64,000 bases of DNA from an archaeon (GCA_030636025.1 DAOVXQ010000002.1:10848-74847), one strand, 5' to 3'; shown: positions 1-64,000, counted from the first letter of the stretch. Made by a program: numbers and translations. Notes: generated from the letters alone by a model not told the origin.

Positions 1-281
1 TTTCAGATACCGAAGATAAAGACGATTTTAATAGTTGTTTAAAAAAACAAGATATTACATTATATATTAATAGTGATAATTTTGTTAAAACCCTAGAACA
101 AATGAAAACAAAAGAATATTTAGGAACCGAGGTTAAAATAATGAATTGTTTGATAAATAAAGATATTTGTTTGAAAAAGGGGATAAATACTTTTCCGAGT
201 TGGATTATAAATGGGGAAAAAGTTTTTGGAGATATTTCTATTGAAGATTTGTCGAGAATTTCTGGCTGTGAATTAAATTAA
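1..281 (+). CDS. thioredoxin-fold-like protein, C-terminal fragment (5' end outside window)
   Basis: Frame is open from the window edge to TAA 279-281. The tail ...FPSWIINGEKVFGDISIEDLSRISGCELN weakly resembles DsbA/glutaredoxin-like proteins. Confidence 0.35.
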   Translation, partial: SDTEDKDDFNSCLKKQDITLYINSDNFVKTLEQMKTKEYLGTEVKIMNCLINKDICLKKGINTFPSWIINGEKVFGDISIEDLSRISGCELN

Positions 282-290
282 GGAGGCAAA

Positions 291-455
291 ATGACAACTA
301 TTAATAAAACAAAATGTATTGGATGCGGGGCCTGTGTTTCTGTTTGTTCTGATGGTTTTGAAATGGGAGAAGATGGCAAGGCAAAAGTAAAAAATGCCAA
401 AGCTCCTTGTGTTAAAGAAGCAATAGAATCGTGTCCAGTCGATGCTATAAAATAA
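291..455 (+). CDS. small 4Fe-4S ferredoxin (54 aa, below the ORF-track cutoff)
   Basis: AGGAGG lies upstream of ATG 291. Translation is MTTINKTKCIGCGACVSVCSDGFEMGEDGKAKVKNAKAPCVKEAIESCPVDAIK, with a CxxCxxC...CP cluster motif. TAA at 453-455. Confidence 0.7.
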   Translation: MTTINKTKCIGCGACVSVCSDGFEMGEDGKAKVKNAKAPCVKEAIESCPVDAIK

Positions 456-459
456 TTAT

Positions 460-1056
460 TTAGCGATATTTAGAAAATTTCTTAAAATAGCGAATTCCCA
501 TTTTAGTTAAAACAAAAAATAAAGTGCCGAAGGTTCCGAATATTAAATCAATCATTGTGTCGTCATTTTTGTCCATTATAATGTTAAATTTAGTTAATCC
601 AGTTATATCTCTTAAATAAACTCCCTGTAGCTTCCAATCAACCAATTGGTCTAAAAGATATTCTCCTATTTCAAATAAAGATAAAATAGAGATAATTATT
701 GTAAACGTTAATAAAAGTTTTACACTAAATTTGCATTTTAATTTGTTTACTAAAAAGAAAACTAAAATACTGATAAAAAGCGGAGATAAAAAATGTAAGA
801 TTTTATCATAACTTGTAGATATAAAATAAAGTGGGCTGAATAAAATTCCTGTTGTTGCAACTAATAAAAAAATAAGATAATGATGGGGTTTAAATTCTAG
901 TTTGAAAAAAAAGTCAACAAGATAAAATAACAAGACAGATAATAAAAATCCCGAAATCCTGACAAAATAATTTGTATTTTTAAGAGCATAAAGAATAACC
1001 AATACTACTGCGACGACGATTATATAAATAATATGTTTTGTATGTTTTTTTATCAT
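460..1056 (-). CDS. polytopic membrane protein, unknown function
   Basis: Several hydrophobic helices. Internal start MIKKHTKH (1056) is preferred because the longer ORF overlaps the divergent ArsR gene. Confidence 0.5.
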   Translation of the reverse strand: MIKKHTKHIIYIIVVAVVLVILYALKNTNYFVRISGFLLSVLLFYLVDFFFKLEFKPHHYLIFLLVATTGILFSPLYFISTSYDKILHFLSPLFISILVFFLVNKLKCKFSVKLLLTFTIIISILSLFEIGEYLLDQLVDWKLQGVYLRDITGLTKFNIIMDKNDDTMIDLIFGTFGTLFFVLTKMGIRYFKKFSKYR

Positions 1057-1130
1057 AGGATTATTAAAGAACTTTAATATAAATAACTTCCCATCAAAAG
1101 ATTTATAAAGACATATGAATAATTGTTCAT

Positions 1131-1427
1131 ATGAATAAAAACAAAACATACCACATATTTTTTAGCAAACTTTCTAATAAATTAAGAATAGATATTATTT
1201 CTAATTTAGAAAAAAACCCAAAATCAGTTACAGAACTTGTTAAAGAATTAAAAATCGAGCAGAGCAAGTTAAGTCATGCATTAAGAGAACTAAGAGAATG
1301 TAATATTGTTGATGTAAAACAAAAAGGAAAAGAAAGAGTTTATTCTTTATCAAAAACAATAGTTCCTATTTTGAGATTAATTGATTGCCACAGCAAGGGT
1401 TGTGGAAAATGCAGGGGGTGTTGCTAA
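1131..1427 (+). CDS. ArsR/SmtB-family winged-HTH regulator
   Basis: LSNKLRIDIISNLEKNPKSVTELVKELKIEQSKLSHALRELRECNIV is a typical ArsR HTH. C-terminal Cys cluster CHSKGCGKCRGCC. Confidence 0.8.
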   Translation: MNKNKTYHIFFSKLSNKLRIDIISNLEKNPKSVTELVKELKIEQSKLSHALRELRECNIVDVKQKGKERVYSLSKTIVPILRLIDCHSKGCGKCRGCC

Positions 1428-1472
1428 TGGAAAAAGTTAAGTCAAAATCAAATCATCAAAATAAATTTTAAA

Positions 1473-2609
1473 ATGAAACAAATTTATCTCGATAATGCCT
1501 CAACAACCAAGGTTGATACAAAAGTAGTCGAAGCCATGATTCCTTATTTTTCTGAAAAATATGGAAACGCGAGTTCTCAGCATTTAATCGGGCAGGAAGC
1601 AAAAAGGGGCTTAGAAGAATCAAGACATACAATTGCAAAATCAATTAAAGCTAAAGATGATGAAATTATTTTTACATCTGGCGGAACAGAATCAAATAAT
1701 CTTGTTTTAAAGGGATTGTTTTTTGCAAATGAAAAAAAACATATTATAACAACAAAAATCGAACACGACTCTATTTTAAATACCTGCAAATGGCTTGAAA
1801 AACAAGGAGCGAAAATTACTTATTTAGATGTGGATAAAGGCGGATTTGTTAATCCAGAGGACGTGGAAAATGCAATAGGTTCTGAAACACTTGTTGTTTC
1901 AATCATCCACGGGAATAATGAACTCGGAACAATACAGAATATCGAAAAAATAGGAGAAATTTGCAGAGCAAAAGAAGTTTATTTCCATATTGATGCCTGC
2001 CAAAGTTATACAAAAGTTCCAATAAATGTAGGAAAACAAGATTTAGATTTTGTTACTTTAAATTCCCACAAAATTCACGGGCCAAAAGGCGTCGGAGCTT
2101 TGTATATCAAAAAAGGAATTAAAATAAATCCAATATTACACGGGGGCGGCCATGAATTTTCATTAAGGGGTGGAACTGAGAATATTTCTGGAATTGTTGG
2201 TTTTGCAAAAGCAGTTAAAATTATAAAAAATTCTAACTTGAAAAAAATAAACGAATTAAGAGATAAATTAATTAACGAAATTTTAAAAATTCCAAATACA
2301 AAACTGAATGGGCCAAAAGATAATCGGCTTTGCAATAATATAAATATTTCATTTGGGAATATTGAAGGAGAAGCTATTGGAGGTTATTTGGATGCTTATG
2401 GGATTTGCAGTTCAACTGGAAGTGCCTGTTCGTCACACACAATGGAAACAAGTCATGTTTTGAAAGCAATAGGTTTATCAGATTTAGAAGCAAACACTTC
2501 AATACGATTAAGTTTAAGTAAGTTTAATAATGAAGAAGAAATTGATTATGTATTAAAAGTCCTCCCAAAAATTGTGAAAAAACTTAGGAGGATGAGTCCA
2601 ATTAAATAA
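1473..2609 (+). CDS. iscS: cysteine desulfurase (NifS/IscS class, PLP-dependent)
   Basis: SHKIHGPKGVGALYIKKG PLP-lysine motif, GGGHE..RGGTEN, and catalytic SSTGSACSS loop. Confidence 0.9.
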   Translation: MKQIYLDNASTTKVDTKVVEAMIPYFSEKYGNASSQHLIGQEAKRGLEESRHTIAKSIKAKDDEIIFTSGGTESNNLVLKGLFFANEKKHIITTKIEHDSILNTCKWLEKQGAKITYLDVDKGGFVNPEDVENAIGSETLVVSIIHGNNELGTIQNIEKIGEICRAKEVYFHIDACQSYTKVPINVGKQDLDFVTLNSHKIHGPKGVGALYIKKGIKINPILHGGGHEFSLRGGTENISGIVGFAKAVKIIKNSNLKKINELRDKLINEILKIPNTKLNGPKDNRLCNNINISFGNIEGEAIGGYLDAYGICSSTGSACSSHTMETSHVLKAIGLSDLEANTSIRLSLSKFNNEEEIDYVLKVLPKIVKKLRRMSPIK

Positions 2610-2635
2610 ATTAGGAGGTAAAAATGAAAGACAAG
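2602..2635 (+). repeat. 34-bp direct repeat, copy 1 (iscS stop + SD + ATGAAAGACAAG)
   Basis: Identical to 2720-2753. ATG 2624 opens only a 12-codon dead-end ORF. Confidence 0.9.
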
Positions 2636-2719
2636 ACAACCCTTTTGATACAAAAGCGTTGACGGAAAAAAGAACTTTTTTAAAAAAAGTTTACAAAAAT
2701 CAATTGTCTTTCATCTAAC

Positions 2720-2753
2720 TTAAATAAATTAGGAGGTAAAAATGAAAGACAAG
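2720..2753 (+). repeat. 34-bp direct repeat, copy 2
   Basis: TTAAATAAATTAGGAGGTAAAAATGAAAGACAAG, identical to 2602-2635. Confidence 0.9.
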
Positions 2754-2867
2754 TTTGAGGAATTTGGAGCAGATTTCAAAAATGAAGCAGAAATTGAAGA
2801 AGAACTTGATGAAGAAGGATTGAACTCTGACGAAGTAGAAATTCAACATTTTAAGGAAGAAGATTAA
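2742..2867 (+). CDS. small acidic protein (41 aa), hypothetical
   Basis: SD GGAGGT precedes the ATG. Translation MKDKFEEFGADFKNEAEIEEELDEEGLNSDEVEIQHFKEED. The stop overlaps the next ATG (TAATG). Confidence 0.3.
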   Translation: MKDKFEEFGADFKNEAEIEEELDEEGLNSDEVEIQHFKEED

Positions 2868-3082
2868 TGAAAAAGAGAATAACTAAAAAAATGACTTTCA
2901 GCGAAATCATGGAAAAAAATCCCAAGGCAGTTGAAATTTTATTTGAAAAAGGAATGCACTGCATTGGATGTCCAATGTCTCAAATGGAAACCTTAGAAGA
3001 GGGATGTTTGGTTCATGGATTAAATCCAGATGAAATTGTTGAAGAATTAAACGAAAAATTAAAGGAGAAAAATGCAAAATAA
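2867..3082 (+). CDS. DUF1858-type redox-disulfide domain protein (hybrid-cluster-protein-associated type)
   Basis: TFSEIMEKNPKAVEILFEKGMHCIGCPMSQMETLEEGCLVHGL is characteristic of this small domain. Embedded in an Fe-S operon. Confidence 0.6.
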   Translation: MKKRITKKMTFSEIMEKNPKAVEILFEKGMHCIGCPMSQMETLEEGCLVHGLNPDEIVEELNEKLKEKNAK

Positions 3083-3467
3083 ATTTGAACAATATAATAA
3101 GGAAGTTATGAAACATTTTCTCAAGCCAAAATATTCCGGGAAAATGAAAAATCCAGATGTAATTGGCAGAATAAAAAATAATATGTGCGGGGACATAATG
3201 GAAGTTTATTTGAAAATTGATAAGAAAACAAATAAAATAAAAGATATAAAATTTCAGACAATGGGTTGTGCTGCTGCAATTGCATCTTCAGATGTTTTGT
3301 GCGAATTAGCAAAAGGGAAAACTTTGCAAAAAGCGAAAAAAATTGATAAGAAAAAAATTTTAGAAAAACTTAGGGGGCTTCCGTCTATAAAAATGCATTG
3401 TTCTGTTCTTGGAGAAAAAACTTTAAAAAAAGCAATAGAAGAATATGAAAAGAAAATTATTTCTTAG
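3072..3467 (+). CDS. iscU: IscU/NifU-like Fe-S cluster scaffold
   Basis: Three conserved Cys contexts: NNMCGD, QTMGCAAAIASS, KMHCSVLGE. Confidence 0.85.
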   Translation: MQNKFEQYNKEVMKHFLKPKYSGKMKNPDVIGRIKNNMCGDIMEVYLKIDKKTNKIKDIKFQTMGCAAAIASSDVLCELAKGKTLQKAKKIDKKKILEKLRGLPSIKMHCSVLGEKTLKKAIEEYEKKIIS

Positions 3468-3720
3468 ATTTTTTAGAAATCTTAGAACCTGTTTTCTTTT
3501 TATTTAATATTAAATAAACTATCGCCAAAATACCTAAATCATTTAGGACAAATGCTGAAACAAACAAAATTACAAACCATCTTTTTTGTTTTTTCTGCAC
3601 TGATTTATATATGGCAAACCCATACCAAATTAATTTCCAAATTAATATAATTAATATTAAAATAATTAGCTCTGCGGAAATATTCGGTACTGCCAAATCT
3701 GTAAAATTAAATAATCCCAT
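3457..3720 (-). CDS. small two-TM membrane protein
   Basis: Two hydrophobic helices and a basic C-terminal tail. No recognisable family. Confidence 0.45.
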   Translation of the reverse strand: MGLFNFTDLAVPNISAELIILILIILIWKLIWYGFAIYKSVQKKQKRWFVILFVSAFVLNDLGILAIVYLILNKKKTGSKISKKSKK

Positions 3721-3840
3721 TTTCTCTTTTATATTCTATAAAATATATAATAGTATATAAAGTTTTTGTCTTCAATATTTTGTATTGTTCTCTATCACAG
3801 AAATGTTTAAATACTGGTTCGTTCTATATTTTAATTATTG

Positions 3841-3888
3841 CTACAATTTATTGTAGTTTTGAAAAAGAGGTATACAATATGTTGTATA
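3841..3888. promoter_or_regulatory. tandem NrdR boxes upstream of nrdR-nrdJ
   Basis: CTACAATTTATTGTAG (3841-3856) and ATACAATATGTTGTAT (3872-3887) are both near-palindromes resembling the 16-bp NrdR box acaCwAtATaTwGtgt. Centres are 31 bp apart. Confidence 0.6.
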
Positions 3889-3941
3889 TTTCTAAAATAA
3901 ATTTTTATTTCAATAAAAATTTATTTGATTAGAGGTGATAT

Positions 3942-4373
3942 ATGGAATGTAAATTTTGCGGTTCAGACACAAGAGTAACTGATAAAAGAGAGTCCCCTAC
4001 AGGGACTCGAAGAAGAAGAGAGTGTTTGAAATGCAAAAAAAGATTTACAACATATGAAAAACCAGAAGAAAAAGATATTGTCCTTGTGAAAAAAGATGGA
4101 AGGCGAGAACATTTTCAGGACGAAAAATTAAGATTGGGTTTAATCAAAGCATGTCAGAAAAGACCTGTTTCAATGGAAAAAATAGACCAAACTGTTGAAG
4201 AAGTTAAAGAAAAATTAAAGAAAAAAGGCAAAGAGGTAAAAAGCAGAGAAATTGGAAAAATGGTGATGAATAAATTAAAAAAATTAGATAAAGTGGCTTA
4301 CATTAGATTTGCTTCTGTTTATATGGATTTTCAAGACATTAAAGATTTTAAAAAGGAGTTGAAGGAGTTGTGA
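3942..4373 (+). CDS. nrdR: NrdR transcriptional repressor (Zn-ribbon + ATP-cone)
   Basis: MECKFCGSDTRVTDKRES...RRRRECLKCKKRFTTYE Zn-ribbon, followed by an ATP-cone (KKDGRREHF...AYIRFASVY). Confidence 0.9.
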   Translation: MECKFCGSDTRVTDKRESPTGTRRRRECLKCKKRFTTYEKPEEKDIVLVKKDGRREHFQDEKLRLGLIKACQKRPVSMEKIDQTVEEVKEKLKKKGKEVKSREIGKMVMNKLKKLDKVAYIRFASVYMDFQDIKDFKKELKEL

Positions 4374-4375
4374 GG

Positions 4376-7339
4376 ATGAAATCAAAATTAGAAATCCCAA
4401 GATATTTTACAGAAGAAGGAAAGACACCTACTGATTCTTTTGACTGGATAAAAAGTAAGGTTGAAATTAAAGATAATTCTGGGAATTCAATTTATTCTGG
4501 AAAAGGATTAAAATTCCCTGATTTTTGGGGAGAACTACCAAGAAAAGTTGTTGCAAGCAAGTATTTTTATAGAGGGGATAGCGAGGATTATGTTGAAAAG
4601 GATTTAAGTAAGTTAGTTAAAAGAGTTACAGAAACAATATCTAATAGTGGGATTAAACAAGGGTATTTCTCTGGAGAAGATGCATCCAGACTTTCTGACG
4701 AAATTTCATATATAGTAATGGACCAAAGATTTGCCTTTAATTCTCCTGTTTGGTTTAATGTAGGATTATTTGAGAATTATGGAATAAAGGAAAAATCAAA
4801 TGGAAATTCATCTCACTGGGCAATTAATGAGCAAGGAAAATTTACTAATGAAATAGATGTTTATGAAAGACCCCAGGCATCTGCATGTTTCATTATGTCT
4901 ATAGATGACGACATGAGAAGCCTTATGAAACATTCTGAAAAAGAAGCAATGTTATTTAAACTTGGTTCTGGAACAGGGACTAATTATGGTTTGTTAAGGG
5001 GAGTTAGAGAACCCTTAAGTGGGGGGGGATATGCAAGTGGACAAACTTCTTTTATGAAAATATTTGATATTATTGCAGGAAGTGTTCAGTCAGGGGGAAA
5101 AACAAGAAGAGCAGCTAAAATGGTTATAGAACCTTGTGACCACCCAGATTTATTTAGATTTATTAATTGGAAAGTAGAAGAAGAAAAAAAAGGCCTTTGG
5201 TTATGTGCTAATCAAAGATGGGGTCCAAAAAGTTCTGGAGATTTAGAAAGTGAAGCATATAAAACTGTCGGGGGTCAAAACGGAAACAATAGCATAAGAG
5301 TAACTGATGAATTTATGGGGGCAGCCTTAAGAGGAGAAGATTGGAATTTATGGTTTATAACCGGGGACAGGTTTGACAATGAAGTAGAAATAGCTTTAGA
5401 AGATTATTCAGATGATAGATATCTTCCAGATAAAAGATTTATTAAAAAATTAACTAACAAGAAAAAAATAATAAATGCAGGAGAAGCTTTAGAACAAATA
5501 GCAAGGGCAGCAGCAGTTACAGGAGACCCTTCTTTACAATATGATAGCACAATAAATAAATGGCATACCTGCCCTAATTCTGGAAGAATAAATGCCAGTA
5601 ATCCTTGTTCTGAATATATGTTCATAGATGATTCTGCCTGCAATCTTGCTTCTCTAAACCTCACAAAATTTAGAGATAAAAACTCAGGAGAGATAATTAA
5701 TATAGATTCTTTAAATCAAGCAGTTAGAAATTCTATTATTGCACAAGATATTATTGTTGATTATGCATCTTATCCTGATAAAAAAATTGCGATAAACTCT
5801 CATTTATTTAGGGCATTAGGGCTAGGGTATACAAATCTCGGGGCATTATTAATGGAGAATGGAATTGCTTATGATTCTGATGAGGGCAGAGCAATTGCCT
5901 CTGCAGTAACTTCCTTGATGACTGCTCAAGCTTATCAAACTTCTGCTGAACTTGCATCTAAGATAGGTGCTTTTGAAGAATTTGAAAAAAACAAGGAGCC
6001 AATGTTAAATGTTTTAAAAATGCATCATGAAGAAATAAAAAAAATTAAAAGAATTAAAGAAGTTAAAGGATTAGAAACAATTATCGATGCTGCAGATAAT
6101 GCCTGGCAGGATGCTATTGAAAAAGGAGAGCAGTATGGATTTAGAAATGCGCAGGTTACTCTTCTTGCACCTACTGGAACAATTGGATTTATGATGGATG
6201 TTGATTGCACAGGAATTGAGCCAATGCCTGCCTTGGTTTATGACAAAGGACTTGCAGGAGGAGGAGAGTTAGAAATGAATATTAAACCTTGTGTTACAAA
6301 AGGATTAGAAACATTAGGATATAAACAAGAGAGATTAGAAGAAATATTAAGTTATGCGAAAGAAAATGGGACTATTGTGGACGCCCCCCATTTAAAGGAA
6401 GAGCACTACAATGTATTTGCTACTGCTTTTGGAGACAATACAATTTGTGTTGATGGGCATTTAAAAATGATGGCTGCAGTCCAACCTTTTTTATCTGGAG
6501 CCATCTCAAAAACAGTTAATCTCCCAAAAGGTGCAACAATACAAGATGTCAGAGATACCTATATCAAAGGTTGGAAACTTGGTTTAAAATCTATAAGTTT
6601 GTATATTGATGGTTCTAAGGGAGTGCAACCACTTAATATAAAAACAAAACAAAACGGAAAAGAATTAAAATGGGGTGAAAAAGTTAAACCTAGAAATCCC
6701 ATGATGCCTTCAGGATTTATAGAAAGACCAGGATGGAATGTTGAGATTGGGAGGAATGGAGTTCATTTAATGGTTGGAGAATATCCTGATAGGTCTCCAA
6801 AAGATTCTCCTGCAGACTTTTTTGTTGAGTTTGGAAGTGCAGGTTCTGAATTTAGTGCAGTTTACACTGACTGGGCAAAAGAAGCATCAAGAAATAGGCA
6901 GAGGGGCATGCCCTTAGATGAATTTATAAAACATAATAAATCATCTTCAGACCCTGTCAACGGTTTTACAGACCATCAATTTATAAAAAGTTGCAAAGGG
7001 ATAAAAGATTTTTTTATAAAATTGATTCAGTTAGAATACTTAGGAGATACAAGTGTTTGCGATGTTCAGCCAACAGATAAGCAATTAAGAGAATTGAGAT
7101 GCAATGTTTTGGCTGATAGAAGGAGAATTCGGCACTATCAGTCAAGAATAGACTTTATTGAATTTGCCATGGAAGACGGAGAATTAACAGAAATTTTTCC
7201 ACTATATGAAGATAAACTAAAATCTGGTGAAATGTCTGTTATGGATATTTTTTGTGTAAATTGCGGAAGTAAAACTGTTCCAAGCGGGGCTAACTGCAGA
7301 AAGTGTCCAAATTGTGGAGATTCTGCAGGTTGCGGTTAA
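4376..7339 (+). CDS. nrdJ: class II (adenosylcobalamin-dependent) ribonucleotide reductase
   Basis: NPCSEYMFIDDSACNLASLNL active-site motif and a C-terminal CxxC...CxxC tail. ATG 4376 is preferred over GTG 4370. Confidence 0.9.
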   Translation: MKSKLEIPRYFTEEGKTPTDSFDWIKSKVEIKDNSGNSIYSGKGLKFPDFWGELPRKVVASKYFYRGDSEDYVEKDLSKLVKRVTETISNSGIKQGYFSGEDASRLSDEISYIVMDQRFAFNSPVWFNVGLFENYGIKEKSNGNSSHWAINEQGKFTNEIDVYERPQASACFIMSIDDDMRSLMKHSEKEAMLFKLGSGTGTNYGLLRGVREPLSGGGYASGQTSFMKIFDIIAGSVQSGGKTRRAAKMVIEPCDHPDLFRFINWKVEEEKKGLWLCANQRWGPKSSGDLESEAYKTVGGQNGNNSIRVTDEFMGAALRGEDWNLWFITGDRFDNEVEIALEDYSDDRYLPDKRFIKKLTNKKKIINAGEALEQIARAAAVTGDPSLQYDSTINKWHTCPNSGRINASNPCSEYMFIDDSACNLASLNLTKFRDKNSGEIINIDSLNQAVRNSIIAQDIIVDYASYPDKKIAINSHLFRALGLGYTNLGALLMENGIAYDSDEGRAIASAVTSLMTAQAYQTSAELASKIGAFEEFEKNKEPMLNVLKMHHEEIKKIKRIKEVKGLETIIDAADNAWQDAIEKGEQYGFRNAQVTLLAPTGTIGFMMDVDCTGIEPMPALVYDKGLAGGGELEMNIKPCVTKGLETLGYKQERLEEILSYAKENGTIVDAPHLKEEHYNVFATAFGDNTICVDGHLKMMAAVQPFLSGAISKTVNLPKGATIQDVRDTYIKGWKLGLKSISLYIDGSKGVQPLNIKTKQNGKELKWGEKVKPRNPMMPSGFIERPGWNVEIGRNGVHLMVGEYPDRSPKDSPADFFVEFGSAGSEFSAVYTDWAKEASRNRQRGMPLDEFIKHNKSSSDPVNGFTDHQFIKSCKGIKDFFIKLIQLEYLGDTSVCDVQPTDKQLRELRCNVLADRRRIRHYQSRIDFIEFAMEDGELTEIFPLYEDKLKSGEMSVMDIFCVNCGSKTVPSGANCRKCPNCGDSAGCG

Positions 7340-7414
7340 TCATCAAAACATTTATTAACACCTTATTTCTAAGAAAATTATGTTTGAATTAAAAACAAGA
7401 GGCAACAATCAAAA

Positions 7415-7744
7415 ATGGTCAAGAATGATGCGGTTATGGAACTTACAAACGAGGAGTTTGGCGAGGTAATTGATAATTCTCATAAGGTTGTTGTTGTGGA
7501 TTTTTTTGCAGAATGGTGTATGCCTTGTGTTATGCTGGGGCCTGTTATTGAGGATTTAGCTGAAGAAATAAAGGAAGTAAAATTTGTGAAAGTTAATGTA
7601 GACGACAATCAGGAACTCGCAGGAAAATATAATATCTCAAGTATTCCGTGTTTAATTATTTTCAAAGATGGCGAAGAAGTTGACAGGATAATTGGCGGGC
7701 AACCATCTAATGTTATTGAAGAGAAAATTAAAAAGTATTTGTGA
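7415..7744 (+). CDS. trxA: thioredoxin
   Basis: VVVDFFAEWCMPCVMLGP... has the thioredoxin fold with a WCMPC active site (CMPC instead of CGPC). Confidence 0.85.
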   Translation: MVKNDAVMELTNEEFGEVIDNSHKVVVVDFFAEWCMPCVMLGPVIEDLAEEIKEVKFVKVNVDDNQELAGKYNISSIPCLIIFKDGEEVDRIIGGQPSNVIEEKIKKYL

Positions 7745-7797
7745 TAGTTATTTTATAGTGCTATAATGTATTTAAATGAAAAAAGATATTTTTTTAG

Positions 7798-8790
7798 ATG
7801 ATTAGAAAAAAAGAGTTGGATTTTGGAGATTATGAAACTCCTTCAAGTTTTATTCATATTGATAATCGGGGGACATATGTTCTTGATAAACCTCAACAAG
7901 GGATTAATCCTCAAATTGCAGTTCATGCTAAAACTCTTCCTGAAGCATGGGAATTAGCAATGCTAAGTTGCTGGAATTATGGTGCAAGGGTTGGAACCCA
8001 TTATGATAACACAACAAAAACACCAAAAAGTAAAGAAGGGACTATTTGCATTAAAGTTGAAAATCCTTTTAATGAACCAAGAATTCATAAAAATTTTCCA
8101 GGAGGTCCTGAAGAATTAGAATCATACAGGCAAGAAGTTGTTAAAGGAATTCATAATCCCTGGATTGACCCTAAAGCTGGAAAATGGACTTACACTTATA
8201 ATGAGAGATTAACAGATTATAATCCGAGTGTAGATTTAAATGCAGATAATCGGGGGATGCTGTTAGAAAAAGGGGTTGACCAAATTGAATTAGTTTTAGA
8301 TGATTTAGCAAGAGACATTACAAGCAAAGGGGCTCAGGCAACAACTTGGATGCCGACTGCAGACCCTGGATTAGAAAGTAATCGTCCGTGTTTGCAAAGA
8401 TTATGGTTTAGACCATTAGAACACAAGTTTAACGACGGAGAAGAAGGATATTTATTAAATATGAATAGTCACTGGAGAAGCAGAGATTTAGCTAAAGCAT
8501 GGTTTATGAATGCTTTTGCTATAACTGACTGGCAAAAAAACATAGCTGAAAGATTAGAACAAAAAATTAATAAACGAATTGAAGTCGGAAGTTATACAGA
8601 CATATCTGATTCATTGCATATTTATGGAGATTATTTTGAAGAAACTAAGAATGAATTTGAAAAAATGAACAATCCAGATATGAGTTTAAGGATTTGGAAT
8701 TCTAACCATCCTGCTTTTGAAATAATGACTGAAGAAGCAAAGGAAAAACTCGCTCAAGACCCTGATTGGTATGCAAACGGAAAAGGTTAA
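7798..8790 (+). CDS. thyA: thymidylate synthase, divergent ThyA family (archaeal type)
   Basis: The pattern W.P..DP.....RPC...LWF ... HWRSRDL...W..N.FA...W....A......VG.Y......LHIY parallels the ThyA catalytic core. Confidence 0.7.
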   Translation: MIRKKELDFGDYETPSSFIHIDNRGTYVLDKPQQGINPQIAVHAKTLPEAWELAMLSCWNYGARVGTHYDNTTKTPKSKEGTICIKVENPFNEPRIHKNFPGGPEELESYRQEVVKGIHNPWIDPKAGKWTYTYNERLTDYNPSVDLNADNRGMLLEKGVDQIELVLDDLARDITSKGAQATTWMPTADPGLESNRPCLQRLWFRPLEHKFNDGEEGYLLNMNSHWRSRDLAKAWFMNAFAITDWQKNIAERLEQKINKRIEVGSYTDISDSLHIYGDYFEETKNEFEKMNNPDMSLRIWNSNHPAFEIMTEEAKEKLAQDPDWYANGKG

Positions 8791-8855
8791 TCTTACCAAA
8801 ACTTTTTAAATTAAATATTTCTCATTAATTTATTATTAATTCGATTAATAATTAT

Positions 8856-8943
8856 GGCCCTATAGCTCCCGAGCCTAATTTCAGTAATAGAAAAAATGGT
8901 CTGAAATTAAACTCGCTCGGCTCAGCCAAAGGTTAGAGCACTG
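8856..8943 (+). pseudogene. tRNA-Lys-like 5' half carrying a 52-55 nt hairpin insertion in the D arm
   Basis: 8856-8868 matches tRNA-Lys 9000-9012 at 13/13. AGCCAAAGGTTAGAGCACTG (8924-8943) matches the D loop and stem. The insert pairs CCGAGC/GCTCGG and TAATTTCAG/CTGAAATTA. Confidence 0.45.
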
Positions 8944-8999
8944 TTAGAGTGTTAGAATCTTAAAAGCTATAAGTCAATGAAGACTTAAAAATAAACATC

Positions 9000-9074
9000 G
9001 GCCCTATAGCTCAGCCTGGTTAGAGCACTGGCCTTTTAAGCCAGGTGTCGGGGGTTCAAATCCCCCTGGGGCCA
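9000..9074 (+). tRNA. tRNA-Lys (anticodon UUU at 9035-9037), CCA not encoded
   Basis: Hand-folded cloverleaf. Acceptor GGCCCTA/TGGGGCC, D stem GCTC/GAGC, anticodon stem CTGGC/GCCAG with loop CTTTTAA, T arm GGGGG-TTCAAAT-CCCCC. Confidence 0.9.
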
Positions 9075-9127
9075 TTTATGCCATCAAAGATGGCACTTAA
9101 GTTCTCATATGATTTAGAACACCCGAC

Positions 9128-9211
9128 GTGTCGGGGTGAGTTTTTAGATATTGAACAAAATATATTTAAAAACAATATCTAGGAACGAATTTTTCAAATC
9201 CCCCTGGGGCT
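9128..9211 (+). pseudogene. tRNA-Lys-like 3' half carrying a ~56 nt hairpin insertion in the T arm
   Basis: GTGTCGGGG (9128-9136) and TTCAAATCCCCCTGGGGC (9193-9210, 18/18) match tRNA-Lys. The insert pairs TAGATATTG/CAATATCTA. It has only 4 G where the T stem needs 5. Confidence 0.45.
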
Positions 9212-9287
9212 GATGCAATTTGTTTAAATGAGATGAGATTTAACACAAATTTTAAAAACCTCCTATTATAATAAATGTTAAATTAAT

Positions 9288-9890
9288 ATGAAATTTCAAT
9301 ATAGATTATCGACTAAACAAATACAATCAATTATTTTGATTATTCTTTCATTTATCATTTATTATATATTAAGATTTCATTTTGAGAGCGCAGGTTTAGT
9401 TCTTTTGTATGTTGCATTAATAATGTTTGCATTTGGTGTAACGAATTTATTTGATGAATGTATGAAAAGATATAAAATATTAAGAGCAAAAGATACAGAA
9501 GATTATGATAGTCCAACAGAAGAAATAGTTGCAGATTATTTTAAAAGAAAGAATGTAAAATTCTATCTTCATCCAAAAGTTAAAGTTCCAACAAAAATAT
9601 GGAGATTTAACAATCCTTTTAAGAAAAGAACACTTAAACCTGATTTTTTCCTTCCACAATATAATGCATTTGTTGAGTATTGGGGTAATAATGGGGAAGA
9701 TTATGAAAGAAAAAGAAAACTAAAAGAAAAAGCATATAATGAAAATGATATAGAATTTATATCTCTTTCCAAGAGGGATTTGATTTATAATGGAAAATTA
9801 GATAGGAATAGATTAGATTGGAATTTTACTCAAAAACTACTTGATTTGATTAGAGAAAGAGAAGGAAATAATTTAGAATGGAAAAAATAA
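9288..9890 (+). CDS. membrane-anchored protein with a possible PD-(D/E)xK nuclease-like core
   Basis: N-terminal TM helices. KPDFFLPQYNAFVEYWG resembles the D...E.K core of DUF559/DUF2726-type nucleases. Weak. Confidence 0.3.
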   Translation: MKFQYRLSTKQIQSIILIILSFIIYYILRFHFESAGLVLLYVALIMFAFGVTNLFDECMKRYKILRAKDTEDYDSPTEEIVADYFKRKNVKFYLHPKVKVPTKIWRFNNPFKKRTLKPDFFLPQYNAFVEYWGNNGEDYERKRKLKEKAYNENDIEFISLSKRDLIYNGKLDRNRLDWNFTQKLLDLIREREGNNLEWKK

Positions 9891-10049
9891 ATTTTCCTCC
9901 AATCCCTTAATCCCACCTAAAATCCCCCCAAAAATCCACATCCAAAACATTTATAAACCTACTTTAAGATAATTTTATTATTATAAAGTTGTAAAGGTAA
10001 ATATCGCAAAATTTTTACATGCTTTTACTCTCTGCCTTAAACCCCAAAA

Positions 10050-10259
10050 ATGCACGTATTACAGCCCAAACACACAAAATTAAAACCAGAAGAGGTTGAA
10101 AAACTACTTTCTGAATTGAATATTTCTCTTGCACAATTGCCGAAAATTAAAATTTCAGACCCTGCGCTTCCAGAAAACTGCGAGATTTCTGATGTGATAA
10201 AAATAGAAAGAATATCAGACAGCCAGAAACCGGTCTATTACAGGACGGTGAGTATATAA
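10050..10259 (+). CDS. rpoH: RNA polymerase subunit H (Rpo5)
   Basis: HVLQPKHTKLKPEEVEKLLSELNISLAQLPKIKISDPA...YYR is the canonical RpoH sequence and gene position. Confidence 0.85.
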   Translation: MHVLQPKHTKLKPEEVEKLLSELNISLAQLPKIKISDPALPENCEISDVIKIERISDSQKPVYYRTVSI

Positions 10260-13200
10260 TGCAAATTCAACAGCCAAAAGAAGAGCACATTCTTGTGAAA
10301 AAATATTTGAAAGAGCACAGCTTAGTTGAGTCAAATATAACTTCGTTTAATGATTTTATGAACCATCGGATGCAGGAGATTGTGAATGAGATAAGTAATT
10401 CTATTTCTGACGACGAACATGAAATAAGTTTAGGTAAAATTAAAATAGACAAGCCGATTATTATTGAGGCAGATGGGAGCTCTCATCTTTTGGCGCCGGC
10501 AGAGGCAAGAATCAGGGGGCTGACTTATTCTGCGCCTGTTAGTTTAGAGATTACAATAAAACAGGAAGGACAATTAGAAAGCCATAATGTTGAAATCGGG
10601 AAAATCCCAATCATAATCAAAAGTGATGCGTGTAATTTGTCAGGAATGTCAAAAGAAGAACTAGTAAAAAATTATGTTGACCCATTAGACCCAGGTGGTT
10701 ATTTTATTATTAATGGAAATGAACGAGTAATTGTAATGACAGAGGATTTAGCAGCGAATCAACCATTTATTGAAAAAGCCAAAGGAACTAAAAAAGGAGT
10801 TATGCTGAGGTTGTTTTCTCAAAGAGGGAGCTACAGAATTCCAATAACAATAACAGACACCAACGAAGGAATTATTGAGGTTTCATTTAGCAGATTTAAA
10901 AATATCCCGCTCGTAGTATTATTAAAAGCATTAGGGCTAACTAAAGAAAGTGATATTGCAAAACATATAGATAAAGAGACAGATAGTTTAATTGTTAATT
11001 TATATGAATTCGCAGGGATTCAAAATGAGAAGGATGCAATGATGGCGATTGCTGAACAGACTTCTCTTCAGGGAACAGAAAAAGAAATTCTTGACAGAAT
11101 TAAACAACGGCTTGATTCGTATTTTTTGCCCCATATTGGATTGGAAAAAGAAGACAGGGTTGAAAAAGCGATTACTATCTGCAAGTTTGTGAAACAGTTT
11201 TTAATTGCAAAAGAAAATGTAGAGAGTTTGACTGACAAAGACCATTATGCAAATAAAAGGGTCAGGATGTCAGGTGATTTGCTCGGAGATTTATTCAGGG
11301 TTAATTTAAATATTTTAATTAGGGATATTCAACATTCATTGCAAAAAATTCAAAAGAGAAAGAAATTTTATTCTATAAAGTCGATTGCGAAGTCTACTTT
11401 GTTTACTCATCGGGTTAAAAGTGCGATTGCAACAGGTAACTGGATTGGCGAGAGAACAGGGGTTACACAAAATATGGATAAGACAAATTACCTTGCTATT
11501 TTGTCTCAATTACAAAGAGTTTCAAGTATGTTGCCTGGTGAACAGGAAAATTTCCTGGCAAGAACACTGCACCCAACTCATTATGGAAGATTTTGCCCTG
11601 TTGAAACACCAGAAGGAACTGAAATCGGGCTAAGAAAAAATTTGGCCTTGCTGGCAAGAATTTCTACAAGGGCTGATTTAGAAAACAAGGATTTTATTAA
11701 AGAGTTAATAGAACTGGGGATGAAAAAAGAAATTGAAGAAGAGTCTGGAAGCGATGTTTTTTACAATGGGAGATTTATTGGGCATGTGAAAAATTTTAAA
11801 GAATTTATTTTTAATTTAAAATCAAAAAGAAGAAATGGGGAATTGCCAATTGAATTAAGTATTAGATTTAATAAAGTTTTGGATAGTATTATTTTGTCCA
11901 CAGAAGTTGGGAGAGTAATGAGGCCGTTGATAATTGTTGAGAATGGAAAAAGTAAATTAACAGAAGAGCATATTAAACTTTTAAAAGAAGATGCATTATC
12001 CTGGAAGGAACTTTTAAAGAGAGGGGTTATTGAATACCTCGACGCTGCTGAAGAAGAAAATGCTTTGGTTGCCTTGGATAAAAAAGATATTGCAGAAGAG
12101 TATACTCATTTAGAAATTGATAAAATTGATTTGTTGGGGGTTGTTACTTCTTTAGTTCCTTATGCAAATTATGACCAGAGTTCAAGATTAAACAGGGGGA
12201 GTAAAACCCAGAAGCAGGGTTTGGGATTATATGCTGCGAATTTTTTTACAAGGATTGACACTGATGTTAGTATTTTGCACTACCCGCAAAAACCAATTGT
12301 CAGAAGTTTTATCTACGACACTTTAGAGGTCCATCCTGCAGGACAAAATGTTATGGTCGCTATTATGACTCACGAGGGTTATAACATGGAAGATGCCTTA
12401 ATTTTAAATCAGGGGAGCATTGACAGAGGATTGGGGAGGAGCACATATTTCAGACCATACACTTCTATTGAATTAAATTATGCAGGCGGATTAAAAGACG
12501 AGATTACAATTCCTGAAAAAGAAGTTTCTGGTTACAGAACTGAAGAGAGTTATAGATTTTTAGAAGATGACGGCATTGCTTACCCTGAGGCGAAAATGAA
12601 CTCTGGGGAAGTTGTTATTGGAAAAACAAGTCCTCCGAAATTCTTGTCAGAAGTCAGGGAAATTTCAATTAAAGCAAGAAAAGAAGCGAGTTCGGTTATC
12701 AGGCAAGAAGAGTCAGCGATTGTTGATACTGTTTTTGTAACATCAGATAATCAGGGAAATAAAATAATTAGAGTTAAAACAAGAGACCAGAGAATTCCTG
12801 AGTTGGGGGATAAGTTTGCGACTTCCCACGGGCAGAAAGGGGTTGTCGGCGCGATTGTTCCTGAAAATGATATCCCTTTTACATCTCGAGGAATAAAACC
12901 AGATATTATTTTCAACCCGCACAGTATTCCAGGCAGAATGACTGTTGGTTATTTAATTGAATTATTAGCTGGAAAAGTTGCATGTTTATCAGGGAACATC
13001 GTCGATGGGACTGGTTTTTCAGGGCAAAAAATTACAGATTTAGAAGAGCAATTAAGAGAATCAGGATTTAGATTTGACGGCAAGGAAACTTTGTATAATG
13101 GAATTACTGGAAAAATAATGCGGGTTAAAATTTACATTGGGAACATGTATTATCTTAAATTAAAATATATGGTTAGCAATAAAATGCATGCTCGTGCTTC

Positions 13201-13537
13201 TGGAAAGGTTACTTTATTGACGAGACAGCCGATTGAGGGACGGGCGCGGGGCGGGGCATTAAGATTAGGAGAGATGGAGCAACAGGCATTAGTTGCACAC
13301 GGTGCTTCGCTGTTATTAAAAGAAAGATATGATTCAGATAAAGTTGTTATTAATATCTGCACTAAATGCGGGGCTGTTGCAATCGACGACAGTGTTAGAA
13401 ATAAATTATTTTGTCCTCTGTGCAACAGCCAAGAAATCGAACCAGTTGAAATGTCTTACGCATTCAAATTATTAGTTGATGAAATTCAGAGTTTGCATAT
13501 CAAAACTAAATTTAATTTAAAAAATAAATACGAATAA
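10259..13537 (+). CDS. rpoB: RNA polymerase subunit B (Rpo2), unsplit
   Basis: 1092 aa with GDKFATSHGQKGVVG, FNPHSIPGRMTVG, RLGEMEQQAL and a C-terminal Zn ribbon. Confidence 0.95.
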   Translation: MQIQQPKEEHILVKKYLKEHSLVESNITSFNDFMNHRMQEIVNEISNSISDDEHEISLGKIKIDKPIIIEADGSSHLLAPAEARIRGLTYSAPVSLEITIKQEGQLESHNVEIGKIPIIIKSDACNLSGMSKEELVKNYVDPLDPGGYFIINGNERVIVMTEDLAANQPFIEKAKGTKKGVMLRLFSQRGSYRIPITITDTNEGIIEVSFSRFKNIPLVVLLKALGLTKESDIAKHIDKETDSLIVNLYEFAGIQNEKDAMMAIAEQTSLQGTEKEILDRIKQRLDSYFLPHIGLEKEDRVEKAITICKFVKQFLIAKENVESLTDKDHYANKRVRMSGDLLGDLFRVNLNILIRDIQHSLQKIQKRKKFYSIKSIAKSTLFTHRVKSAIATGNWIGERTGVTQNMDKTNYLAILSQLQRVSSMLPGEQENFLARTLHPTHYGRFCPVETPEGTEIGLRKNLALLARISTRADLENKDFIKELIELGMKKEIEEESGSDVFYNGRFIGHVKNFKEFIFNLKSKRRNGELPIELSIRFNKVLDSIILSTEVGRVMRPLIIVENGKSKLTEEHIKLLKEDALSWKELLKRGVIEYLDAAEEENALVALDKKDIAEEYTHLEIDKIDLLGVVTSLVPYANYDQSSRLNRGSKTQKQGLGLYAANFFTRIDTDVSILHYPQKPIVRSFIYDTLEVHPAGQNVMVAIMTHEGYNMEDALILNQGSIDRGLGRSTYFRPYTSIELNYAGGLKDEITIPEKEVSGYRTEESYRFLEDDGIAYPEAKMNSGEVVIGKTSPPKFLSEVREISIKARKEASSVIRQEESAIVDTVFVTSDNQGNKIIRVKTRDQRIPELGDKFATSHGQKGVVGAIVPENDIPFTSRGIKPDIIFNPHSIPGRMTVGYLIELLAGKVACLSGNIVDGTGFSGQKITDLEEQLRESGFRFDGKETLYNGITGKIMRVKIYIGNMYYLKLKYMVSNKMHARASGKVTLLTRQPIEGRARGGALRLGEMEQQALVAHGASLLLKERYDSDKVVINICTKCGAVAIDDSVRNKLFCPLCNSQEIEPVEMSYAFKLLVDEIQSLHIKTKFNLKNKYE

Positions 13538-13538
13538 A

Positions 13539-13778
13539 ATGTTTGACGGAAATCCATATCGATGTATACATCTGAATAAAGGTTGCAAAATCTTGGAAGA
13601 ACATGATAGGGCTGTTAAGGCGAAGTTAGTTGATCCAACATTTGATTATAGGGAAAAGATTTGTAGGAATCCAGAAAATATAATTGCATGCAATAAACGT
13701 AGAATAGGTAATAATATACCAAAATTAAGAACAGAAATTTATTCAATATACAAAAATAAAATTGGGGTCAATAAATAA
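13539..13778 (+). CDS. 79-aa Cys-containing ORF wedged between rpoB and rpoA
   Basis: Starts 1 nt after the rpoB TAA and ends 1 nt before rpoA ATG 13780. No recognisable family. Confidence 0.5.
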   Translation: MFDGNPYRCIHLNKGCKILEEHDRAVKAKLVDPTFDYREKICRNPENIIACNKRRIGNNIPKLRTEIYSIYKNKIGVNK

Positions 13779-13779
13779 A

Positions 13780-16700
13780 ATGACAAAACATGTAAGAAAA
13801 CAAGTAGAAAGTTTGCAGTTTACTTTGCTTAATCCAGATGAGATTAAGAAAATTTCAAAGGCAAAGATTATCACTCCTGAATTATATGATGTTGATGGGT
13901 ATCCTGTCGACGGTGGTTTGATGGATTTGAGATTAGGTGCAATTGACCCTGGAACAAGATGCAGAACCTGCGGTGGAAGATTAAAAGAATGCCTCGGGCA
14001 TCCTGGAAGTATTGATTTAGCAAGACCGACAATTCATATTAAATATACTCCGATTATAGAATTATTTTTAAGATGTTTTTGTTCTGAGTGTCATAAATTA
14101 ATGATTAAAGAAAAAGATTTGCAAAAATATGGGATTAAAGATAGATTAAAAAAAGCAAAAGATTCTAAAAAGTGCCCGCACTGTCTAGCAGAACAAGAAA
14201 AAGTTAAACTTGAAAAACCAACTACTTTTAAGGTTGGTAAAAAAAGAATTTTCCCTGGAGAGATAAGGGAACGGCTTGTCAGAATTCCTGAAGAAGAGGC
14301 ACGGCTTGCAGGAATTAATCCAGATATTTTCAGGCCTGAATGGGGGATATTAACTTTGCTTTTAGTTCCTCCTGTAACAGTCAGACCAAGTATTACATTG
14401 GAGTCAGGAGAAAGAAGCGAGGATGATTTGACTCATAAATTATCAGATATTATAAGAGCAAATCAGAGATTGTGGGAAAACTTAAATGCCGGGGCTCCTG
14501 AAGTTATTATCGAGGATTTATGGGATTTATTGCAGTATCATATTACAACCTTTTTCGATAACTCGATTGTAAAAATTCCGCCTGCAAGACACAGAAGCGG
14601 ACAGCCATTAAAAACAATAACTGAAAGAATTAAGGGAAAAGAAGGGAGAATCAGGCACAATCTTGCTGGAAAAAGAGTTAATTTCTCGGCGAGAACTGTA
14701 ATTTCTCCAGACCCTTCATTGAAAATTAATGAAGTTGGTGTTCCTTTTGAGATTGCAGAAACTTTAACAGTGAATGAGAAAGTTAATTCATTAAATATTG
14801 AGAAATTAAAAAAAATAATTGAGAATGAAAAATATCCGAGTGCGAATTATATTATTCGACCTGATGGGCGAAGAAAAAGAATTACTGATGAACTAAAGCA
14901 GGAAATTTTGGATGAATTAGAGCCGGGCTATACTGTTGAAAGGCATTTAATCGACGGTGATGTTGTTTTATTTAATCGACACCCAAGTTTGCATAAAGCA
15001 AGTTTGATGGCACACTTTGTTAAAGTTCTTCCTTACAAAACATTTAGGGTTCACCCTGCAGCAGCCCCACCTTATAATGCTGATTTTGATGGAGATGAAA
15101 TGAATATCCATGTCCCGCAAAGTGAAGAAGCAAGAGCAGAAGCCAAGACATTAATGGACGTAGACCAAAATTTAATCTCGTGCAAAGATAACAGCAACTT
15201 ATTAGGGTGTATCAAGGATGCGATTACAGGAACTTATTTATTAAGCGGACTTGCTTTATCTAAAGAAGAAGCTTCTCAATTATTGTATCAGGCAGATATA
15301 AATACAAAAATCTTTAAGAAAAAAATTGAGGGTAATGAAATTCTATCAGAAATAATTCCTAAAATTGATTATAAAGGCAAAACAAGAACAGGAGAGTCAT
15401 TTGTTATCAAGGACGGAAAAATTAATTCTGGAAGAGTTGATGAAAATGTTTTTGGTGTTGAATGCGGTGGGTTAATAAAATCTTTAGATAAAGAAGTTGG
15501 AAGAGGGAAGACAATTGAAGTTTTGGAAAATGCATTTACATTGGGAACTAAATATCTTTCAAATCATGGTTTTACAATTTCTGTTAATGACTTGGGTGTT
15601 AATAAAAAAGTTAAATCTGCGAGTGAAGAGATAATTAGAAATGCAGAAGAAGAGACAGATAAAATTATTAATGAATTGAATACAAAAAAATTGGAAGTGA
15701 TTCCGGGTAAAAATCTTAAGGAAACCCGGGAGATTAAAATTATGCAGATATTAAATAATACGAGAACTCAAATTGGGAAAATTATTGGGAAAGAGTTCCC
15801 GAAATCAAATCCAGTTAATATTATGATGGGTGCGGGGGCTGGCGGGAATATTTTGAACATTACTCAGATGGCTTGTTTTGTCGGACCTCAGGCATTGTGG
15901 GGCGAAAGAATTTCTATTGGTTTCAACAACAGAACAATGTCATTTTTCAAGGAGGGAGACTTATCACCGAGGGCAAGAGGGTTTATTTACAATTCATTTT
16001 TGGACGGACTTGAAGCAACAGAATTCTTTTTTGGAGCAATAACTGGGAGAGATTCGCTTATGGATACTGCACTTAGAACTCCGAAGTCAGGTTATTTATA
16101 TAGGAGATTGGCAAATGCATTGCAGGATATTAGAATAGAATATGATAAAACGGTCAGAGACGGGGCAGGAAGAATAATCCAGTTTAAATATGGTGATGAC
16201 GGAAAAGATGTTTCTGGTCTGCATAAGGGCAAGGACATTACTCCCGGAGAAGCAATCGGGATTGTTACTGCACAATCTTTTGGAGAACCATCCACTCAAA
16301 TGATTTTAAGAACATTCCACTCTGCAGGGGTTTCAGAAATGCAGGTTACTTCAGGATTGCCAAGATTAATTGAAATTTTTGATGCAAGAAGAATTCCCTC
16401 AACTCCTGAAATGGAAATTTATTTAGATAAAAATTATAATGATGAAAAAAATGCAAGAATTATTGCTGAGAAAATTCAGGAAGTAAAAGTCAAGGATATT
16501 GTTCAGGAGATAAAAATTAATTTCGGTGATAAAAAAATTGAAGCAATTATTGACAATAATGCAGTTAGGAGAATTCATACCTCTACAGATAATATTGTAA
16601 AAAGATTAAAAGACAAGGGGCACAACTGCAAAGTCGGCAGTGGTTCAATTATATTTAGTGAAAAGAATTTGAACTTTAAGGAAATTTATAAATTGAAAGA

Positions 16701-17301
16701 AAAAATAAAGGACACAATAATTTCAGGGATCAAAGGAATTGAGCAAATTTTAGTTGTAAAAAGGAACAATGATTTTGTTATTCTTACTGCTGGAACCAAC
16801 CTTAAAGAAATAATAAATTTTAAAGGAATTGATAAAACTCGGACAATCAGCAACGACATTCATGAGGTTTGCAGTATTTTTGGGGTTGAGGTTGCCCGCT
16901 CTATTATTATTAAAGAAATTGAAAAAGTTAAAAATTCTCAGGGATTAGATATTGATGAACGGCATTTAAAACTTGTTGCAGATGCTATGACTTCGATAGG
17001 TCTTGTTAAAGGAATAACAAGGATGGGGATTATTTCTCAGAAATCTTCGATTTTAGCAAGGGCGAGTTTTGAAACTCCTGACAAAATTTTTGTTAATTCA
17101 ACATTAAAAGATAATAAAGATGAATTAACTTCTGTAATTGAAAATATAATTTTAAATCAGCCAGTTCCTGTTGGAACAGGTTTGCCTGGACTTCTTGTTA
17201 AAGTTACTGGGCCTTTAACAGACAAAAAGCCAAAGAAAGATTCTTCTGTTAAAAAATTGACTAAAGCAACAAAAGAGCTTGGTGAAAAAAAGAAAAAGTA
17301 A
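13780..17301 (+). CDS. rpoA: RNA polymerase largest subunit, A' and A'' fused in one ORF
   Basis: The A' catalytic NADFDGDEMN and the A'' trigger-loop region GEAIGIVTAQSFGEPSTQMILRTFHSAG lie in one uninterrupted frame. ATG 13780 is preferred over TTG 13762. Confidence 0.9.
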   Translation: MTKHVRKQVESLQFTLLNPDEIKKISKAKIITPELYDVDGYPVDGGLMDLRLGAIDPGTRCRTCGGRLKECLGHPGSIDLARPTIHIKYTPIIELFLRCFCSECHKLMIKEKDLQKYGIKDRLKKAKDSKKCPHCLAEQEKVKLEKPTTFKVGKKRIFPGEIRERLVRIPEEEARLAGINPDIFRPEWGILTLLLVPPVTVRPSITLESGERSEDDLTHKLSDIIRANQRLWENLNAGAPEVIIEDLWDLLQYHITTFFDNSIVKIPPARHRSGQPLKTITERIKGKEGRIRHNLAGKRVNFSARTVISPDPSLKINEVGVPFEIAETLTVNEKVNSLNIEKLKKIIENEKYPSANYIIRPDGRRKRITDELKQEILDELEPGYTVERHLIDGDVVLFNRHPSLHKASLMAHFVKVLPYKTFRVHPAAAPPYNADFDGDEMNIHVPQSEEARAEAKTLMDVDQNLISCKDNSNLLGCIKDAITGTYLLSGLALSKEEASQLLYQADINTKIFKKKIEGNEILSEIIPKIDYKGKTRTGESFVIKDGKINSGRVDENVFGVECGGLIKSLDKEVGRGKTIEVLENAFTLGTKYLSNHGFTISVNDLGVNKKVKSASEEIIRNAEEETDKIINELNTKKLEVIPGKNLKETREIKIMQILNNTRTQIGKIIGKEFPKSNPVNIMMGAGAGGNILNITQMACFVGPQALWGERISIGFNNRTMSFFKEGDLSPRARGFIYNSFLDGLEATEFFFGAITGRDSLMDTALRTPKSGYLYRRLANALQDIRIEYDKTVRDGAGRIIQFKYGDDGKDVSGLHKGKDITPGEAIGIVTAQSFGEPSTQMILRTFHSAGVSEMQVTSGLPRLIEIFDARRIPSTPEMEIYLDKNYNDEKNARIIAEKIQEVKVKDIVQEIKINFGDKKIEAIIDNNAVRRIHTSTDNIVKRLKDKGHNCKVGSGSIIFSEKNLNFKEIYKLKEKIKDTIISGIKGIEQILVVKRNNDFVILTAGTNLKEIINFKGIDKTRTISNDIHEVCSIFGVEVARSIIIKEIEKVKNSQGLDIDERHLKLVADAMTSIGLVKGITRMGIISQKSSILARASFETPDKIFVNSTLKDNKDELTSVIENIILNQPVPVGTGLPGLLVKVTGPLTDKKPKKDSSVKKLTKATKELGEKKKK

Positions 17302-17401
17302 TTAAAAATAAAATTTAAATAAAGATGTTTCTTTAGATTAGAAAAGGTTGAGAAAAAATAAATAGAGGAAATATTTAAATATCTTTAAAGGATGTAGATT
17401 T

Positions 17402-18961
17402 ATGAAAAGGAGGGATGAAAAGGCACAGAGCCAGATTATTACAGTTGTTTTGATTGTTTTAGTGGCGCTGGTTATTATTGCGATTGTTTGGGGGGTTATC
17501 CAAAATGCAATTAAGCAAAGCAGTGAGGAAATTGAGGTCGATATTCTAAGTGTGGATTTAAAAGTCAAGCTGGGTTCGGTTTTTATAGATGAAACAAACT
17601 CTAACCAGCTTTTTTTTGATATCACAAGAGGCACAGATAAGGCAGAACTAAAACATTTAAGAGTTTTCCTTATTGACGAGGATGGAGTTCAAAGCGAGGT
17701 TTATATTGTTAATGATTTCCCAAAACAATTAGAGACAAAAACAGTTCTTTTAGATATTTCAGATTTTAGCGGGACTATTGCAGAAATTTTAGTTTATCCT
17801 GTTTCAAAATCTGGTAAAATAGGGAGAGAAGAAAAATACGAAGTTCCTGAAGTAGGAATATCAACAGGCACTCCTCCAGATTCTCCTCCAAATGTAATCT
17901 CTCCCGAGGATGGAGGAGATGATGGGTGTGGTGATGGAGAGGTTGAATATGGAGAGGGTTGTGCTATTGATGTTAATGCCTTGGAGAGTACGTCTTATAA
18001 TTTAGATGTCGAAGGAGCTACTTATGTTTTGACTGATGATATTTCAGTTGGTAATAATGGGATAACTATTGCTGCGGAGGGTATTACTCTTGATGGAGCA
18101 GGATATAGTTTGACAGGTGCTGGTTTTGGGTGGGGAGTAATCGCGGATAATCAAGATAGTCTTACTGTGAAGAATTTTGGAAATATTGGAAAATTTGGGA
18201 GGGAGGTTTATTTTAATAGTGTTAGTAATTCAGTTATTGAAGATAATACTATGAATTCAGAGATGTCTCCGGACAGTAATTATGCGATTTATTTGAAAAA
18301 TGGAGGTTCCAATAGGGTTGAGAATAATAATATTGACTTGAGTACGTCTTCAGGAGATTCTTTTGGGGTTTATTTAGGTGTTGATACAGGTAATACTTTT
18401 GGGGATAATGAGATAATTGGAAATAATATAAAAGTTTTCGGTTCATCTTCTTCATCTTCAGGGATTTATTTATCTGCTTCTGGAACTTCAAACTCAAACA
18501 TAATCCAAGATAATACAATTGAATCTTCAACTTATGGAGTTCGGTTATTTGCTTCTGGAACTTCAAACTCAAACATAATCCAAGATAATACAATTGAATC
18601 TTCAACTTATGGGATTTTTTTATATACTTCTGGAACTTCAAACTCAAATATAGTTCAGGACAATACAATTAGTTCTTCACAATATGGGATATATTTATTT
18701 GGTTATGGAACTTTGGATTCAAACACAATTCAAGATAATACAATGTCTTCTTATTCTGAATATGGGGTTCGTCTTGTAACTGGTTATGGGGGGGTGTTGA
18801 GTAATTTATTAGCGATAGGGAATAGTGCTTGTCAAGAGGGTCTAAATGGCTTAAGTTGTTCTGGAGGTGAAATTTCATTTGATGAGAGTTCTACAGGAAA
18901 TATATTTGAAGGAGTAAGTTGCTCAGAAATGAATCCTAGTTATTATTCTAGTTGTCCTTAA
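17402..18961 (+). CDS. pilin-like (class III signal peptide) surface protein with parallel beta-helix repeats
   Basis: N-terminus MKRRDEKAQSQIITVVLIVLVALVIIAIVWG is followed by repeated NxIxDNTIxSSxYGIxL units. Confidence 0.6.
   Translation: MKRRDEKAQSQIITVVLIVLVALVIIAIVWGVIQNAIKQSSEEIEVDILSVDLKVKLGSVFIDETNSNQLFFDITRGTDKAELKHLRVFLIDEDGVQSEVYIVNDFPKQLETKTVLLDISDFSGTIAEILVYPVSKSGKIGREEKYEVPEVGISTGTPPDSPPNVISPEDGGDDGCGDGEVEYGEGCAIDVNALESTSYNLDVEGATYVLTDDISVGNNGITIAAEGITLDGAGYSLTGAGFGWGVIADNQDSLTVKNFGNIGKFGREVYFNSVSNSVIEDNTMNSEMSPDSNYAIYLKNGGSNRVENNNIDLSTSSGDSFGVYLGVDTGNTFGDNEIIGNNIKVFGSSSSSSGIYLSASGTSNSNIIQDNTIESSTYGVRLFASGTSNSNIIQDNTIESSTYGIFLYTSGTSNSNIVQDNTISSSQYGIYLFGYGTLDSNTIQDNTMSSYSEYGVRLVTGYGGVLSNLLAIGNSACQEGLNGLSCSGGEISFDESSTGNIFEGVSCSEMNPSYYSSCP
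18476..18775 (+). repeat. four in-frame 75-bp (25-aa) tandem repeats inside the beta-helix gene
   Basis: Units start at 18476, 18551, 18626 and 18701. The first two are nearly identical at the DNA level (SGTSNSNIIQDNTIESSTYG...). Confidence 0.85.
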
Positions 18962-19198
18962 ACTTTAATAAACCAATTTTTAGAGTGATTATAGATTTGC
19001 AGAGTGTTTTGAAAGAAGAGCCAGAGATTATACCTGTTGTGAAGAATAAGGGTCCTGGGTTGGTAAAGGATATCCAGATATTTGGTTAATTAAAACACCC
19101 TAATGGAAATATTAATTAAAAAATTAATCTCCGTCGGTAAACTCTTAAAATATTATACAAACATTTTTAAACTGATTCTGCAATAGATTTTTAAGAAG

Positions 19199-19618
19199 AT
19201 GGTTAAAGTTTTAGATTTTAAATTAATAAGATACATTAATTTGTTTAGCAGGGTTACGAGAGTAAGATGTAAACATTGTTTTTTGTATAACAATATGATA
19301 GTTTTTGCTGTGCTTAGGGGATTTATTCCGCAGGCAATTGGACAGGGAAATAAAAATTTGAGGAAATTAAGTGAATTGACAAGGAAGAAAATAAAAATTG
19401 TTGCTTTGCCGAATGGGAAAGAAGACATTGAAAATTTTGTTTCGATGATTATTTCTCCTGTGAAATTTAAATCAATTGAAATTAGAAATGATGAGGCAGT
19501 GATAACTGCGAGTTTGCAAAACAAAGCATCATTAATCGGAAGAGGAAAATGCAGATTAAACGAAATGCAAAATGTTCTTGAGCAATATTTTGGAATAAAA
19601 AAATTAAGAATTAAATAA
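19199..19618 (+). CDS. nusA: archaeal NusA-like KH-domain protein
   Basis: Two KH-like modules (IGQGNKNLRKLSELTRKKIKIV, ...IGRGKCRLNEMQNVLEQYFG). Conserved position upstream of S12. Confidence 0.8.
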   Translation: MVKVLDFKLIRYINLFSRVTRVRCKHCFLYNNMIVFAVLRGFIPQAIGQGNKNLRKLSELTRKKIKIVALPNGKEDIENFVSMIISPVKFKSIEIRNDEAVITASLQNKASLIGRGKCRLNEMQNVLEQYFGIKKLRIK

Positions 19619-19687
19619 GTTTAAAATTTGATAAGTTCTAAGGGACTGCGGAAGTTTTAAAAACCTTTATTTTGATTAATTATTAAG

Positions 19688-20110
19688 ATGGGATTGAATA
19701 ATGCGACAAAGTTGGTAAAAAATAGACGAAAGTTTAGATGGAAAGATAGGAAATACAAAGTGAAAACTCTCGGACTTTTCAAAAAATCAGACCCTCTTGG
19801 TGGAAAAAATCAGGCAAAAGGAATTGTAACAGAGAAAGTTCAAAAAGAAGCAAAACAGCCAAACTCTGCAATGAGAAAATGTTGCAAGGTTCAGTTAATA
19901 AAAAATTCTAAAGTTGTCACTGCATTTATTCCAGGGAATTTAGCTCAAAAATTCGTTGATGAACATGACGAAGTTATAATTGAAAGAATTGGGGGAAAAC
20001 AGGGAAGAAGTAAGGGAGACATCCCTGGAGTCAGATGGAAAGTTATTAAAGTAAATGATCAGCCACTCGCAAGATTGTGGATGGGCAAGATTGAGAAGGG
20101 GAGACGATAA
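19688..20110 (+). CDS. rps12: 30S ribosomal protein uS12
   Basis: [18 protein letters not shown]...VTAFIPG...[15 protein letters not shown]. Confidence 0.95.
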
Positions 20111-20406
20111 TGAATCGCAATACTGGACTAAGGAGAAACCAAGTAAGGCATTTGCAAGCATTAGTAGAAACTGGGGACAATGTCGCGGTTTATTTGGGTT
20201 CGGCCAAGGTTCAGCTTAGGGGAGAAGTAACTTTTAATGGAGGTTACGAATTCCATCATAGTGGTGAGCAGACTGATGCTATTAGAGGACAATGTTCTAA
20301 TCCCATCTATTTAACATTGAATAAAATAAAACGTTTTGTCTATGGTTCTAAAATGGTTCTCGTTAAGGGAAGAGAAACTCAGGTTCCTACGGAGGTGCAT
20401 ATTTAG
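20110..20406 (+). CDS. 98-aa ORF inserted after S12, hypothetical
   Basis: Its ATG overlaps the S12 stop (TAATG). No recognisable family. Flanked by S12 3'-end copies. Confidence 0.45.
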   Translation: MNRNTGLRRNQVRHLQALVETGDNVAVYLGSAKVQLRGEVTFNGGYEFHHSGEQTDAIRGQCSNPIYLTLNKIKRFVYGSKMVLVKGRETQVPTEVHI

Positions 20407-20481
20407 ATGGTGCAGATGAAAGTTTTTGGTCTATGGAAATTAAATAATCAATCATGTAAGATTGAGAAGGGAAGGCGATAA
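20407..20481 (+). pseudogene. degenerate duplicate of the S12 C-terminal coding end
   Basis: Reads MVQMKVFGLWKLNNQSCKIEKGRR*. The last 7 codons encode the same KIEKGRR* as the S12 end (20087-20110), with synonymous changes. Confidence 0.55.
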
Positions 20482-20482
20482 G

Positions 20483-20782
20483 ATGGGAGAAGGAAGTATT
20501 GGAAGATTTAAGTATATTTCTAAGAAAATGTTATCTTGTCGAAACGCATTTTATTTTTCTCAAGAAGAAAGTGTTAGTGAAGAAATGATAAAAAGTTTAA
20601 GTAGTATGGGTACAAACAGTCAAGTTTTAGATTGTTGCGAAGATAATTTGTTTATATATCAAATTGGAGATTGTGCTGTGAGCTTAAGTTATGCAGCGAA
20701 GGATGCTTCCATTGAAGTGTATAATAAAGATTTAAATAAAAGAAATAAATCTATAAGTAAACTTGAGGTGATGTTTGCTTAA
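20483..20782 (+). CDS. 99-aa hypothetical protein
   Basis: ATG follows the duplicated S12 stop (CGATAAGATG), mimicking the S12/next-gene junction. No family recognised. Confidence 0.4.
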   Translation: MGEGSIGRFKYISKKMLSCRNAFYFSQEESVSEEMIKSLSSMGTNSQVLDCCEDNLFIYQIGDCAVSLSYAAKDASIEVYNKDLNKRNKSISKLEVMFA

Positions 20783-20783
20783 A

Positions 20784-20978
20784 ATGACAATAAAATTAAT
20801 AAACATGGACGAATTAATGTTTGGATTGGCTCCTGAAGATTTAAGGAGATATGGGGCGATTGTTGTTAGAAATATCCCTAAAACTAAAAAACAATCTTTA
20901 AGTTTTGGTGGTTTTGAAGGAGATATTCAAAAAACAAATTTTGATGAAAGATATGCTTTATGCAGGAGAGTTAATTAA
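20784..20978 (+). CDS. 64-aa hypothetical protein
   Basis: Its stop overlaps the S7 start (TAATG). No family recognised. Confidence 0.35.
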   Translation: MTIKLINMDELMFGLAPEDLRRYGAIVVRNIPKTKKQSLSFGGFEGDIQKTNFDERYALCRRVN

Positions 20979-21658
20979 TGGCAGAACAAGAAATACAACA
21001 AATTCAGGAAGAAAATAATAGCGAACCTGTTATAGACCAGATGGCTGAAATTGAAACTAAAACAGATGAGTTCAAATTATTTGGATTATATGATGTTAGT
21101 GAGATTAAAGTCGAAGACCCTGGGATGAAAAGATATATAAATTTCACTCCGAAATTATTAGTTAAAAGTTATGGCAGAAATCGGGAGAAATTTTCAAGAG
21201 GGAAAATTAATTTAATTGAAATCTTTGCAAACCTTGTTGCTGTTCCTGGACATCGAGGGAAAAAACACAAAATCCAGACAAACTGGAAAACAGGAAAATA
21301 TTCTCAGAATATGAGGATTGTTTTAAATTGCTTTGAAATTATTAAAGAAAAAACAAAAGAAAATCCTGTTCAAGTTTTTATCAAAGCAATTGAAAATTCT
21401 GCACCAAAGGACGGGGTCACAGTAATTGAATACGGCGGAGCAAGATACCCTCAGGCAGTTGACATCTCGCCATTAAGAAGGGTCACAATGACAATAAGAA
21501 CAATGGTTCACGGAAGTTATGACAAATCTTTTAATAAAAAAACAAAAATTGAGCAGGCCTTAGCATCAGAAATAATAAAAGCTTACAACAAAGACAAAGA
21601 CAGTTATGCAATGGGTAAAAAAAATGATTCTGAAAAACAGGCAGATAGTGCGAGATAA
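20978..21658 (+). CDS. rps7: 30S ribosomal protein uS7
   Basis: FKLFGLYDVSEIKVEDPGMKRYINF..., GGARYPQAVDISPLRR. Confidence 0.9.
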   Translation: MAEQEIQQIQEENNSEPVIDQMAEIETKTDEFKLFGLYDVSEIKVEDPGMKRYINFTPKLLVKSYGRNREKFSRGKINLIEIFANLVAVPGHRGKKHKIQTNWKTGKYSQNMRIVLNCFEIIKEKTKENPVQVFIKAIENSAPKDGVTVIEYGGARYPQAVDISPLRRVTMTIRTMVHGSYDKSFNKKTKIEQALASEIIKAYNKDKDSYAMGKKNDSEKQADSAR

Positions 21659-21714
21659 ATTTATATATACTCTATTAAATAATTCTTTTTAAACTATTTT
21701 TAATTTAATTAACA

Positions 21715-22059
21715 ATGGTAAAACAAATAATGTTAGATGAAATTGTTTTACAGAGTGATATTAGCCCTCAAAAATCAAATTTTCTTGAAGCATGTAAAAA
21801 AAGAATAAACGAGGCAGTTGATATTTATGCAGAGATAAACCCAAAATTTAATAGAAATTTATCTCCTGAAAGTAATCCTTTTCAGATGATTATTGAATCT
21901 TCAAAAAATTATGATGCAGAGATAAGTGCAAGAGCTTGGTGTTCTATTGATTCAATCAGACCAAAAAACAATCTAAAAGAAAGAGTTCATATTCTTAGAG
22001 TAGATAGTGAAATGTTTCTCTTTGATTACCAAGGGCAAAGTTTTAGAATTAAATATTAG
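21715..22059 (+). CDS. 114-aa hypothetical protein between S7 and EF-2
   Basis: Clean ORF with no recognisable family. Confidence 0.4.
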   Translation: MVKQIMLDEIVLQSDISPQKSNFLEACKKRINEAVDIYAEINPKFNRNLSPESNPFQMIIESSKNYDAEISARAWCSIDSIRPKNNLKERVHILRVDSEMFLFDYQGQSFRIKY

Positions 22060-22146
22060 AGATGAGTGATTAAGAAAAAGAAATTACAATTTCATTTCCA
22101 AAGTAAAAACATTTAAAAACCGATTTTTATATCCTTAAATACAATT

Positions 22147-24336
22147 ATGGCAAAGAAAGAAACATCATTAGAAAAAATAAGAAGAATCTGTGTTGACCAA
22201 GAGAGAATTAGAAATATAGCGACGTCTGCGCACATTCACCATGGGAAAACTGCTTTGACAGATAATCTTTTGGCTGCGGCTGGGATGATGTCTGAAAAAT
22301 TAGCAGGGGATTTAGAAGGTGGAATGGCGACATGGCAACATTCAGATGAGCAAGAGCGGTTATTAACAGTAGATGCTGCAAATGTTTCAATGGTTCACGA
22401 ATTCGGCGACAACGAATACATGATTAATTTAATCGACACTCCCGGACACGTAGATTTCTCAGGTAATGTTACAAGGGCAATGAGGGCAATCGACGGGACA
22501 ATCGTCTTAGTCTGTGCTTCAGAAGGAATAATGCCCCAGACAGAAACAGTAATCAGACAAGCACTAAGAGAAAGAGTAAAACCAGTTCTTTTCATTAACA
22601 AAGTTGACAGAATGATTAAGGAATTAAAATTAACCCCGCAGGGAATGCAGGAAAAATTCGTTAAAATAATTGACCACTTTAATTTATTGATTGAACAGAT
22701 AGCTGAAAAAGAATTCATAGAAAAATGGAAAGTTCACGTCGGTGACGGAACAGTTGCATTTGGTTCTGCAAAAGACAATTGGGCAATGTCTGTCCCATTT
22801 ATGCAGAAAAAAGGAATAAGTTTCAAAGATATAATTGATTTATATGACAAAGACGAAGAAGAAAGAAAGAAATGGGTCTGGGATAATGCACCTCTGCATG
22901 AAGTTTTACTTGACATGACAATTAAACATTTGCCAAGTCCTGTCGAAGCACAGAAATACAGGATTCCGAAAATTTGGCAAGGCGATGCAGAATCAGAGTT
23001 CGGTAAAGGGCTTGTTAGTTGTGATGCAAAAGGAGAGGTTGCATTTATTATTACTAACACAATTATTGATTCAAAAAGCGGGAAAGAAATTTCAGCAGGC
23101 AGATTATTTTCAGGAACATTAAAACCTGGGATGGAAGTTTATCTTAACAATGATAAAGTAAAAAGAAGAATTCAGCAAGTTTTGATTTACAACGGAATTA
23201 AACCAGAACAAATGGAGGCGGTGCCTGCTGGAAATGTCCTCGCTATAACTGGAATTATCTCAGAGCCAGGAGAGACGATTACTCTTGGACCTCAAACAGT
23301 TTTTGAAAACATTAAGCATATTTTTGAGCCAGTAATCACAAAATCAATTAGTGTTTCAAAACCACAAGACTTGCCAAAATTAATTGAGGTTTTGAAAAAA
23401 GTTGCAAAAGAAGACCCTTCATTAAAAATTGAAATTAACGAAGAGACAGGGGAAAATTTAATGTCTGGTATGGGTGAGTTGCATTTGGAAATTATTGAGA
23501 ACAGAATTAAGACTGAGAAAAATGTTGATGTTAAAACTTCAGAACCGATTGTTGTTTATCGGGAGACTGTTATGAAAGAAGGGGCTGTTGGCGAGGGGAA
23601 ATCACCAAACAAACACAATTTATTTTTTATTCAAGTTGAACCATTAGAAGATGAAGTTTACAAGGCAATTAAAGAAGGCAAGATTTCCGAGGGCAAATTC
23701 AAAAAAAGAGAATTAGAAAAATGGGAAACTCTTGCAGAAGCAGGTGTTTCAAATGATGAGGCAAGACAATATAAATATATTTACAGAGATTGCGTTTTTT
23801 TAGATAAAACAAAAGGAGAAGTTCATATTGGTGAGGTTATGGAAATGGTTTTGGATGGTTTTGAGCAGGTTGTTAATGCAGGGACATTGTCGAGAGAGCC
23901 ATGTATGAAAATGAAAGTTTCGTTAGTTGATATTAAACTTCACGAAGATGCGATTCACAGGGGGCCTGCACAGGTTTATCCTGCTGTCAGGGACGCTATC
24001 AGGAGTTCTGTTGCTGGTGCTGGTGCTTGTTTATTTGAGCCAGTTCAAACATTATTAGTTGAAGGACCTTTGGACCATATGGGAGATTTAACAAAATTAT
24101 TCCAGGGCAAAAGAGGACAAATCACAGACATTCAGCAAGGAGCAGGACAAATCACAATAAAAGTTAAACTCCCTGTTGCAGAAATGATTGGATTAGCAAG
24201 TGATGTTCGTAGTGCAACAGAAGGCAGAGGAACATTCAGTATGATTGACCAGTCATTTGAAAAAGTCCCACCATCAATACAACCAAATGTTGTGAGGAAG
24301 ATTAGGGAAAGAAAAGGGCTGAAGGAGAATGAATAA
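22147..24336 (+). CDS. fusA: elongation factor 2 (aEF-2)
   Basis: AHIHHGKTALTDNLL and DTPGHVDF G-motifs, plus the diphthamide-site context HEDAIHRGPAQV. Confidence 0.95.
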   Translation: MAKKETSLEKIRRICVDQERIRNIATSAHIHHGKTALTDNLLAAAGMMSEKLAGDLEGGMATWQHSDEQERLLTVDAANVSMVHEFGDNEYMINLIDTPGHVDFSGNVTRAMRAIDGTIVLVCASEGIMPQTETVIRQALRERVKPVLFINKVDRMIKELKLTPQGMQEKFVKIIDHFNLLIEQIAEKEFIEKWKVHVGDGTVAFGSAKDNWAMSVPFMQKKGISFKDIIDLYDKDEEERKKWVWDNAPLHEVLLDMTIKHLPSPVEAQKYRIPKIWQGDAESEFGKGLVSCDAKGEVAFIITNTIIDSKSGKEISAGRLFSGTLKPGMEVYLNNDKVKRRIQQVLIYNGIKPEQMEAVPAGNVLAITGIISEPGETITLGPQTVFENIKHIFEPVITKSISVSKPQDLPKLIEVLKKVAKEDPSLKIEINEETGENLMSGMGELHLEIIENRIKTEKNVDVKTSEPIVVYRETVMKEGAVGEGKSPNKHNLFFIQVEPLEDEVYKAIKEGKISEGKFKKRELEKWETLAEAGVSNDEARQYKYIYRDCVFLDKTKGEVHIGEVMEMVLDGFEQVVNAGTLSREPCMKMKVSLVDIKLHEDAIHRGPAQVYPAVRDAIRSSVAGAGACLFEPVQTLLVEGPLDHMGDLTKLFQGKRGQITDIQQGAGQITIKVKLPVAEMIGLASDVRSATEGRGTFSMIDQSFEKVPPSIQPNVVRKIRERKGLKENE

Positions 24337-24350
24337 ATTTATTTCTTAAA

Positions 24351-24602
24351 ATGGAAATTAGATATGATCCAGAACATAAAGGGTTAGGTTATCATTCTTG
24401 CAGAAATTGTAAGAGAGTTTTTGTATCTGGTTTAAATCCAAGTCATGAAGACAATTGTCCTGATAAAGGAGAGGGATGGAATGTTGCAGTATATACTTTT
24501 GGACCAAGTGAGTCAAATGAAATTAAAGAACAAAGGAAAAACTCTAAGAATTCTGGGCCCAATAAATCAATTGTTGAGACTATCCTACAAAATATAGAAT
24601 AA
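24351..24602 (+). CDS. 83-aa hypothetical protein
   Basis: ORF between EF-2 and EF-1alpha containing CRNC..C. No family recognised. Confidence 0.35.
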   Translation: MEIRYDPEHKGLGYHSCRNCKRVFVSGLNPSHEDNCPDKGEGWNVAVYTFGPSESNEIKEQRKNSKNSGPNKSIVETILQNIE

Positions 24603-24664
24603 CAGATATTTTTTGTGAATATTATCACAATAATCCTTAAATATTCTCTTTTCTTATATATCCC

Positions 24665-25183
24665 ATGAATAAAAAATTTATTTTTTTATCTGGATTTTTA
24701 TTAATTTTTCTATTGGGAATTAGTTTTGTTTCTGCAAGTCTTTGTCGAGGCGACGACGGATACTGGCACGATTGTTCATATTATGAACCAAAAATAAAAT
24801 ACAAAACAGATTCTTTCAGAGAAACCATTGAATTAAAAAAAACAACCACTTCAGGTTATCAGGACAAATACAGTTCTGAAAAAATCACGACGACTATTTC
24901 TGAAAAAACAACAATAAACCGAAAAAACAAAGAACCATATTATGACTACGATTATTTTTACGATTATCCGAGTTATAGTTATTCGCATAAATATGTTCCG
25001 TCTTCGTCTTGGAGATATAAAGAGCCCTATCATCGAAGTGATTATGATGATTGTGTTGACAAATGCATAAGGAAAAGTGGCAGGAACAATCGGGAAAGAT
25101 GCATTGAAAATTGCAGAGATTATAATTATTATTACAAACCTCGTTGGGATTATGATAATCAATATTATAATTGGAGATGGTGA
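24665..25183 (+). CDS. secreted Tyr/Asp/Lys-rich low-complexity protein
   Basis: Signal-like N-terminus MNKKFIFLSGFLLIFLLGISFVSA followed by a YDY-rich sequence. Confidence 0.45.
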   Translation: MNKKFIFLSGFLLIFLLGISFVSASLCRGDDGYWHDCSYYEPKIKYKTDSFRETIELKKTTTSGYQDKYSSEKITTTISEKTTINRKNKEPYYDYDYFYDYPSYSYSHKYVPSSSWRYKEPYHRSDYDDCVDKCIRKSGRNNRERCIENCRDYNYYYKPRWDYDNQYYNWRW

Positions 25184-25240
25184 TTTTATTTCTCGTCGGT
25201 AAAAATTAATGTGAAATTATTTAAAATTCATCAACAAAAA

Positions 25241-25248
25241 CTTTATAA
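25241..25248 (+). promoter_or_regulatory. TATA box candidate (TTTATAAA) for EF-1alpha
   Basis: AACTTTATAAACC lies 52 nt upstream of ATG 25300. Confidence 0.4.
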
Positions 25249-25299
25249 ACCCTTTTTTTTATGATATATTACTAACTTTTTGAAAGTTATTAAAATAAG

Positions 25300-26601
25300 A
25301 TGGCACCTGAAAAACCGACAATGAATATTGTTTTTGTAGGTCATGTTGACCACGGAAAATCTACTTGTATAGGTCGGCTTATGTATGATTCTGGAGTTTT
25401 ACCTGAGAATGAAATGAAAAAGTTGAAGGACGAAGCAGAAAAACAGGGGAAGGTTGGTTTTGAGTTTGCTTATGTTATGGATAAAATTAAAGAAGAAAGA
25501 GAAAGAGGAGTTACTATTGATTTGGCTTATCAGAAATTAATCACGCCAAAAAGACAGGTTACAATTATTGATGCACCTGGGCACAAGGATTTTGTTAAAA
25601 ACATGATTACTGGGGCTTCACAAGCTGACGCAGCTTTCTTGACAATCGCAGCTAAAGAGGGTGTTCAGCCACAGACTAAAGAGCACTTATGGTTATTAAG
25701 AACAATGGGAGTTCAGCAAGTTGCTGTTTCAATCAACAAGATGGACACTGTAGATTATAGTGAAGAAGCATATAATAAAGTTAAAAAAGAAATTTCAGAT
25801 TTGTTGAAAGTTGTGGGGATTGACCCTGAAAAAATAACCTTCCTTGCTGTTAGCGGGTTAATGGGAGATAATATTTACAAGAAATCAGATAAAATGTCGT
25901 GGTATAAAGGACCTACAATCTGGGAGCAACTTGATTTATTTGAAGAACCTAAGAAACCATTGGAATTACCAATGAGAATGCCTGTTCAGGATGTTTATGA
26001 TATTACAGGTATTGGAACTGTTCCTGTTGGAAAAATTGAAACAGGAGTTATGAAAATTGGGCAAAAGGTTAAAGTTCTTCCAGGAAGAAGCGGGACAGGA
26101 ATTGACGGGGAAGTTAAAACTATTGAAATGCACCATGAACAATTACAAGAAGCACCTGTTGGATTTAATGTTGGTATTAATGTTAAAGGCGTAGGAAAGA
26201 AAGATATTGCAAGGGGCGATGTTATTTGCGACGCTGCTAATCCTGCTACAATAGCTGAAGAGTTCACAGCACAGGTTGCAGTTATCAATCACCCAACAGT
26301 AATTGCAAAAGGATACACACCAGTATTCCATGTTCATACTGCTCAAGTGCCTTGCCAATTTATAGAAATTTTGCATAAAATTGACCCTGCAAGCGGACAG
26401 CCAATGGAAGGCAAAGTTGATTTCCTGAAAAACGGAGATGTTGCAATGGTTAAACTTAAACCTGTTGGAAATTTAGTAATTGAAAAATCAAGTGTAAATC
26501 CCCACATGGCAAGATTTGCTATCAGGGACGCTGGAGCTACTGTTGCTGCAGGTGTTTGCACAGAGTTAGTTGAGAAAAAGCTAGTTGCTGAAAAAAAGTA
26601 A
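25300..26601 (+). CDS. tuf: elongation factor 1-alpha (aEF-1a)
   Basis: [17 protein letters not shown] and NKMD G-motifs. Confidence 0.95.
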
Positions 26602-26660
26602 TAAGCTTTATTTTTTATTTTTAATTCAGAATTTGGACTAAAAGATAGAAACCAAAAAAT

Positions 26661-27096
<436 letters not shown>

Positions 27097-27247
27097 GCCT
27101 TTTAAATCTTTCGTTCTTTTACCACTTTAAAATTAATAATACACAAATTCTAAACCCAAAATCCCTTGGATTTTGTCCCGCCACCTATGTTCTTTGATTA
27201 CTTTCTATTCTATAAATCTTTAAAAAGTTAATTTTGATTTATTTAAA

Positions 27248-27679
27248 ATGAGATGGGCTAATACAAATTTGGGGATTCCTATTCAGGATTTTAAAAAAGA
27301 ATGGGAACAGAGTTATCTTGCTCATATTTCTGATGGAAAAAAATGTTCGCATCATAATTCTAGATTTAAAGCAGGGTGGATTCCATTAGGAATAGTGCCA
27401 TTTTATCCTGCTTTGAATCGTTTTAGCGGGAAGAATAAATTAGCAAACAAGATAGTCAATGTTCTTGAAAATAAAGGGGAATATGATTTTAGAAAAAACA
27501 GCCATCCTTTTTCTGAATTAAGGTTTGCTTTAGAAGGGATAAGTGGGAAAAATTACTATCACGACATAGAAATGATTATAGCAGATAAACAATCGTTTCA
27601 TTTAATGTTGGATAGAAAAGCTTTTTGTATTGATGGAATTCCAGATAAATATTCTGTTCAATGGTATATAAAAAAATAA
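27248..27679 (+). CDS. 143-aa hypothetical protein
   Basis: Clean ORF with no family recognised. Confidence 0.4.
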   Translation: MRWANTNLGIPIQDFKKEWEQSYLAHISDGKKCSHHNSRFKAGWIPLGIVPFYPALNRFSGKNKLANKIVNVLENKGEYDFRKNSHPFSELRFALEGISGKNYYHDIEMIIADKQSFHLMLDRKAFCIDGIPDKYSVQWYIKK

Positions 27680-27813
27680 TAACCTAATCCTAATGCAATA
27701 ATTAAAATCAAAATCCAGAGCATTATTTTTTTAAGAGATTTTTTATGAAACCATTCTTGGATTATTGTTGAACCAATTTCTGCAATAGGTTCAAAGATAA
27801 TTTCTTCTACCAT
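27658..27813 (-). CDS. possible 51-aa single-TM protein
   Basis: MVEEIIFEPIAEIGSTIIQEWFHKKSLKKIMLWILILIIALGLGYYFFIYH. Overlaps the 3' end of the convergent ORF by 22 nt. Confidence 0.25.
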   Translation of the reverse strand: MVEEIIFEPIAEIGSTIIQEWFHKKSLKKIMLWILILIIALGLGYYFFIYH

Positions 27814-28268
27814 GATTTGTAAAAATCACCTCGCTATTTAAATCTTTTTCAAAAAAATAAAAATCCCAAGATTAATCTTGGGTTAAAGAAAAATAAAACT
27901 ATTCCTCGTCATCCTCTAAATCCAGCTCATCGAATGACTCATCTTCAGACATTTTTATCATCCTCATTTTAATTTTATACCAAATATATAGTATTTAAAG
28001 GTTTTTATTGTCGATAAAACTATTTTGGCATTGATAAAATTTATAAACCCGAAATTATTTATTATAATTTCTAAATTTGTCCATTGAATCCAAAGATTTA
28101 TAAACCAATCAAAACTAATTTAATTAGAAAGATAATTAAGATTACAGATTATTGTTATCATTATTGATATCACATTCATAATTCATGTTTAAAAGAACAG
28201 AGAAATAATATAGAAACTTACGAACAGGATAGAATAAATCTATTTCTTAATACTTTCATAAAATTAAA

Positions 28269-29417
28269 ATGGCAAAAATAAGTCCAGTATCAATAAAGTA
28301 TATAATTCATGCTAAATTCAAGGCAGAAGGAGCAATTGAAAAACCAGATATAATCGGGGCTGTGTTTGGGCAGACAGAGGGTTTGTTGGGCGATGATTTG
28401 GAAATGAGAGAGTTGCAAAAATCTGGTAAAATTGGGAGGATTGAAGTTAGTACCGAATATGAGGGTGGAGGAACTATTGGTGAAATAGAAGTCCCGTCGG
28501 CAATGGACAAAACAGAAACAACAATTCTTGCAGCCGCCTTAGAAACTATTGAAAGAATAGGGCCAAGCGACACTAAAATTACAATTGATGATATTGAAGA
28601 TGTTCGGGGAAGTAAGAGAGATTATATTTTAGAAAGAGCTAAAAAACTAATGGAAAAATTAGGTGATTCTGGAAATGAAATTAGTGAAATGACAAGTGAA
28701 ATTCAAACTTCTGCAAGAGTTGCAAAAATGCAAATGTATGGGACTGAAAATATTTCTTGCGGGGATGTTTCTGGGGACGAATTAATAATTGTTGAAGGAA
28801 GAGCAGATGTAGTTAATATGTTAAAGAATGGGATTAAAAATGTTATTGCAATGAACGGAGTTAAACTCCCTCGGACAGTTGTAGAATTAAGCAAAGAAAA
28901 GGAGTCTGTTATTTTATTTGTCGACGGTGACAGGGGCGGAAATTTAATTATCAAAAATGTAACAGAACAGGCAAAGGTTGATTTTATTGCAATGGCCCCA
29001 GAGGGCAAAGAAGTTGAAGAACTTACAGGCAAGGAAATTTTACAGGCATTAAGAAAAAAAATTTCTGCTAAGGGATATGTTGTAAATGATAAAAGAAAAG
29101 GAGTTAGAAAATATGCAGAAACTGAAAAGAAAATAAAAAAAATGACTTCAAAAGAAAAAGAGCAAATTGACAGCGAGATTAAGGATTTAGTTGGAACTCG
29201 AGGAGTTAAGATTTTCAATAAGGATTTAAAAATTATAAAAAAAATTCCCCTCGGCAGATTGCTAAACATAGAAGTTGAAGAAGAGCCGTATGTTATTGCA
29301 ATTGACGGAACAGCAACACCAAGAATCATTAATGTCTGCGAAGATTTAGGGTGCAGTAATCTTATTGCAACAAACTTTGTAAACACAGACACAAATATTA
29401 ATTTAGTTAGTTTGTGA
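28269..29417 (+). CDS. dnaG: archaeal DnaG-type primase/TOPRIM protein
   Basis: N-terminus PVSIKYIIHAKFKAEGAIEKPDIIGAVFGQTEGLLG is typical of archaeal DnaG. TOPRIM motifs IIVEGRADV...DGDRGG. Confidence 0.9.
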   Translation: MAKISPVSIKYIIHAKFKAEGAIEKPDIIGAVFGQTEGLLGDDLEMRELQKSGKIGRIEVSTEYEGGGTIGEIEVPSAMDKTETTILAAALETIERIGPSDTKITIDDIEDVRGSKRDYILERAKKLMEKLGDSGNEISEMTSEIQTSARVAKMQMYGTENISCGDVSGDELIIVEGRADVVNMLKNGIKNVIAMNGVKLPRTVVELSKEKESVILFVDGDRGGNLIIKNVTEQAKVDFIAMAPEGKEVEELTGKEILQALRKKISAKGYVVNDKRKGVRKYAETEKKIKKMTSKEKEQIDSEIKDLVGTRGVKIFNKDLKIIKKIPLGRLLNIEVEEEPYVIAIDGTATPRIINVCEDLGCSNLIATNFVNTDTNINLVSL

Positions 29418-29444
29418 ATTGGATTTTCAGAAGATAGAAAAAAT

Positions 29445-29966
29445 TTATTTCAATGTTTGTTCAATTGATTTAAGTTGTTTTTGATAATCTTCTCTTAATT
29501 GTTCTCTAATTTTTGTTCTTAATTCACTATACATAGAATTTGCCTCATCAAAAATTTTTTTGGTATGTTTTCCATCTAAACTTGAATCACTAATCTTTAA
29601 ATGAAAATATTCTCTTTTGTCTCCATAATCAATTACAACTTTTTCTAATTTATCATTTTTAAAATCTGGTTCTAATTCTTTTTTCCAATCTATATTTGTT
29701 TCTTTACTAATATCCTCAAAAATATAAGTTATATCTCCCTTTTTAACCCTCATTCTATTTTCTCTAAGCATAGCATCCCCTTTTAAACTAAATCTCCCTT
29801 CTTCATAAACAACTTCTTTGTCATTAATATTCCCCCTATAAACTTCTTCACCCATATTTTTAGCACAACTCCTTATTCCAACAGCTGCTCCAACAATAGC
29901 TACACCAGTCACAATTTCGGTTGCGTATTTTTTTACTCCTTGACATATTCTATTTAATCTTGACAT
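29445..29966 (-). CDS. membrane-anchored hypothetical protein
   Basis: One N-terminal TM helix (IVTGVAIVGAAVGI). No family recognised. Confidence 0.45.
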   Translation of the reverse strand: MSRLNRICQGVKKYATEIVTGVAIVGAAVGIRSCAKNMGEEVYRGNINDKEVVYEEGRFSLKGDAMLRENRMRVKKGDITYIFEDISKETNIDWKKELEPDFKNDKLEKVVIDYGDKREYFHLKISDSSLDGKHTKKIFDEANSMYSELRTKIREQLREDYQKQLKSIEQTLK

Positions 29967-30272
29967 TTTATCTTGTAATTATAATAAATAAGTGCTTTAA
30001 AAACCTTTCGATTATGTAACTACTCTGAAGTTAGAAAGAGTGATTTAGGATTTCTTATACTAATATCTTAAAATACAATTTGTTTAGCTGATTAAAATTA
30101 TAAGATATAAATAAACAAAGAAAATTTGGGTTAAATTAAGGAAGGGTGACTTGTTAGGGAAACCATTGGTTTCCATACGATCATAAATTTTGGGCTGGCG
30201 AGCCAGATATTAGGAATTCACCAAAGCCACATTTTTCAGAACTTTTAAATACTTAGTTTACTAATTTTTCAT

Positions 30273-30761
30273 ATGGTTAAAAGAGGTTTGTTTAAAAATC
30301 AGGGGACTGATAAACTTAAAAAAAGAGTTGGAATTGCGTTGGTGATTTTAATTTTTGCATTAATTATTTTCACAGGATATTTTTTGTTTTTTTATCCAAA
30401 AGTATGTTCAGATAGTGCTTGTTTTTCTGATGCAATGAGAAGTTGCAAACATGTTTCCTGGATTAAAAAAGATGCTCAGGCAGATTGGATTTATATAATT
30501 AAAGGAAATGCAAAAGGAGATACTTGTAAAGTTGAAGTTACGTTAAAAAATATGAAAGCGGGAACAATTGACAGCGAGGCATTGCAAGGCAAGAAAATGT
30601 TGTGCACTGTTTTAAAAAGTGAGACAAATTTTCCTGAAAAAGATATTTCTCGTTGTAGCGGAGAATTAAAAGAAGAACTGCAGGACAGGATTATCCAGAG
30701 AATGCATAGTTATCTTCTTGAAAATGTCGGAGAAATTCAAGAGGAGTTTGCAGGGATTTAG
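30273..30761 (+). CDS. N-terminally anchored Cys-containing hypothetical protein (162 aa)
   Basis: TM helix IALVILIFALIIFTGYFLFFY. TATA-like TTTTAAATA (30243-30251) lies 22 nt before the ATG. Confidence 0.45.
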   Translation: MVKRGLFKNQGTDKLKKRVGIALVILIFALIIFTGYFLFFYPKVCSDSACFSDAMRSCKHVSWIKKDAQADWIYIIKGNAKGDTCKVEVTLKNMKAGTIDSEALQGKKMLCTVLKSETNFPEKDISRCSGELKEELQDRIIQRMHSYLLENVGEIQEEFAGI

Positions 30762-31025
30762 AAATGTGTTTGATGTTTGTGGTTTAATATTGGAATTTAG
30801 AGAAGTTTTTGCGAAGCAAAAATTTGGATGGAGAAAAAAGGATATTTTTCTGAAGATTTGAATATCTGTTAGTTTCCTCGAAAACTTGGAGAGCTAAATT
30901 TTAGTGCAAGGTTCCGAAGGAAAAATTTTCATTTCCAATCAATCCTGCGTTAGCAGACTATATTTTTTAAAGTCAGGAGTGTTCTATCTATGGGGTCTTG
31001 GCGGTACTTCTAGAACAAGAATAAA

Positions 31026-31700
31026 GGGGCTTTGGTGTTTTTTATGTTTGTTTTGAAGTTATTTATCATTTAATAGTAGTTATAATGGCGAAAGGTTTAT
31101 AAAGAACAATTTTATACTACCCATAAGTACGATAAGTCTAGATAAAATGGCAAAATATCAAAATTTACCCGATGGCCACAGTGCACTCATAGTTGGAGCT
31201 GCAGGAATGGGAACGCCTTCTGAATTACATTTGTTATTTGGAATAGGTAAGTTATATTTATATGGGGATGAGGCTGAACTTAGAACAGAGGGATTTGAAA
31301 AAGGAGTTGTAAAATATGCATATACTTCTATTCTTAATGGAAAAACTATCAAAATTGGAGTAATGCCCACTGTAGGTTATGGTGAAAGAATGGGTATCGA
31401 AATTCCTTTCAGTTCTAATGAAAAATTTTTAAATAAGGGTATTGATAATGATGTAATTCTCAATAGATGGGGTAACCCTGGAAAATACGATGGCAGAGCT
31501 GTTGTTTCTACTGCCACATTGAAAGAAGGCTTATTTACGGATGAAGGTGTTTGTATAGACGAATTAGTGAGACAAAATGTATCTAATCAAGGTGTTCTTC
31601 TCCATAATCACGGTCAGATTTTAAATGAACGATTATCTCAATTATTATATGATTTTCAATTAGGACAAGGACAATTTGAAAGGAATTGATCCAAAGCCCC
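31026..31700. repeat. inverted-repeat-bounded unit enclosing ORF 31147..31689
   Basis: GGGGCTTTGG (31026-31035) and CCAAAGCCCC (31691-31700) are a perfect 10-bp IR. The right arm starts 2 nt after the stop codon. Confidence 0.7.
31147..31689 (+). CDS. 180-aa hypothetical protein
   Basis: Clean ORF with TTTATAAA at 31096-31103. No family recognised. Confidence 0.45.
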   Translation: MAKYQNLPDGHSALIVGAAGMGTPSELHLLFGIGKLYLYGDEAELRTEGFEKGVVKYAYTSILNGKTIKIGVMPTVGYGERMGIEIPFSSNEKFLNKGIDNDVILNRWGNPGKYDGRAVVSTATLKEGLFTDEGVCIDELVRQNVSNQGVLLHNHGQILNERLSQLLYDFQLGQGQFERN

Positions 31701-31778
31701 CTTCCAAATTTAGCCCCCGACTTCTTAAAAAGTGAAAATTCGATTTTGTTTAACATCGGGCTTAAACAACCCGAAGGG

Positions 31779-31834
31779 CTCGAGGTGGAGGAAGATTTTT
31801 TGAGGCAGACCACAAAAAATCTGACGACCTCGAG
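31779..31834 (+). other. extended 56-nt hairpin in a structured spacer
   Basis: CTCGAGGT/ACCTCGAG (8 bp) closes AGATTTTTTG/CAAAAAATCT (10 bp). Confidence 0.5.
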
Positions 31835-31958
31835 GCTAAGAAATTTGGGTCAAAATCGGGAAATCGCTTGGCGATTTAGCGTAAGCGACCGATTTTGCCG
31901 TTAAATTCCGGTTAGTTTCTTTTTCCATACAAAGTATGGAAAAATTTCGTCCGAAAAG

Positions 31959-32549
31959 TCACGAGAACGCCGTTTTCGAGGGCGAAGCCCAATAAAACAA
32001 ATACCCCGAGGGAAGGAAATTTTCATTTCAGAATAGTTACAATGGAAATATTTAAAAAGTAGGTTCTATTCATCTTACCTATGAAAGATTCATTATTGGT
32101 ATTAGATGGTTCAGGAGGTGCTGCCGCTTCTGTAGGTTATCATAGAGAAGGCACCCATATGGGTGATAATTTAGGAAGAACCATTGAATTAGTAGATTCT
32201 ATAACAGAAGCAGAAGGGGCTTTAGAAGAAAGCTCAAATAGACCTTTTGGTGCTGTTTTGACAGAACCTATGATGTACTTTTTCAGAAAAGGAGATTTAT
32301 CAGAATATCAGGATTTTCTTAAGAGTTTAAGAACAGAAAGGGAAATCCCTGTTGTTATATATTCATCTCAAAAGGAAGATGTAGTAAATCGAGAGTTTGG
32401 TCTTGTAAAAGGAGTACATTATAATGTATATACACCAAAAGGAATTGCAGCAGAAGGAGAATCTGGTGCAGAACTCATGGTGAAGACAATAGAACAATTA
32501 TTACCTTCTTGAATTTCCTTCCCTTTCTATTTTTTAGGCGTTCTCGTGA
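31959..32549. repeat. double inverted-repeat-bounded unit enclosing ORF 32081..32512
   Basis: The outer IR is TCACGAGAACGCC (31959-31971) / GGCGTTCTCGTGA (32537-32549). The inner IR is AGGGAAGGAAATT (32009-32021) / AATTTCCTTCCCT (32512-32524), which overlaps the last base of the stop codon. Confidence 0.85.
32081..32512 (+). CDS. 143-aa hypothetical protein, possibly a degenerate receiver-like (CheY-fold) domain
   Basis: LLVLDGSGG..., AVLTEPMM, IPVVIYSSQ and TPKG loosely follow the REC strand pattern. TATA-like ATATTTAAAAA lies about 23 nt before the ATG. Confidence 0.4.
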   Translation: MKDSLLVLDGSGGAAASVGYHREGTHMGDNLGRTIELVDSITEAEGALEESSNRPFGAVLTEPMMYFFRKGDLSEYQDFLKSLRTEREIPVVIYSSQKEDVVNREFGLVKGVHYNVYTPKGIAAEGESGAELMVKTIEQLLPS

Positions 32550-32563
32550 TTGAAACTAACATC

Positions 32564-32629
32564 AGGATTATGAGAAGTTTGCGAAGCAAATTTGGGAAAA
32601 TTCCTGCAAGGGATTTTCCTCATAATCCT
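32564..32629 (+). ncRNA. candidate 66-nt three-helix structured RNA element
   Basis: The closing stem AGGATTATGAG/CTCATAATCCT encloses hairpin TTTGC-GAA-GCAAA and hairpin GGAAAAT(T)CCT-GCAA-GGGATTTTCC. Confidence 0.3.
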
Positions 32630-32684
32630 TGTTATATGAGGGTGAGCGTAACGTAGTGAAGCGAAAGTGCAACGTCCCCTTGAG

Positions 32685-32922
32685 TTTCTGAGCACACCTA
32701 TTTTCGGTATTTAAAAACTAAGAATACACCTGTGACCAAAAGCAATATTGCCATTCCAGTCATTATCCATCCATAAGTTTCTGGCATATGATTGGCAATA
32801 ACACCAACCAGAGTACCAAGACCTGCAAAAAATAACCCAATTCCTTGTTTTTTGTTTATTGATTTCATAATTATTATTTATTAATATATTAGTTATTAAA
32901 AAGCTTTCGGTGTGCTCAGAAA
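32685..32922. repeat. inverted-repeat-bounded unit enclosing the small minus-strand ORF 32698..32868
   Basis: TTTCTGAGCACACC (32685-32698) and GGTGTGCTCAGAAA (32909-32922) are a perfect 14-bp IR. One arm overlaps the stop codon. Confidence 0.85.
32698..32868 (-). CDS. 56-aa two-TM membrane protein (below the ORF-track cutoff)
   Basis: Translated by hand as MKSINKKQGIGLFFAGLGTLVGVIANHMPETYGWIMTGMAILLLVTGVFLVFKYRK. More plausible than the overlapping 86-aa track ORF. Confidence 0.45.
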   Translation of the reverse strand: MKSINKKQGIGLFFAGLGTLVGVIANHMPETYGWIMTGMAILLLVTGVFLVFKYRK

Positions 32923-33019
32923 TTTCATATAACATGATGGAAATAGAACTAAACTTCTGTTTACATCCCATAAGGGTATGTTTAGTAACCTTTTTATAAT
33001 GCCTTGTTTTTATAATGGT

Positions 33020-33823
33020 ATGGATGGCTTGCTCAAGAAATTAGAGGAGAATTTAAAGTTAAAAAATTATTCTCAGCAAACAATTAAATCTTATCTCAAT
33101 CATGTGGGGAATTATTTAAAATTTGCAAAAAATAAGGGGGTTAATCTGTTAAGTGTAAAAGAATTTTTAATAAAAAAACTATCTAAAAATGAACCTTCTT
33201 CAGTCGGACATAATGTTTTTGCTTTGAAATATTTTTTTAAGGAAATTCTTCATCAAGAGATAGAAATCCCTAATCCAAAAAGAAATAAAACAATCCCAGA
33301 AATTTTAACTATTAATGAAATCAAAAAACTAATTAATTCAACAAATAATATTAAACATAAATTAATCATCAAATTACTTTATGGTTGTGGTTTAAGGGTT
33401 TCTGAAATTGTTAATTTAGAAAATAACGATTTAAATTTTGATGAAGGATTGATTCACATTAAATTAGCTAAAGGTAAAAAAGATAGATTTGTTAAAATTC
33501 CAGATTCTATTAAAAAAGAAATAAAAAGTTATTGCAATATAAATAATTCTAAAATTTTATTTCCTTCAAATCGTAGGGGAAAATTAACAACCAAAACAAT
33601 TCAAAAAATAGTTCAAAATTCTGCAAAAAAAGCAGGTATTAAAAAAAGGGTTTATCCTCATCTTCTTCGGCATTCTTTTGCAACACATCTTCTTGAACAA
33701 GGAACTGATTTAAGAATTATCCAAAAATTATTAGGGCATTCGGATATTAAAACAACACAGATTTACACCCATATCTCACAAGCAAACATTAAAAATATAA
33801 ACTCTCCTTTGGAGAATATATAA
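33020..33823 (+). CDS. tyrosine recombinase, XerC/XerD/XerA-like
   Basis: GLRVSEIVNL (Arg I), HLLRHSFATHLL (H-x-x-R) and LGHSDIKTTQIYTH (catalytic Tyr). Start at MDGLLKK is preferred. Confidence 0.85.
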   Translation: MDGLLKKLEENLKLKNYSQQTIKSYLNHVGNYLKFAKNKGVNLLSVKEFLIKKLSKNEPSSVGHNVFALKYFFKEILHQEIEIPNPKRNKTIPEILTINEIKKLINSTNNIKHKLIIKLLYGCGLRVSEIVNLENNDLNFDEGLIHIKLAKGKKDRFVKIPDSIKKEIKSYCNINNSKILFPSNRRGKLTTKTIQKIVQNSAKKAGIKKRVYPHLLRHSFATHLLEQGTDLRIIQKLLGHSDIKTTQIYTHISQANIKNINSPLENI

Positions 33824-33825
33824 AA
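33782..33825 (+). repeat. 44-bp direct repeat, left copy (last 14 codons of the recombinase gene, including the stop, plus 2 nt)
   Basis: GCAAACATTAAAAATATAAACTCTCCTTTGGAGAATATATAAAA matches 37663-37706 at 43/44. Confidence 0.9.
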
Positions 33826-33848
33826 TAGAACGGGTGTTTTAATTAGTG

Positions 33849-34505
33849 TTATTTATTTTTTCTTTCCTCTATCTTATCTTTTAATAAATCCCAAAGTTTA
33901 TCTGTTATTTTTTTTGGAGCTTTTATTTTAAATTTTTCATTTAATTTTTCCAAAAAATACCCTAATTCAAAAATTGCCTTTTTCTTACCTAAATCATCTT
34001 GATTTTTAGCTTCTTCCACAATCAGCTCCCAATTAACTTCTGTGTTATTTATTATATTTCTTGCATCATCCAAATCTTTCAACCTATCTGTTGCACACTT
34101 CATCAGGATTATATCGTGGAGGTTTGCAATTTTTAATACTAATTTGTCTCCAAATTGATGAGTCTGGTTGGCTCTTTTTTTCATATTTTCTGAAAACATA
34201 AAATCTATAACTTCTTCAACAAACAAATCAAATCTTTCATCGCCCAAGGTTAACATTTCTGGTCGATTAGCTCTTCCTCCGTAAACGATTACAGAATCCA
34301 TTTCCTTATAACCAAGAGATTTTATGGCTTCTTTAAAATATGTCTTATCAATCTGATTTTCAAAAACTAAGTCTATATCCAATGTTGTGTCTTTTAAGCC
34401 CAAAAACATCATCGCGGTTCCTCCAACTGCGTAAACGGTAATCTTTTTCTTTAATCTTTTAGATATTGCTAATAATAATCCTTGTTGTCTCTCTATTGAA
34501 ATCAT
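33849..34505 (-). CDS. nucleotidyltransferase, AbiEii/DUF6036-like toxin candidate
   Basis: YAVGGTAMMFLGLKDTTLDIDLVF matches the GG.A......R.T.DID NTase motif. Overlaps the upstream partner by 4 nt. Confidence 0.6.
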   Translation of the reverse strand: MISIERQQGLLLAISKRLKKKITVYAVGGTAMMFLGLKDTTLDIDLVFENQIDKTYFKEAIKSLGYKEMDSVIVYGGRANRPEMLTLGDERFDLFVEEVIDFMFSENMKKRANQTHQFGDKLVLKIANLHDIILMKCATDRLKDLDDARNIINNTEVNWELIVEEAKNQDDLGKKKAIFELGYFLEKLNEKFKIKAPKKITDKLWDLLKDKIEERKNK

Positions 34506-35122
34506 TTGTAAACCTCCAAATCTGCTTTATTAAATGGAATGTAAATTTTCCATGTTTTTTCAATTTCATTAAAATCTTTTGACCTTAAATTAGGAATAAT
34601 ATATACAAACTTTTCTTTTTGTTTTGGAAGGGAATTATTCCTAAATCTTTTTGCCATTTTTCTTGTTCTCATAATTTTTCGGGATAAATCATATAGTGCT
34701 CCAATTTGTCTTTCAACATAATTTTTTTTCCCTAACTTATATAATTCCCCCCAATTTTCTATTTTTTTAAATAATGCCAATGAAGCCAAAATTATCCTTA
34801 ATCTTTTTGATTTAATAGCATATACCAAGGTTTCTTCCAAACTTGGTTTTTTCCCATAAATTTTATAGACTTCAGAGGTCATTATTTTTAAAGGAGAATT
34901 TTTGTTTATTATGCCCTGGTAACTTTCGCCCCCTAAGCGATTTTCAAAGGAGATGTTATATATTCTTTTATTATCACTTAATTTTTTTGTTTTAACATAC
35001 CCTGCCTTACGCAAACGATGAACATAATAAATCGCTTTATTTTTATCTACATTTAAAAGAGTTTTTACAGACTCTATTGTTTGATTTCCTTTAATTTTTC
35101 TTAAAACTAATTTTATATCCAT
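34502..35122 (-). CDS. winged-HTH protein, AbiEi-like antitoxin candidate
   Basis: N-terminal wHTH-like segment (ESVKTLLNVDKNKAIYYVHRLRKAGYV). Sits upstream of and overlaps the NTase. Internal start MDIKLVL is preferred. Confidence 0.45.
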   Translation of the reverse strand: MDIKLVLRKIKGNQTIESVKTLLNVDKNKAIYYVHRLRKAGYVKTKKLSDNKRIYNISFENRLGGESYQGIINKNSPLKIMTSEVYKIYGKKPSLEETLVYAIKSKRLRIILASLALFKKIENWGELYKLGKKNYVERQIGALYDLSRKIMRTRKMAKRFRNNSLPKQKEKFVYIIPNLRSKDFNEIEKTWKIYIPFNKADLEVYK

Positions 35123-35445
35123 AGTTAAATGTAGCTTAAGTGATATATAAGGCTTTCGTTTTTTTCTTATTATAACTTCAATGTAGCCCATATGTTTAAA
35201 GGGTCTTTTTTTAGAAATATTAAGCATAACATGCGCAGATAAAAGAAGTTTCTTGAAAAGAAATTTGGATGGAGTCTGCAAGGCGTAGTCTCTTAATCGC
35301 TGTTCACAGAAGTTTTAATTTTTCTTTTCAGGTTGGGCTGACGAAGTCGCATTATATTAGCGAGATTGCCCGCCGGTTTTTTTGCTTCTTTTTGGGGTGA
35401 AAAAGAAGATTTGGGAGTTCGCTTGTTTTTATGCTTAGAATAAAT

Positions 35446-36156
35446 TTAAATGGACAAATCTAATTTATTGATTAGTTCAATTATCTCTTGGGGATCTTTG
35501 TCATCAATTTCTTTCTTGTTTTTTACTATATGATACTTAGAGTGGGTTTTATCATTAGCATCATCTTTAAACTGACTCGCCTTTTGAGCTGTTCTTTTTA
35601 CAAGTCCTGCTTCTGGCCCAAAATCTGCAGCCTTCTTGTGAAGATTTTTCAAAATTACACTAAAATCTAAAAAACGATTTCTATCAAAGTCCCAGTAAAG
35701 CTCTCTCTCTGACTTACTGGTTCCAGAGTATTTCTTTCTTATTATACCTATAAGAAGGTTCTCGAATACTTTCCTGCAGAGTATAAAAGAGCTAGTGTAA
35801 CATCCATGAGTATATGTTTTATTAACTTCTTTTATGTGTTCTTTTATAAAATAATCTGTAGTTTCAAATTTAATAAGTTCAATAATTTTCTTTTTAGGTG
35901 ATTTCTTATTCGCCTGTTTAATTTTTATTGGCTTCTCTATCTCAATACTATTGGGTAAGGTTAGCCTATCTTTCTTTGTTAGTTTGCCGGCAACTGAAAA
36001 TCCCCTACTCTGGGCAAAAAGTTGCGCGGCCGCATTCTGTGTAGCCTTAGGACATTTAGTGTTTTTTAATGTTGAAACAGCATTTCTAATTGACTGCTCA
36101 CTCATTCCGGTTTTTCCCTTTAGAATTTCTAATATTTTTGGATTAAGATTGCCCAT
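35446..36156 (-). CDS. DUF4145-like protein with an N-terminal HTH-like region
   Basis: C-terminal HGCYTSSFILCRKVFENLLIGIIRKKY...DDANDKTHS resembles DUF4145. Last gene of the HTH-minigene operon. Confidence 0.4.
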   Translation of the reverse strand: MGNLNPKILEILKGKTGMSEQSIRNAVSTLKNTKCPKATQNAAAQLFAQSRGFSVAGKLTKKDRLTLPNSIEIEKPIKIKQANKKSPKKKIIELIKFETTDYFIKEHIKEVNKTYTHGCYTSSFILCRKVFENLLIGIIRKKYSGTSKSERELYWDFDRNRFLDFSVILKNLHKKAADFGPEAGLVKRTAQKASQFKDDANDKTHSKYHIVKNKKEIDDKDPQEIIELINKLDLSI

Positions 36157-36162
36157 TCTCTA

Positions 36163-36366
36163 CTAGAAATCACGCCTATCAATACCAGTTATTCTTTCAA
36201 GTTCTCTCTTGCTTAAGGATCCAGTATAATTTCTCAATATTTTTTTCTGATCCTCCTTAGTTTTGCCGTTCAGAGAAGTTACTAAAATAAGTAGCTCCAG
36301 CTTATTGTTCATTTCCTCAAGCAGTTCTTTTTCAGACTTTTCTTTAGGCTTTGTCTTTTTTGACAT
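36163..36366 (-). CDS. small HTH protein, paralogue 6 of 6 (67 aa)
   Basis: NNKLELLILV helix followed by SLSKRELERITGIDRRDF. Confidence 0.55.
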   Translation of the reverse strand: MSKKTKPKEKSEKELLEEMNNKLELLILVTSLNGKTKEDQKKILRNYTGSLSKRELERITGIDRRDF

Positions 36367-36574
36367 TTTTCTTCTTCCTCCGTTTGTTATTTATTGATTT
36401 GGAAAAATTGCTTAGGTCTTTATTTAACATTCTTGCAGTTTCTGCCATTCCGAGACAATCAGAAGCTATTTTCAACTTCTCTTTTTCAGGAAGGTCTTTT
36501 TTACATTCAAGTAAAATTAGGCACTCTAGCCTTTTCTTTATGTCACCTAGTATTTCTTCATTTTCGCTTGCCAT
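36344..36574 (-). CDS. small HTH protein, paralogue 5 of 6 (76 aa)
   Basis: KKRLECLILL helix followed by CLGMAETARMLNKDLSNFSKSI and a basic tail. Confidence 0.55.
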   Translation of the reverse strand: MASENEEILGDIKKRLECLILLECKKDLPEKEKLKIASDCLGMAETARMLNKDLSNFSKSINNKRRKKKNVKKDKA

Positions 36575-36767
36575 TCATCCCCCCTTTCCATCCTGAAGTT
36601 CTCCTAACATTTGACAACCCGAGCAATTCTTCAATTTCGGAAGAATCAAACCCTGCCTTTCTCAGCATTGATATTTTCTTATCTTTATCTTTTATGTTAG
36701 AGATAGCAATTATCCCAAAAAGCCTATCTAGCTTTCCACATATAATTTTAAATTGATTGTCATCCAT
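36558..36767 (-). CDS. small HTH protein, paralogue 4 of 6 (69 aa)
   Basis: CGKLDRLFGII helix followed by AGFDSSEIEELLGLSNVRR. Start ATGGATGA overlaps the upstream stop by 8 nt. Confidence 0.55.
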   Translation of the reverse strand: MDDNQFKIICGKLDRLFGIIAISNIKDKDKKISMLRKAGFDSSEIEELLGLSNVRRTSGWKGGMNGKRK

Positions 36768-37008
36768 TTTTTTTGCCTTTCTTCTTTTTAGGTTTATCAT
36801 ATAGATAGCAAGACACATCACTCGCTTTACTTTTTCCAGTTATTTTTGCAATCTCTAGAGGACTAAGTCCTGTAGAATAAAGTGTTTTAACAAATGTTGT
36901 TTTGTCCATCTGAGGATTTGATTCAAAAAATAGTCTAATAAGAGCGTCTAATCTCTTCACAATTTCTCCTTTCTCATCAATTTTAATTTCTTCCTCTTTC
37001 TTACCCAT
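36760..37008 (-). CDS. small HTH protein, paralogue 3 of 6 (82 aa)
   Basis: VKRLDALIRLF helix followed by TGLSPLEIAKITGKSKASDVS. Start ATGGGTAA overlaps the upstream stop by 8 nt. Confidence 0.55.
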   Translation of the reverse strand: MGKKEEEIKIDEKGEIVKRLDALIRLFFESNPQMDKTTFVKTLYSTGLSPLEIAKITGKSKASDVSCYLYDKPKKKKGKKNG

Positions 37009-37222
37009 GTTTTCTTGCCCCCTTGGTTTTTGATAAAATGGCATTAACATAATTTTGCGTGGTATCTAATGCTTCTGCGATTTGCTTTGGCTTTAAACCC
37101 ATTTTTCTTAATCTAATTATTGAATCTGTTTGGGAGGCATTGGGATTTATGTTAGAATGTACATTAAGTTTAATTAAAAGGTCTAATTTCTCTAGTAATT
37201 CAGCTTCAAATTTTTCACTCAT
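37001..37222 (-). CDS. small HTH protein, paralogue 2 of 6 (73 aa)
   Basis: LEKLDLLIKL helix followed by MGLKPKQIAEALDTTQNYVNAILSK (LuxR/sigma-region-4-like HTH). Start ATGAGTGA overlaps the upstream stop by 8 nt. Confidence 0.6.
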   Translation of the reverse strand: MSEKFEAELLEKLDLLIKLNVHSNINPNASQTDSIIRLRKMGLKPKQIAEALDTTQNYVNAILSKTKGARKHG

Positions 37223-37394
37223 TTTTTCTAGGATACTTTTTTTTATCTATTAATTGGCTTACTTTTCCGGGAGAAACTCCCATGGCCTTGCCTATTGTTT
37301 CGTTGTCTACCTTTAGATTTTGTAAAAACAAAATCATTAAAGCTTTGACATCCTGTAATTCTTTCTTTACTTTTATTATTTCTGGGTTAAACAT
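37215..37394 (-). CDS. small HTH protein, paralogue 1 of 6 (59 aa, below the ORF-track cutoff)
   Basis: Translated by hand as MFNPEIIKVKKELQDVKALMILFLQNLKVDNETIGKAMGVSPGKVSQLIDKKKYPRKNE. Confidence 0.5.
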   Translation of the reverse strand: MFNPEIIKVKKELQDVKALMILFLQNLKVDNETIGKAMGVSPGKVSQLIDKKKYPRKNE

Positions 37395-37505
37395 CGATAT
37401 AAACCGAATATAATGTTTTTAAATGTTTCGCATCGCTAGCAGGTCTTATATTGTATTTAAAATATCTAAGAATTGCTTATTTTTGCTACTTTTGTTTCCT
37501 TAACC

Positions 37506-37528
37506 GAATATTCCAAATTGGAATATTC
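37506..37528. promoter_or_regulatory. perfect 23-bp palindrome upstream of the HTH-minigene operon
   Basis: GAATATTCCAA-A-TTGGAATATTC lies 112-134 nt upstream of the first minigene start (37394, minus strand). Confidence 0.5.
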
Positions 37529-37662
37529 TTAGAAACTCTCCCCGTAAATAGAAAAATTTGGGTGAACCGAAGCGAACTCTTTTATCCTTGGTTATGCAAA
37601 GTGCGAAGCATTTCGTTGGTTTTTTTCTTCGGTCGGATAAAGGAAGTTTTTGATTTCTAAAT

Positions 37663-37706
37663 GCAAACATTAAAAATATAAACTCTCCTTTGGATAATAT
37701 ATAAAA
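37663..37706 (+). repeat. 44-bp direct repeat, right copy
   Basis: GCAAACATTAAAAATATAAACTCTCCTTTGGATAATATATAAAA has one mismatch to 33782-33825 (G at 33814 versus T at 37695). Confidence 0.9.
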
Positions 37707-37712
37707 GAGAAG

Positions 37713-37880
37713 ATGGCAAACTTACAAGAACTGCAAATTTTGGCTCAATTATTAGATAATATGAATTTGGCTTCGGAAAAGTTGGAGAAATCGTATGGGA
37801 AAAATAATGCTGAGGATTTTAATTCTGCTAAAAAAGAAATTGCAGATATTCAAAATAAAATTTCGCAGGTTTTAAAATGA
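37713..37880 (+). CDS. 55-aa coiled-coil protein leading the pilus operon
   Basis: MANLQELQILAQLLDNMNLASEKLEKSYGKNNAEDFNSAKKEIADIQNKISQVLK. Its stop overlaps the next ATG (ATGA). Confidence 0.35.
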   Translation: MANLQELQILAQLLDNMNLASEKLEKSYGKNNAEDFNSAKKEIADIQNKISQVLK

Positions 37881-39235
37881 ATATTGAATCTTTGAAAGAA
37901 AATATAATGCACTCTAAGGAGATAGTTAGAGAGATATATGTTTTTACAAATCAGCTGGAAATTATCAAAGAGCTCGAAGCTGAGAGCAAGGCAGTTATTG
38001 ATTCTAAGGAAAAAAAACTTTTGAAAGAGGTTATTGAATCTTTGTTTGTTCAGTTGAAAATTTTAAATAAATCTGTTCCAGACCTAATACAAAACATTGG
38101 TTTTTTCAAGAAATTTCCCAGCGACAAGAAAGAACAGATTAAACCAAAAACAAATCTTGTTCAGATAAAATACAAACCAGCTAAAACAGAACCTAAAGTT
38201 TCTTTGACAATTAATGAGGCAGACAGAAAAATATTTTTGGAAAATCTGAGCAAGAGCAATCTTTCTATTTATCAGCTTAAAAAGAAATTTTCATCTGAAA
38301 AACCGATTGAGGTTAATTTTGGGAGGGCAAATTCTTATGCGAAAATATCAAATAAAATTTTTAGAGGTCTCTCAAATAAACTAGCTGAGAAAAATTATTT
38401 GGTTAAATTAAATAAAAATTTGCGGAAAATGAATTCTCCTTTTATAGTTACATCCTATGCTTCAATGATTTTGTTCACCGTCGCTGTTACTGCGATTTTT
38501 AGTCTGCTCTTTTTGTTTTTATTAATGTTTTATAATGTGAGTTTTGCTTTTCCTTTTTTATCTCCTGTCGAGGAATCTTTTTTATTGAGATTTTCAAAAG
38601 TTTTTTGGATAATTTTTGCTCTGCCATTATCTGCCGGGCTTTTGATGTATTTTTATCCTTTTAGCGAGGGGAAAAATCTTGGTTCAAAAATAAATCAGGA
38701 ACTTCCATTTATTGCAATTCATATGTCTGCAATATCTATGTCTGGGATAGAGCCACTGAATATTTTTAGAATTATTTTGAAAAACAAAGAATATAAAAAT
38801 ACAAATATAGAATTTAAGAAACTTATGAATTTAATTAATTTTCAGGGTTATAATTTGGTTAGTGCTTTAAAGAAGATTGCTGTTTCATCTCCTTCCTCAA
38901 AATTAAGAGATTTGTTTAATGGTATGGCTACGGCAATAACCTCTGGGGGAGATTTACATGGATATTTATCTGAACATGCGAAGAGATTACTTTTTGATTA
39001 TAGATTAGAAAGAGAAAAGTATACGAAAACTTCTGAAACCTTCATGGATATTTATATTAGCATTGTTATTGCAGCGCCGATGATATTGCTGATTTTGTTT
39101 GTTATAATGGGGAGCACTGGAATGAGCTGGCTCGGACTTGATACAAATATTATTGGTTTTCTGATTATCTTAATTATCGCTCTCCTTAATGCAGGATTTT
39201 TAATATTCTTAAATTTAAAACAACCAACACTATAA
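37877..39235 (+). CDS. type IV pilus/archaellum platform protein (FlaJ/TadC-like, T2SSF domain) with an N-terminal coiled coil
   Basis: LPFIAIHMSAISMSGIEPLNIFRII...LVSALKKIA...GMATAITSGGDLHGYL together with polytopic TM segments. Confidence 0.65.
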   Translation: MNIESLKENIMHSKEIVREIYVFTNQLEIIKELEAESKAVIDSKEKKLLKEVIESLFVQLKILNKSVPDLIQNIGFFKKFPSDKKEQIKPKTNLVQIKYKPAKTEPKVSLTINEADRKIFLENLSKSNLSIYQLKKKFSSEKPIEVNFGRANSYAKISNKIFRGLSNKLAEKNYLVKLNKNLRKMNSPFIVTSYASMILFTVAVTAIFSLLFLFLLMFYNVSFAFPFLSPVEESFLLRFSKVFWIIFALPLSAGLLMYFYPFSEGKNLGSKINQELPFIAIHMSAISMSGIEPLNIFRIILKNKEYKNTNIEFKKLMNLINFQGYNLVSALKKIAVSSPSSKLRDLFNGMATAITSGGDLHGYLSEHAKRLLFDYRLEREKYTKTSETFMDIYISIVIAAPMILLILFVIMGSTGMSWLGLDTNIIGFLIILIIALLNAGFLIFLNLKQPTL

Positions 39236-40104
39236 TGAAATCAAAGCTTTTGCGGAAACTTAGAATAAATAAATCAAAAATAATTGGGATTAGCATTGCT
39301 TTGGCCACAATTATACTTTCGTTAATTTTTTTAAGGGGAACGGATATTTTTTATTTTATTTTAGGGATTGCGTTTGTTATTGGGGGTTTGCCTTTTTTTG
39401 TTTCATTAATTTTAGAAGGAAATAAAGAGAGAGAGAAAGATGAGATGTTTTTGGAATTTTCGAAAAATTTGGTTGAGAGTGTCAGGGCAGGGATTCCGAT
39501 TAGCAAGACTATTTTGAATATTAGAACTAAAGATTACGGACCGTTAAATCCTTATGTTGACAAACTTGCTAATCAGATTTCGCTGGGCATTCCTGTTAAA
39601 ACTTCTCTTGAGACTTTTGCACGAGACCTTAAAAGTAACACAATAACTCGGGCAGTTACAATAATCAGCGAGTCTGAGAAAGCAGGCGGGAAAATCGAGG
39701 ACATCTTAGATTCTGTTGCTAAATCTGTTGCGCAAGTTGAGAAATTGAAAAAAGAGAGGCGGGCGACAATGTATAATTTGGTTGTTCAGGGATATATTAT
39801 ATTTATGATTTTTATTATTATAATGTTAGTTATGCAGTTCAAGGTTTTGCCGATTGCCACGCAGTTGGGGGATATTGGTTCTGTTGGGGTCGGGATGCCT
39901 TCAATTTTTGGCAGTGGCGGAGAAAAGGCATCTGTTGAAGATTTGACAAAACCATTTAAATATCTTTTAATTGTGCAAGGGTTTTTTGTAGGATTAGTAA
40001 TTGGGAAATTATCTGAAGGAAGAGTAAAGGCAGGATTAAAGCATTCATTCATATTAGTTGCTTTAGCTATATTAATAAGCACAGGAGTTAAATTATTTTT
40101 TTAA
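39235..40104 (+). CDS. second T2SSF-domain platform protein (TadB/TadC-like)
   Basis: FSKNLVESVRAGIPISKTI...QISLGIPVKTSLETFA...SEKAGGKIEDIL flanked by TM helices. Confidence 0.65.
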   Translation: MKSKLLRKLRINKSKIIGISIALATIILSLIFLRGTDIFYFILGIAFVIGGLPFFVSLILEGNKEREKDEMFLEFSKNLVESVRAGIPISKTILNIRTKDYGPLNPYVDKLANQISLGIPVKTSLETFARDLKSNTITRAVTIISESEKAGGKIEDILDSVAKSVAQVEKLKKERRATMYNLVVQGYIIFMIFIIIMLVMQFKVLPIATQLGDIGSVGVGMPSIFGSGGEKASVEDLTKPFKYLLIVQGFFVGLVIGKLSEGRVKAGLKHSFILVALAILISTGVKLFF

Positions 40105-40105
40105 A

Positions 40106-40777
40106 ATGAAAAATCGAAACTCGCGTTCATGTTTTGTTGTTAAGAATACAATTTGTTCAAAGTCAAAACGCTCGCAAGCACATGTTGAAATAGTTTTGTC
40201 ATTTGTAATCTTTGTCGGGTTTTTATTAGTTATATTTCTTTTTCTAAATCCTTTTGCAAAAACACAGGAGATTTCTTTTATTGGAGGGATTGAAAGAGCA
40301 ATTATTAAAAATGTGAGTGCAGAGGTTGGAAAGTTGAGTGTGATTGTTGGAGAAATTGGAGATTGCTATTTTGTTGGTAATAATTATGGAGAGAATTATC
40401 AGGGTGTTTTGATTGGTGATAGAAAATATATTGTTTATTTTTCAGACGAGGTTTTTTCTGGGGGAAACCTTGGATGTTCTGATGTTGGAGATTATACTCT
40501 TGGTGTGTTTTCAAAAGAAGATATGATTGTTTATGATAAACTTGTTGAATTGAAAACAAATTATGAGGCAGATTATGATTCATTAAAGCAGTCATTTGGT
40601 GTGATGAATGGTTTTTCATTTAGTGTTAAGGAAATGGTCGGGGATGATTTGATTGTTCCAGATAATATTATGGATTCGCCGTCAGGGATTGAAGTTGAGG
40701 CGAAGAATATTTTAATGCGGGTTATTAAAAATAATGGTAGGATTTCAGAATGGGTAATGAATTTGAGAGTATGGTGA
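40106..40777 (+). CDS. pilin-like protein (class III signal peptide candidate)
   Basis: KSKRSQAHVEIVLSFVIFVGFLLVIFLFL has a basic region followed by a hydrophobic helix. Confidence 0.45.
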   Translation: MKNRNSRSCFVVKNTICSKSKRSQAHVEIVLSFVIFVGFLLVIFLFLNPFAKTQEISFIGGIERAIIKNVSAEVGKLSVIVGEIGDCYFVGNNYGENYQGVLIGDRKYIVYFSDEVFSGGNLGCSDVGDYTLGVFSKEDMIVYDKLVELKTNYEADYDSLKQSFGVMNGFSFSVKEMVGDDLIVPDNIMDSPSGIEVEAKNILMRVIKNNGRISEWVMNLRVW

Positions 40778-40880
40778 TTTGAATGTTAGGGTTGAAATTT
40801 AATGTTGAAATTGTTTACTTAACCCATAAGAAAGAGCGCACGAGTTTTCTACGAAAACAGATAGTCGGCTTCGCCGAGAA

Positions 40881-41666
40881 TTATAAATGCTTAGCCATAT
40901 CTTCTAAAACTTCATATCCTGCCTGAACTCTTTCTTCAGAAGTTTTAGGTCCTGTTATTGCCCTTCCAATAACCAAAATACTAGAACCATCCTGAACAGC
41001 ATTTCCAGGAGTAAAAACTCTTTTTTGGTCTTTTCCTGCAGGAGTGTTTGGCCCTTTTATTCCCGGAGTAACATACATAAAATTTTCAGGAAGTTCATTT
41101 TTAATTGCATAGAGATCTGCAGCAGAACATACAACACCATCAAGTTCTGCTTGATTAGCTAATTTTGCTAATCTTAAAACATTATATTGAACATCTCCAC
41201 CATATCCTAATTCATTTTTTAAAATATTATCATCAATACTTGTTAAAATAGTAACAGCAGTTATTTTTGGAACTAATTTTCCAGATTTTTCAGCCCCCTC
41301 TCTTGCACCTTCTTTTGCAGCCTTCATCATTTCAAGCCCCCCAGAAGCATGAACATTAAACATATAAACTCCTAATTGAGCTGCAGCATCTGCTGCACCT
41401 CTAACTGTATTCGGAATATCATGATATTTTAAATCAAGAAAAACATCTGCACCATACCCTTGAACAAGTCTTACTGAATCAGGACCAAATCTTGTATATG
41501 ATTCTTTTCCAATTTTAAACAATCCCACAACAGGACTTAATTCTTCTACTCTTGATTCAATACTTACTTCATCAATAGGAGCACTTGCCTTTCTCAAATA
41601 TTGAATTCCATCCAAGGGTAAACAAACCATTGCTCTTGCTTTTTCTTGTTTATCTGTTAGATTCAT
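40881..41666 (-). CDS. pyrF: orotidine 5'-phosphate decarboxylase
   Basis: DLKYHDIPNTV motif. Internal start MNLTDKQ is preferred because TTTATAAA lies 22 nt upstream of it. Confidence 0.9.
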   Translation of the reverse strand: MNLTDKQEKARAMVCLPLDGIQYLRKASAPIDEVSIESRVEELSPVVGLFKIGKESYTRFGPDSVRLVQGYGADVFLDLKYHDIPNTVRGAADAAAQLGVYMFNVHASGGLEMMKAAKEGAREGAEKSGKLVPKITAVTILTSIDDNILKNELGYGGDVQYNVLRLAKLANQAELDGVVCSAADLYAIKNELPENFMYVTPGIKGPNTPAGKDQKRVFTPGNAVQDGSSILVIGRAITGPKTSEERVQAGYEVLEDMAKHL

Positions 41667-41688
41667 ACAATTAAGAATTAACCAAACC

Positions 41689-41696
41689 TTTATAAA
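41689..41696 (-). promoter_or_regulatory. TATA box candidate for pyrF (near-leaderless geometry)
   Basis: TTTATAAA lies 22 nt upstream of ATG 41666. Confidence 0.45.
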
Positions 41697-41846
41697 TTCT
41701 TCGCTAAAAAATTCATTGAAGATGAGTAATAAAAAATTCTTTTTTGGAAAAAAAGAAGGCAAAAAAGCACACTCTTTCCTCCCCCCAACGACGATTTTAA
41801 AGAACCAAAATAACAGCAAATCTTCAAATACAAATTTTAACAAATA

Positions 41847-41854
41847 TTTATAAA
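41847..41854 (+). promoter_or_regulatory. TATA box candidate for the antitoxin/mazF pair
   Basis: TTTATAAA ends 21 nt before ATG 41876. Confidence 0.45.
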
Positions 41855-41875
41855 CTATAGTTATTCTATAGTAAG

Positions 41876-42109
41876 ATGGTTACTACAATTCAACTTAATG
41901 AAAATGTGAAGAAAGCTCTTTTTGATTTGAAAACTGAAAAAGAAACTTATGAGCAGATTATTTTGAAATTAATGAAAGATTCTGAAGAAACCAAGAGAAA
42001 GCAAACAGAGTTGATGATTGAAGGTTGTAGGGAGATGTATGACGATATGTTGGAAATTAATAAAGAATGGGAGGCAGTAGATTCAGATATTGATTGGGAA
42101 TGGAAATAA
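41876..42109 (+). CDS. antitoxin candidate (77 aa) paired with MazF
   Basis: Small acidic protein directly upstream of and overlapping the MazF-like gene. Confidence 0.5.
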   Translation: MVTTIQLNENVKKALFDLKTEKETYEQIILKLMKDSEETKRKQTELMIEGCREMYDDMLEINKEWEAVDSDIDWEWK

Positions 42110-42444
42110 GAAGAGGAGATATTCTTTTAGTTAATTTTGAGCCTGTAAAAGGAAGTGAACAAGGAAGAATAAGGCCTGCGATAGTTATTCAAAATAATAC
42201 TCTAAACAAATTTAGCCCATTAACAATTGTAGCCCCAATTACTTCAAAAATTTATGAAAAAGAATACCCAACAAATGTCTTAATAAAAAAAGAAGATTCT
42301 GTATTAAATAATGAATCCACTATTTTACTAAATCAAATAAGGACAATTGACAAAAAAAGAATAATCAAAAAATTAGGAGCAATAGATATGTTTTTAATGA
42401 AGAAAGTAGATTTATCAATTAAAATAAGTTTAGATTTAACATGA
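42100..42444 (+). CDS. mazF: MazF/PemK-family endoribonuclease toxin
   Basis: IRRGDILLVNFEPVKGSEQGRIRPAIVIQNN...LTIVAPITS...LLNQIRTIDKKR. Confidence 0.85.
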   Translation: MEIRRGDILLVNFEPVKGSEQGRIRPAIVIQNNTLNKFSPLTIVAPITSKIYEKEYPTNVLIKKEDSVLNNESTILLNQIRTIDKKRIIKKLGAIDMFLMKKVDLSIKISLDLT

Positions 42445-42848
42445 ATAAAAAAGATAGAAAGGCGTGGATAAGAATTGTTGAGGCATTTCTTGCGATTTTG
42501 ATTATAACAAGTGTTTTGTTAATTGTGATGGCGAGGCAACCAGCGAGGGTAGATATTAGTCAGAGTGTTTATGAAAAGCAAAGACAGATTTTAGATATTG
42601 TAAATAAGGATGATGATTTGAGGGCGGAGATTTTAAATGGAGATAATACACAAGTTAATAATATGATTTCTCAGATGGTGCCAAGTAGCTGGGGTTTTGC
42701 AACAAAGATTTGCGAGCTTGATTTAATTTGCAATTCAAATGATGTTCCTGTTGAAAAAGAAATTTATGCAACAGAAGTTGTGATTAGTTCAACTTTAGTA
42801 GATTATTCTCCGAAAAAATTAAGGTTTTTTGTCTGGAAGAGGGATTGA
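42441..42848 (+). CDS. pilin-like protein (class III signal peptide candidate)
   Basis: MNKKDRKAWIRIVEAFLAILIITSVLLIV. Confidence 0.5.
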   Translation: MNKKDRKAWIRIVEAFLAILIITSVLLIVMARQPARVDISQSVYEKQRQILDIVNKDDDLRAEILNGDNTQVNNMISQMVPSSWGFATKICELDLICNSNDVPVEKEIYATEVVISSTLVDYSPKKLRFFVWKRD

Positions 42849-42919
42849 AAGAATTTTGTTTTTATTGTGAAAAATTGATTTTCAGAATATTTATAAAGAT
42901 GTTTGTTTTGTTATTTAAA

Positions 42920-43774
42920 ATGAGGATGAAAAATTTGTTGTTAGTTTTTGGGGTGTTGATTTTTTCAGTTAGTTTTGTTAGTGCTGGGTCTTGCCAAGAT
43001 ACTGGATGCCCTCCAGAATGGTGTGCGACTTTTGGTGAGGATATAATTTGCGACGGGAGTTCGTCGAGTATTGATATTAGTGATGATAAACTTTTTTGTC
43101 CATTACCTCCTGGAGATGCGTGGGTCAATTATACTGTGACTCCTCCGATTTATTATAATACCATTGGTGAAAATCCTCGTGGCTGTTTTGAGCAAAATCC
43201 TGCAGAAGGTTCGACACAATTTTGCTGTCCTGAATTTTCAGAATGTGATATAAATATCAGTAGCCCAACCCAAAATAGATGTATTCCGGGGGTAGATTAT
43301 TGCAGTGAGTATAATGATGCTGACAGGTGCAATAATGACACTTCAAATGCTGGAAGAAATAGTGTTGAATTATTGCATGGAGAAGGTTTTTGCTCGCAGA
43401 TTGTTGAATGGCATAATGGAAGTGATATTTGTTTTAATGAAATTACTTGCGGGTGTGAATGGAATTATGATACAGAATATTGTTCTCAAAAATGGTCTAA
43501 TAATTCTTTGAATTGTTTTTCTCCTGAGGGGGGCTGTGTTGAAACTTTTGTAAGCAAGGATGAAAGTGGGTGTGATTTGCCGAATGGAAAAGCAATATTT
43601 ACATTTGAATCTGAACCTTGGGGGGCCTATAGTGAGGATATGTGTCAAGATGGGGCTTATGAAGTTCTTTGCTCAAGAATAACTCGTCTTCCTTTTTTTG
43701 GGTTTTTTAATATTATTTCAGTTGCTGTAATTTTAATTGTGTTTTATTGTTTTAGGTTGAAAAATGAAATTTAA
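42920..43774 (+). CDS. secreted Cys-rich protein with a C-terminal TM anchor
   Basis: Signal peptide MRMKNLLLVFGVLIFSVSFVSA, many Cys residues, and C-terminal helix FFGFFNIISVAVILIVFYCF. Confidence 0.5.
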   Translation: MRMKNLLLVFGVLIFSVSFVSAGSCQDTGCPPEWCATFGEDIICDGSSSSIDISDDKLFCPLPPGDAWVNYTVTPPIYYNTIGENPRGCFEQNPAEGSTQFCCPEFSECDINISSPTQNRCIPGVDYCSEYNDADRCNNDTSNAGRNSVELLHGEGFCSQIVEWHNGSDICFNEITCGCEWNYDTEYCSQKWSNNSLNCFSPEGGCVETFVSKDESGCDLPNGKAIFTFESEPWGAYSEDMCQDGAYEVLCSRITRLPFFGFFNIISVAVILIVFYCFRLKNEI

Positions 43775-46424
43775 ACTAATCGTCTTTGGAATCCTTGGAT
43801 TGTTGTTGTTGAATTTAGTTTTTGCGAGTTTTGAAATTAGTGTTATTGAACTTAAAAATCTTTATGGTCCTGGCGAGGAGGTTCAGGGGATTGTGGAATT
43901 AGGTTTTAATGAAACTCCTGGAGAGACATTGCTTACGGGTTTTGACAGCAGTATAACCTTGAAAGAATTTTTAGATAATAATGATGCAGATTATTCTTGT
44001 GTTCCTGAAGATTGTGAAAAAAGTTATTCAATAATCGGGGCAGGGGATTTGGTTCAGGAATTTTCGCTTGGTTTTGGTGAGAGCAAATTAATCGGCATAA
44101 ATTTAGCAGGAGAAATTTATGACGAGATTACTAAACTTGACTTTTATGTTTCTTCTGATGGTGCTGAATCATGTGTTTTCCCTCTTCAGATAGATATTTT
44201 AGATGATGGAATTATTGACTGGGTGGCAGATAAAGGTTCTGAAGAATTTGGCTGTATTATTTATGAGCCATTTGGATGTTTTGATAAAAGTGATTCAACA
44301 GAAAAGGAAGAGATAACTAATGTGGAATATTGTGAGACAATAAATCTTCCTTTGGCTAAAACTTTTAAAATTGGTGCGATTGTTGAGAGGGTTAAGGGGA
44401 CTGACGAGGTTAATTTTACCATGTCTTTTTTTGCCGGGGAGAATTATAATTCCTGTGAAATTTCGACAAACTCTGACGGAGAAATTAGCTGTAATCTTGA
44501 GTTAAATTTAGAATCTGCGACGCAAGCAGATGTTTGTATAAAAATTAATTCAGATGATGAAGAGGATTTTGAGAAATATAAAATAAGATATGAAGATGTT
44601 GAACCGTGCGGTTACACTGGTATTTACGACCATGATTTTGAGATTTTTGCTCGAGTTGGGAAATATGGGGCTCCTGGAAATTTTAAATTTAATGGTTCTG
44701 TTGCCGAAGATATTGAAGAATATATTCTTAATAAATATGGAGATTGCGATGATGGGTGTGTGATTCCGATAAAATTCAAATCAGGAATTGAGCAGACAAT
44801 TAGTGTTTCTAATCTGGAATTTAATTATAAATCGCAGGGGTTTTCAAAATCTGAGAAAACTATTTATGAAATTGAAGAAAAAGATATTTTGATAAATTTT
44901 GGTTTGGAGAAACTTTCTTTAGAGCATGGGCATTTTGCTGTTCCGTTGAGTTATGGGAAGAAAGATTTTAAATTAAAGTTGGGAGATGAAGAAATATTAA
45001 AAGAAGAAATTGAGGTTAGCAGGCTGATTCCGAATGTAAAATCTGTTGTGCCCTCAAGGGTTTCGTCGTTGGTTTCAAATACTTTTATTGCAATTGTTTA
45101 TTCTGCTAATTTGTCTGGACTGAAATATTCATGGGATTTTGGTGACGGATTATCAGAAGAAACAGACATAAATATGGTTAAACATATTTATAATGAAATT
45201 GGAACTTATGAATTAATTGTAAGTGTTGAAAATAAATTCGGGAAGTCTGCTAAAACTATTGAAATAAATGTTGTGTCACCTAAAGATAAAATCCCCTCGG
45301 TGATAGACGATTATAATAAAAATTTGGACGGCATTAACTCAGAATTGAATAGTGTTCCTGTATGGATTCGGACAGAGATTGAAAAGAAAATTGATGTTGA
45401 TGGTTTGAAAAACGATATTGCGGTTCAGTCTAGCAGGTATGGTCTTGCGAATTCTACCGAAGATTATATAAAAATTATGACAGATTTAGTTGGCTTGAAT
45501 GTTCCAGAATCATTAAAGAAAATTAGTTCAATGAAATCTTTTCCTGTTTTTATGGATTCAGAACGATTGGATGTTAATGTTTTGGAGGGTCTAGGTTTGA
45601 AGTCAGACATAGATGAAAATCAATATACAGCGACGGTGAATGGATGGTTAATGGATAATCTAGATGTTTTTATTGATTCTGAGGAATATTATTTTGCTTA
45701 TAATTATGGTGATGAGTTGATTGCTTCTAATCTGAAGATTAGTTTAACTCCTAAAAAAGATTTGGATGATGTTTATTTTATTATTGACGAGGAAATTGAT
45801 AATTTGAAATTTGCAGAGGATTATTCAGAGGAAGATGTTGCAGGAAGGGCGGTCATTACATTCGATGATTTGATTAATGTTAAAGTGATTGAGTTTTTGT
45901 ATCCTGATGTTGTTGAGATTGGGAATTTTCCGGTTTATATTACAAGCGGTGATGAAGAGATTAGTTTGAATATTGTTACAGGAATTAAATGTGGGAATGG
46001 TGTTTGTGATGAGAATGAGAATTCTGAAAATTGCAGAGAAGATTGCAAGCCGTTTGGCATTACTATTTTGTTTTTTGCATTGTTGATTTTTGGTGCTTTT
46101 GGCTTTTATATAATTTTACAAGAATGGTATAAAAAACATTATGAATCTCGTTTATTCCCGAATAAAAATCAGTTGTTTAATTTAATTAATTTTATGAATA
46201 CTTCTATGAATCAGGGGCTGAAAAAAAAGGAGATTTTGGGGAAACTTAAAGAAATGAGCTGGAAAAAAGAGCAGTTGATTTATGCATGGAAAAAATTGAA
46301 TGGCAAGAAAACTGGAATGTGGGAGATTCCTGTGTTTAAATGGGTTGAGAATAAGAAAGTTAAAAAAGAAATTGAAAAAAGAAAGGGGATGTCTGTTGGA
46401 AATGTCAGGCCGAGAGGGGTTTGA
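43764..46424 (+). CDS. large surface protein with a PKD-like domain and C-terminal TM + cytoplasmic tail
   Basis: Signal peptide; YSWDFGDGLSEETD...HIYNEIGTYELIVSVENKFG (PKD signature); TM helix near residue 800. Confidence 0.6.
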   Translation: MKFKLIVFGILGLLLLNLVFASFEISVIELKNLYGPGEEVQGIVELGFNETPGETLLTGFDSSITLKEFLDNNDADYSCVPEDCEKSYSIIGAGDLVQEFSLGFGESKLIGINLAGEIYDEITKLDFYVSSDGAESCVFPLQIDILDDGIIDWVADKGSEEFGCIIYEPFGCFDKSDSTEKEEITNVEYCETINLPLAKTFKIGAIVERVKGTDEVNFTMSFFAGENYNSCEISTNSDGEISCNLELNLESATQADVCIKINSDDEEDFEKYKIRYEDVEPCGYTGIYDHDFEIFARVGKYGAPGNFKFNGSVAEDIEEYILNKYGDCDDGCVIPIKFKSGIEQTISVSNLEFNYKSQGFSKSEKTIYEIEEKDILINFGLEKLSLEHGHFAVPLSYGKKDFKLKLGDEEILKEEIEVSRLIPNVKSVVPSRVSSLVSNTFIAIVYSANLSGLKYSWDFGDGLSEETDINMVKHIYNEIGTYELIVSVENKFGKSAKTIEINVVSPKDKIPSVIDDYNKNLDGINSELNSVPVWIRTEIEKKIDVDGLKNDIAVQSSRYGLANSTEDYIKIMTDLVGLNVPESLKKISSMKSFPVFMDSERLDVNVLEGLGLKSDIDENQYTATVNGWLMDNLDVFIDSEEYYFAYNYGDELIASNLKISLTPKKDLDDVYFIIDEEIDNLKFAEDYSEEDVAGRAVITFDDLINVKVIEFLYPDVVEIGNFPVYITSGDEEISLNIVTGIKCGNGVCDENENSENCREDCKPFGITILFFALLIFGAFGFYIILQEWYKKHYESRLFPNKNQLFNLINFMNTSMNQGLKKKEILGKLKEMSWKKEQLIYAWKKLNGKKTGMWEIPVFKWVENKKVKKEIEKRKGMSVGNVRPRGV

Positions 46425-46471
46425 TATTTGTTTAATAGTATTAATTATGGAGTAGTAAATTAACAGAAAGA

Positions 46472-46479
46472 TTTATAAA
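46472..46479 (+). promoter_or_regulatory. TATA box candidate
   Basis: TTTATAAA ends 21 nt before ATG 46501. Confidence 0.45.
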
Positions 46480-46500
46480 GGATTGCATTTTGTTCAGATT

Positions 46501-46827
46501 ATGTCACAATATTATGATGCAATACGAGTCGTTCAAAAAGGAACAAAACTAATATCTAAAGTTGGTAAAAAACCACTACAAAAAGAAAACGAAGTATTAG
46601 TAGGAATTATGAACAATGGACTTTTTGTAGTTGCACCAGATGTAACTTCTAATTACGAATTTGAATATTTTTACGATGCATATTATAATGGAAATTGGCT
46701 TGAAATGAGTGTGTATGCATTGCCAAAAGAGGAAATTAAAAATTGTGAAGACCTTGGAAGAGTATCTACTAAAGACCTAACAAAAATATTAGAAGAACAT
46801 CCTCCGAAAACTGAAAACAGATTCTAA
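46501..46827 (+). CDS. 108-aa hypothetical protein
   Basis: ATG 46501 (MSQYYDAIRV...) is preferred over TTG 46483 because of TATA spacing. Confidence 0.4.
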   Translation: MSQYYDAIRVVQKGTKLISKVGKKPLQKENEVLVGIMNNGLFVVAPDVTSNYEFEYFYDAYYNGNWLEMSVYALPKEEIKNCEDLGRVSTKDLTKILEEHPPKTENRF

Positions 46828-46904
46828 TAAAACCCAAACAATACATTCTAAATATATGCCTGAGGTATAGAAAGTTTAATAAATACTTTTTTGATTTTAA
46901 TGGT

Positions 46905-47540
46905 ATGAAAATACTTAGAAATTTTACAAAGAGGATGTTTAATCTTTTTTTTAAGCGGAAAAAAGATATTAGTCTTGGTTTTTATGGGCCTCCGAATGCA
47001 GGGAAGACTTCTCTTGCGAATAGGATTTGTAAAGATTGGACTGGTGAGGAAATTGGAAAGGTAAGTAGTGTGCCTCATGAAACAAGAAGTGTGCAGTTTA
47101 AAGAAGAGGTTGAAATAAAATATAAAGAGAAAAAATTGAAGTTTAAGTTGATTGATACGCCGGGGATTGCGACTAAAATTGATTATGAGGATTTTATGAA
47201 ATTGAAAATGAAAAAAAAGCAGGCGCAGAAACGGGCGAAAGAGGCGACGCAGGGAATTGTTGAATCTATTAAATGGCTCGACGATGTTAATGCAGTTGTG
47301 ATTGTTTTGGATTCTACAAAGAACCCTTATTCACAGGTGAACATAACTATTGTCGGGAATTTGGTTGCGAGAGATATTCCTGTTTTAATTGTCGGGAATA
47401 AAATTGATTTGAAAAAATCTAATGTTAAAAAAATAGAGGCGTCATTTCCAGATTGTGAGGTCGTTGGAATTTCAGCTAAAAATGGAAAGAATATGGATGA
47501 GTTTTATGAGTCTGTATTTAAGTTGGCGAAGAAAACATAA
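46905..47540 (+). CDS. small GTP-binding protein (Era/EngB-like P-loop GTPase)
   Basis: GPPNAGKTS (G1), DTPG (G3), GNKIDL (G4), SAK (G5). Confidence 0.75.
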   Translation: MKILRNFTKRMFNLFFKRKKDISLGFYGPPNAGKTSLANRICKDWTGEEIGKVSSVPHETRSVQFKEEVEIKYKEKKLKFKLIDTPGIATKIDYEDFMKLKMKKKQAQKRAKEATQGIVESIKWLDDVNAVVIVLDSTKNPYSQVNITIVGNLVARDIPVLIVGNKIDLKKSNVKKIEASFPDCEVVGISAKNGKNMDEFYESVFKLAKKT

Positions 47541-47595
47541 TGAACTTTCTTGGAAAGTTTTAAAAAGTAAAATATATTTTAGAGTATATAGATAG

Positions 47596-47994
47596 ATGGC
47601 AAAGAAAAAAAGAAAAAAAGGTGATGGATTGACGTTGCAGTTTATGCCCTATAGTGAAATATCTGGTTTAGACACTGTTGAGAGAATTAAAAAGTTGTTG
47701 AAAATAATTTTGAATAATAAGGTTTTGATTTTACAGGGACGGTTGGAGCCAGATGAAGAGACAAGATTAATAGAAAATACAATGATTATGATTGGGAACA
47801 TTAAGGGATTTAAGGGGGTTGAGTTGGCGGTTATTTCTCAGGATTCTGAAAACCGGAATTTTTTTCAGAAAATGAAATTTGGAATTGCAAGAGTTCTTGT
47901 TGGACAGCAAGATTCACTTACAATAATCGGACCTGCGACAATTGTCAAGGAAATGAAAAAAGACCCTCAGAAGTTAGAAGTTATGATGCGGTGA
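47596..47994 (+). CDS. conserved archaeal GTPase-associated protein (DUF2073-like)
   Basis: Small protein directly after the GTPase. The family assignment is from memory of this archaeal gene pair, not from a search. Confidence 0.35.
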   Translation: MAKKKRKKGDGLTLQFMPYSEISGLDTVERIKKLLKIILNNKVLILQGRLEPDEETRLIENTMIMIGNIKGFKGVELAVISQDSENRNFFQKMKFGIARVLVGQQDSLTIIGPATIVKEMKKDPQKLEVMMR

Positions 47995-48066
47995 TTTTGG
48001 ATTAGGATAATTAGGGATTGTTAAATAAGGCATTGTTAGGAATTTTTTTAAAGTTTAGAAGGAATA

Positions 48067-48074
48067 TTTATAAA
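48067..48074 (+). promoter_or_regulatory. TATA box candidate
   Basis: TTTATAAA ends 27 nt before ATG 48102. Confidence 0.4.
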
Positions 48075-48101
48075 CTCTTTTAGATTAATTAGTTTGTAAA
48101 A

Positions 48102-50645
48102 ATGGGGAAGAAAAATTTTGTATTTTGTTTATTTTTAATTTTAAGTATTAGTGTAGTTTGTGCAGCTCAAGGAGTAGATTATGATAATGAAGGAAATATA
48201 ATCCATAAAAATGAACCAGTTTATGTTGATGTTATGCCTGGAGATAATCTTAACGATATTTCTGGAGGAATAGATATAGTTAATGGAGAAGATAATTCCA
48301 TTATTTATATTATTATGGGAATTTCAATTATCCTTGCAATTATTATTTTTATTGTAATTTTTAGGGTTTTAAAAAAGAAAAACCCATCTAACGCTCAAGT
48401 TGTTAATAAGAAATTAGTAGGGATTTTTCTTTTTATTTTTTTAGGATTATTTTTAATTAGTTTTGTTGATGCAGAAAATGCTTTTAAAACATCTGGTCCA
48501 ACAAATGCTCATGCGGGAACAATGGCAAGTGCTTATGGGCATACAATTTTATTAGACCATGATATTCTAGGAGATACTAACAATCAATTGTGGTTAGTTG
48601 CAGATACTAATTCACATGTATCTACGACATCTACCGAGAGATATAATATGGGAATAGATTTAGGACAAGTCTATCATACTTGTTCACTAAATACTGGTGG
48701 CAGTAGTTGTCCTACAGGAAAAGAATGTATAATAGAAATGTCTGGTAGTACAAATGCTCATGTTGCTGATTGTGGGAGTAATTTATATGATGCTTTTTGT
48801 TGTGATTATTATTTTTGTGGTGATGAAATTGTAACTGCCTCAATTGGTGAAGGGTGTGATGGAACAAATTTAAATGGGATTTCTACTTGTGAAGAGTATA
48901 GTGCAGGAACTGTTGGAACATTAACTTGTGATAGTTGTTCTTATAGTGGATGTAGTTTATTAAATTGTCCTGATGTACCTGGTTGTGTTGTAGGAACTCC
49001 TGATGCAAATGAATGTGATGGAACTACAAAATATGATTGTGAAATGGATGTAGCTGAAGAATGTATAGAAAAAGTTAATGAAGTTGATTGTACAACCTCT
49101 GGGGATATTTGTTTAGATGAATCTGGTTGTGTTGATTGTGTTGATGATGATGATTGTTCTTTGCCTTCTGGAAAAAATCCAGGGGATTTAGTTGATGGAA
49201 CTTATTATTGTAATGGTGCAATTACTCATGAATGCAGAGATTATTATGATTCTGCACCAAATCCTATATGTACTGAAGATAATACTTGCCAAATAGATAT
49301 TACTCCTGTTTGTGAGGAGTGTGCATTAGAATGTGATTCTGGAACAGGGAGATGTAATGAGGGATGTGAAGTAACTGATACTGAACATTATCAAAAGTGT
49401 TATAATGGTGATGTTTATTGGTATGATAATTGTGATGGTCTGCAGGCACTTGTTGTGGATTGTGGTTCTAGTTCTTGTGTTTGGGATTCGTGGAGTTGCC
49501 CGACTGGTTCTATCTGGACTCGAAGTAAGACAGGCATAGATTATTATTGTGATGAAATCAGTGTATCTTGTAAAACTAAAGCTTGTTCTGGGTCTGGAAC
49601 AGTTAATTGCGGGACAGATAATCAAATTTGTGGGGAATCTGCAACAGAATGTATTACTGCAATATACTGGGCAGATATGAATGGAGATATTCTAAATCCT
49701 GCTAAAGCCCAGATTGGCGATAGTGTTTTGATGGTGTATGAACAAGAAGGAGATTATACTTCTTTAACTTTTGATATTTATGAAAATGATTTAGATTTAG
49801 GGACAGGTTTAGCAGACGATGAAATAAAAACAGGAATTGAATCATTTGAATTAAATGGGAGGACTGTTGCCAAATGGGAAATAACTACTGAGGATTTAAC
49901 TAAAACTTCTGATTATCAAGAATTTGAATTTCGAGTTGATAGTAAAACAAGTGGTTATTTAGAAATAATTATAACAGAATCAAACTCTCGCCCTTCAATA
50001 ACTATTGCAAAACCTGTTGATGGCGGGGAATATACTATTGATTATAATTCTGGAGACGAAACAGAAGCTATTGAATTTGAGCAATTTAGTTCTGATGTGG
50101 ATGATGATTTGAAAGTTATTTGGGATTTTGGGGATGGAAGCGAGAGTGATTGGTTTGAGAATTGTTTGACTGGCGGGGATTGTGACACAACACATAAGTA
50201 TGATGCTTCAGGAACTAAAACAATATTTGCAACTGCTGAGGAAATGACTCGTGGGCAATCTGCAATAGATTATTCTAATATTTATGTTTACAAAATTGGA
50301 ATAAATGTATTTTCTAAAATCGCGAGTCCGATTGTTGAGGGGCGGGTTGTTCAGATGGATGGGAGTGATAGTTTTGTTTGTGAATGTACAGATATAGAAC
50401 AGACTGGTGCTGGATGGTATAAAATTAATCAACTAAGTGGGCCAAATTTATGGTGTAAGAATTTTATAATTGAAGAGGATTATGATTTTATTTTCCAGTG
50501 GGTTTTTGATAAGGGAACAAATGATGAAGAAACAAAAATTGGAATGTGGAGCACTGATTACTACGATGTTGTTGAGTTTACTCATTTCTTTCCTGATTTG
50601 GGTGTGCATACTGTTGAATTAGATGTTGGTTATATTGCGAATTGA
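48102..50645 (+). CDS. large Cys-rich surface protein with a PKD-like domain
   Basis: Signal peptide, an internal TM-like segment, dense Cys and repeated TNAH motifs, and VIWDFGDGSESD...HKYDASGTKTIFA (PKD-like). Confidence 0.55.
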   Translation: MGKKNFVFCLFLILSISVVCAAQGVDYDNEGNIIHKNEPVYVDVMPGDNLNDISGGIDIVNGEDNSIIYIIMGISIILAIIIFIVIFRVLKKKNPSNAQVVNKKLVGIFLFIFLGLFLISFVDAENAFKTSGPTNAHAGTMASAYGHTILLDHDILGDTNNQLWLVADTNSHVSTTSTERYNMGIDLGQVYHTCSLNTGGSSCPTGKECIIEMSGSTNAHVADCGSNLYDAFCCDYYFCGDEIVTASIGEGCDGTNLNGISTCEEYSAGTVGTLTCDSCSYSGCSLLNCPDVPGCVVGTPDANECDGTTKYDCEMDVAEECIEKVNEVDCTTSGDICLDESGCVDCVDDDDCSLPSGKNPGDLVDGTYYCNGAITHECRDYYDSAPNPICTEDNTCQIDITPVCEECALECDSGTGRCNEGCEVTDTEHYQKCYNGDVYWYDNCDGLQALVVDCGSSSCVWDSWSCPTGSIWTRSKTGIDYYCDEISVSCKTKACSGSGTVNCGTDNQICGESATECITAIYWADMNGDILNPAKAQIGDSVLMVYEQEGDYTSLTFDIYENDLDLGTGLADDEIKTGIESFELNGRTVAKWEITTEDLTKTSDYQEFEFRVDSKTSGYLEIIITESNSRPSITIAKPVDGGEYTIDYNSGDETEAIEFEQFSSDVDDDLKVIWDFGDGSESDWFENCLTGGDCDTTHKYDASGTKTIFATAEEMTRGQSAIDYSNIYVYKIGINVFSKIASPIVEGRVVQMDGSDSFVCECTDIEQTGAGWYKINQLSGPNLWCKNFIIEEDYDFIFQWVFDKGTNDEETKIGMWSTDYYDVVEFTHFFPDLGVHTVELDVGYIAN

Positions 50646-50699
50646 TTTTATGAGATTTATTTCACAAATATTTATATACATTCTTTACATCCTTCTGAC

Positions 50700-51086
50700 A
50701 TGCCACACCAATGCACACATTGCGGGGAAATATATCCTGATGCGTCTGAAGAACTTTTGAAAGGATGTAGTTGTGGTGCTAAATTTTTTTATTATATTAA
50801 GCAGGAAAAAGTTGATGAATTGCATAAAATTAGGGAACAGATAATTGAACTTCCGAAAGAGGATAAGATTCAGATTGAGAAAGATATTCGGGAGATTACT
50901 GGAATGGATGAGGAGCCAGATAAGCCAGTGATTCTGGATTTAGAGTCTATCCGGACGCTTGAGCCAGGGAAATTTGAGATTGATATTGTAAATCTTTTTA
51001 AGAAAGACAGACCTTTGATTTATAATTTAGAAAAAGGAAAATATATTATTGATTTGAGTAGTATTAGTCCTAAGAAGAAAGATTGA
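50700..51086 (+). CDS. Zn-ribbon protein (DUF2072-like)
   Basis: MPHQCTHCGEIYPDASEELLKGCSCGAKFFYY is an N-terminal CxxC...CxC ribbon. Confidence 0.45.
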   Translation: MPHQCTHCGEIYPDASEELLKGCSCGAKFFYYIKQEKVDELHKIREQIIELPKEDKIQIEKDIREITGMDEEPDKPVILDLESIRTLEPGKFEIDIVNLFKKDRPLIYNLEKGKYIIDLSSISPKKKD

Positions 51087-51092
51087 ACTTAA

Positions 51093-51791
51093 TCACTTCC
51101 TTAATTTTTTATCACTAATAATTTTTCCATCTTTTAATTTTATTAATCTTGAGGCATATTTTGTGTGCCATTGCTCGTGGGTGACCATCACAATTGTTTG
51201 CCTGAAATTTTTGTTAAGATTTCTTAAAACTTCTAATACTTGTTCAGATGTATGGGTGTCTAAATTTGCACAAGGTTCGTCGGCAAATAGGATTTTTGGT
51301 TTTTTTGCTATTGCTCTTGCAACAGCAACTCTTTGTTTTTCCCCGCCAGAAAGCTGGTCTGGAATTCTATCTCCCTTATTACCTAACCCAACTTTCTCCA
51401 ATGCCTCCTGAGCAGTTGCAATAGATTCTTTTTTTGTATTTCCTTCCATTAAAGACAAAACATAAACATTTTCTAAGGCACTCATTTCATTCATCAGGGC
51501 ATAATCTTGAAATACATAACCTAATTGGGTTAATCGATAATATGTTCTTTCTTCTTCTGGCAATTCTTCGACATTTAATCCTTGAACTGAATATTCTCCT
51601 TTTGTTAAATCATCCATTAATCCAAGGATTCTTAACATTGTTGTTTTCCCGCTTCCACTTGCACCCATTACTGCGATAAACTCTCCCTCTTTGATTTCAA
51701 AACTAACACCATCTAATGCCCGGACAATTCCTTCTCCAGACTTATAATGTCTTTCCATATTCTTTACTTTAATTAATGTTTTTTCTTTCAT
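51093..51791 (-). CDS. ABC transporter ATP-binding protein (MacB/LolD-like)
   Basis: GASGSGKTT Walker A, LSGGEKQRVAVARA signature, ILFADEP Walker B. Confidence 0.9.
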   Translation of the reverse strand: MKEKTLIKVKNMERHYKSGEGIVRALDGVSFEIKEGEFIAVMGASGSGKTTMLRILGLMDDLTKGEYSVQGLNVEELPEEERTYYRLTQLGYVFQDYALMNEMSALENVYVLSLMEGNTKKESIATAQEALEKVGLGNKGDRIPDQLSGGEKQRVAVARAIAKKPKILFADEPCANLDTHTSEQVLEVLRNLNKNFRQTIVMVTHEQWHTKYASRLIKLKDGKIISDKKLRK

Positions 51792-51792
51792 T

Positions 51793-52998
51793 TTATCGTC
51801 CCCAAATTGCATCCAATATATTTTCTTTTGAAACTCTCCAAGCAGGAAGTATTCCTGCGATAACTGACAGGATAAGCATTGTGAAAATGCTATTAATTAT
51901 CAATCCTACTTGAATTTCTGGGATAATTGTCATTGTTTCATAAAATGTTACAGGATTTATTGTGAAATAAAACATAAGAAAAAAATATAAAATTAATCCT
52001 GCGATAATTCCTAAAGACACATAAAACATGCTGATAAATGCATAAGACAAGACGATTGAATGAGGAGATATGCCTACTGCTTTTAAGATTCCTATTTCTT
52101 TTTTTCTGTTTAGGACATTTATATAAATGATTATTAAAATTAATGCTGCGCCGACGATTAAACTTACAAATTTTGATACGACGTCTATCATTCCAATACT
52201 TTGCATTGCTTGTCTAAGTATTGCATCTGATTTTTCGTCTCTTGTAAAAACAGGTTCTTTGACTCCTGCTGTGATTATCTTCTCTTTTGTTTCGGCAACC
52301 TCCTCGAGGTTTTTTACCCTTACAACTACGCTTGTTGCTTTGCCATCATCAACTCCAAATACATCTTCAATCTCTTTGTAATGAACTAATGCATTAAGGT
52401 CAACAAGTTCAAATGTGCCTTCCATTATTCCCTTGACTTTGTAAGTTCTTTCTTCCCCGTTACTGTATGTTACATCAACTAGTGAACCGACCCTTACTGC
52501 ACCCAAATTATCATAAATTTCAGAACCAAAATAACCTTCTACAAGCATTGCCCCGATTATTATTTCGTCTCGTGAAATATCTCCTAAAAATTCTCCTTCA
52601 GTTATTATGTTAGGATATTCTGAGACGCCGTATTCTTCAGAGGGCAATATTCCGATTATTGATGAACCTACAACTTTTTGTTTGTATTGAATAGATGCCC
52701 CTGCATCTAATCTTTTTGTTGCAAATGTAACATCTGGAACGGTTCTTACTTTTTGCAAAACATTGTCTGCATTATTTATGTAAATGTTATCTCCACTTGG
52801 CTCAACAACAATATCCCCATAAGGATATTGCATAAATCCAGTAAATAACCCCATCATTCCCCCAATCATTGATGGCAAAAACACTAAATTCATAAAAATT
52901 AATGCTAAAACAAAAACAATAAATGTCAGGGTTTTTTTGTTTCCCCTTTTTATAGAACTTTTTGCACTTAGTAATCCAACTTTAATATCGTTAAGCAT
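51793..52998 (-). CDS. ABC transporter permease, FtsX/MacB-like
   Basis: N-terminal TM helix, large extracytoplasmic domain, and a C-terminal 3-TM FtsX-type domain. Confidence 0.8.
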   Translation of the reverse strand: MLNDIKVGLLSAKSSIKRGNKKTLTFIVFVLALIFMNLVFLPSMIGGMMGLFTGFMQYPYGDIVVEPSGDNIYINNADNVLQKVRTVPDVTFATKRLDAGASIQYKQKVVGSSIIGILPSEEYGVSEYPNIITEGEFLGDISRDEIIIGAMLVEGYFGSEIYDNLGAVRVGSLVDVTYSNGEERTYKVKGIMEGTFELVDLNALVHYKEIEDVFGVDDGKATSVVVRVKNLEEVAETKEKIITAGVKEPVFTRDEKSDAILRQAMQSIGMIDVVSKFVSLIVGAALILIIIYINVLNRKKEIGILKAVGISPHSIVLSYAFISMFYVSLGIIAGLILYFFLMFYFTINPVTFYETMTIIPEIQVGLIINSIFTMLILSVIAGILPAWRVSKENILDAIWGR

Positions 52999-53004
52999 TT
53001 TCCC

Positions 53005-53907
53005 TTATTTTTTCTTCAAGGATTTTTTATTTTTCTCGCCTGAATCATTTCCCTTGAGAAGTTGTTGAATTATTTTATCTTTTGATTTTTTTGTTTTGAG
53101 AAAATAATATGTCCCTGCTCCGAGAATAGCAATTATTAAAACTGTGAGGATAATTATCCCGATATTTGATTTTTTCTTTAGCACATTGAGATTTATATTT
53201 GTTTTTATTTCATTATCTCCGAAATCGTCTTTGTATGAAATTGTAACTGGGAATTCGAATTCACCTGCCTTATCGACGATAAATGTCATAACTGCAGGAC
53301 CATCCTCATCTGAATCAAGTGCCCCAATAAATGATTGTTTTAATCCCTGAAATGGGTGTTCTAAATATACTCCTACTGATTTTGCAGTTCCGTCTCCTGT
53401 GTTTTCAATTCTCATAGTTAGTTCAACGGTATCTTCTTCTCTTGGGAGCACAGGATCTGTTTTAAGGGATGCTATCCCTAACTCTGCTTTATCTCCAATG
53501 ATATTAAATGTGATTTCATCATCATTTGATAATAAGTATCCTTTTTCTCCGTATGATAGTCTTGTTTTAATTACGTGGATGCCGGGTTGAGCATCTGCTT
53601 TTGTTTTTATATGGTATGTTAAGAATCTCTCGCTGTTTCCATAGGCTAATGTTGATATGCTTATGATTAATGGTTCTTTAATTTCAATGTCGACGGGAGG
53701 GTTTAATAATTCGAAAGAAACATATTCGGGTGTTTCGTCTCCGCAGTTTTCAATTTGCACCCCGATTGTGAATTCTTCTCCAATTCCAATTGAACTTGGA
53801 CTAATGTCTGAAACTTCTGCAGTCACACAATAACCCTCGCTTAATGCTGAGACACTGTTTAGTAAAAATAAAAATACAAATGCCAACATAATCCCTCTTT
53901 TTATCAT
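53005..53907 (-). CDS. secreted CARDB/S-layer-like protein with a C-terminal TM anchor
   Basis: Signal peptide, two beta-rich repeats (ENCGDETPEYV / ENTGDGTAKSV), then a TM helix and basic tail. Co-operonic with the FtsX/ABC genes. Confidence 0.55.
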   Translation of the reverse strand: MIKRGIMLAFVFLFLLNSVSALSEGYCVTAEVSDISPSSIGIGEEFTIGVQIENCGDETPEYVSFELLNPPVDIEIKEPLIISISTLAYGNSERFLTYHIKTKADAQPGIHVIKTRLSYGEKGYLLSNDDEITFNIIGDKAELGIASLKTDPVLPREEDTVELTMRIENTGDGTAKSVGVYLEHPFQGLKQSFIGALDSDEDGPAVMTFIVDKAGEFEFPVTISYKDDFGDNEIKTNINLNVLKKKSNIGIIILTVLIIAILGAGTYYFLKTKKSKDKIIQQLLKGNDSGEKNKKSLKKK

Positions 53908-54010
53908 TTTATTTAACCGAAGCAACCATCACCTAAGGGTATTAAAGTTTACTGGTATTTAAATCTTTTATTTTAGTAATCTTTAAATAATCTATTTTAT
54001 TATTTGGATT

Positions 54011-54274
54011 ATGATAAATAATGTTTATTTAAAATGCACTGCGATAAATGAAGGACAATTCAGTAATGAGTCTGCTGTTAGGGTAATTGATTATGAAGGA
54101 AATGAATCTTCTGGATTTTTTAAAAATAAGTCAATTAAAAATGGAATGTTGGAAGTTGGTGTTTTGGATAAAAATGAGAATTTGTTCTTGATAGGATTGC
54201 CTGGAAGATTAGAAAATTTGGGAGCCACAAATTATCTAACTGTTAAAAAAGAACAGCTTGAATTTGAAAACTAA
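54011..54274 (+). CDS. 87-aa hypothetical protein
   Basis: Clean ORF with no family recognised. Confidence 0.35.
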   Translation: MINNVYLKCTAINEGQFSNESAVRVIDYEGNESSGFFKNKSIKNGMLEVGVLDKNENLFLIGLPGRLENLGATNYLTVKKEQLEFEN

Positions 54275-54305
54275 GTTTTAAATAGATTAAATAATTTATA
54301 ATTTT

Positions 54306-55559
54306 ATGAATCCCCTTAAAAAAGTTTTTAGTGAACAGCTTGAATTAATTAAACCTTCTAAAGAGATTGTTGAAAAAATTGAAAGGATTACTAGTGATTT
54401 TTGTAAAAAATTAAAACAGACTTTGAAAAAGAAAAAAATAAATGCAGATGTTTTTGTTGGTGGGAGTTTGGCTAAAGGAACTTTAATTAAAAAAAATAAA
54501 TATGATGTAGATGTTTTTGTCAGGTTTAATAAAAAATATCGAGGGAAAGATATATCTAAATTATTGGGAAGAGCTTTAGGGAAAAAAGTCAAAAAGGTTC
54601 ATGGCTCAAGAGATTATTATCAATTAAATATTAAGGAGATTATTATTGAAATTGTTCCTGTTCTTGGTGTTAAATCTCCTGAAGATGCTGAAAATGTTAC
54701 TGATTTAAGTTATTTTCATGTGAGTTATTTATTAAAGAAAATAAAAAGAAAAAAGAAAATTGCTCAGGAGATAATGATTGCTAAAGCTTTTTGTTATGCC
54801 CAGAATTGCTATGGTGCAGAGAGTTACATTAATGGGTTTTCAGGATATGCTTTAGAATTATTAATGTGTCATTACAAAAGTTTTGAGAAATTTTTAAAAG
54901 AAATTGTTAAGAATAAAGAAAGGATAATTATTGATGATGCTAAATTTTTCAAAAGAAAAAAAGATGTTTTAATTGAGGTAAACAAATCCAAAACACAAAG
55001 TCCAATTATTTTAATTGACCCGACATTTAAGGAAAGAAATGCTTTAGCTGGTTTGAATGCAGAAACTTTTGATAAGTTTAAAGAGGGAAGTAAAAAGTTT
55101 TTGAAAAATCCGAGTTCTAAGTTTTTTGAAAAGATAAATGTTGGTGAGAAGATAAAGAAAAAATATGGTAAAAAATTAAAGATAATAAAAATTAAAACAA
55201 TTAAACAGGCAGGAGATATTGCTGGAACTAAATCCAAAAAATTCTTTAAATTTTTTGTTCATAAATTAAATAAAGAATTTGTGGTTAAAAAAAAGGAGTT
55301 TGAATATGATGATAAAAAAAATATTGCATATTTTTATCTTGTTTTAGATAAAAAGAGAGACGAGATTATTAGGGGGCCTGCTATTTCAGATAAAAAGAAT
55401 TTTATTGGTTTTAAGAAAGTGCATAAAAATGCTTTTGTAAAAAAAGATTTTGCTTATATTAAAATAAAACATAATTTAAGTTTTGAAAATTGGTTTAAAA
55501 TATTTATAAAAAAAGATAGAAAGATAATAAAACAGATGAGCGTAGATAAGATTATTTAA
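54306..55559 (+). CDS. cca: archaeal class I CCA-adding enzyme
   Basis: VFVGGSLAKGTLIKKNKYDVDVFVRF nucleotidyltransferase motif. Size and context are consistent with the tRNA gene lacking an encoded CCA. Confidence 0.8.
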   Translation: MNPLKKVFSEQLELIKPSKEIVEKIERITSDFCKKLKQTLKKKKINADVFVGGSLAKGTLIKKNKYDVDVFVRFNKKYRGKDISKLLGRALGKKVKKVHGSRDYYQLNIKEIIIEIVPVLGVKSPEDAENVTDLSYFHVSYLLKKIKRKKKIAQEIMIAKAFCYAQNCYGAESYINGFSGYALELLMCHYKSFEKFLKEIVKNKERIIIDDAKFFKRKKDVLIEVNKSKTQSPIILIDPTFKERNALAGLNAETFDKFKEGSKKFLKNPSSKFFEKINVGEKIKKKYGKKLKIIKIKTIKQAGDIAGTKSKKFFKFFVHKLNKEFVVKKKEFEYDDKKNIAYFYLVLDKKRDEIIRGPAISDKKNFIGFKKVHKNAFVKKDFAYIKIKHNLSFENWFKIFIKKDRKIIKQMSVDKII

Positions 55560-55909
55560 TATCTTGGACAATCTTCCTTATTCATACATATTTGATGAAT
55601 TCTTAATGTTGCTTTTTTTATGATTTCTTCAAAAATATTTCCTTCAAGATTTTTATTTCTTAAAGTTGTTTGTATTTTCTTTAAACAGTTATTATAAATT
55701 TCTTCTCTTTTAAGGCGACTGAGGTCCCTAAAATTTGGTTCTTCTCTTCTAATCATTTTCAAATATTTCGCTAATTCTAATCTGGCTCTAGGATAATTTC
55801 TGTCTATATGTTTTTCTGTTTCAGGGTCTTTTCCATCATATTGAAAAGCAAGGGGAGGTACAGGGCCTTTATTCATTGAAGGGCATATTATTTTTATTAT
55901 ATCTTCCAT
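55556..55909 (-). CDS. 117-aa hypothetical protein
   Basis: Clean ORF with no family recognised. Confidence 0.4.
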   Translation of the reverse strand: MEDIIKIICPSMNKGPVPPLAFQYDGKDPETEKHIDRNYPRARLELAKYLKMIRREEPNFRDLSRLKREEIYNNCLKKIQTTLRNKNLEGNIFEEIIKKATLRIHQICMNKEDCPRY

Positions 55910-55939
55910 TTATTTTATAAGAAATACCATCTTTTGAAT

Positions 55940-56719
55940 TTAATTTTTTATTGCTTGGTCAAATAAAAAACTAAGTGTGGCTGCGAAAAATTTTGTGTTT
56001 AACCAGATTGCTAATTCTTCCTCGGGTTGCCCTATTTTTGAAATTGTAAATAAAACCTGGCTGTTATCTGAAATATAAAATTTAGAATCTATGTTTATTG
56101 CTTTTGCTTTTATTTTATATTTAAAATTAATTTTTTTTATTTCTTTTTCATCTCCTGAAAGAGCGATTTTCATATTTATGTTTGCTTTTTTTAATCTTTC
56201 AAATATTACTGAAAAAAATCTTGATTTGTTTTGTATTTCTTGGACAGATGTGCAGATAATTACTTCTTTTTCTGCACTTTCTAAAATTTCTTTTATATGG
56301 CTATAAATTGTTGATTTTCCTTTTATTGCTCCCGAGATGTCTTCGTGCCTTATCGGCTGTATCCCGACATCATAAAGCTGTTCTAATTCTGCATACTCTT
56401 TTGTTTTTTTAAGTTCTGAAAGAATTTTAACTTTATTATCTGCATATTTCATTGTTTTTGTTTTTAGTTTTTCTAAGATTAAATTAGGTTTAACTGCAAT
56501 ATATTTAACTGGTTTTCCTAATTTCATTATTGCAAATCCCTGCTTTTCTAAAGATTCAAGAACATCGTATGTTCTACTTCTTGGAACTTCTGACATCTCA
56601 GCGATTTCTCCGGCAGAAGCAACGCCCTTGCTAAGCAATGCTAACCAAACTTTTGTTTCATAAATATTCAGATTAAAATAATCTTTAATTTGTTTTACAA
56701 GTTCTTGTTTAATTATCAT
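55940..56719 (-). CDS. trmB: TrmB-family transcriptional regulator
   Basis: YETKVWLALLSKGVASAGEIAEMSEVPRSRTYDVLESLEKQGF wHTH plus a C-terminal effector-type domain. Confidence 0.85.
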   Translation of the reverse strand: MIIKQELVKQIKDYFNLNIYETKVWLALLSKGVASAGEIAEMSEVPRSRTYDVLESLEKQGFAIMKLGKPVKYIAVKPNLILEKLKTKTMKYADNKVKILSELKKTKEYAELEQLYDVGIQPIRHEDISGAIKGKSTIYSHIKEILESAEKEVIICTSVQEIQNKSRFFSVIFERLKKANINMKIALSGDEKEIKKINFKYKIKAKAINIDSKFYISDNSQVLFTISKIGQPEEELAIWLNTKFFAATLSFLFDQAIKN

Positions 56720-56840
56720 TTGTTTTGCTTATCTTCTTATTTTTCTTAGAAAAATGGCTTTATAAAGTTTGGGATTGTGTTATTACTGGGCAATTAGGAC
56801 AAATAACAAGATTTAAAAAGTGGCTTTTTTTTATTGGATT

Positions 56841-57332
56841 ATGAAAATTTCAGGCATAGTTAAAATAAGTATTATATTTTTGGTAGGCTTCCTTATGGCA
56901 AATATTGTAAATTTATATTTTATCTCTGGATTTGAAATGCCTCTTTCGTTAGATTATTTTGGATTTTCTGAAAATCCTTCTGCTCCTTTTGATTTTATAA
57001 ATGAAGAACAGATTAAAATTTATAATGATAGAATTGTTATTTTTATCGACGGTGCAAGTATTAGCAGATATGCCCCGACAGGAAGTATGAAACCTGTTTT
57101 GGATAAAGGGAGCAATGGAATAAGAATAGTTCCTAAATCTGAGAAAGAAATACATATTGGAGACATTATAACTTTTAGAAAAGATAATTATTTAATTGTT
57201 CATAGGGTTATTGACAAGGGAACAGATTCTGAGGGAGTTTATTTTATAACTAAAGGAGATAATAATGATATTAGTGATGGAAAGATTAGATTTAAAGATG
57301 TTGAATATATTACTGTGGGGATGATTTGGTGA
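56841..57332 (+). CDS. signal peptidase I (archaeal/eukaryal S26B type)
   Basis: PTGSMKPVL (catalytic Ser), GDIITF, VHRVI and ITKGDNN motifs. ATG 56841 is preferred over GTG 56820. Confidence 0.8.
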   Translation: MKISGIVKISIIFLVGFLMANIVNLYFISGFEMPLSLDYFGFSENPSAPFDFINEEQIKIYNDRIVIFIDGASISRYAPTGSMKPVLDKGSNGIRIVPKSEKEIHIGDIITFRKDNYLIVHRVIDKGTDSEGVYFITKGDNNDISDGKIRFKDVEYITVGMIW

Positions 57333-57736
57333 TGGAAACTTGTTCAATAAATAAAAACTTAGAAGAATTGTTGTTAGGTGTAAGTAATTTTGATTTAATT
57401 AGAGAGTCTGCTGAAAGTTTTTCTATGGAGGATTTGAAAAACCTGTGTTATCAAAATATTGAAAAAGGATTTCATCAGGAGGATATGCAAATACTTATTC
57501 AACTAAACAAATTAGGTAAATCTAATGAGGATTTAATTGAAGTGATGAGGGAACATATTGTTGAGTGTGAAAAATGTGGTGAAAAATATAAAACCTACTT
57601 GGATGAACAAGCAGAACGATATGTTAGGATTAATGAGGGTATGAAAAAAGTTGGAGCTAGAAATGGAAATCAATCTTCTAAAGAAAAATATCTTGAAGGA
57701 ATAAAAAACTCAGATATTTTGGGATTATATTCTTAG
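57326..57736 (+). CDS. 136-aa hypothetical protein
   Basis: ORF overlapping the signal peptidase stop. Contains CEKCGEKY. Confidence 0.35.
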   Translation: MVMETCSINKNLEELLLGVSNFDLIRESAESFSMEDLKNLCYQNIEKGFHQEDMQILIQLNKLGKSNEDLIEVMREHIVECEKCGEKYKTYLDEQAERYVRINEGMKKVGARNGNQSSKEKYLEGIKNSDILGLYS

Positions 57737-57839
57737 GATTTAGAAAAATTAAAATGAAACAATTATAAAATGGAGAGTAGAAAAGTAAGAATCTGGTGGG
57801 GGAGAAATGATAGAAATTAAAAATATAAAAGATTAAAAA

Positions 57840-58232
57840 ATGACAAAAGAAATTAAATGTCCTGGAGAAAAGTTAGAAGATATATTGAATATTTTACAAG
57901 AACCTAGTTTTGAAAATTATGAGCCCGGCACAGATGAAATAAAGGAATTAAGAAAGATTTTAAAAATAGAGACTAGTGATGAAAAATTAAGAGGGATCTA
58001 TGCAGAGGAGGTTCGTATTTATTCTGATAAATCTGCCTTTTTTTTAGAGATGTATAAAAAATATGGGTCAAGAGATACTGCAATTTCTATGTTATCAAAA
58101 CACATTAAAAATCATAAACCTTGTATGATAATATATTTAGATTATTTAAAAAGATATGGAGATGATTTTGATAAAAATTACTTTTCCTCTCTTAAACAAT
58201 GTGATATTTTAAATATTTTAAATATTAAATGA
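57840..58232 (+). CDS. 130-aa hypothetical protein
   Basis: Clean ORF with no family recognised. Confidence 0.35.
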   Translation: MTKEIKCPGEKLEDILNILQEPSFENYEPGTDEIKELRKILKIETSDEKLRGIYAEEVRIYSDKSAFFLEMYKKYGSRDTAISMLSKHIKNHKPCMIIYLDYLKRYGDDFDKNYFSSLKQCDILNILNIK

Positions 58233-58352
58233 TAAAATAATGTCTAATTTTCCTGCTTAATTAAAGAATTAGGAAATTTATTATTTTATTTAATGGGCGA
58301 AAATATTTTTAAAGAGATTTATAAAAATAACAACAAAAATAGAAATATAATT

Positions 58353-59270
58353 TTAAAAAATCAGCCAGTTAACTATCATTCCCAAATACATTGGAATTGT
58401 CAGGAAAGGCATTGCAGGATAAAATTTTCCTTTTTTTGCCATCATAAATAATGCAAATAATCCGATTGTTGCTGAAAGTGTTATTATCAGAGCAGGAATT
58501 AATCCCATTACTTTGTAGAAAATTCCTGCAGTTATTATTGGGAAAATTACATCTCCGCCCCCGAGAATCGCCAGATTGACTTTTATTTTTGCTTTTTTAA
58601 ATTGTTTTTCTAATGCTTTTTGTGTTTTGTATTTTTGCTTTATTAATTTTATTTTTGCTCTTTGTGTTTTGTTTGCATAAGGGACAAAAAATCCTGCAAA
58701 GAATTTTAATTTTTCAATTTGGTATTTTGCCATTTTTTGCATAAATTCAGATTTCCAGACCGCCCAGATGTCGTAGAGAGAGATTGCAAGAAGTAAAAGG
58801 ATTATTCCTAAAATTCCTAAAATTGGGACAAAAACTGCTGCAATTCCGGGGTAAATCATTAGTTCTGTTAAATTATGGACTAAAAAATTTCTTTTGAATA
58901 ATTTAAAATATGCTAAGGGTAGTGCGATTAAAAGTGCAATTATGTAGGCATAGGTTAAATTAAATTTGAAAAAAAGGACATTTAGTGTTAAGGCGATTGC
59001 AAGAGTTGTGACAATAAAAAACCAGGCTCTTAGGAATTTTTCCGCTTTTATTTTTGTCAGGATGAAAAGTAAAAATATTGCGAATGAAAATGCAATTAAT
59101 ATGTTAAATAATAATCCGATGCCGTCTAATTCCTGAGCTTCGATGGGCGGTTGCATTCCATAAGGGAGTGTTAGTCCTCCTTGATAAACACTGATAACTC
59201 CTAATCCAATTAATTGAGTTATTAAAAACATTGCTATTAATATTAATGTTATTTTAAAATTGTGTTTCAT
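58353..59270 (-). CDS. presenilin/signal-peptide-peptidase homologue (A22 intramembrane aspartyl protease)
   Basis: Polytopic protein with LYDIWAVW (YD), LGGGDVIFP (GxGD) and YPAMPFL (PAL-like). Confidence 0.8.
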   Translation of the reverse strand: MKHNFKITLILIAMFLITQLIGLGVISVYQGGLTLPYGMQPPIEAQELDGIGLLFNILIAFSFAIFLLFILTKIKAEKFLRAWFFIVTTLAIALTLNVLFFKFNLTYAYIIALLIALPLAYFKLFKRNFLVHNLTELMIYPGIAAVFVPILGILGIILLLLAISLYDIWAVWKSEFMQKMAKYQIEKLKFFAGFFVPYANKTQRAKIKLIKQKYKTQKALEKQFKKAKIKVNLAILGGGDVIFPIITAGIFYKVMGLIPALIITLSATIGLFALFMMAKKGKFYPAMPFLTIPMYLGMIVNWLIF

Positions 59271-59425
59271 ATTCGTAATCGTAAGAAACCCAGGTTTCTT
59301 AACAAGTCATCTTCCTGAATTAGAGATTTTCTTTGAAAATCTTTAACTGAAAATTCTTTTGAATTTTCAGGATGCCAAGTAGCTAAAGCTCGGTTGTTTA
59401 ATTTAAATTTGTTGTTAATAATCAT
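59267..59425 (-). CDS. 52-aa leader ORF translationally coupled to the presenilin gene
   Basis: Translated by hand as MIINNKFKLNNRALATWHPENSKEFSVKDFQRKSLIQEDDLLRNLGFLRLRI. Its TGA overlaps the presenilin ATG (ATGA). Confidence 0.3.
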   Translation of the reverse strand: MIINNKFKLNNRALATWHPENSKEFSVKDFQRKSLIQEDDLLRNLGFLRLRI

Positions 59426-59668
59426 TTTCGTAATCGTAAGGAAACCAAGGTTCCCTTAACAAATCATCTTCCCTTTAAGATGCTGTTTTAATTTGAAAAC
59501 CTAACCAGGATTCTGTGGTTCCTCCATTGATAATATTAAAATGTTAAAAGGGTTTTTAAAATGTCGCAAGAATTTTATTGTATTTAATAAAATCCTGTTA
59601 AAATCTCACTTACAAAAGATAGTTTAGAGGAAATATAAATATAAATACCTTTTATCTTAGCTATTTAT

Positions 59669-60403
59669 ATGGGAAATCCAGAACCAAATATTTTGTTTGA
59701 TTATGCAAATATGTATCTAAATCCTAGTCAAATATGCCTTAATGAAAATTGGCAAACAGATTATAGTGGGGGGCAATTTGATAGCGATATTGGGCATCTT
59801 AACATATTAGTAATGGAAAAATATGTTTTAGAAATGTTAAATATAACTCTCCCTGCCAATGGGATGCAGGAACTATCATCTAAAGAGGCAATTATTTCTT
59901 CAGTACATGGGATAATTGGAGATTTTGGGCAAAATTTAGAAAGATGTGTTAGACTTGCTGAAGAAGGAGTTATACAAGATTCTCTTTGTTTTACTGCTCA
60001 GGGTTTATTAGATTATTCTAACAAAGATAAATCAGGATATCAAAAAGTTACAGAGTGGATTCGAAATGCAAGAGATTATTCAAGTAATCCTAGTGAAGGA
60101 TTTCCTGAGGATATGAAATTACCTGAAGGTCTTACAATTGAATTTGTTCCAACTTTTCGAAAACTTAGATATATGGATGGTTTGGGTGAGAAAGTGGGAC
60201 ATAATTATACAATTAAGGGTGAAACATTTGCTCAACAAGTTGAAAATTTTCTTAATATGTATGATGCAGTAACTGCCCATATAGATTGGAAAGAAAAAAC
60301 AGAGAGGGAAATTAGACTTGCTCAAATAAGGAAGGGACATTCTATTTGTAGTGGAACTCTCCCTATTGCAAAGTTAGTTTTGCCAAAATCTCTTGAAGAA
60401 TAA
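59669..60403 (+). CDS. 244-aa hypothetical protein
   Basis: Clean ORF with no family recognised. Confidence 0.4.
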   Translation: MGNPEPNILFDYANMYLNPSQICLNENWQTDYSGGQFDSDIGHLNILVMEKYVLEMLNITLPANGMQELSSKEAIISSVHGIIGDFGQNLERCVRLAEEGVIQDSLCFTAQGLLDYSNKDKSGYQKVTEWIRNARDYSSNPSEGFPEDMKLPEGLTIEFVPTFRKLRYMDGLGEKVGHNYTIKGETFAQQVENFLNMYDAVTAHIDWKEKTEREIRLAQIRKGHSICSGTLPIAKLVLPKSLEE

Positions 60404-60429
60404 TTTTATTATCTAATTAAGAAAAGTAA

Positions 60430-62319
60430 TTATCTCAACCGAATTGTCTCTAAATTTCTTGGGACATTTGTTTCAATATGATGCAATTTGTAAATAGATG
60501 ATGCAAGGTCCAGGCATTTGCCTTGCTCTCCGTGGTTGATTATTATTCTGTTTGGTCTTGGTTGCGACCTGTTTGCGAATTCTAAGAGCTCGTTTCTTCC
60601 TGCGTGGGCTGTAAGTCCTGTGATGGTTGTTGTATCAAAATTAACTTCAATCATTTCTTCTTTTCCATCGACATTCATCTGGACATTTTTAACTCCTTCC
60701 TGAACTTGTCTTCCTAATGAACCAATACCTTGATAACAAACAAAGCAAATTCTGTTATTTGGGTTTGATGCGAAATGCCTGAAGTATTCTACTGATGCTC
60801 CTCCGACCAACATACCGGAGGTTGCAAGGACAACGCATGGGCCGCCTTCAATAACTTTTTTTCTTTCTGCTGGAGAGCCAACTCTTTGGAAAATATCTGA
60901 AACAAACGGGTTGTTGTCTTGAAAGATTTCATTTCTAACATTTGAATTTAAAAAATCTGGGTAAGCTGTGTGGATTCCGTTGATATCCCAAATCATACCA
61001 TCGATATAAATCGGGATTTTTGGTAACTTGTTTTGTTTCATTGCTTCTTCTAAAACCAACATTGTTTCCTGAGCCCTCCCTAATCCTAATTCTGGAACAA
61101 GAATCTTCCCGCCTTTTTCAATTGTCTCTTTAATTGCTTTTATTAATTCTTCTTCAGATTCTTTTCTTGGTGGCAGGACATCTCTTCTGCTCCCGTATGT
61201 TGATTCTATAATTGCTGTTTCTAATCTTGGGAAATTTGAAATTGCTCTATCTAATAATTTTGTTCTTTGGAATTTCATGTCACCTGTATAAAGTAAATTA
61301 TGGGCTCCGTTTCCGATATTAAAATGTGTCATTGAACTTCCTAAGGCGTGTCCTGAGTTATAGAGTGTGATTCTGACGTCCTGTGCTATGTCTGTAACCT
61401 CGTTGAAATTTAAGCAGATTGTGTGTTTTACCATTTCTTTTACATCAACTGAAGAGAACAGCGGGGCAGATGCTTGTTTGTATGCAACTCCGATGAAATC
61501 CAGTGCCAAAAGTGCTGCGATGTCTCTTGTCGGGGCAGTCATGTAAACTGGCCCCCTGTAACCCATTTTAAATAAATAGGGAATTAATCCAGAGTGGTCT
61601 AAATGGGCGTGTGATAAAATTATTGCATCTAATTCATTTATTTTAAATTCTGAAACATCAAGGTATGGGAATTTTTCTTTTCCCCGTCCTGCAACATTAA
61701 TCCCGCAGTCTAAAAGTATTTTTGTTTGTGGGGTTTGCAAAAGAATGCAACTTCTTCCTACTTGTCTTCCGCCGCCTAAAAAACTAATCCTTATCCATCC
61801 CTCGATTTTTTCAGGGTTCCATTCTTTGTAAATTTTTTTACCAACAGAATTTAAAAATTTCTTTCTTGCATTATTATTTGCATAAAGAACTGCCCTTATG
61901 CTTTCAGTTATTTTACTTTTGATTGCCGGGCTTCTCTGAACTTGCGGGACCCATAATGATTTTTCTCTTATTTTTTTTAATATTAAACCAGATTTTCCAA
62001 TTACAGAACCAGGTCTTTTTGATTCTATAACCACAATACTTCTTTGAGGGTCAAAAAGAATTTCTGTTAATTTAGCGTCCTCTGGGATTTCGCCCTTAAT
62101 TATTTGTTCTGTTTCTTCCTGAGATTTTAATAACTTGGAATCTGCCCTTAGTTCAATTCTTTTTTTGTATTTATTGACTAATTCTTTTATTTTTCCTTCA
62201 TTATCTCTGAAAAAATCAATGTCGTCGGTATAAAGGACAATATTTGCCCCTTCAAAGTTCGCACTGACTATAACTTTTGGCAATTCTTTTTGTATATCTT
62301 TTAGAATATCTGTTGACAT
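60430..62319 (-). CDS. aCPSF1-type beta-CASP metallo-beta-lactamase RNase with N-terminal KH domains
   Basis: KH-like N-terminus, HAHLDHSG motif, and beta-CASP motifs downstream. About 630 aa, as is typical. Confidence 0.9.
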   Translation of the reverse strand: MSTDILKDIQKELPKVIVSANFEGANIVLYTDDIDFFRDNEGKIKELVNKYKKRIELRADSKLLKSQEETEQIIKGEIPEDAKLTEILFDPQRSIVVIESKRPGSVIGKSGLILKKIREKSLWVPQVQRSPAIKSKITESIRAVLYANNNARKKFLNSVGKKIYKEWNPEKIEGWIRISFLGGGRQVGRSCILLQTPQTKILLDCGINVAGRGKEKFPYLDVSEFKINELDAIILSHAHLDHSGLIPYLFKMGYRGPVYMTAPTRDIAALLALDFIGVAYKQASAPLFSSVDVKEMVKHTICLNFNEVTDIAQDVRITLYNSGHALGSSMTHFNIGNGAHNLLYTGDMKFQRTKLLDRAISNFPRLETAIIESTYGSRRDVLPPRKESEEELIKAIKETIEKGGKILVPELGLGRAQETMLVLEEAMKQNKLPKIPIYIDGMIWDINGIHTAYPDFLNSNVRNEIFQDNNPFVSDIFQRVGSPAERKKVIEGGPCVVLATSGMLVGGASVEYFRHFASNPNNRICFVCYQGIGSLGRQVQEGVKNVQMNVDGKEEMIEVNFDTTTITGLTAHAGRNELLEFANRSQPRPNRIIINHGEQGKCLDLASSIYKLHHIETNVPRNLETIRLR

Positions 62320-62394
62320 TTTATTTTAATTTGTAATTTATGTTTTTATTACTTATTTACTTATGAAAAATAATTGTAACACCTATTTATTTTT

Positions 62395-63057
62395 TTAATC
62401 TTTATCTTTATATTCTGAAACTATTTCTTGTTTTACAACTTGTTTGATTCCTTCTTTATTCAAGGTATAAACATCTATTCCACTCCCTGATGCAGCATCT
62501 CTTTCTGAGGAAGATTTTATTGCTTCAACCGCTAAATTTACTCCTTCCTGAATTGTTATGTCTTTTTTATATTGTCTTTCTAACAAACCCCATATAAACA
62601 TCATTCCACTTCCATTTGCATCATAATTCTCTATAATTTTTATTGCCCCATCAGGAGATATATTGTATAATTCAGCTTTTCCATCTTCATTAACTCCTGC
62701 TACTAAACTTCCAACAATTGAAGGTATCATTGATGGCTGTCTTATTGCTTGAAAATAGAGTGAAGCGATAAAATTAGCTGCCTCTTTTATTGTTAACCTT
62801 TTCTTTGATTTTAATTCTTTCAATCTTAATTGTGCTGCAATTATTTTTAAACCCATTTGAGCGTCAGAAACCTGCCCTGCAATTGAAACAAGCAAGTAAT
62901 CATTAATTCTATATATTTTTTGAAAATTTTTATGTGCAATAATCTGACCTCCAAGAGTCATTTTTCTATCTGCGGCTAAGATTACCCCATCTTTGCAGAC
63001 AATACCAACTAAACTTGTGCCTGTTTTAAGAATATTGTTTTTTAATTCAGCATCCAT
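62395..63057 (-). CDS. psmB: proteasome subunit beta
   Basis: Propeptide followed by TGTSLVGIVCKDGVILAADRK. Ntn-hydrolase pattern. Confidence 0.9.
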   Translation of the reverse strand: MDAELKNNILKTGTSLVGIVCKDGVILAADRKMTLGGQIIAHKNFQKIYRINDYLLVSIAGQVSDAQMGLKIIAAQLRLKELKSKKRLTIKEAANFIASLYFQAIRQPSMIPSIVGSLVAGVNEDGKAELYNISPDGAIKIIENYDANGSGMMFIWGLLERQYKKDITIQEGVNLAVEAIKSSSERDAASGSGIDVYTLNKEGIKQVVKQEIVSEYKDKD

Positions 63058-63130
63058 TTTAAATTAATTGAAATTCTTAAATCTCTTAGAATTTATTATA
63101 ATATTAGGGAGAATAAAGGGTTTATAAAGT

Positions 63131-64000
63131 TTATGATTCAATCCCACTCATTCCTTTTTCCTTATTAATTTTAATTATGTTATCGACGAAGCTTTCGATT
63201 TTAGGTTCGTGGCTGACGAGGATTAATTGTTCTGCATTTAGTTCATTGAAAACTTCCCTCATTTTATCTAATTGTTGTGTTGAAAAGCCGTCAGTTGGTT
63301 CGTCTAAGATTATTAGGTTTCCTGTTTTAATTTTGCTTAATAAAGAGTTTATAACTTGGTTTAAAGCCAGCCGATATGCTAATGCGATTGCGGTTCTTTC
63401 TCCGCCTGAAAGAAAAGCGTAATCTAATTCATAATCCTGCTGTTCAATTATTGGGGCGAAGTCGTCATTAAGTTTTGCAGATAAAGAATCTGAGACCAAT
63501 ATTGAAAACCATTTTGAAAATAAATTTGAAAATTCTTCTTTTAATGTCATCAAGACTTGTTTTTCTGTGAATAAAACCAAATCTAAAAATTTCTCTGAAA
63601 CCCAGTATTCTATTTTTGCTAATTCTTCTGTTTTTGTTTTTAATTCTTCTTTTTTCAGAATCTCCTGTTGTTTTTCTTTAATCAAATTTTCCAGAAATTG
63701 AGATTCTTTATTTATTTCTGCTTTTTTAATTGCAGATTGATTTTCTTTATTTTTTGCTTCAATTAATTCCTGATTTGTTTTTTTATAAATCTCGTCGTAT
63801 TTTGAAAATTCTTGGATTGAGATTTCCATAGATTTTATGTGTCTCTCAAGCATTTCTAAATCATTTTCAATAGATTGTTTTTGTTTTTCAATCTCAATAA
63901 TTCTATTTTCTTTTTCTTTAAAATTTTCAAGTTTAATCTTTAATAATTCCTGCTCTGATTTTTGTTTTTTGAACTCTTCTTTTATTTTTTTTGTTAATTC
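63131..64000 (-). CDS. rad50: Rad50/SMC-type ATPase, C-terminal part (N-terminus outside window)
   Basis: FLSGGERTAIALAYRLAL signature, LILDEPTDGF Walker B, and LILVSHEP. The coiled-coil frame stays open to the window edge when checked codon by codon. Confidence 0.8.
   Translation of the reverse strand, partial: ELTKKIKEEFKKQKSEQELLKIKLENFKEKENRIIEIEKQKQSIENDLEMLERHIKSMEISIQEFSKYDEIYKKTNQELIEAKNKENQSAIKKAEINKESQFLENLIKEKQQEILKKEELKTKTEELAKIEYWVSEKFLDLVLFTEKQVLMTLKEEFSNLFSKWFSILVSDSLSAKLNDDFAPIIEQQDYELDYAFLSGGERTAIALAYRLALNQVINSLLSKIKTGNLIILDEPTDGFSTQQLDKMREVFNELNAEQLILVSHEPKIESFVDNIIKINKEKGMSGIES

Follow-up and report, generated by a model that had tools for sequence, protein, structure and literature searches.

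Background

CIMEs are cis-mobilisable islands, flanked by att sites and devoid of recombination genes, that were described beside ICESt1 and ICESt3 in Streptococcus thermophilus. Other islands, and proviruses, are found integrated at the 3' end of a tRNA gene or a protein gene. Integrative mobile elements exploiting Xer (IMEX), such as the CTX phage and the gonococcal genetic island, have been reviewed together with the Xer/dif system (PMC5357621). In archaea, the ORF of SSV-type integrases itself contains the att site (PMC7253208; PMC8371274), and examples of archaeal integrons are available (PMC9668308).

Here we analysed a window (the whole stretch of DNA under study, 64,000 nucleotides) of a Pacearchaeota-type (DPANN) archaeon, in which the chromosomal xerA gene carries an insertion of about 3.83 kb of accessory DNA in its last 13 codons. 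The 3.9-kb block represents a genuine insertion scar of a known kind, and our overall verdict is that it is an integrated, non-autonomous islet with an att-like duplication; as far as the data go, the islet is fixed. As in the islands and proviruses mentioned above, the target end is duplicated, the target gene is regenerated and the cargo is of the defence or toxin-antitoxin type, but there is no integrase beside either att site and no element backbone. Like CIMEs, the islet is flanked by direct att-like repeats, with the 3' end of a conserved host gene serving as one of the two, and it carries only cargo and no integrase; it, too, would rely on a recombinase supplied in trans. It differs from them in that it has no known cognate integrative element or integrase, that mobilisation lacks support here, that its host is a DPANN archaeon and that its target is the recombinase gene's own tail.

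The xerA gene and the right-flank operon

The recombinase gene (33020-33823, plus strand) encodes 267 amino acids, or 281 if the alternative ATG at 32978 is used. The protein scores 250 bits against the NCBIfam equivalog model NF040815 (recomb_XerA_Arch), whose curated cutoff is 220, matches Pfam Phage_integrase with E=1e-45, and shares 70-82% identity with hundreds of Pacearchaeota and Nanoarchaeota proteins. The catalytic residues R126, H214, R217, H240 and Y249, which form the R...HxxR...H...Y signature of tyrosine recombinases, are invariant in the alignment. Judged from its sequence, the gene is a bona fide XerA of the DPANN/Pacearchaeota type, and no paralogue was found within the window.

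The locus recalls an integron in that genes without an integrase have been captured in a promoter-proximal position next to the gene of a tyrosine recombinase, and the NCBIfam label of the XerA family is itself "tyrosine recombinase/integron integrase". However, this XerA has no IntI-specific domain (TIGR02249 gives 216 bits, in two stretches, versus a cutoff of 265), and the islet is multigenic, is not bounded by attC and lies at the 3' end of a gene rather than at attI.

To the right of the block, at 37713-40777 on the plus strand, lies a conserved pilus operon encoding a 55-aa protein, two membrane proteins with Pfam T2SSF domains (E=2.6e-12 and 5.8e-16) and a 223-aa protein; this four-gene order is kept in 80 metagenome loci.

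The direct repeat at the borders of the block

A 44-mer present at 33782-33825 recurs with one mismatch at 37663-37706, while none of 100 dinucleotide-preserving shuffles contained a chance match, so the direct repeats reported by an earlier, sequence-only reading of this DNA are real. In full, the repeat measures 49 nt (33782-33830 and 37663-37711), with 47/49 bases matching: the first 32 nt are identical and the two mismatches both fall within the last 17 nt. The left, attL-like copy (plus strand) consists of the last 13 xerA codons, the stop and 7 further nt, and carries GAG (Glu) and AATAGAA. It encodes ANIKNINSPLENI and the stop of the recombinase ORF, which runs from 33020 (or 32978) to 33823, and it therefore is, as previously proposed, the end of the recombinase gene. 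The right, attR-like copy (plus strand) is an orphan fragment of an xerA tail; it has AAGAGAA and the codon GAT, for the Asp that is the family consensus, and an in-frame stop lies three codons upstream of the fragment. Upstream of it no further xerA-like similarity was found in DNA or protein, and the edges of the repeat are sharp. The right copy ends 2 nt short of the ATG at 37713 of the 55-aa gene, and its placement directly before the pilus operon was thus described correctly.

A chimeric assembly join at a short repeat could have misplaced the block, and we consider this highly improbable. In its favour, all the assemblies come from one sample, and the Logan graph (k=31) is interrupted precisely at the repeat, with one unitig running exactly from one 32-nt core to the other; such a break is the expected behaviour of a 31-mer graph at a 32-nt repeat. 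Against it, a perfect core of 32 nt is below the read length and the final k that metagenome assemblers usually reach. A 56-kb ENA scaffold and the 103-kb NCBI contig agree in structure; the scaffold, from the same sample, is identical in organization and shows one SNP in 12.5 kb, located elsewhere. Moreover, two positions distinguish the copies, as would fit two real loci.

The repeat also contains an imperfect palindrome, proposed in the sequence-only reading as a possible core recombination site. The palindrome exists, with 9/11 positions paired in the left copy and 8/11 in the right around a spacer of 3 or 5 nt, but palindromes resembling a recombinase core occur in this region at chance frequency (5 seen versus 5.3 expected).

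An att-like repeat within a tyrosine recombinase ORF, with a length (44-49 bp) typical of archaeal att sites, brings SSV-type integration to mind. However, in SSV-type systems it is the element that carries the integrase gene, and integration divides this gene into two flanking parts, whereas here xerA is chromosomal, conserved in the clade, whole and outside the repeat-bounded interval. The SSV geometry would also need a third copy of the repeat to the left of xerA, and none is present within 33 kb.

Which copy is the original gene end

The Asp codon of the right copy agrees with 119/120 of the closest XerA proteins, and the Glu of the live gene is unique among those 120. We compared both copies with the xerA tail and post-stop bases of another species (L007): the right copy is identical at 40/41 positions and the left one at 36/38. 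Because of the consensus Asp codon and of the 40/41 identity, the right copy looks, from these alignments, like the displaced original end of xerA, and it is a better candidate than the left one. In the empty site as reconstructed, the next gene begins 9 nt past the xerA stop, and in many related xerA loci the next gene begins within about 15 nt of the stop. In 55 related xerA loci the gene's own tail was never seen twice, and neither these loci nor the 80 pilus-operon loci offered a second instance of such an insertion.

Content of the insert

Every ORF between the two copies is on the minus strand, as had been noted before, and the block thereby breaks a long run of plus-strand genes. The interval is made of two unrelated modules of the toxin-antitoxin or defence type, placed head to tail on this strand. 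These modules (B next to xerA, A next to the pilus operon) occur apart in other DPANN genomes, where the context differs and the 49-mer is missing; elsewhere they neighbour restriction-modification loci, HicAB and nucleotidyltransferase pairs. The former description as a single cassette is thus right about a block bounded by repeats, but the block combines two modules found separately elsewhere.

Module B contains two genes. The first, c1 (33849-34505, minus strand), encodes a 218-aa nucleotidyltransferase of the DUF6036 family (Pfam PF19502, 25.3 bits with a cutoff of 23.6), 60-92% identical to hundreds of Nanoarchaeota proteins; its homologues are found in varied contexts and are always preceded by a 206-aa partner. 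Here the partner is c2 (34502-35119, minus strand), a winged-HTH protein of about 205 aa with weak HTH_27/TrmB hits, which starts at the ATG at 35119 (the mechanical ORF reaches 35281) and overlaps c1 by 4 nt. The corresponding partner has 206 aa in L090, L091 and L175, and the DNA of L175 is 91.8% identical to the window over 33837-35211. This pair had been called AbiE-like. The winged-HTH and nucleotidyltransferase architecture and the 4-nt overlap agree with that label, but membership in the AbiE family does not: there are no AbiE HMM hits for the pair in Pfam or PADLOC, and c1 belongs to DUF6036 and not to AbiEii (DUF1814), the partner of AbiEi.

The junction between the modules (35120-35445) includes the G+C-rich non-coding tail of module A (35311-35445). 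Homology with L175 stops at 35211 and that with L084 at 35311, and pieces of the junction match dispersed intergenic repeats of L084.

Module A includes c3 (35446-36156, minus strand), which encodes a 236-aa protein with two helical parts, a small domain at the N-terminus and a HEPN-like bundle at the C-terminus. The window protein has no Pfam hit, while family members give faint DUF5677/DUF4145 hits (DUF4145 reaches E=0.008 in 1/37 members). In its AlphaFold model (pLDDT 90.2) the best PDB folds are the HEPN structures 2q00 and 2hsb together with HepT toxins, at probabilities of 0.97-0.98 with weak E-values of 0.3-6. The former "DUF4145-like" label therefore keeps a weakly supported HEPN-like fold, as suggested by the model, but no Pfam hit. 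In the family, which has homologues in archaea and bacteria, N201 is nearly invariant and H205 invariant, with no canonical R before them as in the HEPN Rx4-6H-type motif. Next to c3 are six overlapping small paralogous HTH genes (36163-37394, minus strand; 59-96 aa), which share a KLDxLIxL...GLxxxEIA pattern and give weak hits to HTH_3, Tfx and HigA-type profiles; in L084, L086 and L088 four to five such genes precede the 236-aa gene. The module is completed by a non-coding leader (37395-37662, minus strand) with a perfect 11-1-11 palindrome at 37506-37528, whose part at 37529-37651 is 76% identical to the module A leader in L084/L085.

Since homology to module B (L175) begins at 33837 and homology to module A (L084/L085) ends at 37651, the foreign modules reach within 6-12 nt of each repeat. 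Profile searches of the nine ORFs found no integrase, excisionase, transposase, replication or virion gene in the interval, in agreement with the earlier view that the cassette carries no integrase of its own. The G+C content and GC3 of the insert fall inside the host range.

A candidate XerA site upstream of xerA

Outside the insert, at 32920-32965 on the plus strand, we found a motif consisting of AAATTT-N5-AACA-N3 followed by an 11-nt arm, a 6-nt spacer and a second 11-nt arm. The AACA lies at 32931 and the arms at 32938-32948 and 32955-32965, which places the site 89 nt upstream of xerA. The motif is present in the same ungapped register in 42/56 xerA loci (55 relatives plus the window). 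Its arms are paired in 84.6% of cells versus 55% in shuffles, and 0/500 shuffles were as high; matches number 30 at the upstream position versus 7 elsewhere in 1.75 Mb. In the window it is the sole site with the dif geometry (11-6-11). The palindrome is the likely candidate for the substrate of XerA.

The adjacent XerA might instead use the 3' end of its own gene as a secondary recombination site, and so have inserted, and still be able to excise, an integrase-less cassette, much as XerCD/dif is exploited by IMEX; we regard this as improbable. In its favour, XerA is the sole recombinase in the neighbourhood and the repeat includes the imperfect palindrome described above, and XerA of P. abyssi has been reported to bind, with low affinity, stem-looped att sites of unrelated sequence (PMC8371274). 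Integrase-less units are also inserted right beside the candidate XerA site in L010 and L027, which makes it plausible that DNA is captured through XerA in this clade. However, the comparison with dif/XerA sites, suggested in the sequence-only reading, went against this explanation: the repeat matches the 28-bp core of the candidate site at best at 15/28 positions, versus a background mean of 14.5, lies about 850 nt from it, and there are no half-sites at the cassette ends. The spacer of its palindrome departs from the conserved 11-6-11 geometry. The xerA tail, although XerA is 70-80% conserved, has no DNA conservation beyond coding in 40 species (same-codon fraction 0.57 in the tail versus 0.51 upstream), and it is used as a target in 0/55 relatives. 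Of the attL/attR interpretation given previously, the part in which DNA entered the recombinase gene at its 3' end and the frame was regenerated is supported, while the link to Xer/dif and the mobilisation in trans by the adjacent recombinase are not. Mobilisation of the islet by XerA is unsupported, with no sign of present mobility or of an insertion made by XerA.

The same observations bear on the relation to IMEX. Like them, the islet has no recombinase of its own and adjoins Xer-related DNA, but IMEX integrate at dif and have dif-like flanks, whereas the islet lies at the 3' end of xerA and has no such flanks; the L010 and L027 units, beside the candidate site, fit the IMEX pattern better than the islet does. 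A broader version of the idea would make xerA of Pacearchaeota a hub capturing integrase-less DNA, both at the upstream AACA-junction site (L010, L027) and at a secondary site in the tail, with XerA performing both reactions and able to excise the islet. If true, this would be an archaeal Xer-dependent counterpart of IMEX or of integron cassettes, with the coding tail of a recombinase as attachment site, but we hold it to be slightly more doubtful still.

Origin of the insertion

The best explanation, which we favour tentatively and short of an even chance, is a Campbell-type, site-specific integration into the xerA tail. Such integration leaves direct repeats, one of them restoring the end of the target gene, as is observed, and an integrase inside, beside the att site, which profile searches of the interval ORFs did not find. 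A circular DNA carrying a 49-bp look-alike of the xerA tail would have integrated by strand exchange inside the perfectly shared 32-bp core, with a recombinase supplied in trans. The attL at 33782-33830 would then join the left part of the host site to the right part of the element site, completing the XerA frame with a conservative Asp->Glu change, and the attR at 37663-37711 would join the left part of the element site to the right part of the host site, keeping the original Asp-coding gene end before the pilus operon. No attP is seen, because both modules occur separately without xerA-tail-like sequence; the 23-nt core is absent from IMG/VR and JGI metagenome contigs, phage and plasmid records gave no match, and the organism does not occur in the collections that were searched. 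Both copies may be kept by selection, the left one as coding sequence of the conserved C-terminal tail of XerA, while the right one, A+T-rich and about 30 nt ahead of the start of the pilus operon, may carry the operon promoter.

A less likely origin, but the most serious competitor, is local rearrangement or illegitimate recombination, in which an end of xerA would have been duplicated or replaced, leaving the right copy behind, and the repeats would never have served as recombination sites. This could happen by tandem duplication followed by deletions, or by a homology-facilitated replacement of the xerA region, after which only the final 49 nt of the old allele remained. In L175, a close relative, module B immediately adjoins a homologue of the final part of a 162-aa gene (alignment score 51 versus 27 +/- 4 in shuffles); in the window this gene and module B are 3 kb apart, with xerA in between. 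It follows that the xerA block and the modules underwent local reshuffling. A composite of two modules without mobility genes points in the same direction, as do the chance level of the repeat palindrome and the lack of a second instance among the 55 xerA loci. In addition, coding and A+T bias make the tails of different species up to 40/41 identical, and thus the remnant of another allele would resemble a near-perfect repeat. Integration accounts better for a duplication that is short, exact and clean-edged, with both flanking functions intact, an outcome rare with random breakpoints, and for both differences lying on one side of the perfect 32-nt core; the tandem-duplication route would require two more precise deletions. 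It should also be noted that a recurrent, ordered process is indicated by an independent insertion in L027, where a 1,632-nt single-gene unit without integrase adjoins the xerA-upstream site, is flanked by a perfect 45-nt duplication and restores the 5' end of the neighbouring gene.

Duplication of the xerA tail

The sequence-only reading had described a 44-bp direct repeat, with one mismatch, whose left copy is the 3' end of the recombinase gene. This was confirmed: the 44-mer at 33782-33825 recurs at 37663-37706 with one mismatch, a recurrence seen in none of 100 dinucleotide-preserving shuffles. At its full length of 49 nt (33782-33830, 37663-37711) the repeat agrees throughout its first 32 nt, and the copies differ only at positions 33 and 45. 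Its edges are abrupt, similarity ending sharply on either side. No more xerA-like sequence was found beside the right copy by blastn-short or tblastn, and an in-frame stop lies three codons 5' of that copy. The imperfect palindrome proposed as a core recombination site is present in the repeat but unremarkable, being one of 5 in the region, where 5.3 are expected.

We consider it very improbable that the structure is an assembly artefact, as an ENA scaffold from the same sample has the identical structure with one SNP in 12.5 kb; a Logan contig of 3,909 nt breaks at the repeat. This contig equals window 33784-37692; it begins with the first and finishes with the last of the 31-mers that are unique between the 32-nt cores, and is therefore uninformative about a circle; its reading as a circular form was rejected, since a de Bruijn break at the repeat is no evidence for one. 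The 23-nt core of the repeat had no matches in IMG/VR and JGI metagenome contigs.

The A+T-rich tail codons AAAAATATAAA (window 37671-37712) lie about 30 nt before the start of the next gene. The xerA tail may double as the TATA region of the downstream gene, which would explain why the orphan right copy stayed intact.

The xerA gene and the original copy of the repeat

Family matches identify the ORF ending in the left copy (33020-33823, plus strand) as a true XerA: NCBIfam NF040815 is hit with 250 bits (cutoff 220) and Pfam Phage_integrase with E=1e-45. It shares 70-82% identity with hundreds of Pacearchaeota and Nanoarchaeota MAG proteins and is therefore a conserved chromosomal recombinase, not the integrase of an element; exact-sequence look-up of its 281-aa and 267-aa forms found no identical protein on record. 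A role of xerA as an SSV-type integrase belonging to the element was rejected by this clade-wide conservation and by the geometry of the islet, which is not that of SSV-type elements.

The C-terminal tail, ISQA[NS]IKNI[KN]SPLDNI, is conserved at the protein level. Given the same residue, the fraction of identical codons across 40 species is 0.57 in the last 13 codons versus 0.51 in the preceding 48; synonymous sites of the tail thus vary like the rest of xerA, so that there is no conserved DNA site, and the tail itself was rejected as a dif site. In P. abyssi the C-terminal helix of XerA is reported to regulate recombination (PMC3646895).

The live gene ends in ...SPLENI, while the right copy encodes ...SPLDNI. 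Asp occupies this position in 119 of the 120 closest XerA proteins and Glu is found only in the window protein (codon 33812-33814). Compared with the tail and five post-stop bases of another species (L007), the right copy is identical at 40/41 positions and the left copy at 36/38. Both differences between the copies thus look derived in the left one. This fits an attL in which host DNA gives way to incoming DNA at the crossover; alternatively, two substitutions could have occurred there after a plain duplication.

Gene content of the islet

The interval holds nine minus-strand genes in two modules. Module B (33849-35119, minus strand) consists of a wHTH gene of about 205 aa and a DUF6036 nucleotidyltransferase gene, with a 4-nt overlap; hundreds of Nanoarchaeota genomes carry the pair, at 60-92% conservation and in varied neighbourhoods. 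It had been called AbiE-like, which holds for the architecture but not for the family: AbiE models give no match, and the term therefore describes architecture only.

Module A (35311-37662, minus strand) comprises a leader, six small paralogous HTH genes, a 236-aa protein and a G+C-rich tail. The minigene array with the 236-aa gene (window 35446-37662) was also found in three other loci, each with 4-5 minigenes: L084 (2884-4738), with 83% DNA identity to the window; L086 (9062-10711), where the unit sits inside a type I R-M locus, with hsdS on one side and hsdR on the other; and L088 (3376-4841), where it adjoins an MmeI-like enzyme, an NTase pair and HicAB. DPANN defence neighbourhoods thus show a recurrent arrangement in which the gene for a 236-aa HEPN-like protein comes after 4-6 paralogous HTH minigenes (57-96 aa) that overlap in tandem; it is unusual that the number of minigenes varies. 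The leader upstream of the array contains a perfect 11-1-11 palindrome (GAATATTCCAAATTGGAATATTC, 37506-37528), plausibly an operator for the HTH minigene proteins.

Homologues of the 236-aa protein, 40-50% identical, occur also in bacteria, and the family received no robust Pfam assignment. In its structural model (pLDDT 90), the C-terminal bundle has HEPN proteins and HepT toxins as best PDB matches, with probability 0.97-0.98 and weak E-values.

No integrase, replication or virion genes were found in the interval, which bears out the earlier statement that the cassette encodes no integrase of its own. Phage and plasmid collections gave no match to the islet; IMG/VR contains a single locus of the 236-aa family and none of the DUF6036 nucleotidyltransferase. 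A composition test for foreign origin gave no signal, the islet lying within the host range.

Origin of the islet

Homology to module B in L175, a locus of a close relative from a different sample (91.8% DNA identity), begins at window 33837, and homology to the module A leader in L084 and L085 extends to 37651; except for 6-12 nt at each end, the interval therefore consists of foreign-module DNA. No 49-mer-like sequence accompanies either module in those other genomes, and no attP was seen. A general rule of flanking repeats around the modules elsewhere was rejected: L084 has mosaic repeats of about 350 nt, and L086, L088 and L091 have none.

In many relatives (L001-L053) the next gene, often a topoisomerase, starts at most about 15 nt after the xerA stop; in the empty site reconstructed here, the 55-aa gene lies 9 nt past the stop, in the same tight style. 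A second copy of the gene's own tail within 10 kb of xerA was found in 0/55 related loci. The islet is followed by the pilus operon (37713-40777, plus strand), which encodes two T2SSF proteins between a 55-aa and a 223-aa protein. The operon has conserved counterparts in 80 metagenome loci, none of which has xerA within 8 kb and whose upstream regions are non-syntenic, so that these loci offer no empty-site comparator. By tblastn, the cassette and flanking proteins showed no synteny with 80 xerA-type loci.

Campbell-type integration is the most likely origin, a reading that we hold tentatively. A circular, non-autonomous DNA would have integrated at the xerA tail, acted on by a recombinase from elsewhere (in trans); strand exchange would have taken place in the 32-nt core, giving an attL made of a host part and an incoming part. 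Several observations favour this reading: the duplication is clean and sizeable, the ORF has been rebuilt, the mismatches all lie on one side, the right copy has the ancestral state, the cargo is accessory, and L027 offers a parallel in a unit inserted beside xerA. Counted against it are the lack of an integrase, of an attP and of a second instance, and the composite insert. The earlier proposal is thus supported in that DNA entered the 3' end of the recombinase gene and the reading frame was rebuilt.

Local rearrangement or illegitimate recombination, leaving a remnant of the tail behind, is a possible but rather unlikely alternative, with its chief support in L175. The other flank of this locus is homologous to the last part of the window 162-aa gene together with the first part of the spacer behind it (score 51 versus 27 +/- 4 in shuffles): L175:1-110 (reverse strand) aligns with window 30730-30875 and 33837-33877, the wHTH/DUF6036 pair lying 79 nt from the homologue of the 162-aa gene end. 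In the window the same gene is 3 kb from module B, beyond xerA, and the 3-kb block between them (two ORFans, a 56-aa gene, the dif-like site and xerA) is missing from that position in L175. From this alignment, either the wHTH/DUF6036 pair would hop locally or the xerA block would have moved; the arrangement points to local reshuffling, and a non-site-specific origin remains alive.

Among known systems, CIME-type islands, att-flanked and without recombination genes, are structurally closest to the islet. It departs from IMEX in two of three criteria, and the integron integrase test was negative. Its curiosity is that the landing site is the tail of the recombinase gene itself; a literature search found no paper joining "XerA" and "DPANN". 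As it stands, the islet is a single insertion scar, and probably a fixed one. DPANN archaea have tiny genomes and few recognisable mobile elements; if site-specific entry is true, they gain defence or toxin-antitoxin modules as att-flanked, integrase-less units, and an insert can land safely in the tail of an essential recombinase gene by restoring that tail itself.

A candidate dif-type site upstream of xerA

The more useful by-product of the analysis is a candidate dif-type site beside xerA, alongside which insertions lie in other genomes. About 90 nt upstream of the gene (window 32920-32965), AAATTG-N5-AACA-N3 is followed by an 11-nt arm, a 6-nt spacer and a second 11-nt arm. It was found in 42 of 56 xerA loci (55 relatives and the window), in ungapped alignment and the same register (L003-L054 and L081; e.g. 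L028:1-38 and L010:9893-9930). Compensatory changes occur in all 11 arm pairs; for loci pre-selected for at least 8/11 pairs, arm pairing reaches 84.6% of cells versus 55% in shuffles (0/500 as high) and 24-54% with partners slid. In 1.75 Mb this architecture was counted 30 times at the position upstream of xerA and 7 times at other places (5 expected); the window has it once.

By its arrangement, the palindrome looks like the dif of this clade, placed beside its recombinase gene. In streptococci difSL adjoins xerS, as the candidate site adjoins xerA here, while in Thermococcales dif lies away from xerA. The latter is documented (PMC2958812), and 11-6-11 is the dif geometry described for archaea (PMC2958812, PMC8371274). 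A multi-copy attC-like site was rejected, the palindrome being single-copy per locus, as was a known RNA, since no Rfam family matched; no tRNA was found near the site. As a concrete substrate, the site would make Xer function, and the Xer-dependent capture of genes, accessible to testing in a clade that has not been cultivated.

The analogy of the repeat itself with Xer/dif was not upheld: the 49-mer agrees with the candidate site at 15/28 positions at best, where the background mean is 14.5, and the cassette ends carry no half-sites. That XerA itself acted on its own tail is improbable and without sequence support.

Insertions beside the candidate site

As far as sequence comparison goes, the DNA to the left of the candidate site is an insertion hot spot and a member of dispersed repeat families. 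L010 carries three 100% identical copies of a 213-nt unit devoid of ORFs (5848-6060, 9471-9683 and 9684-9896), each directly after a resident AATTG-N5-AACA and itself ending in AAAATTGCATAGAACA, with two units in tandem against the xerA palindrome. In L027, an integrase-less one-gene unit of 1,632 nt abuts the xerA-upstream site, flanked by a perfect 45-nt duplication (837-881 and 2469-2513) by which the adjacent gene has its 5' end restored. Eight contigs from different studies (L021, L024, L028, L029, L031, L037, L040 and L049) begin exactly at (T)AACA. Read away from xerA, the AACA junction is like the integron core site (GTTAAGT, GTTAAAC, GTTAGGC).

Upstream of xerA in the window are three ORFan genes (162, 180 and 143 aa; no Pfam family), separated by G+C-rich non-coding spacers of 190-390 nt (30762-31146, 31690-32080 and 32513-32697). 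The region gave no match to an Rfam family, and from its layout it looks like a cassette-like array. The spacers contain mosaic blocks common to intergenic repeats of other Nanoarchaeota (L084, L027), and the junction at the left of the L027 unit is found again at window 31752-31790 (TTTAACATC joined to GGGCTTAAACAACCCGAAGGGCTCGAG).
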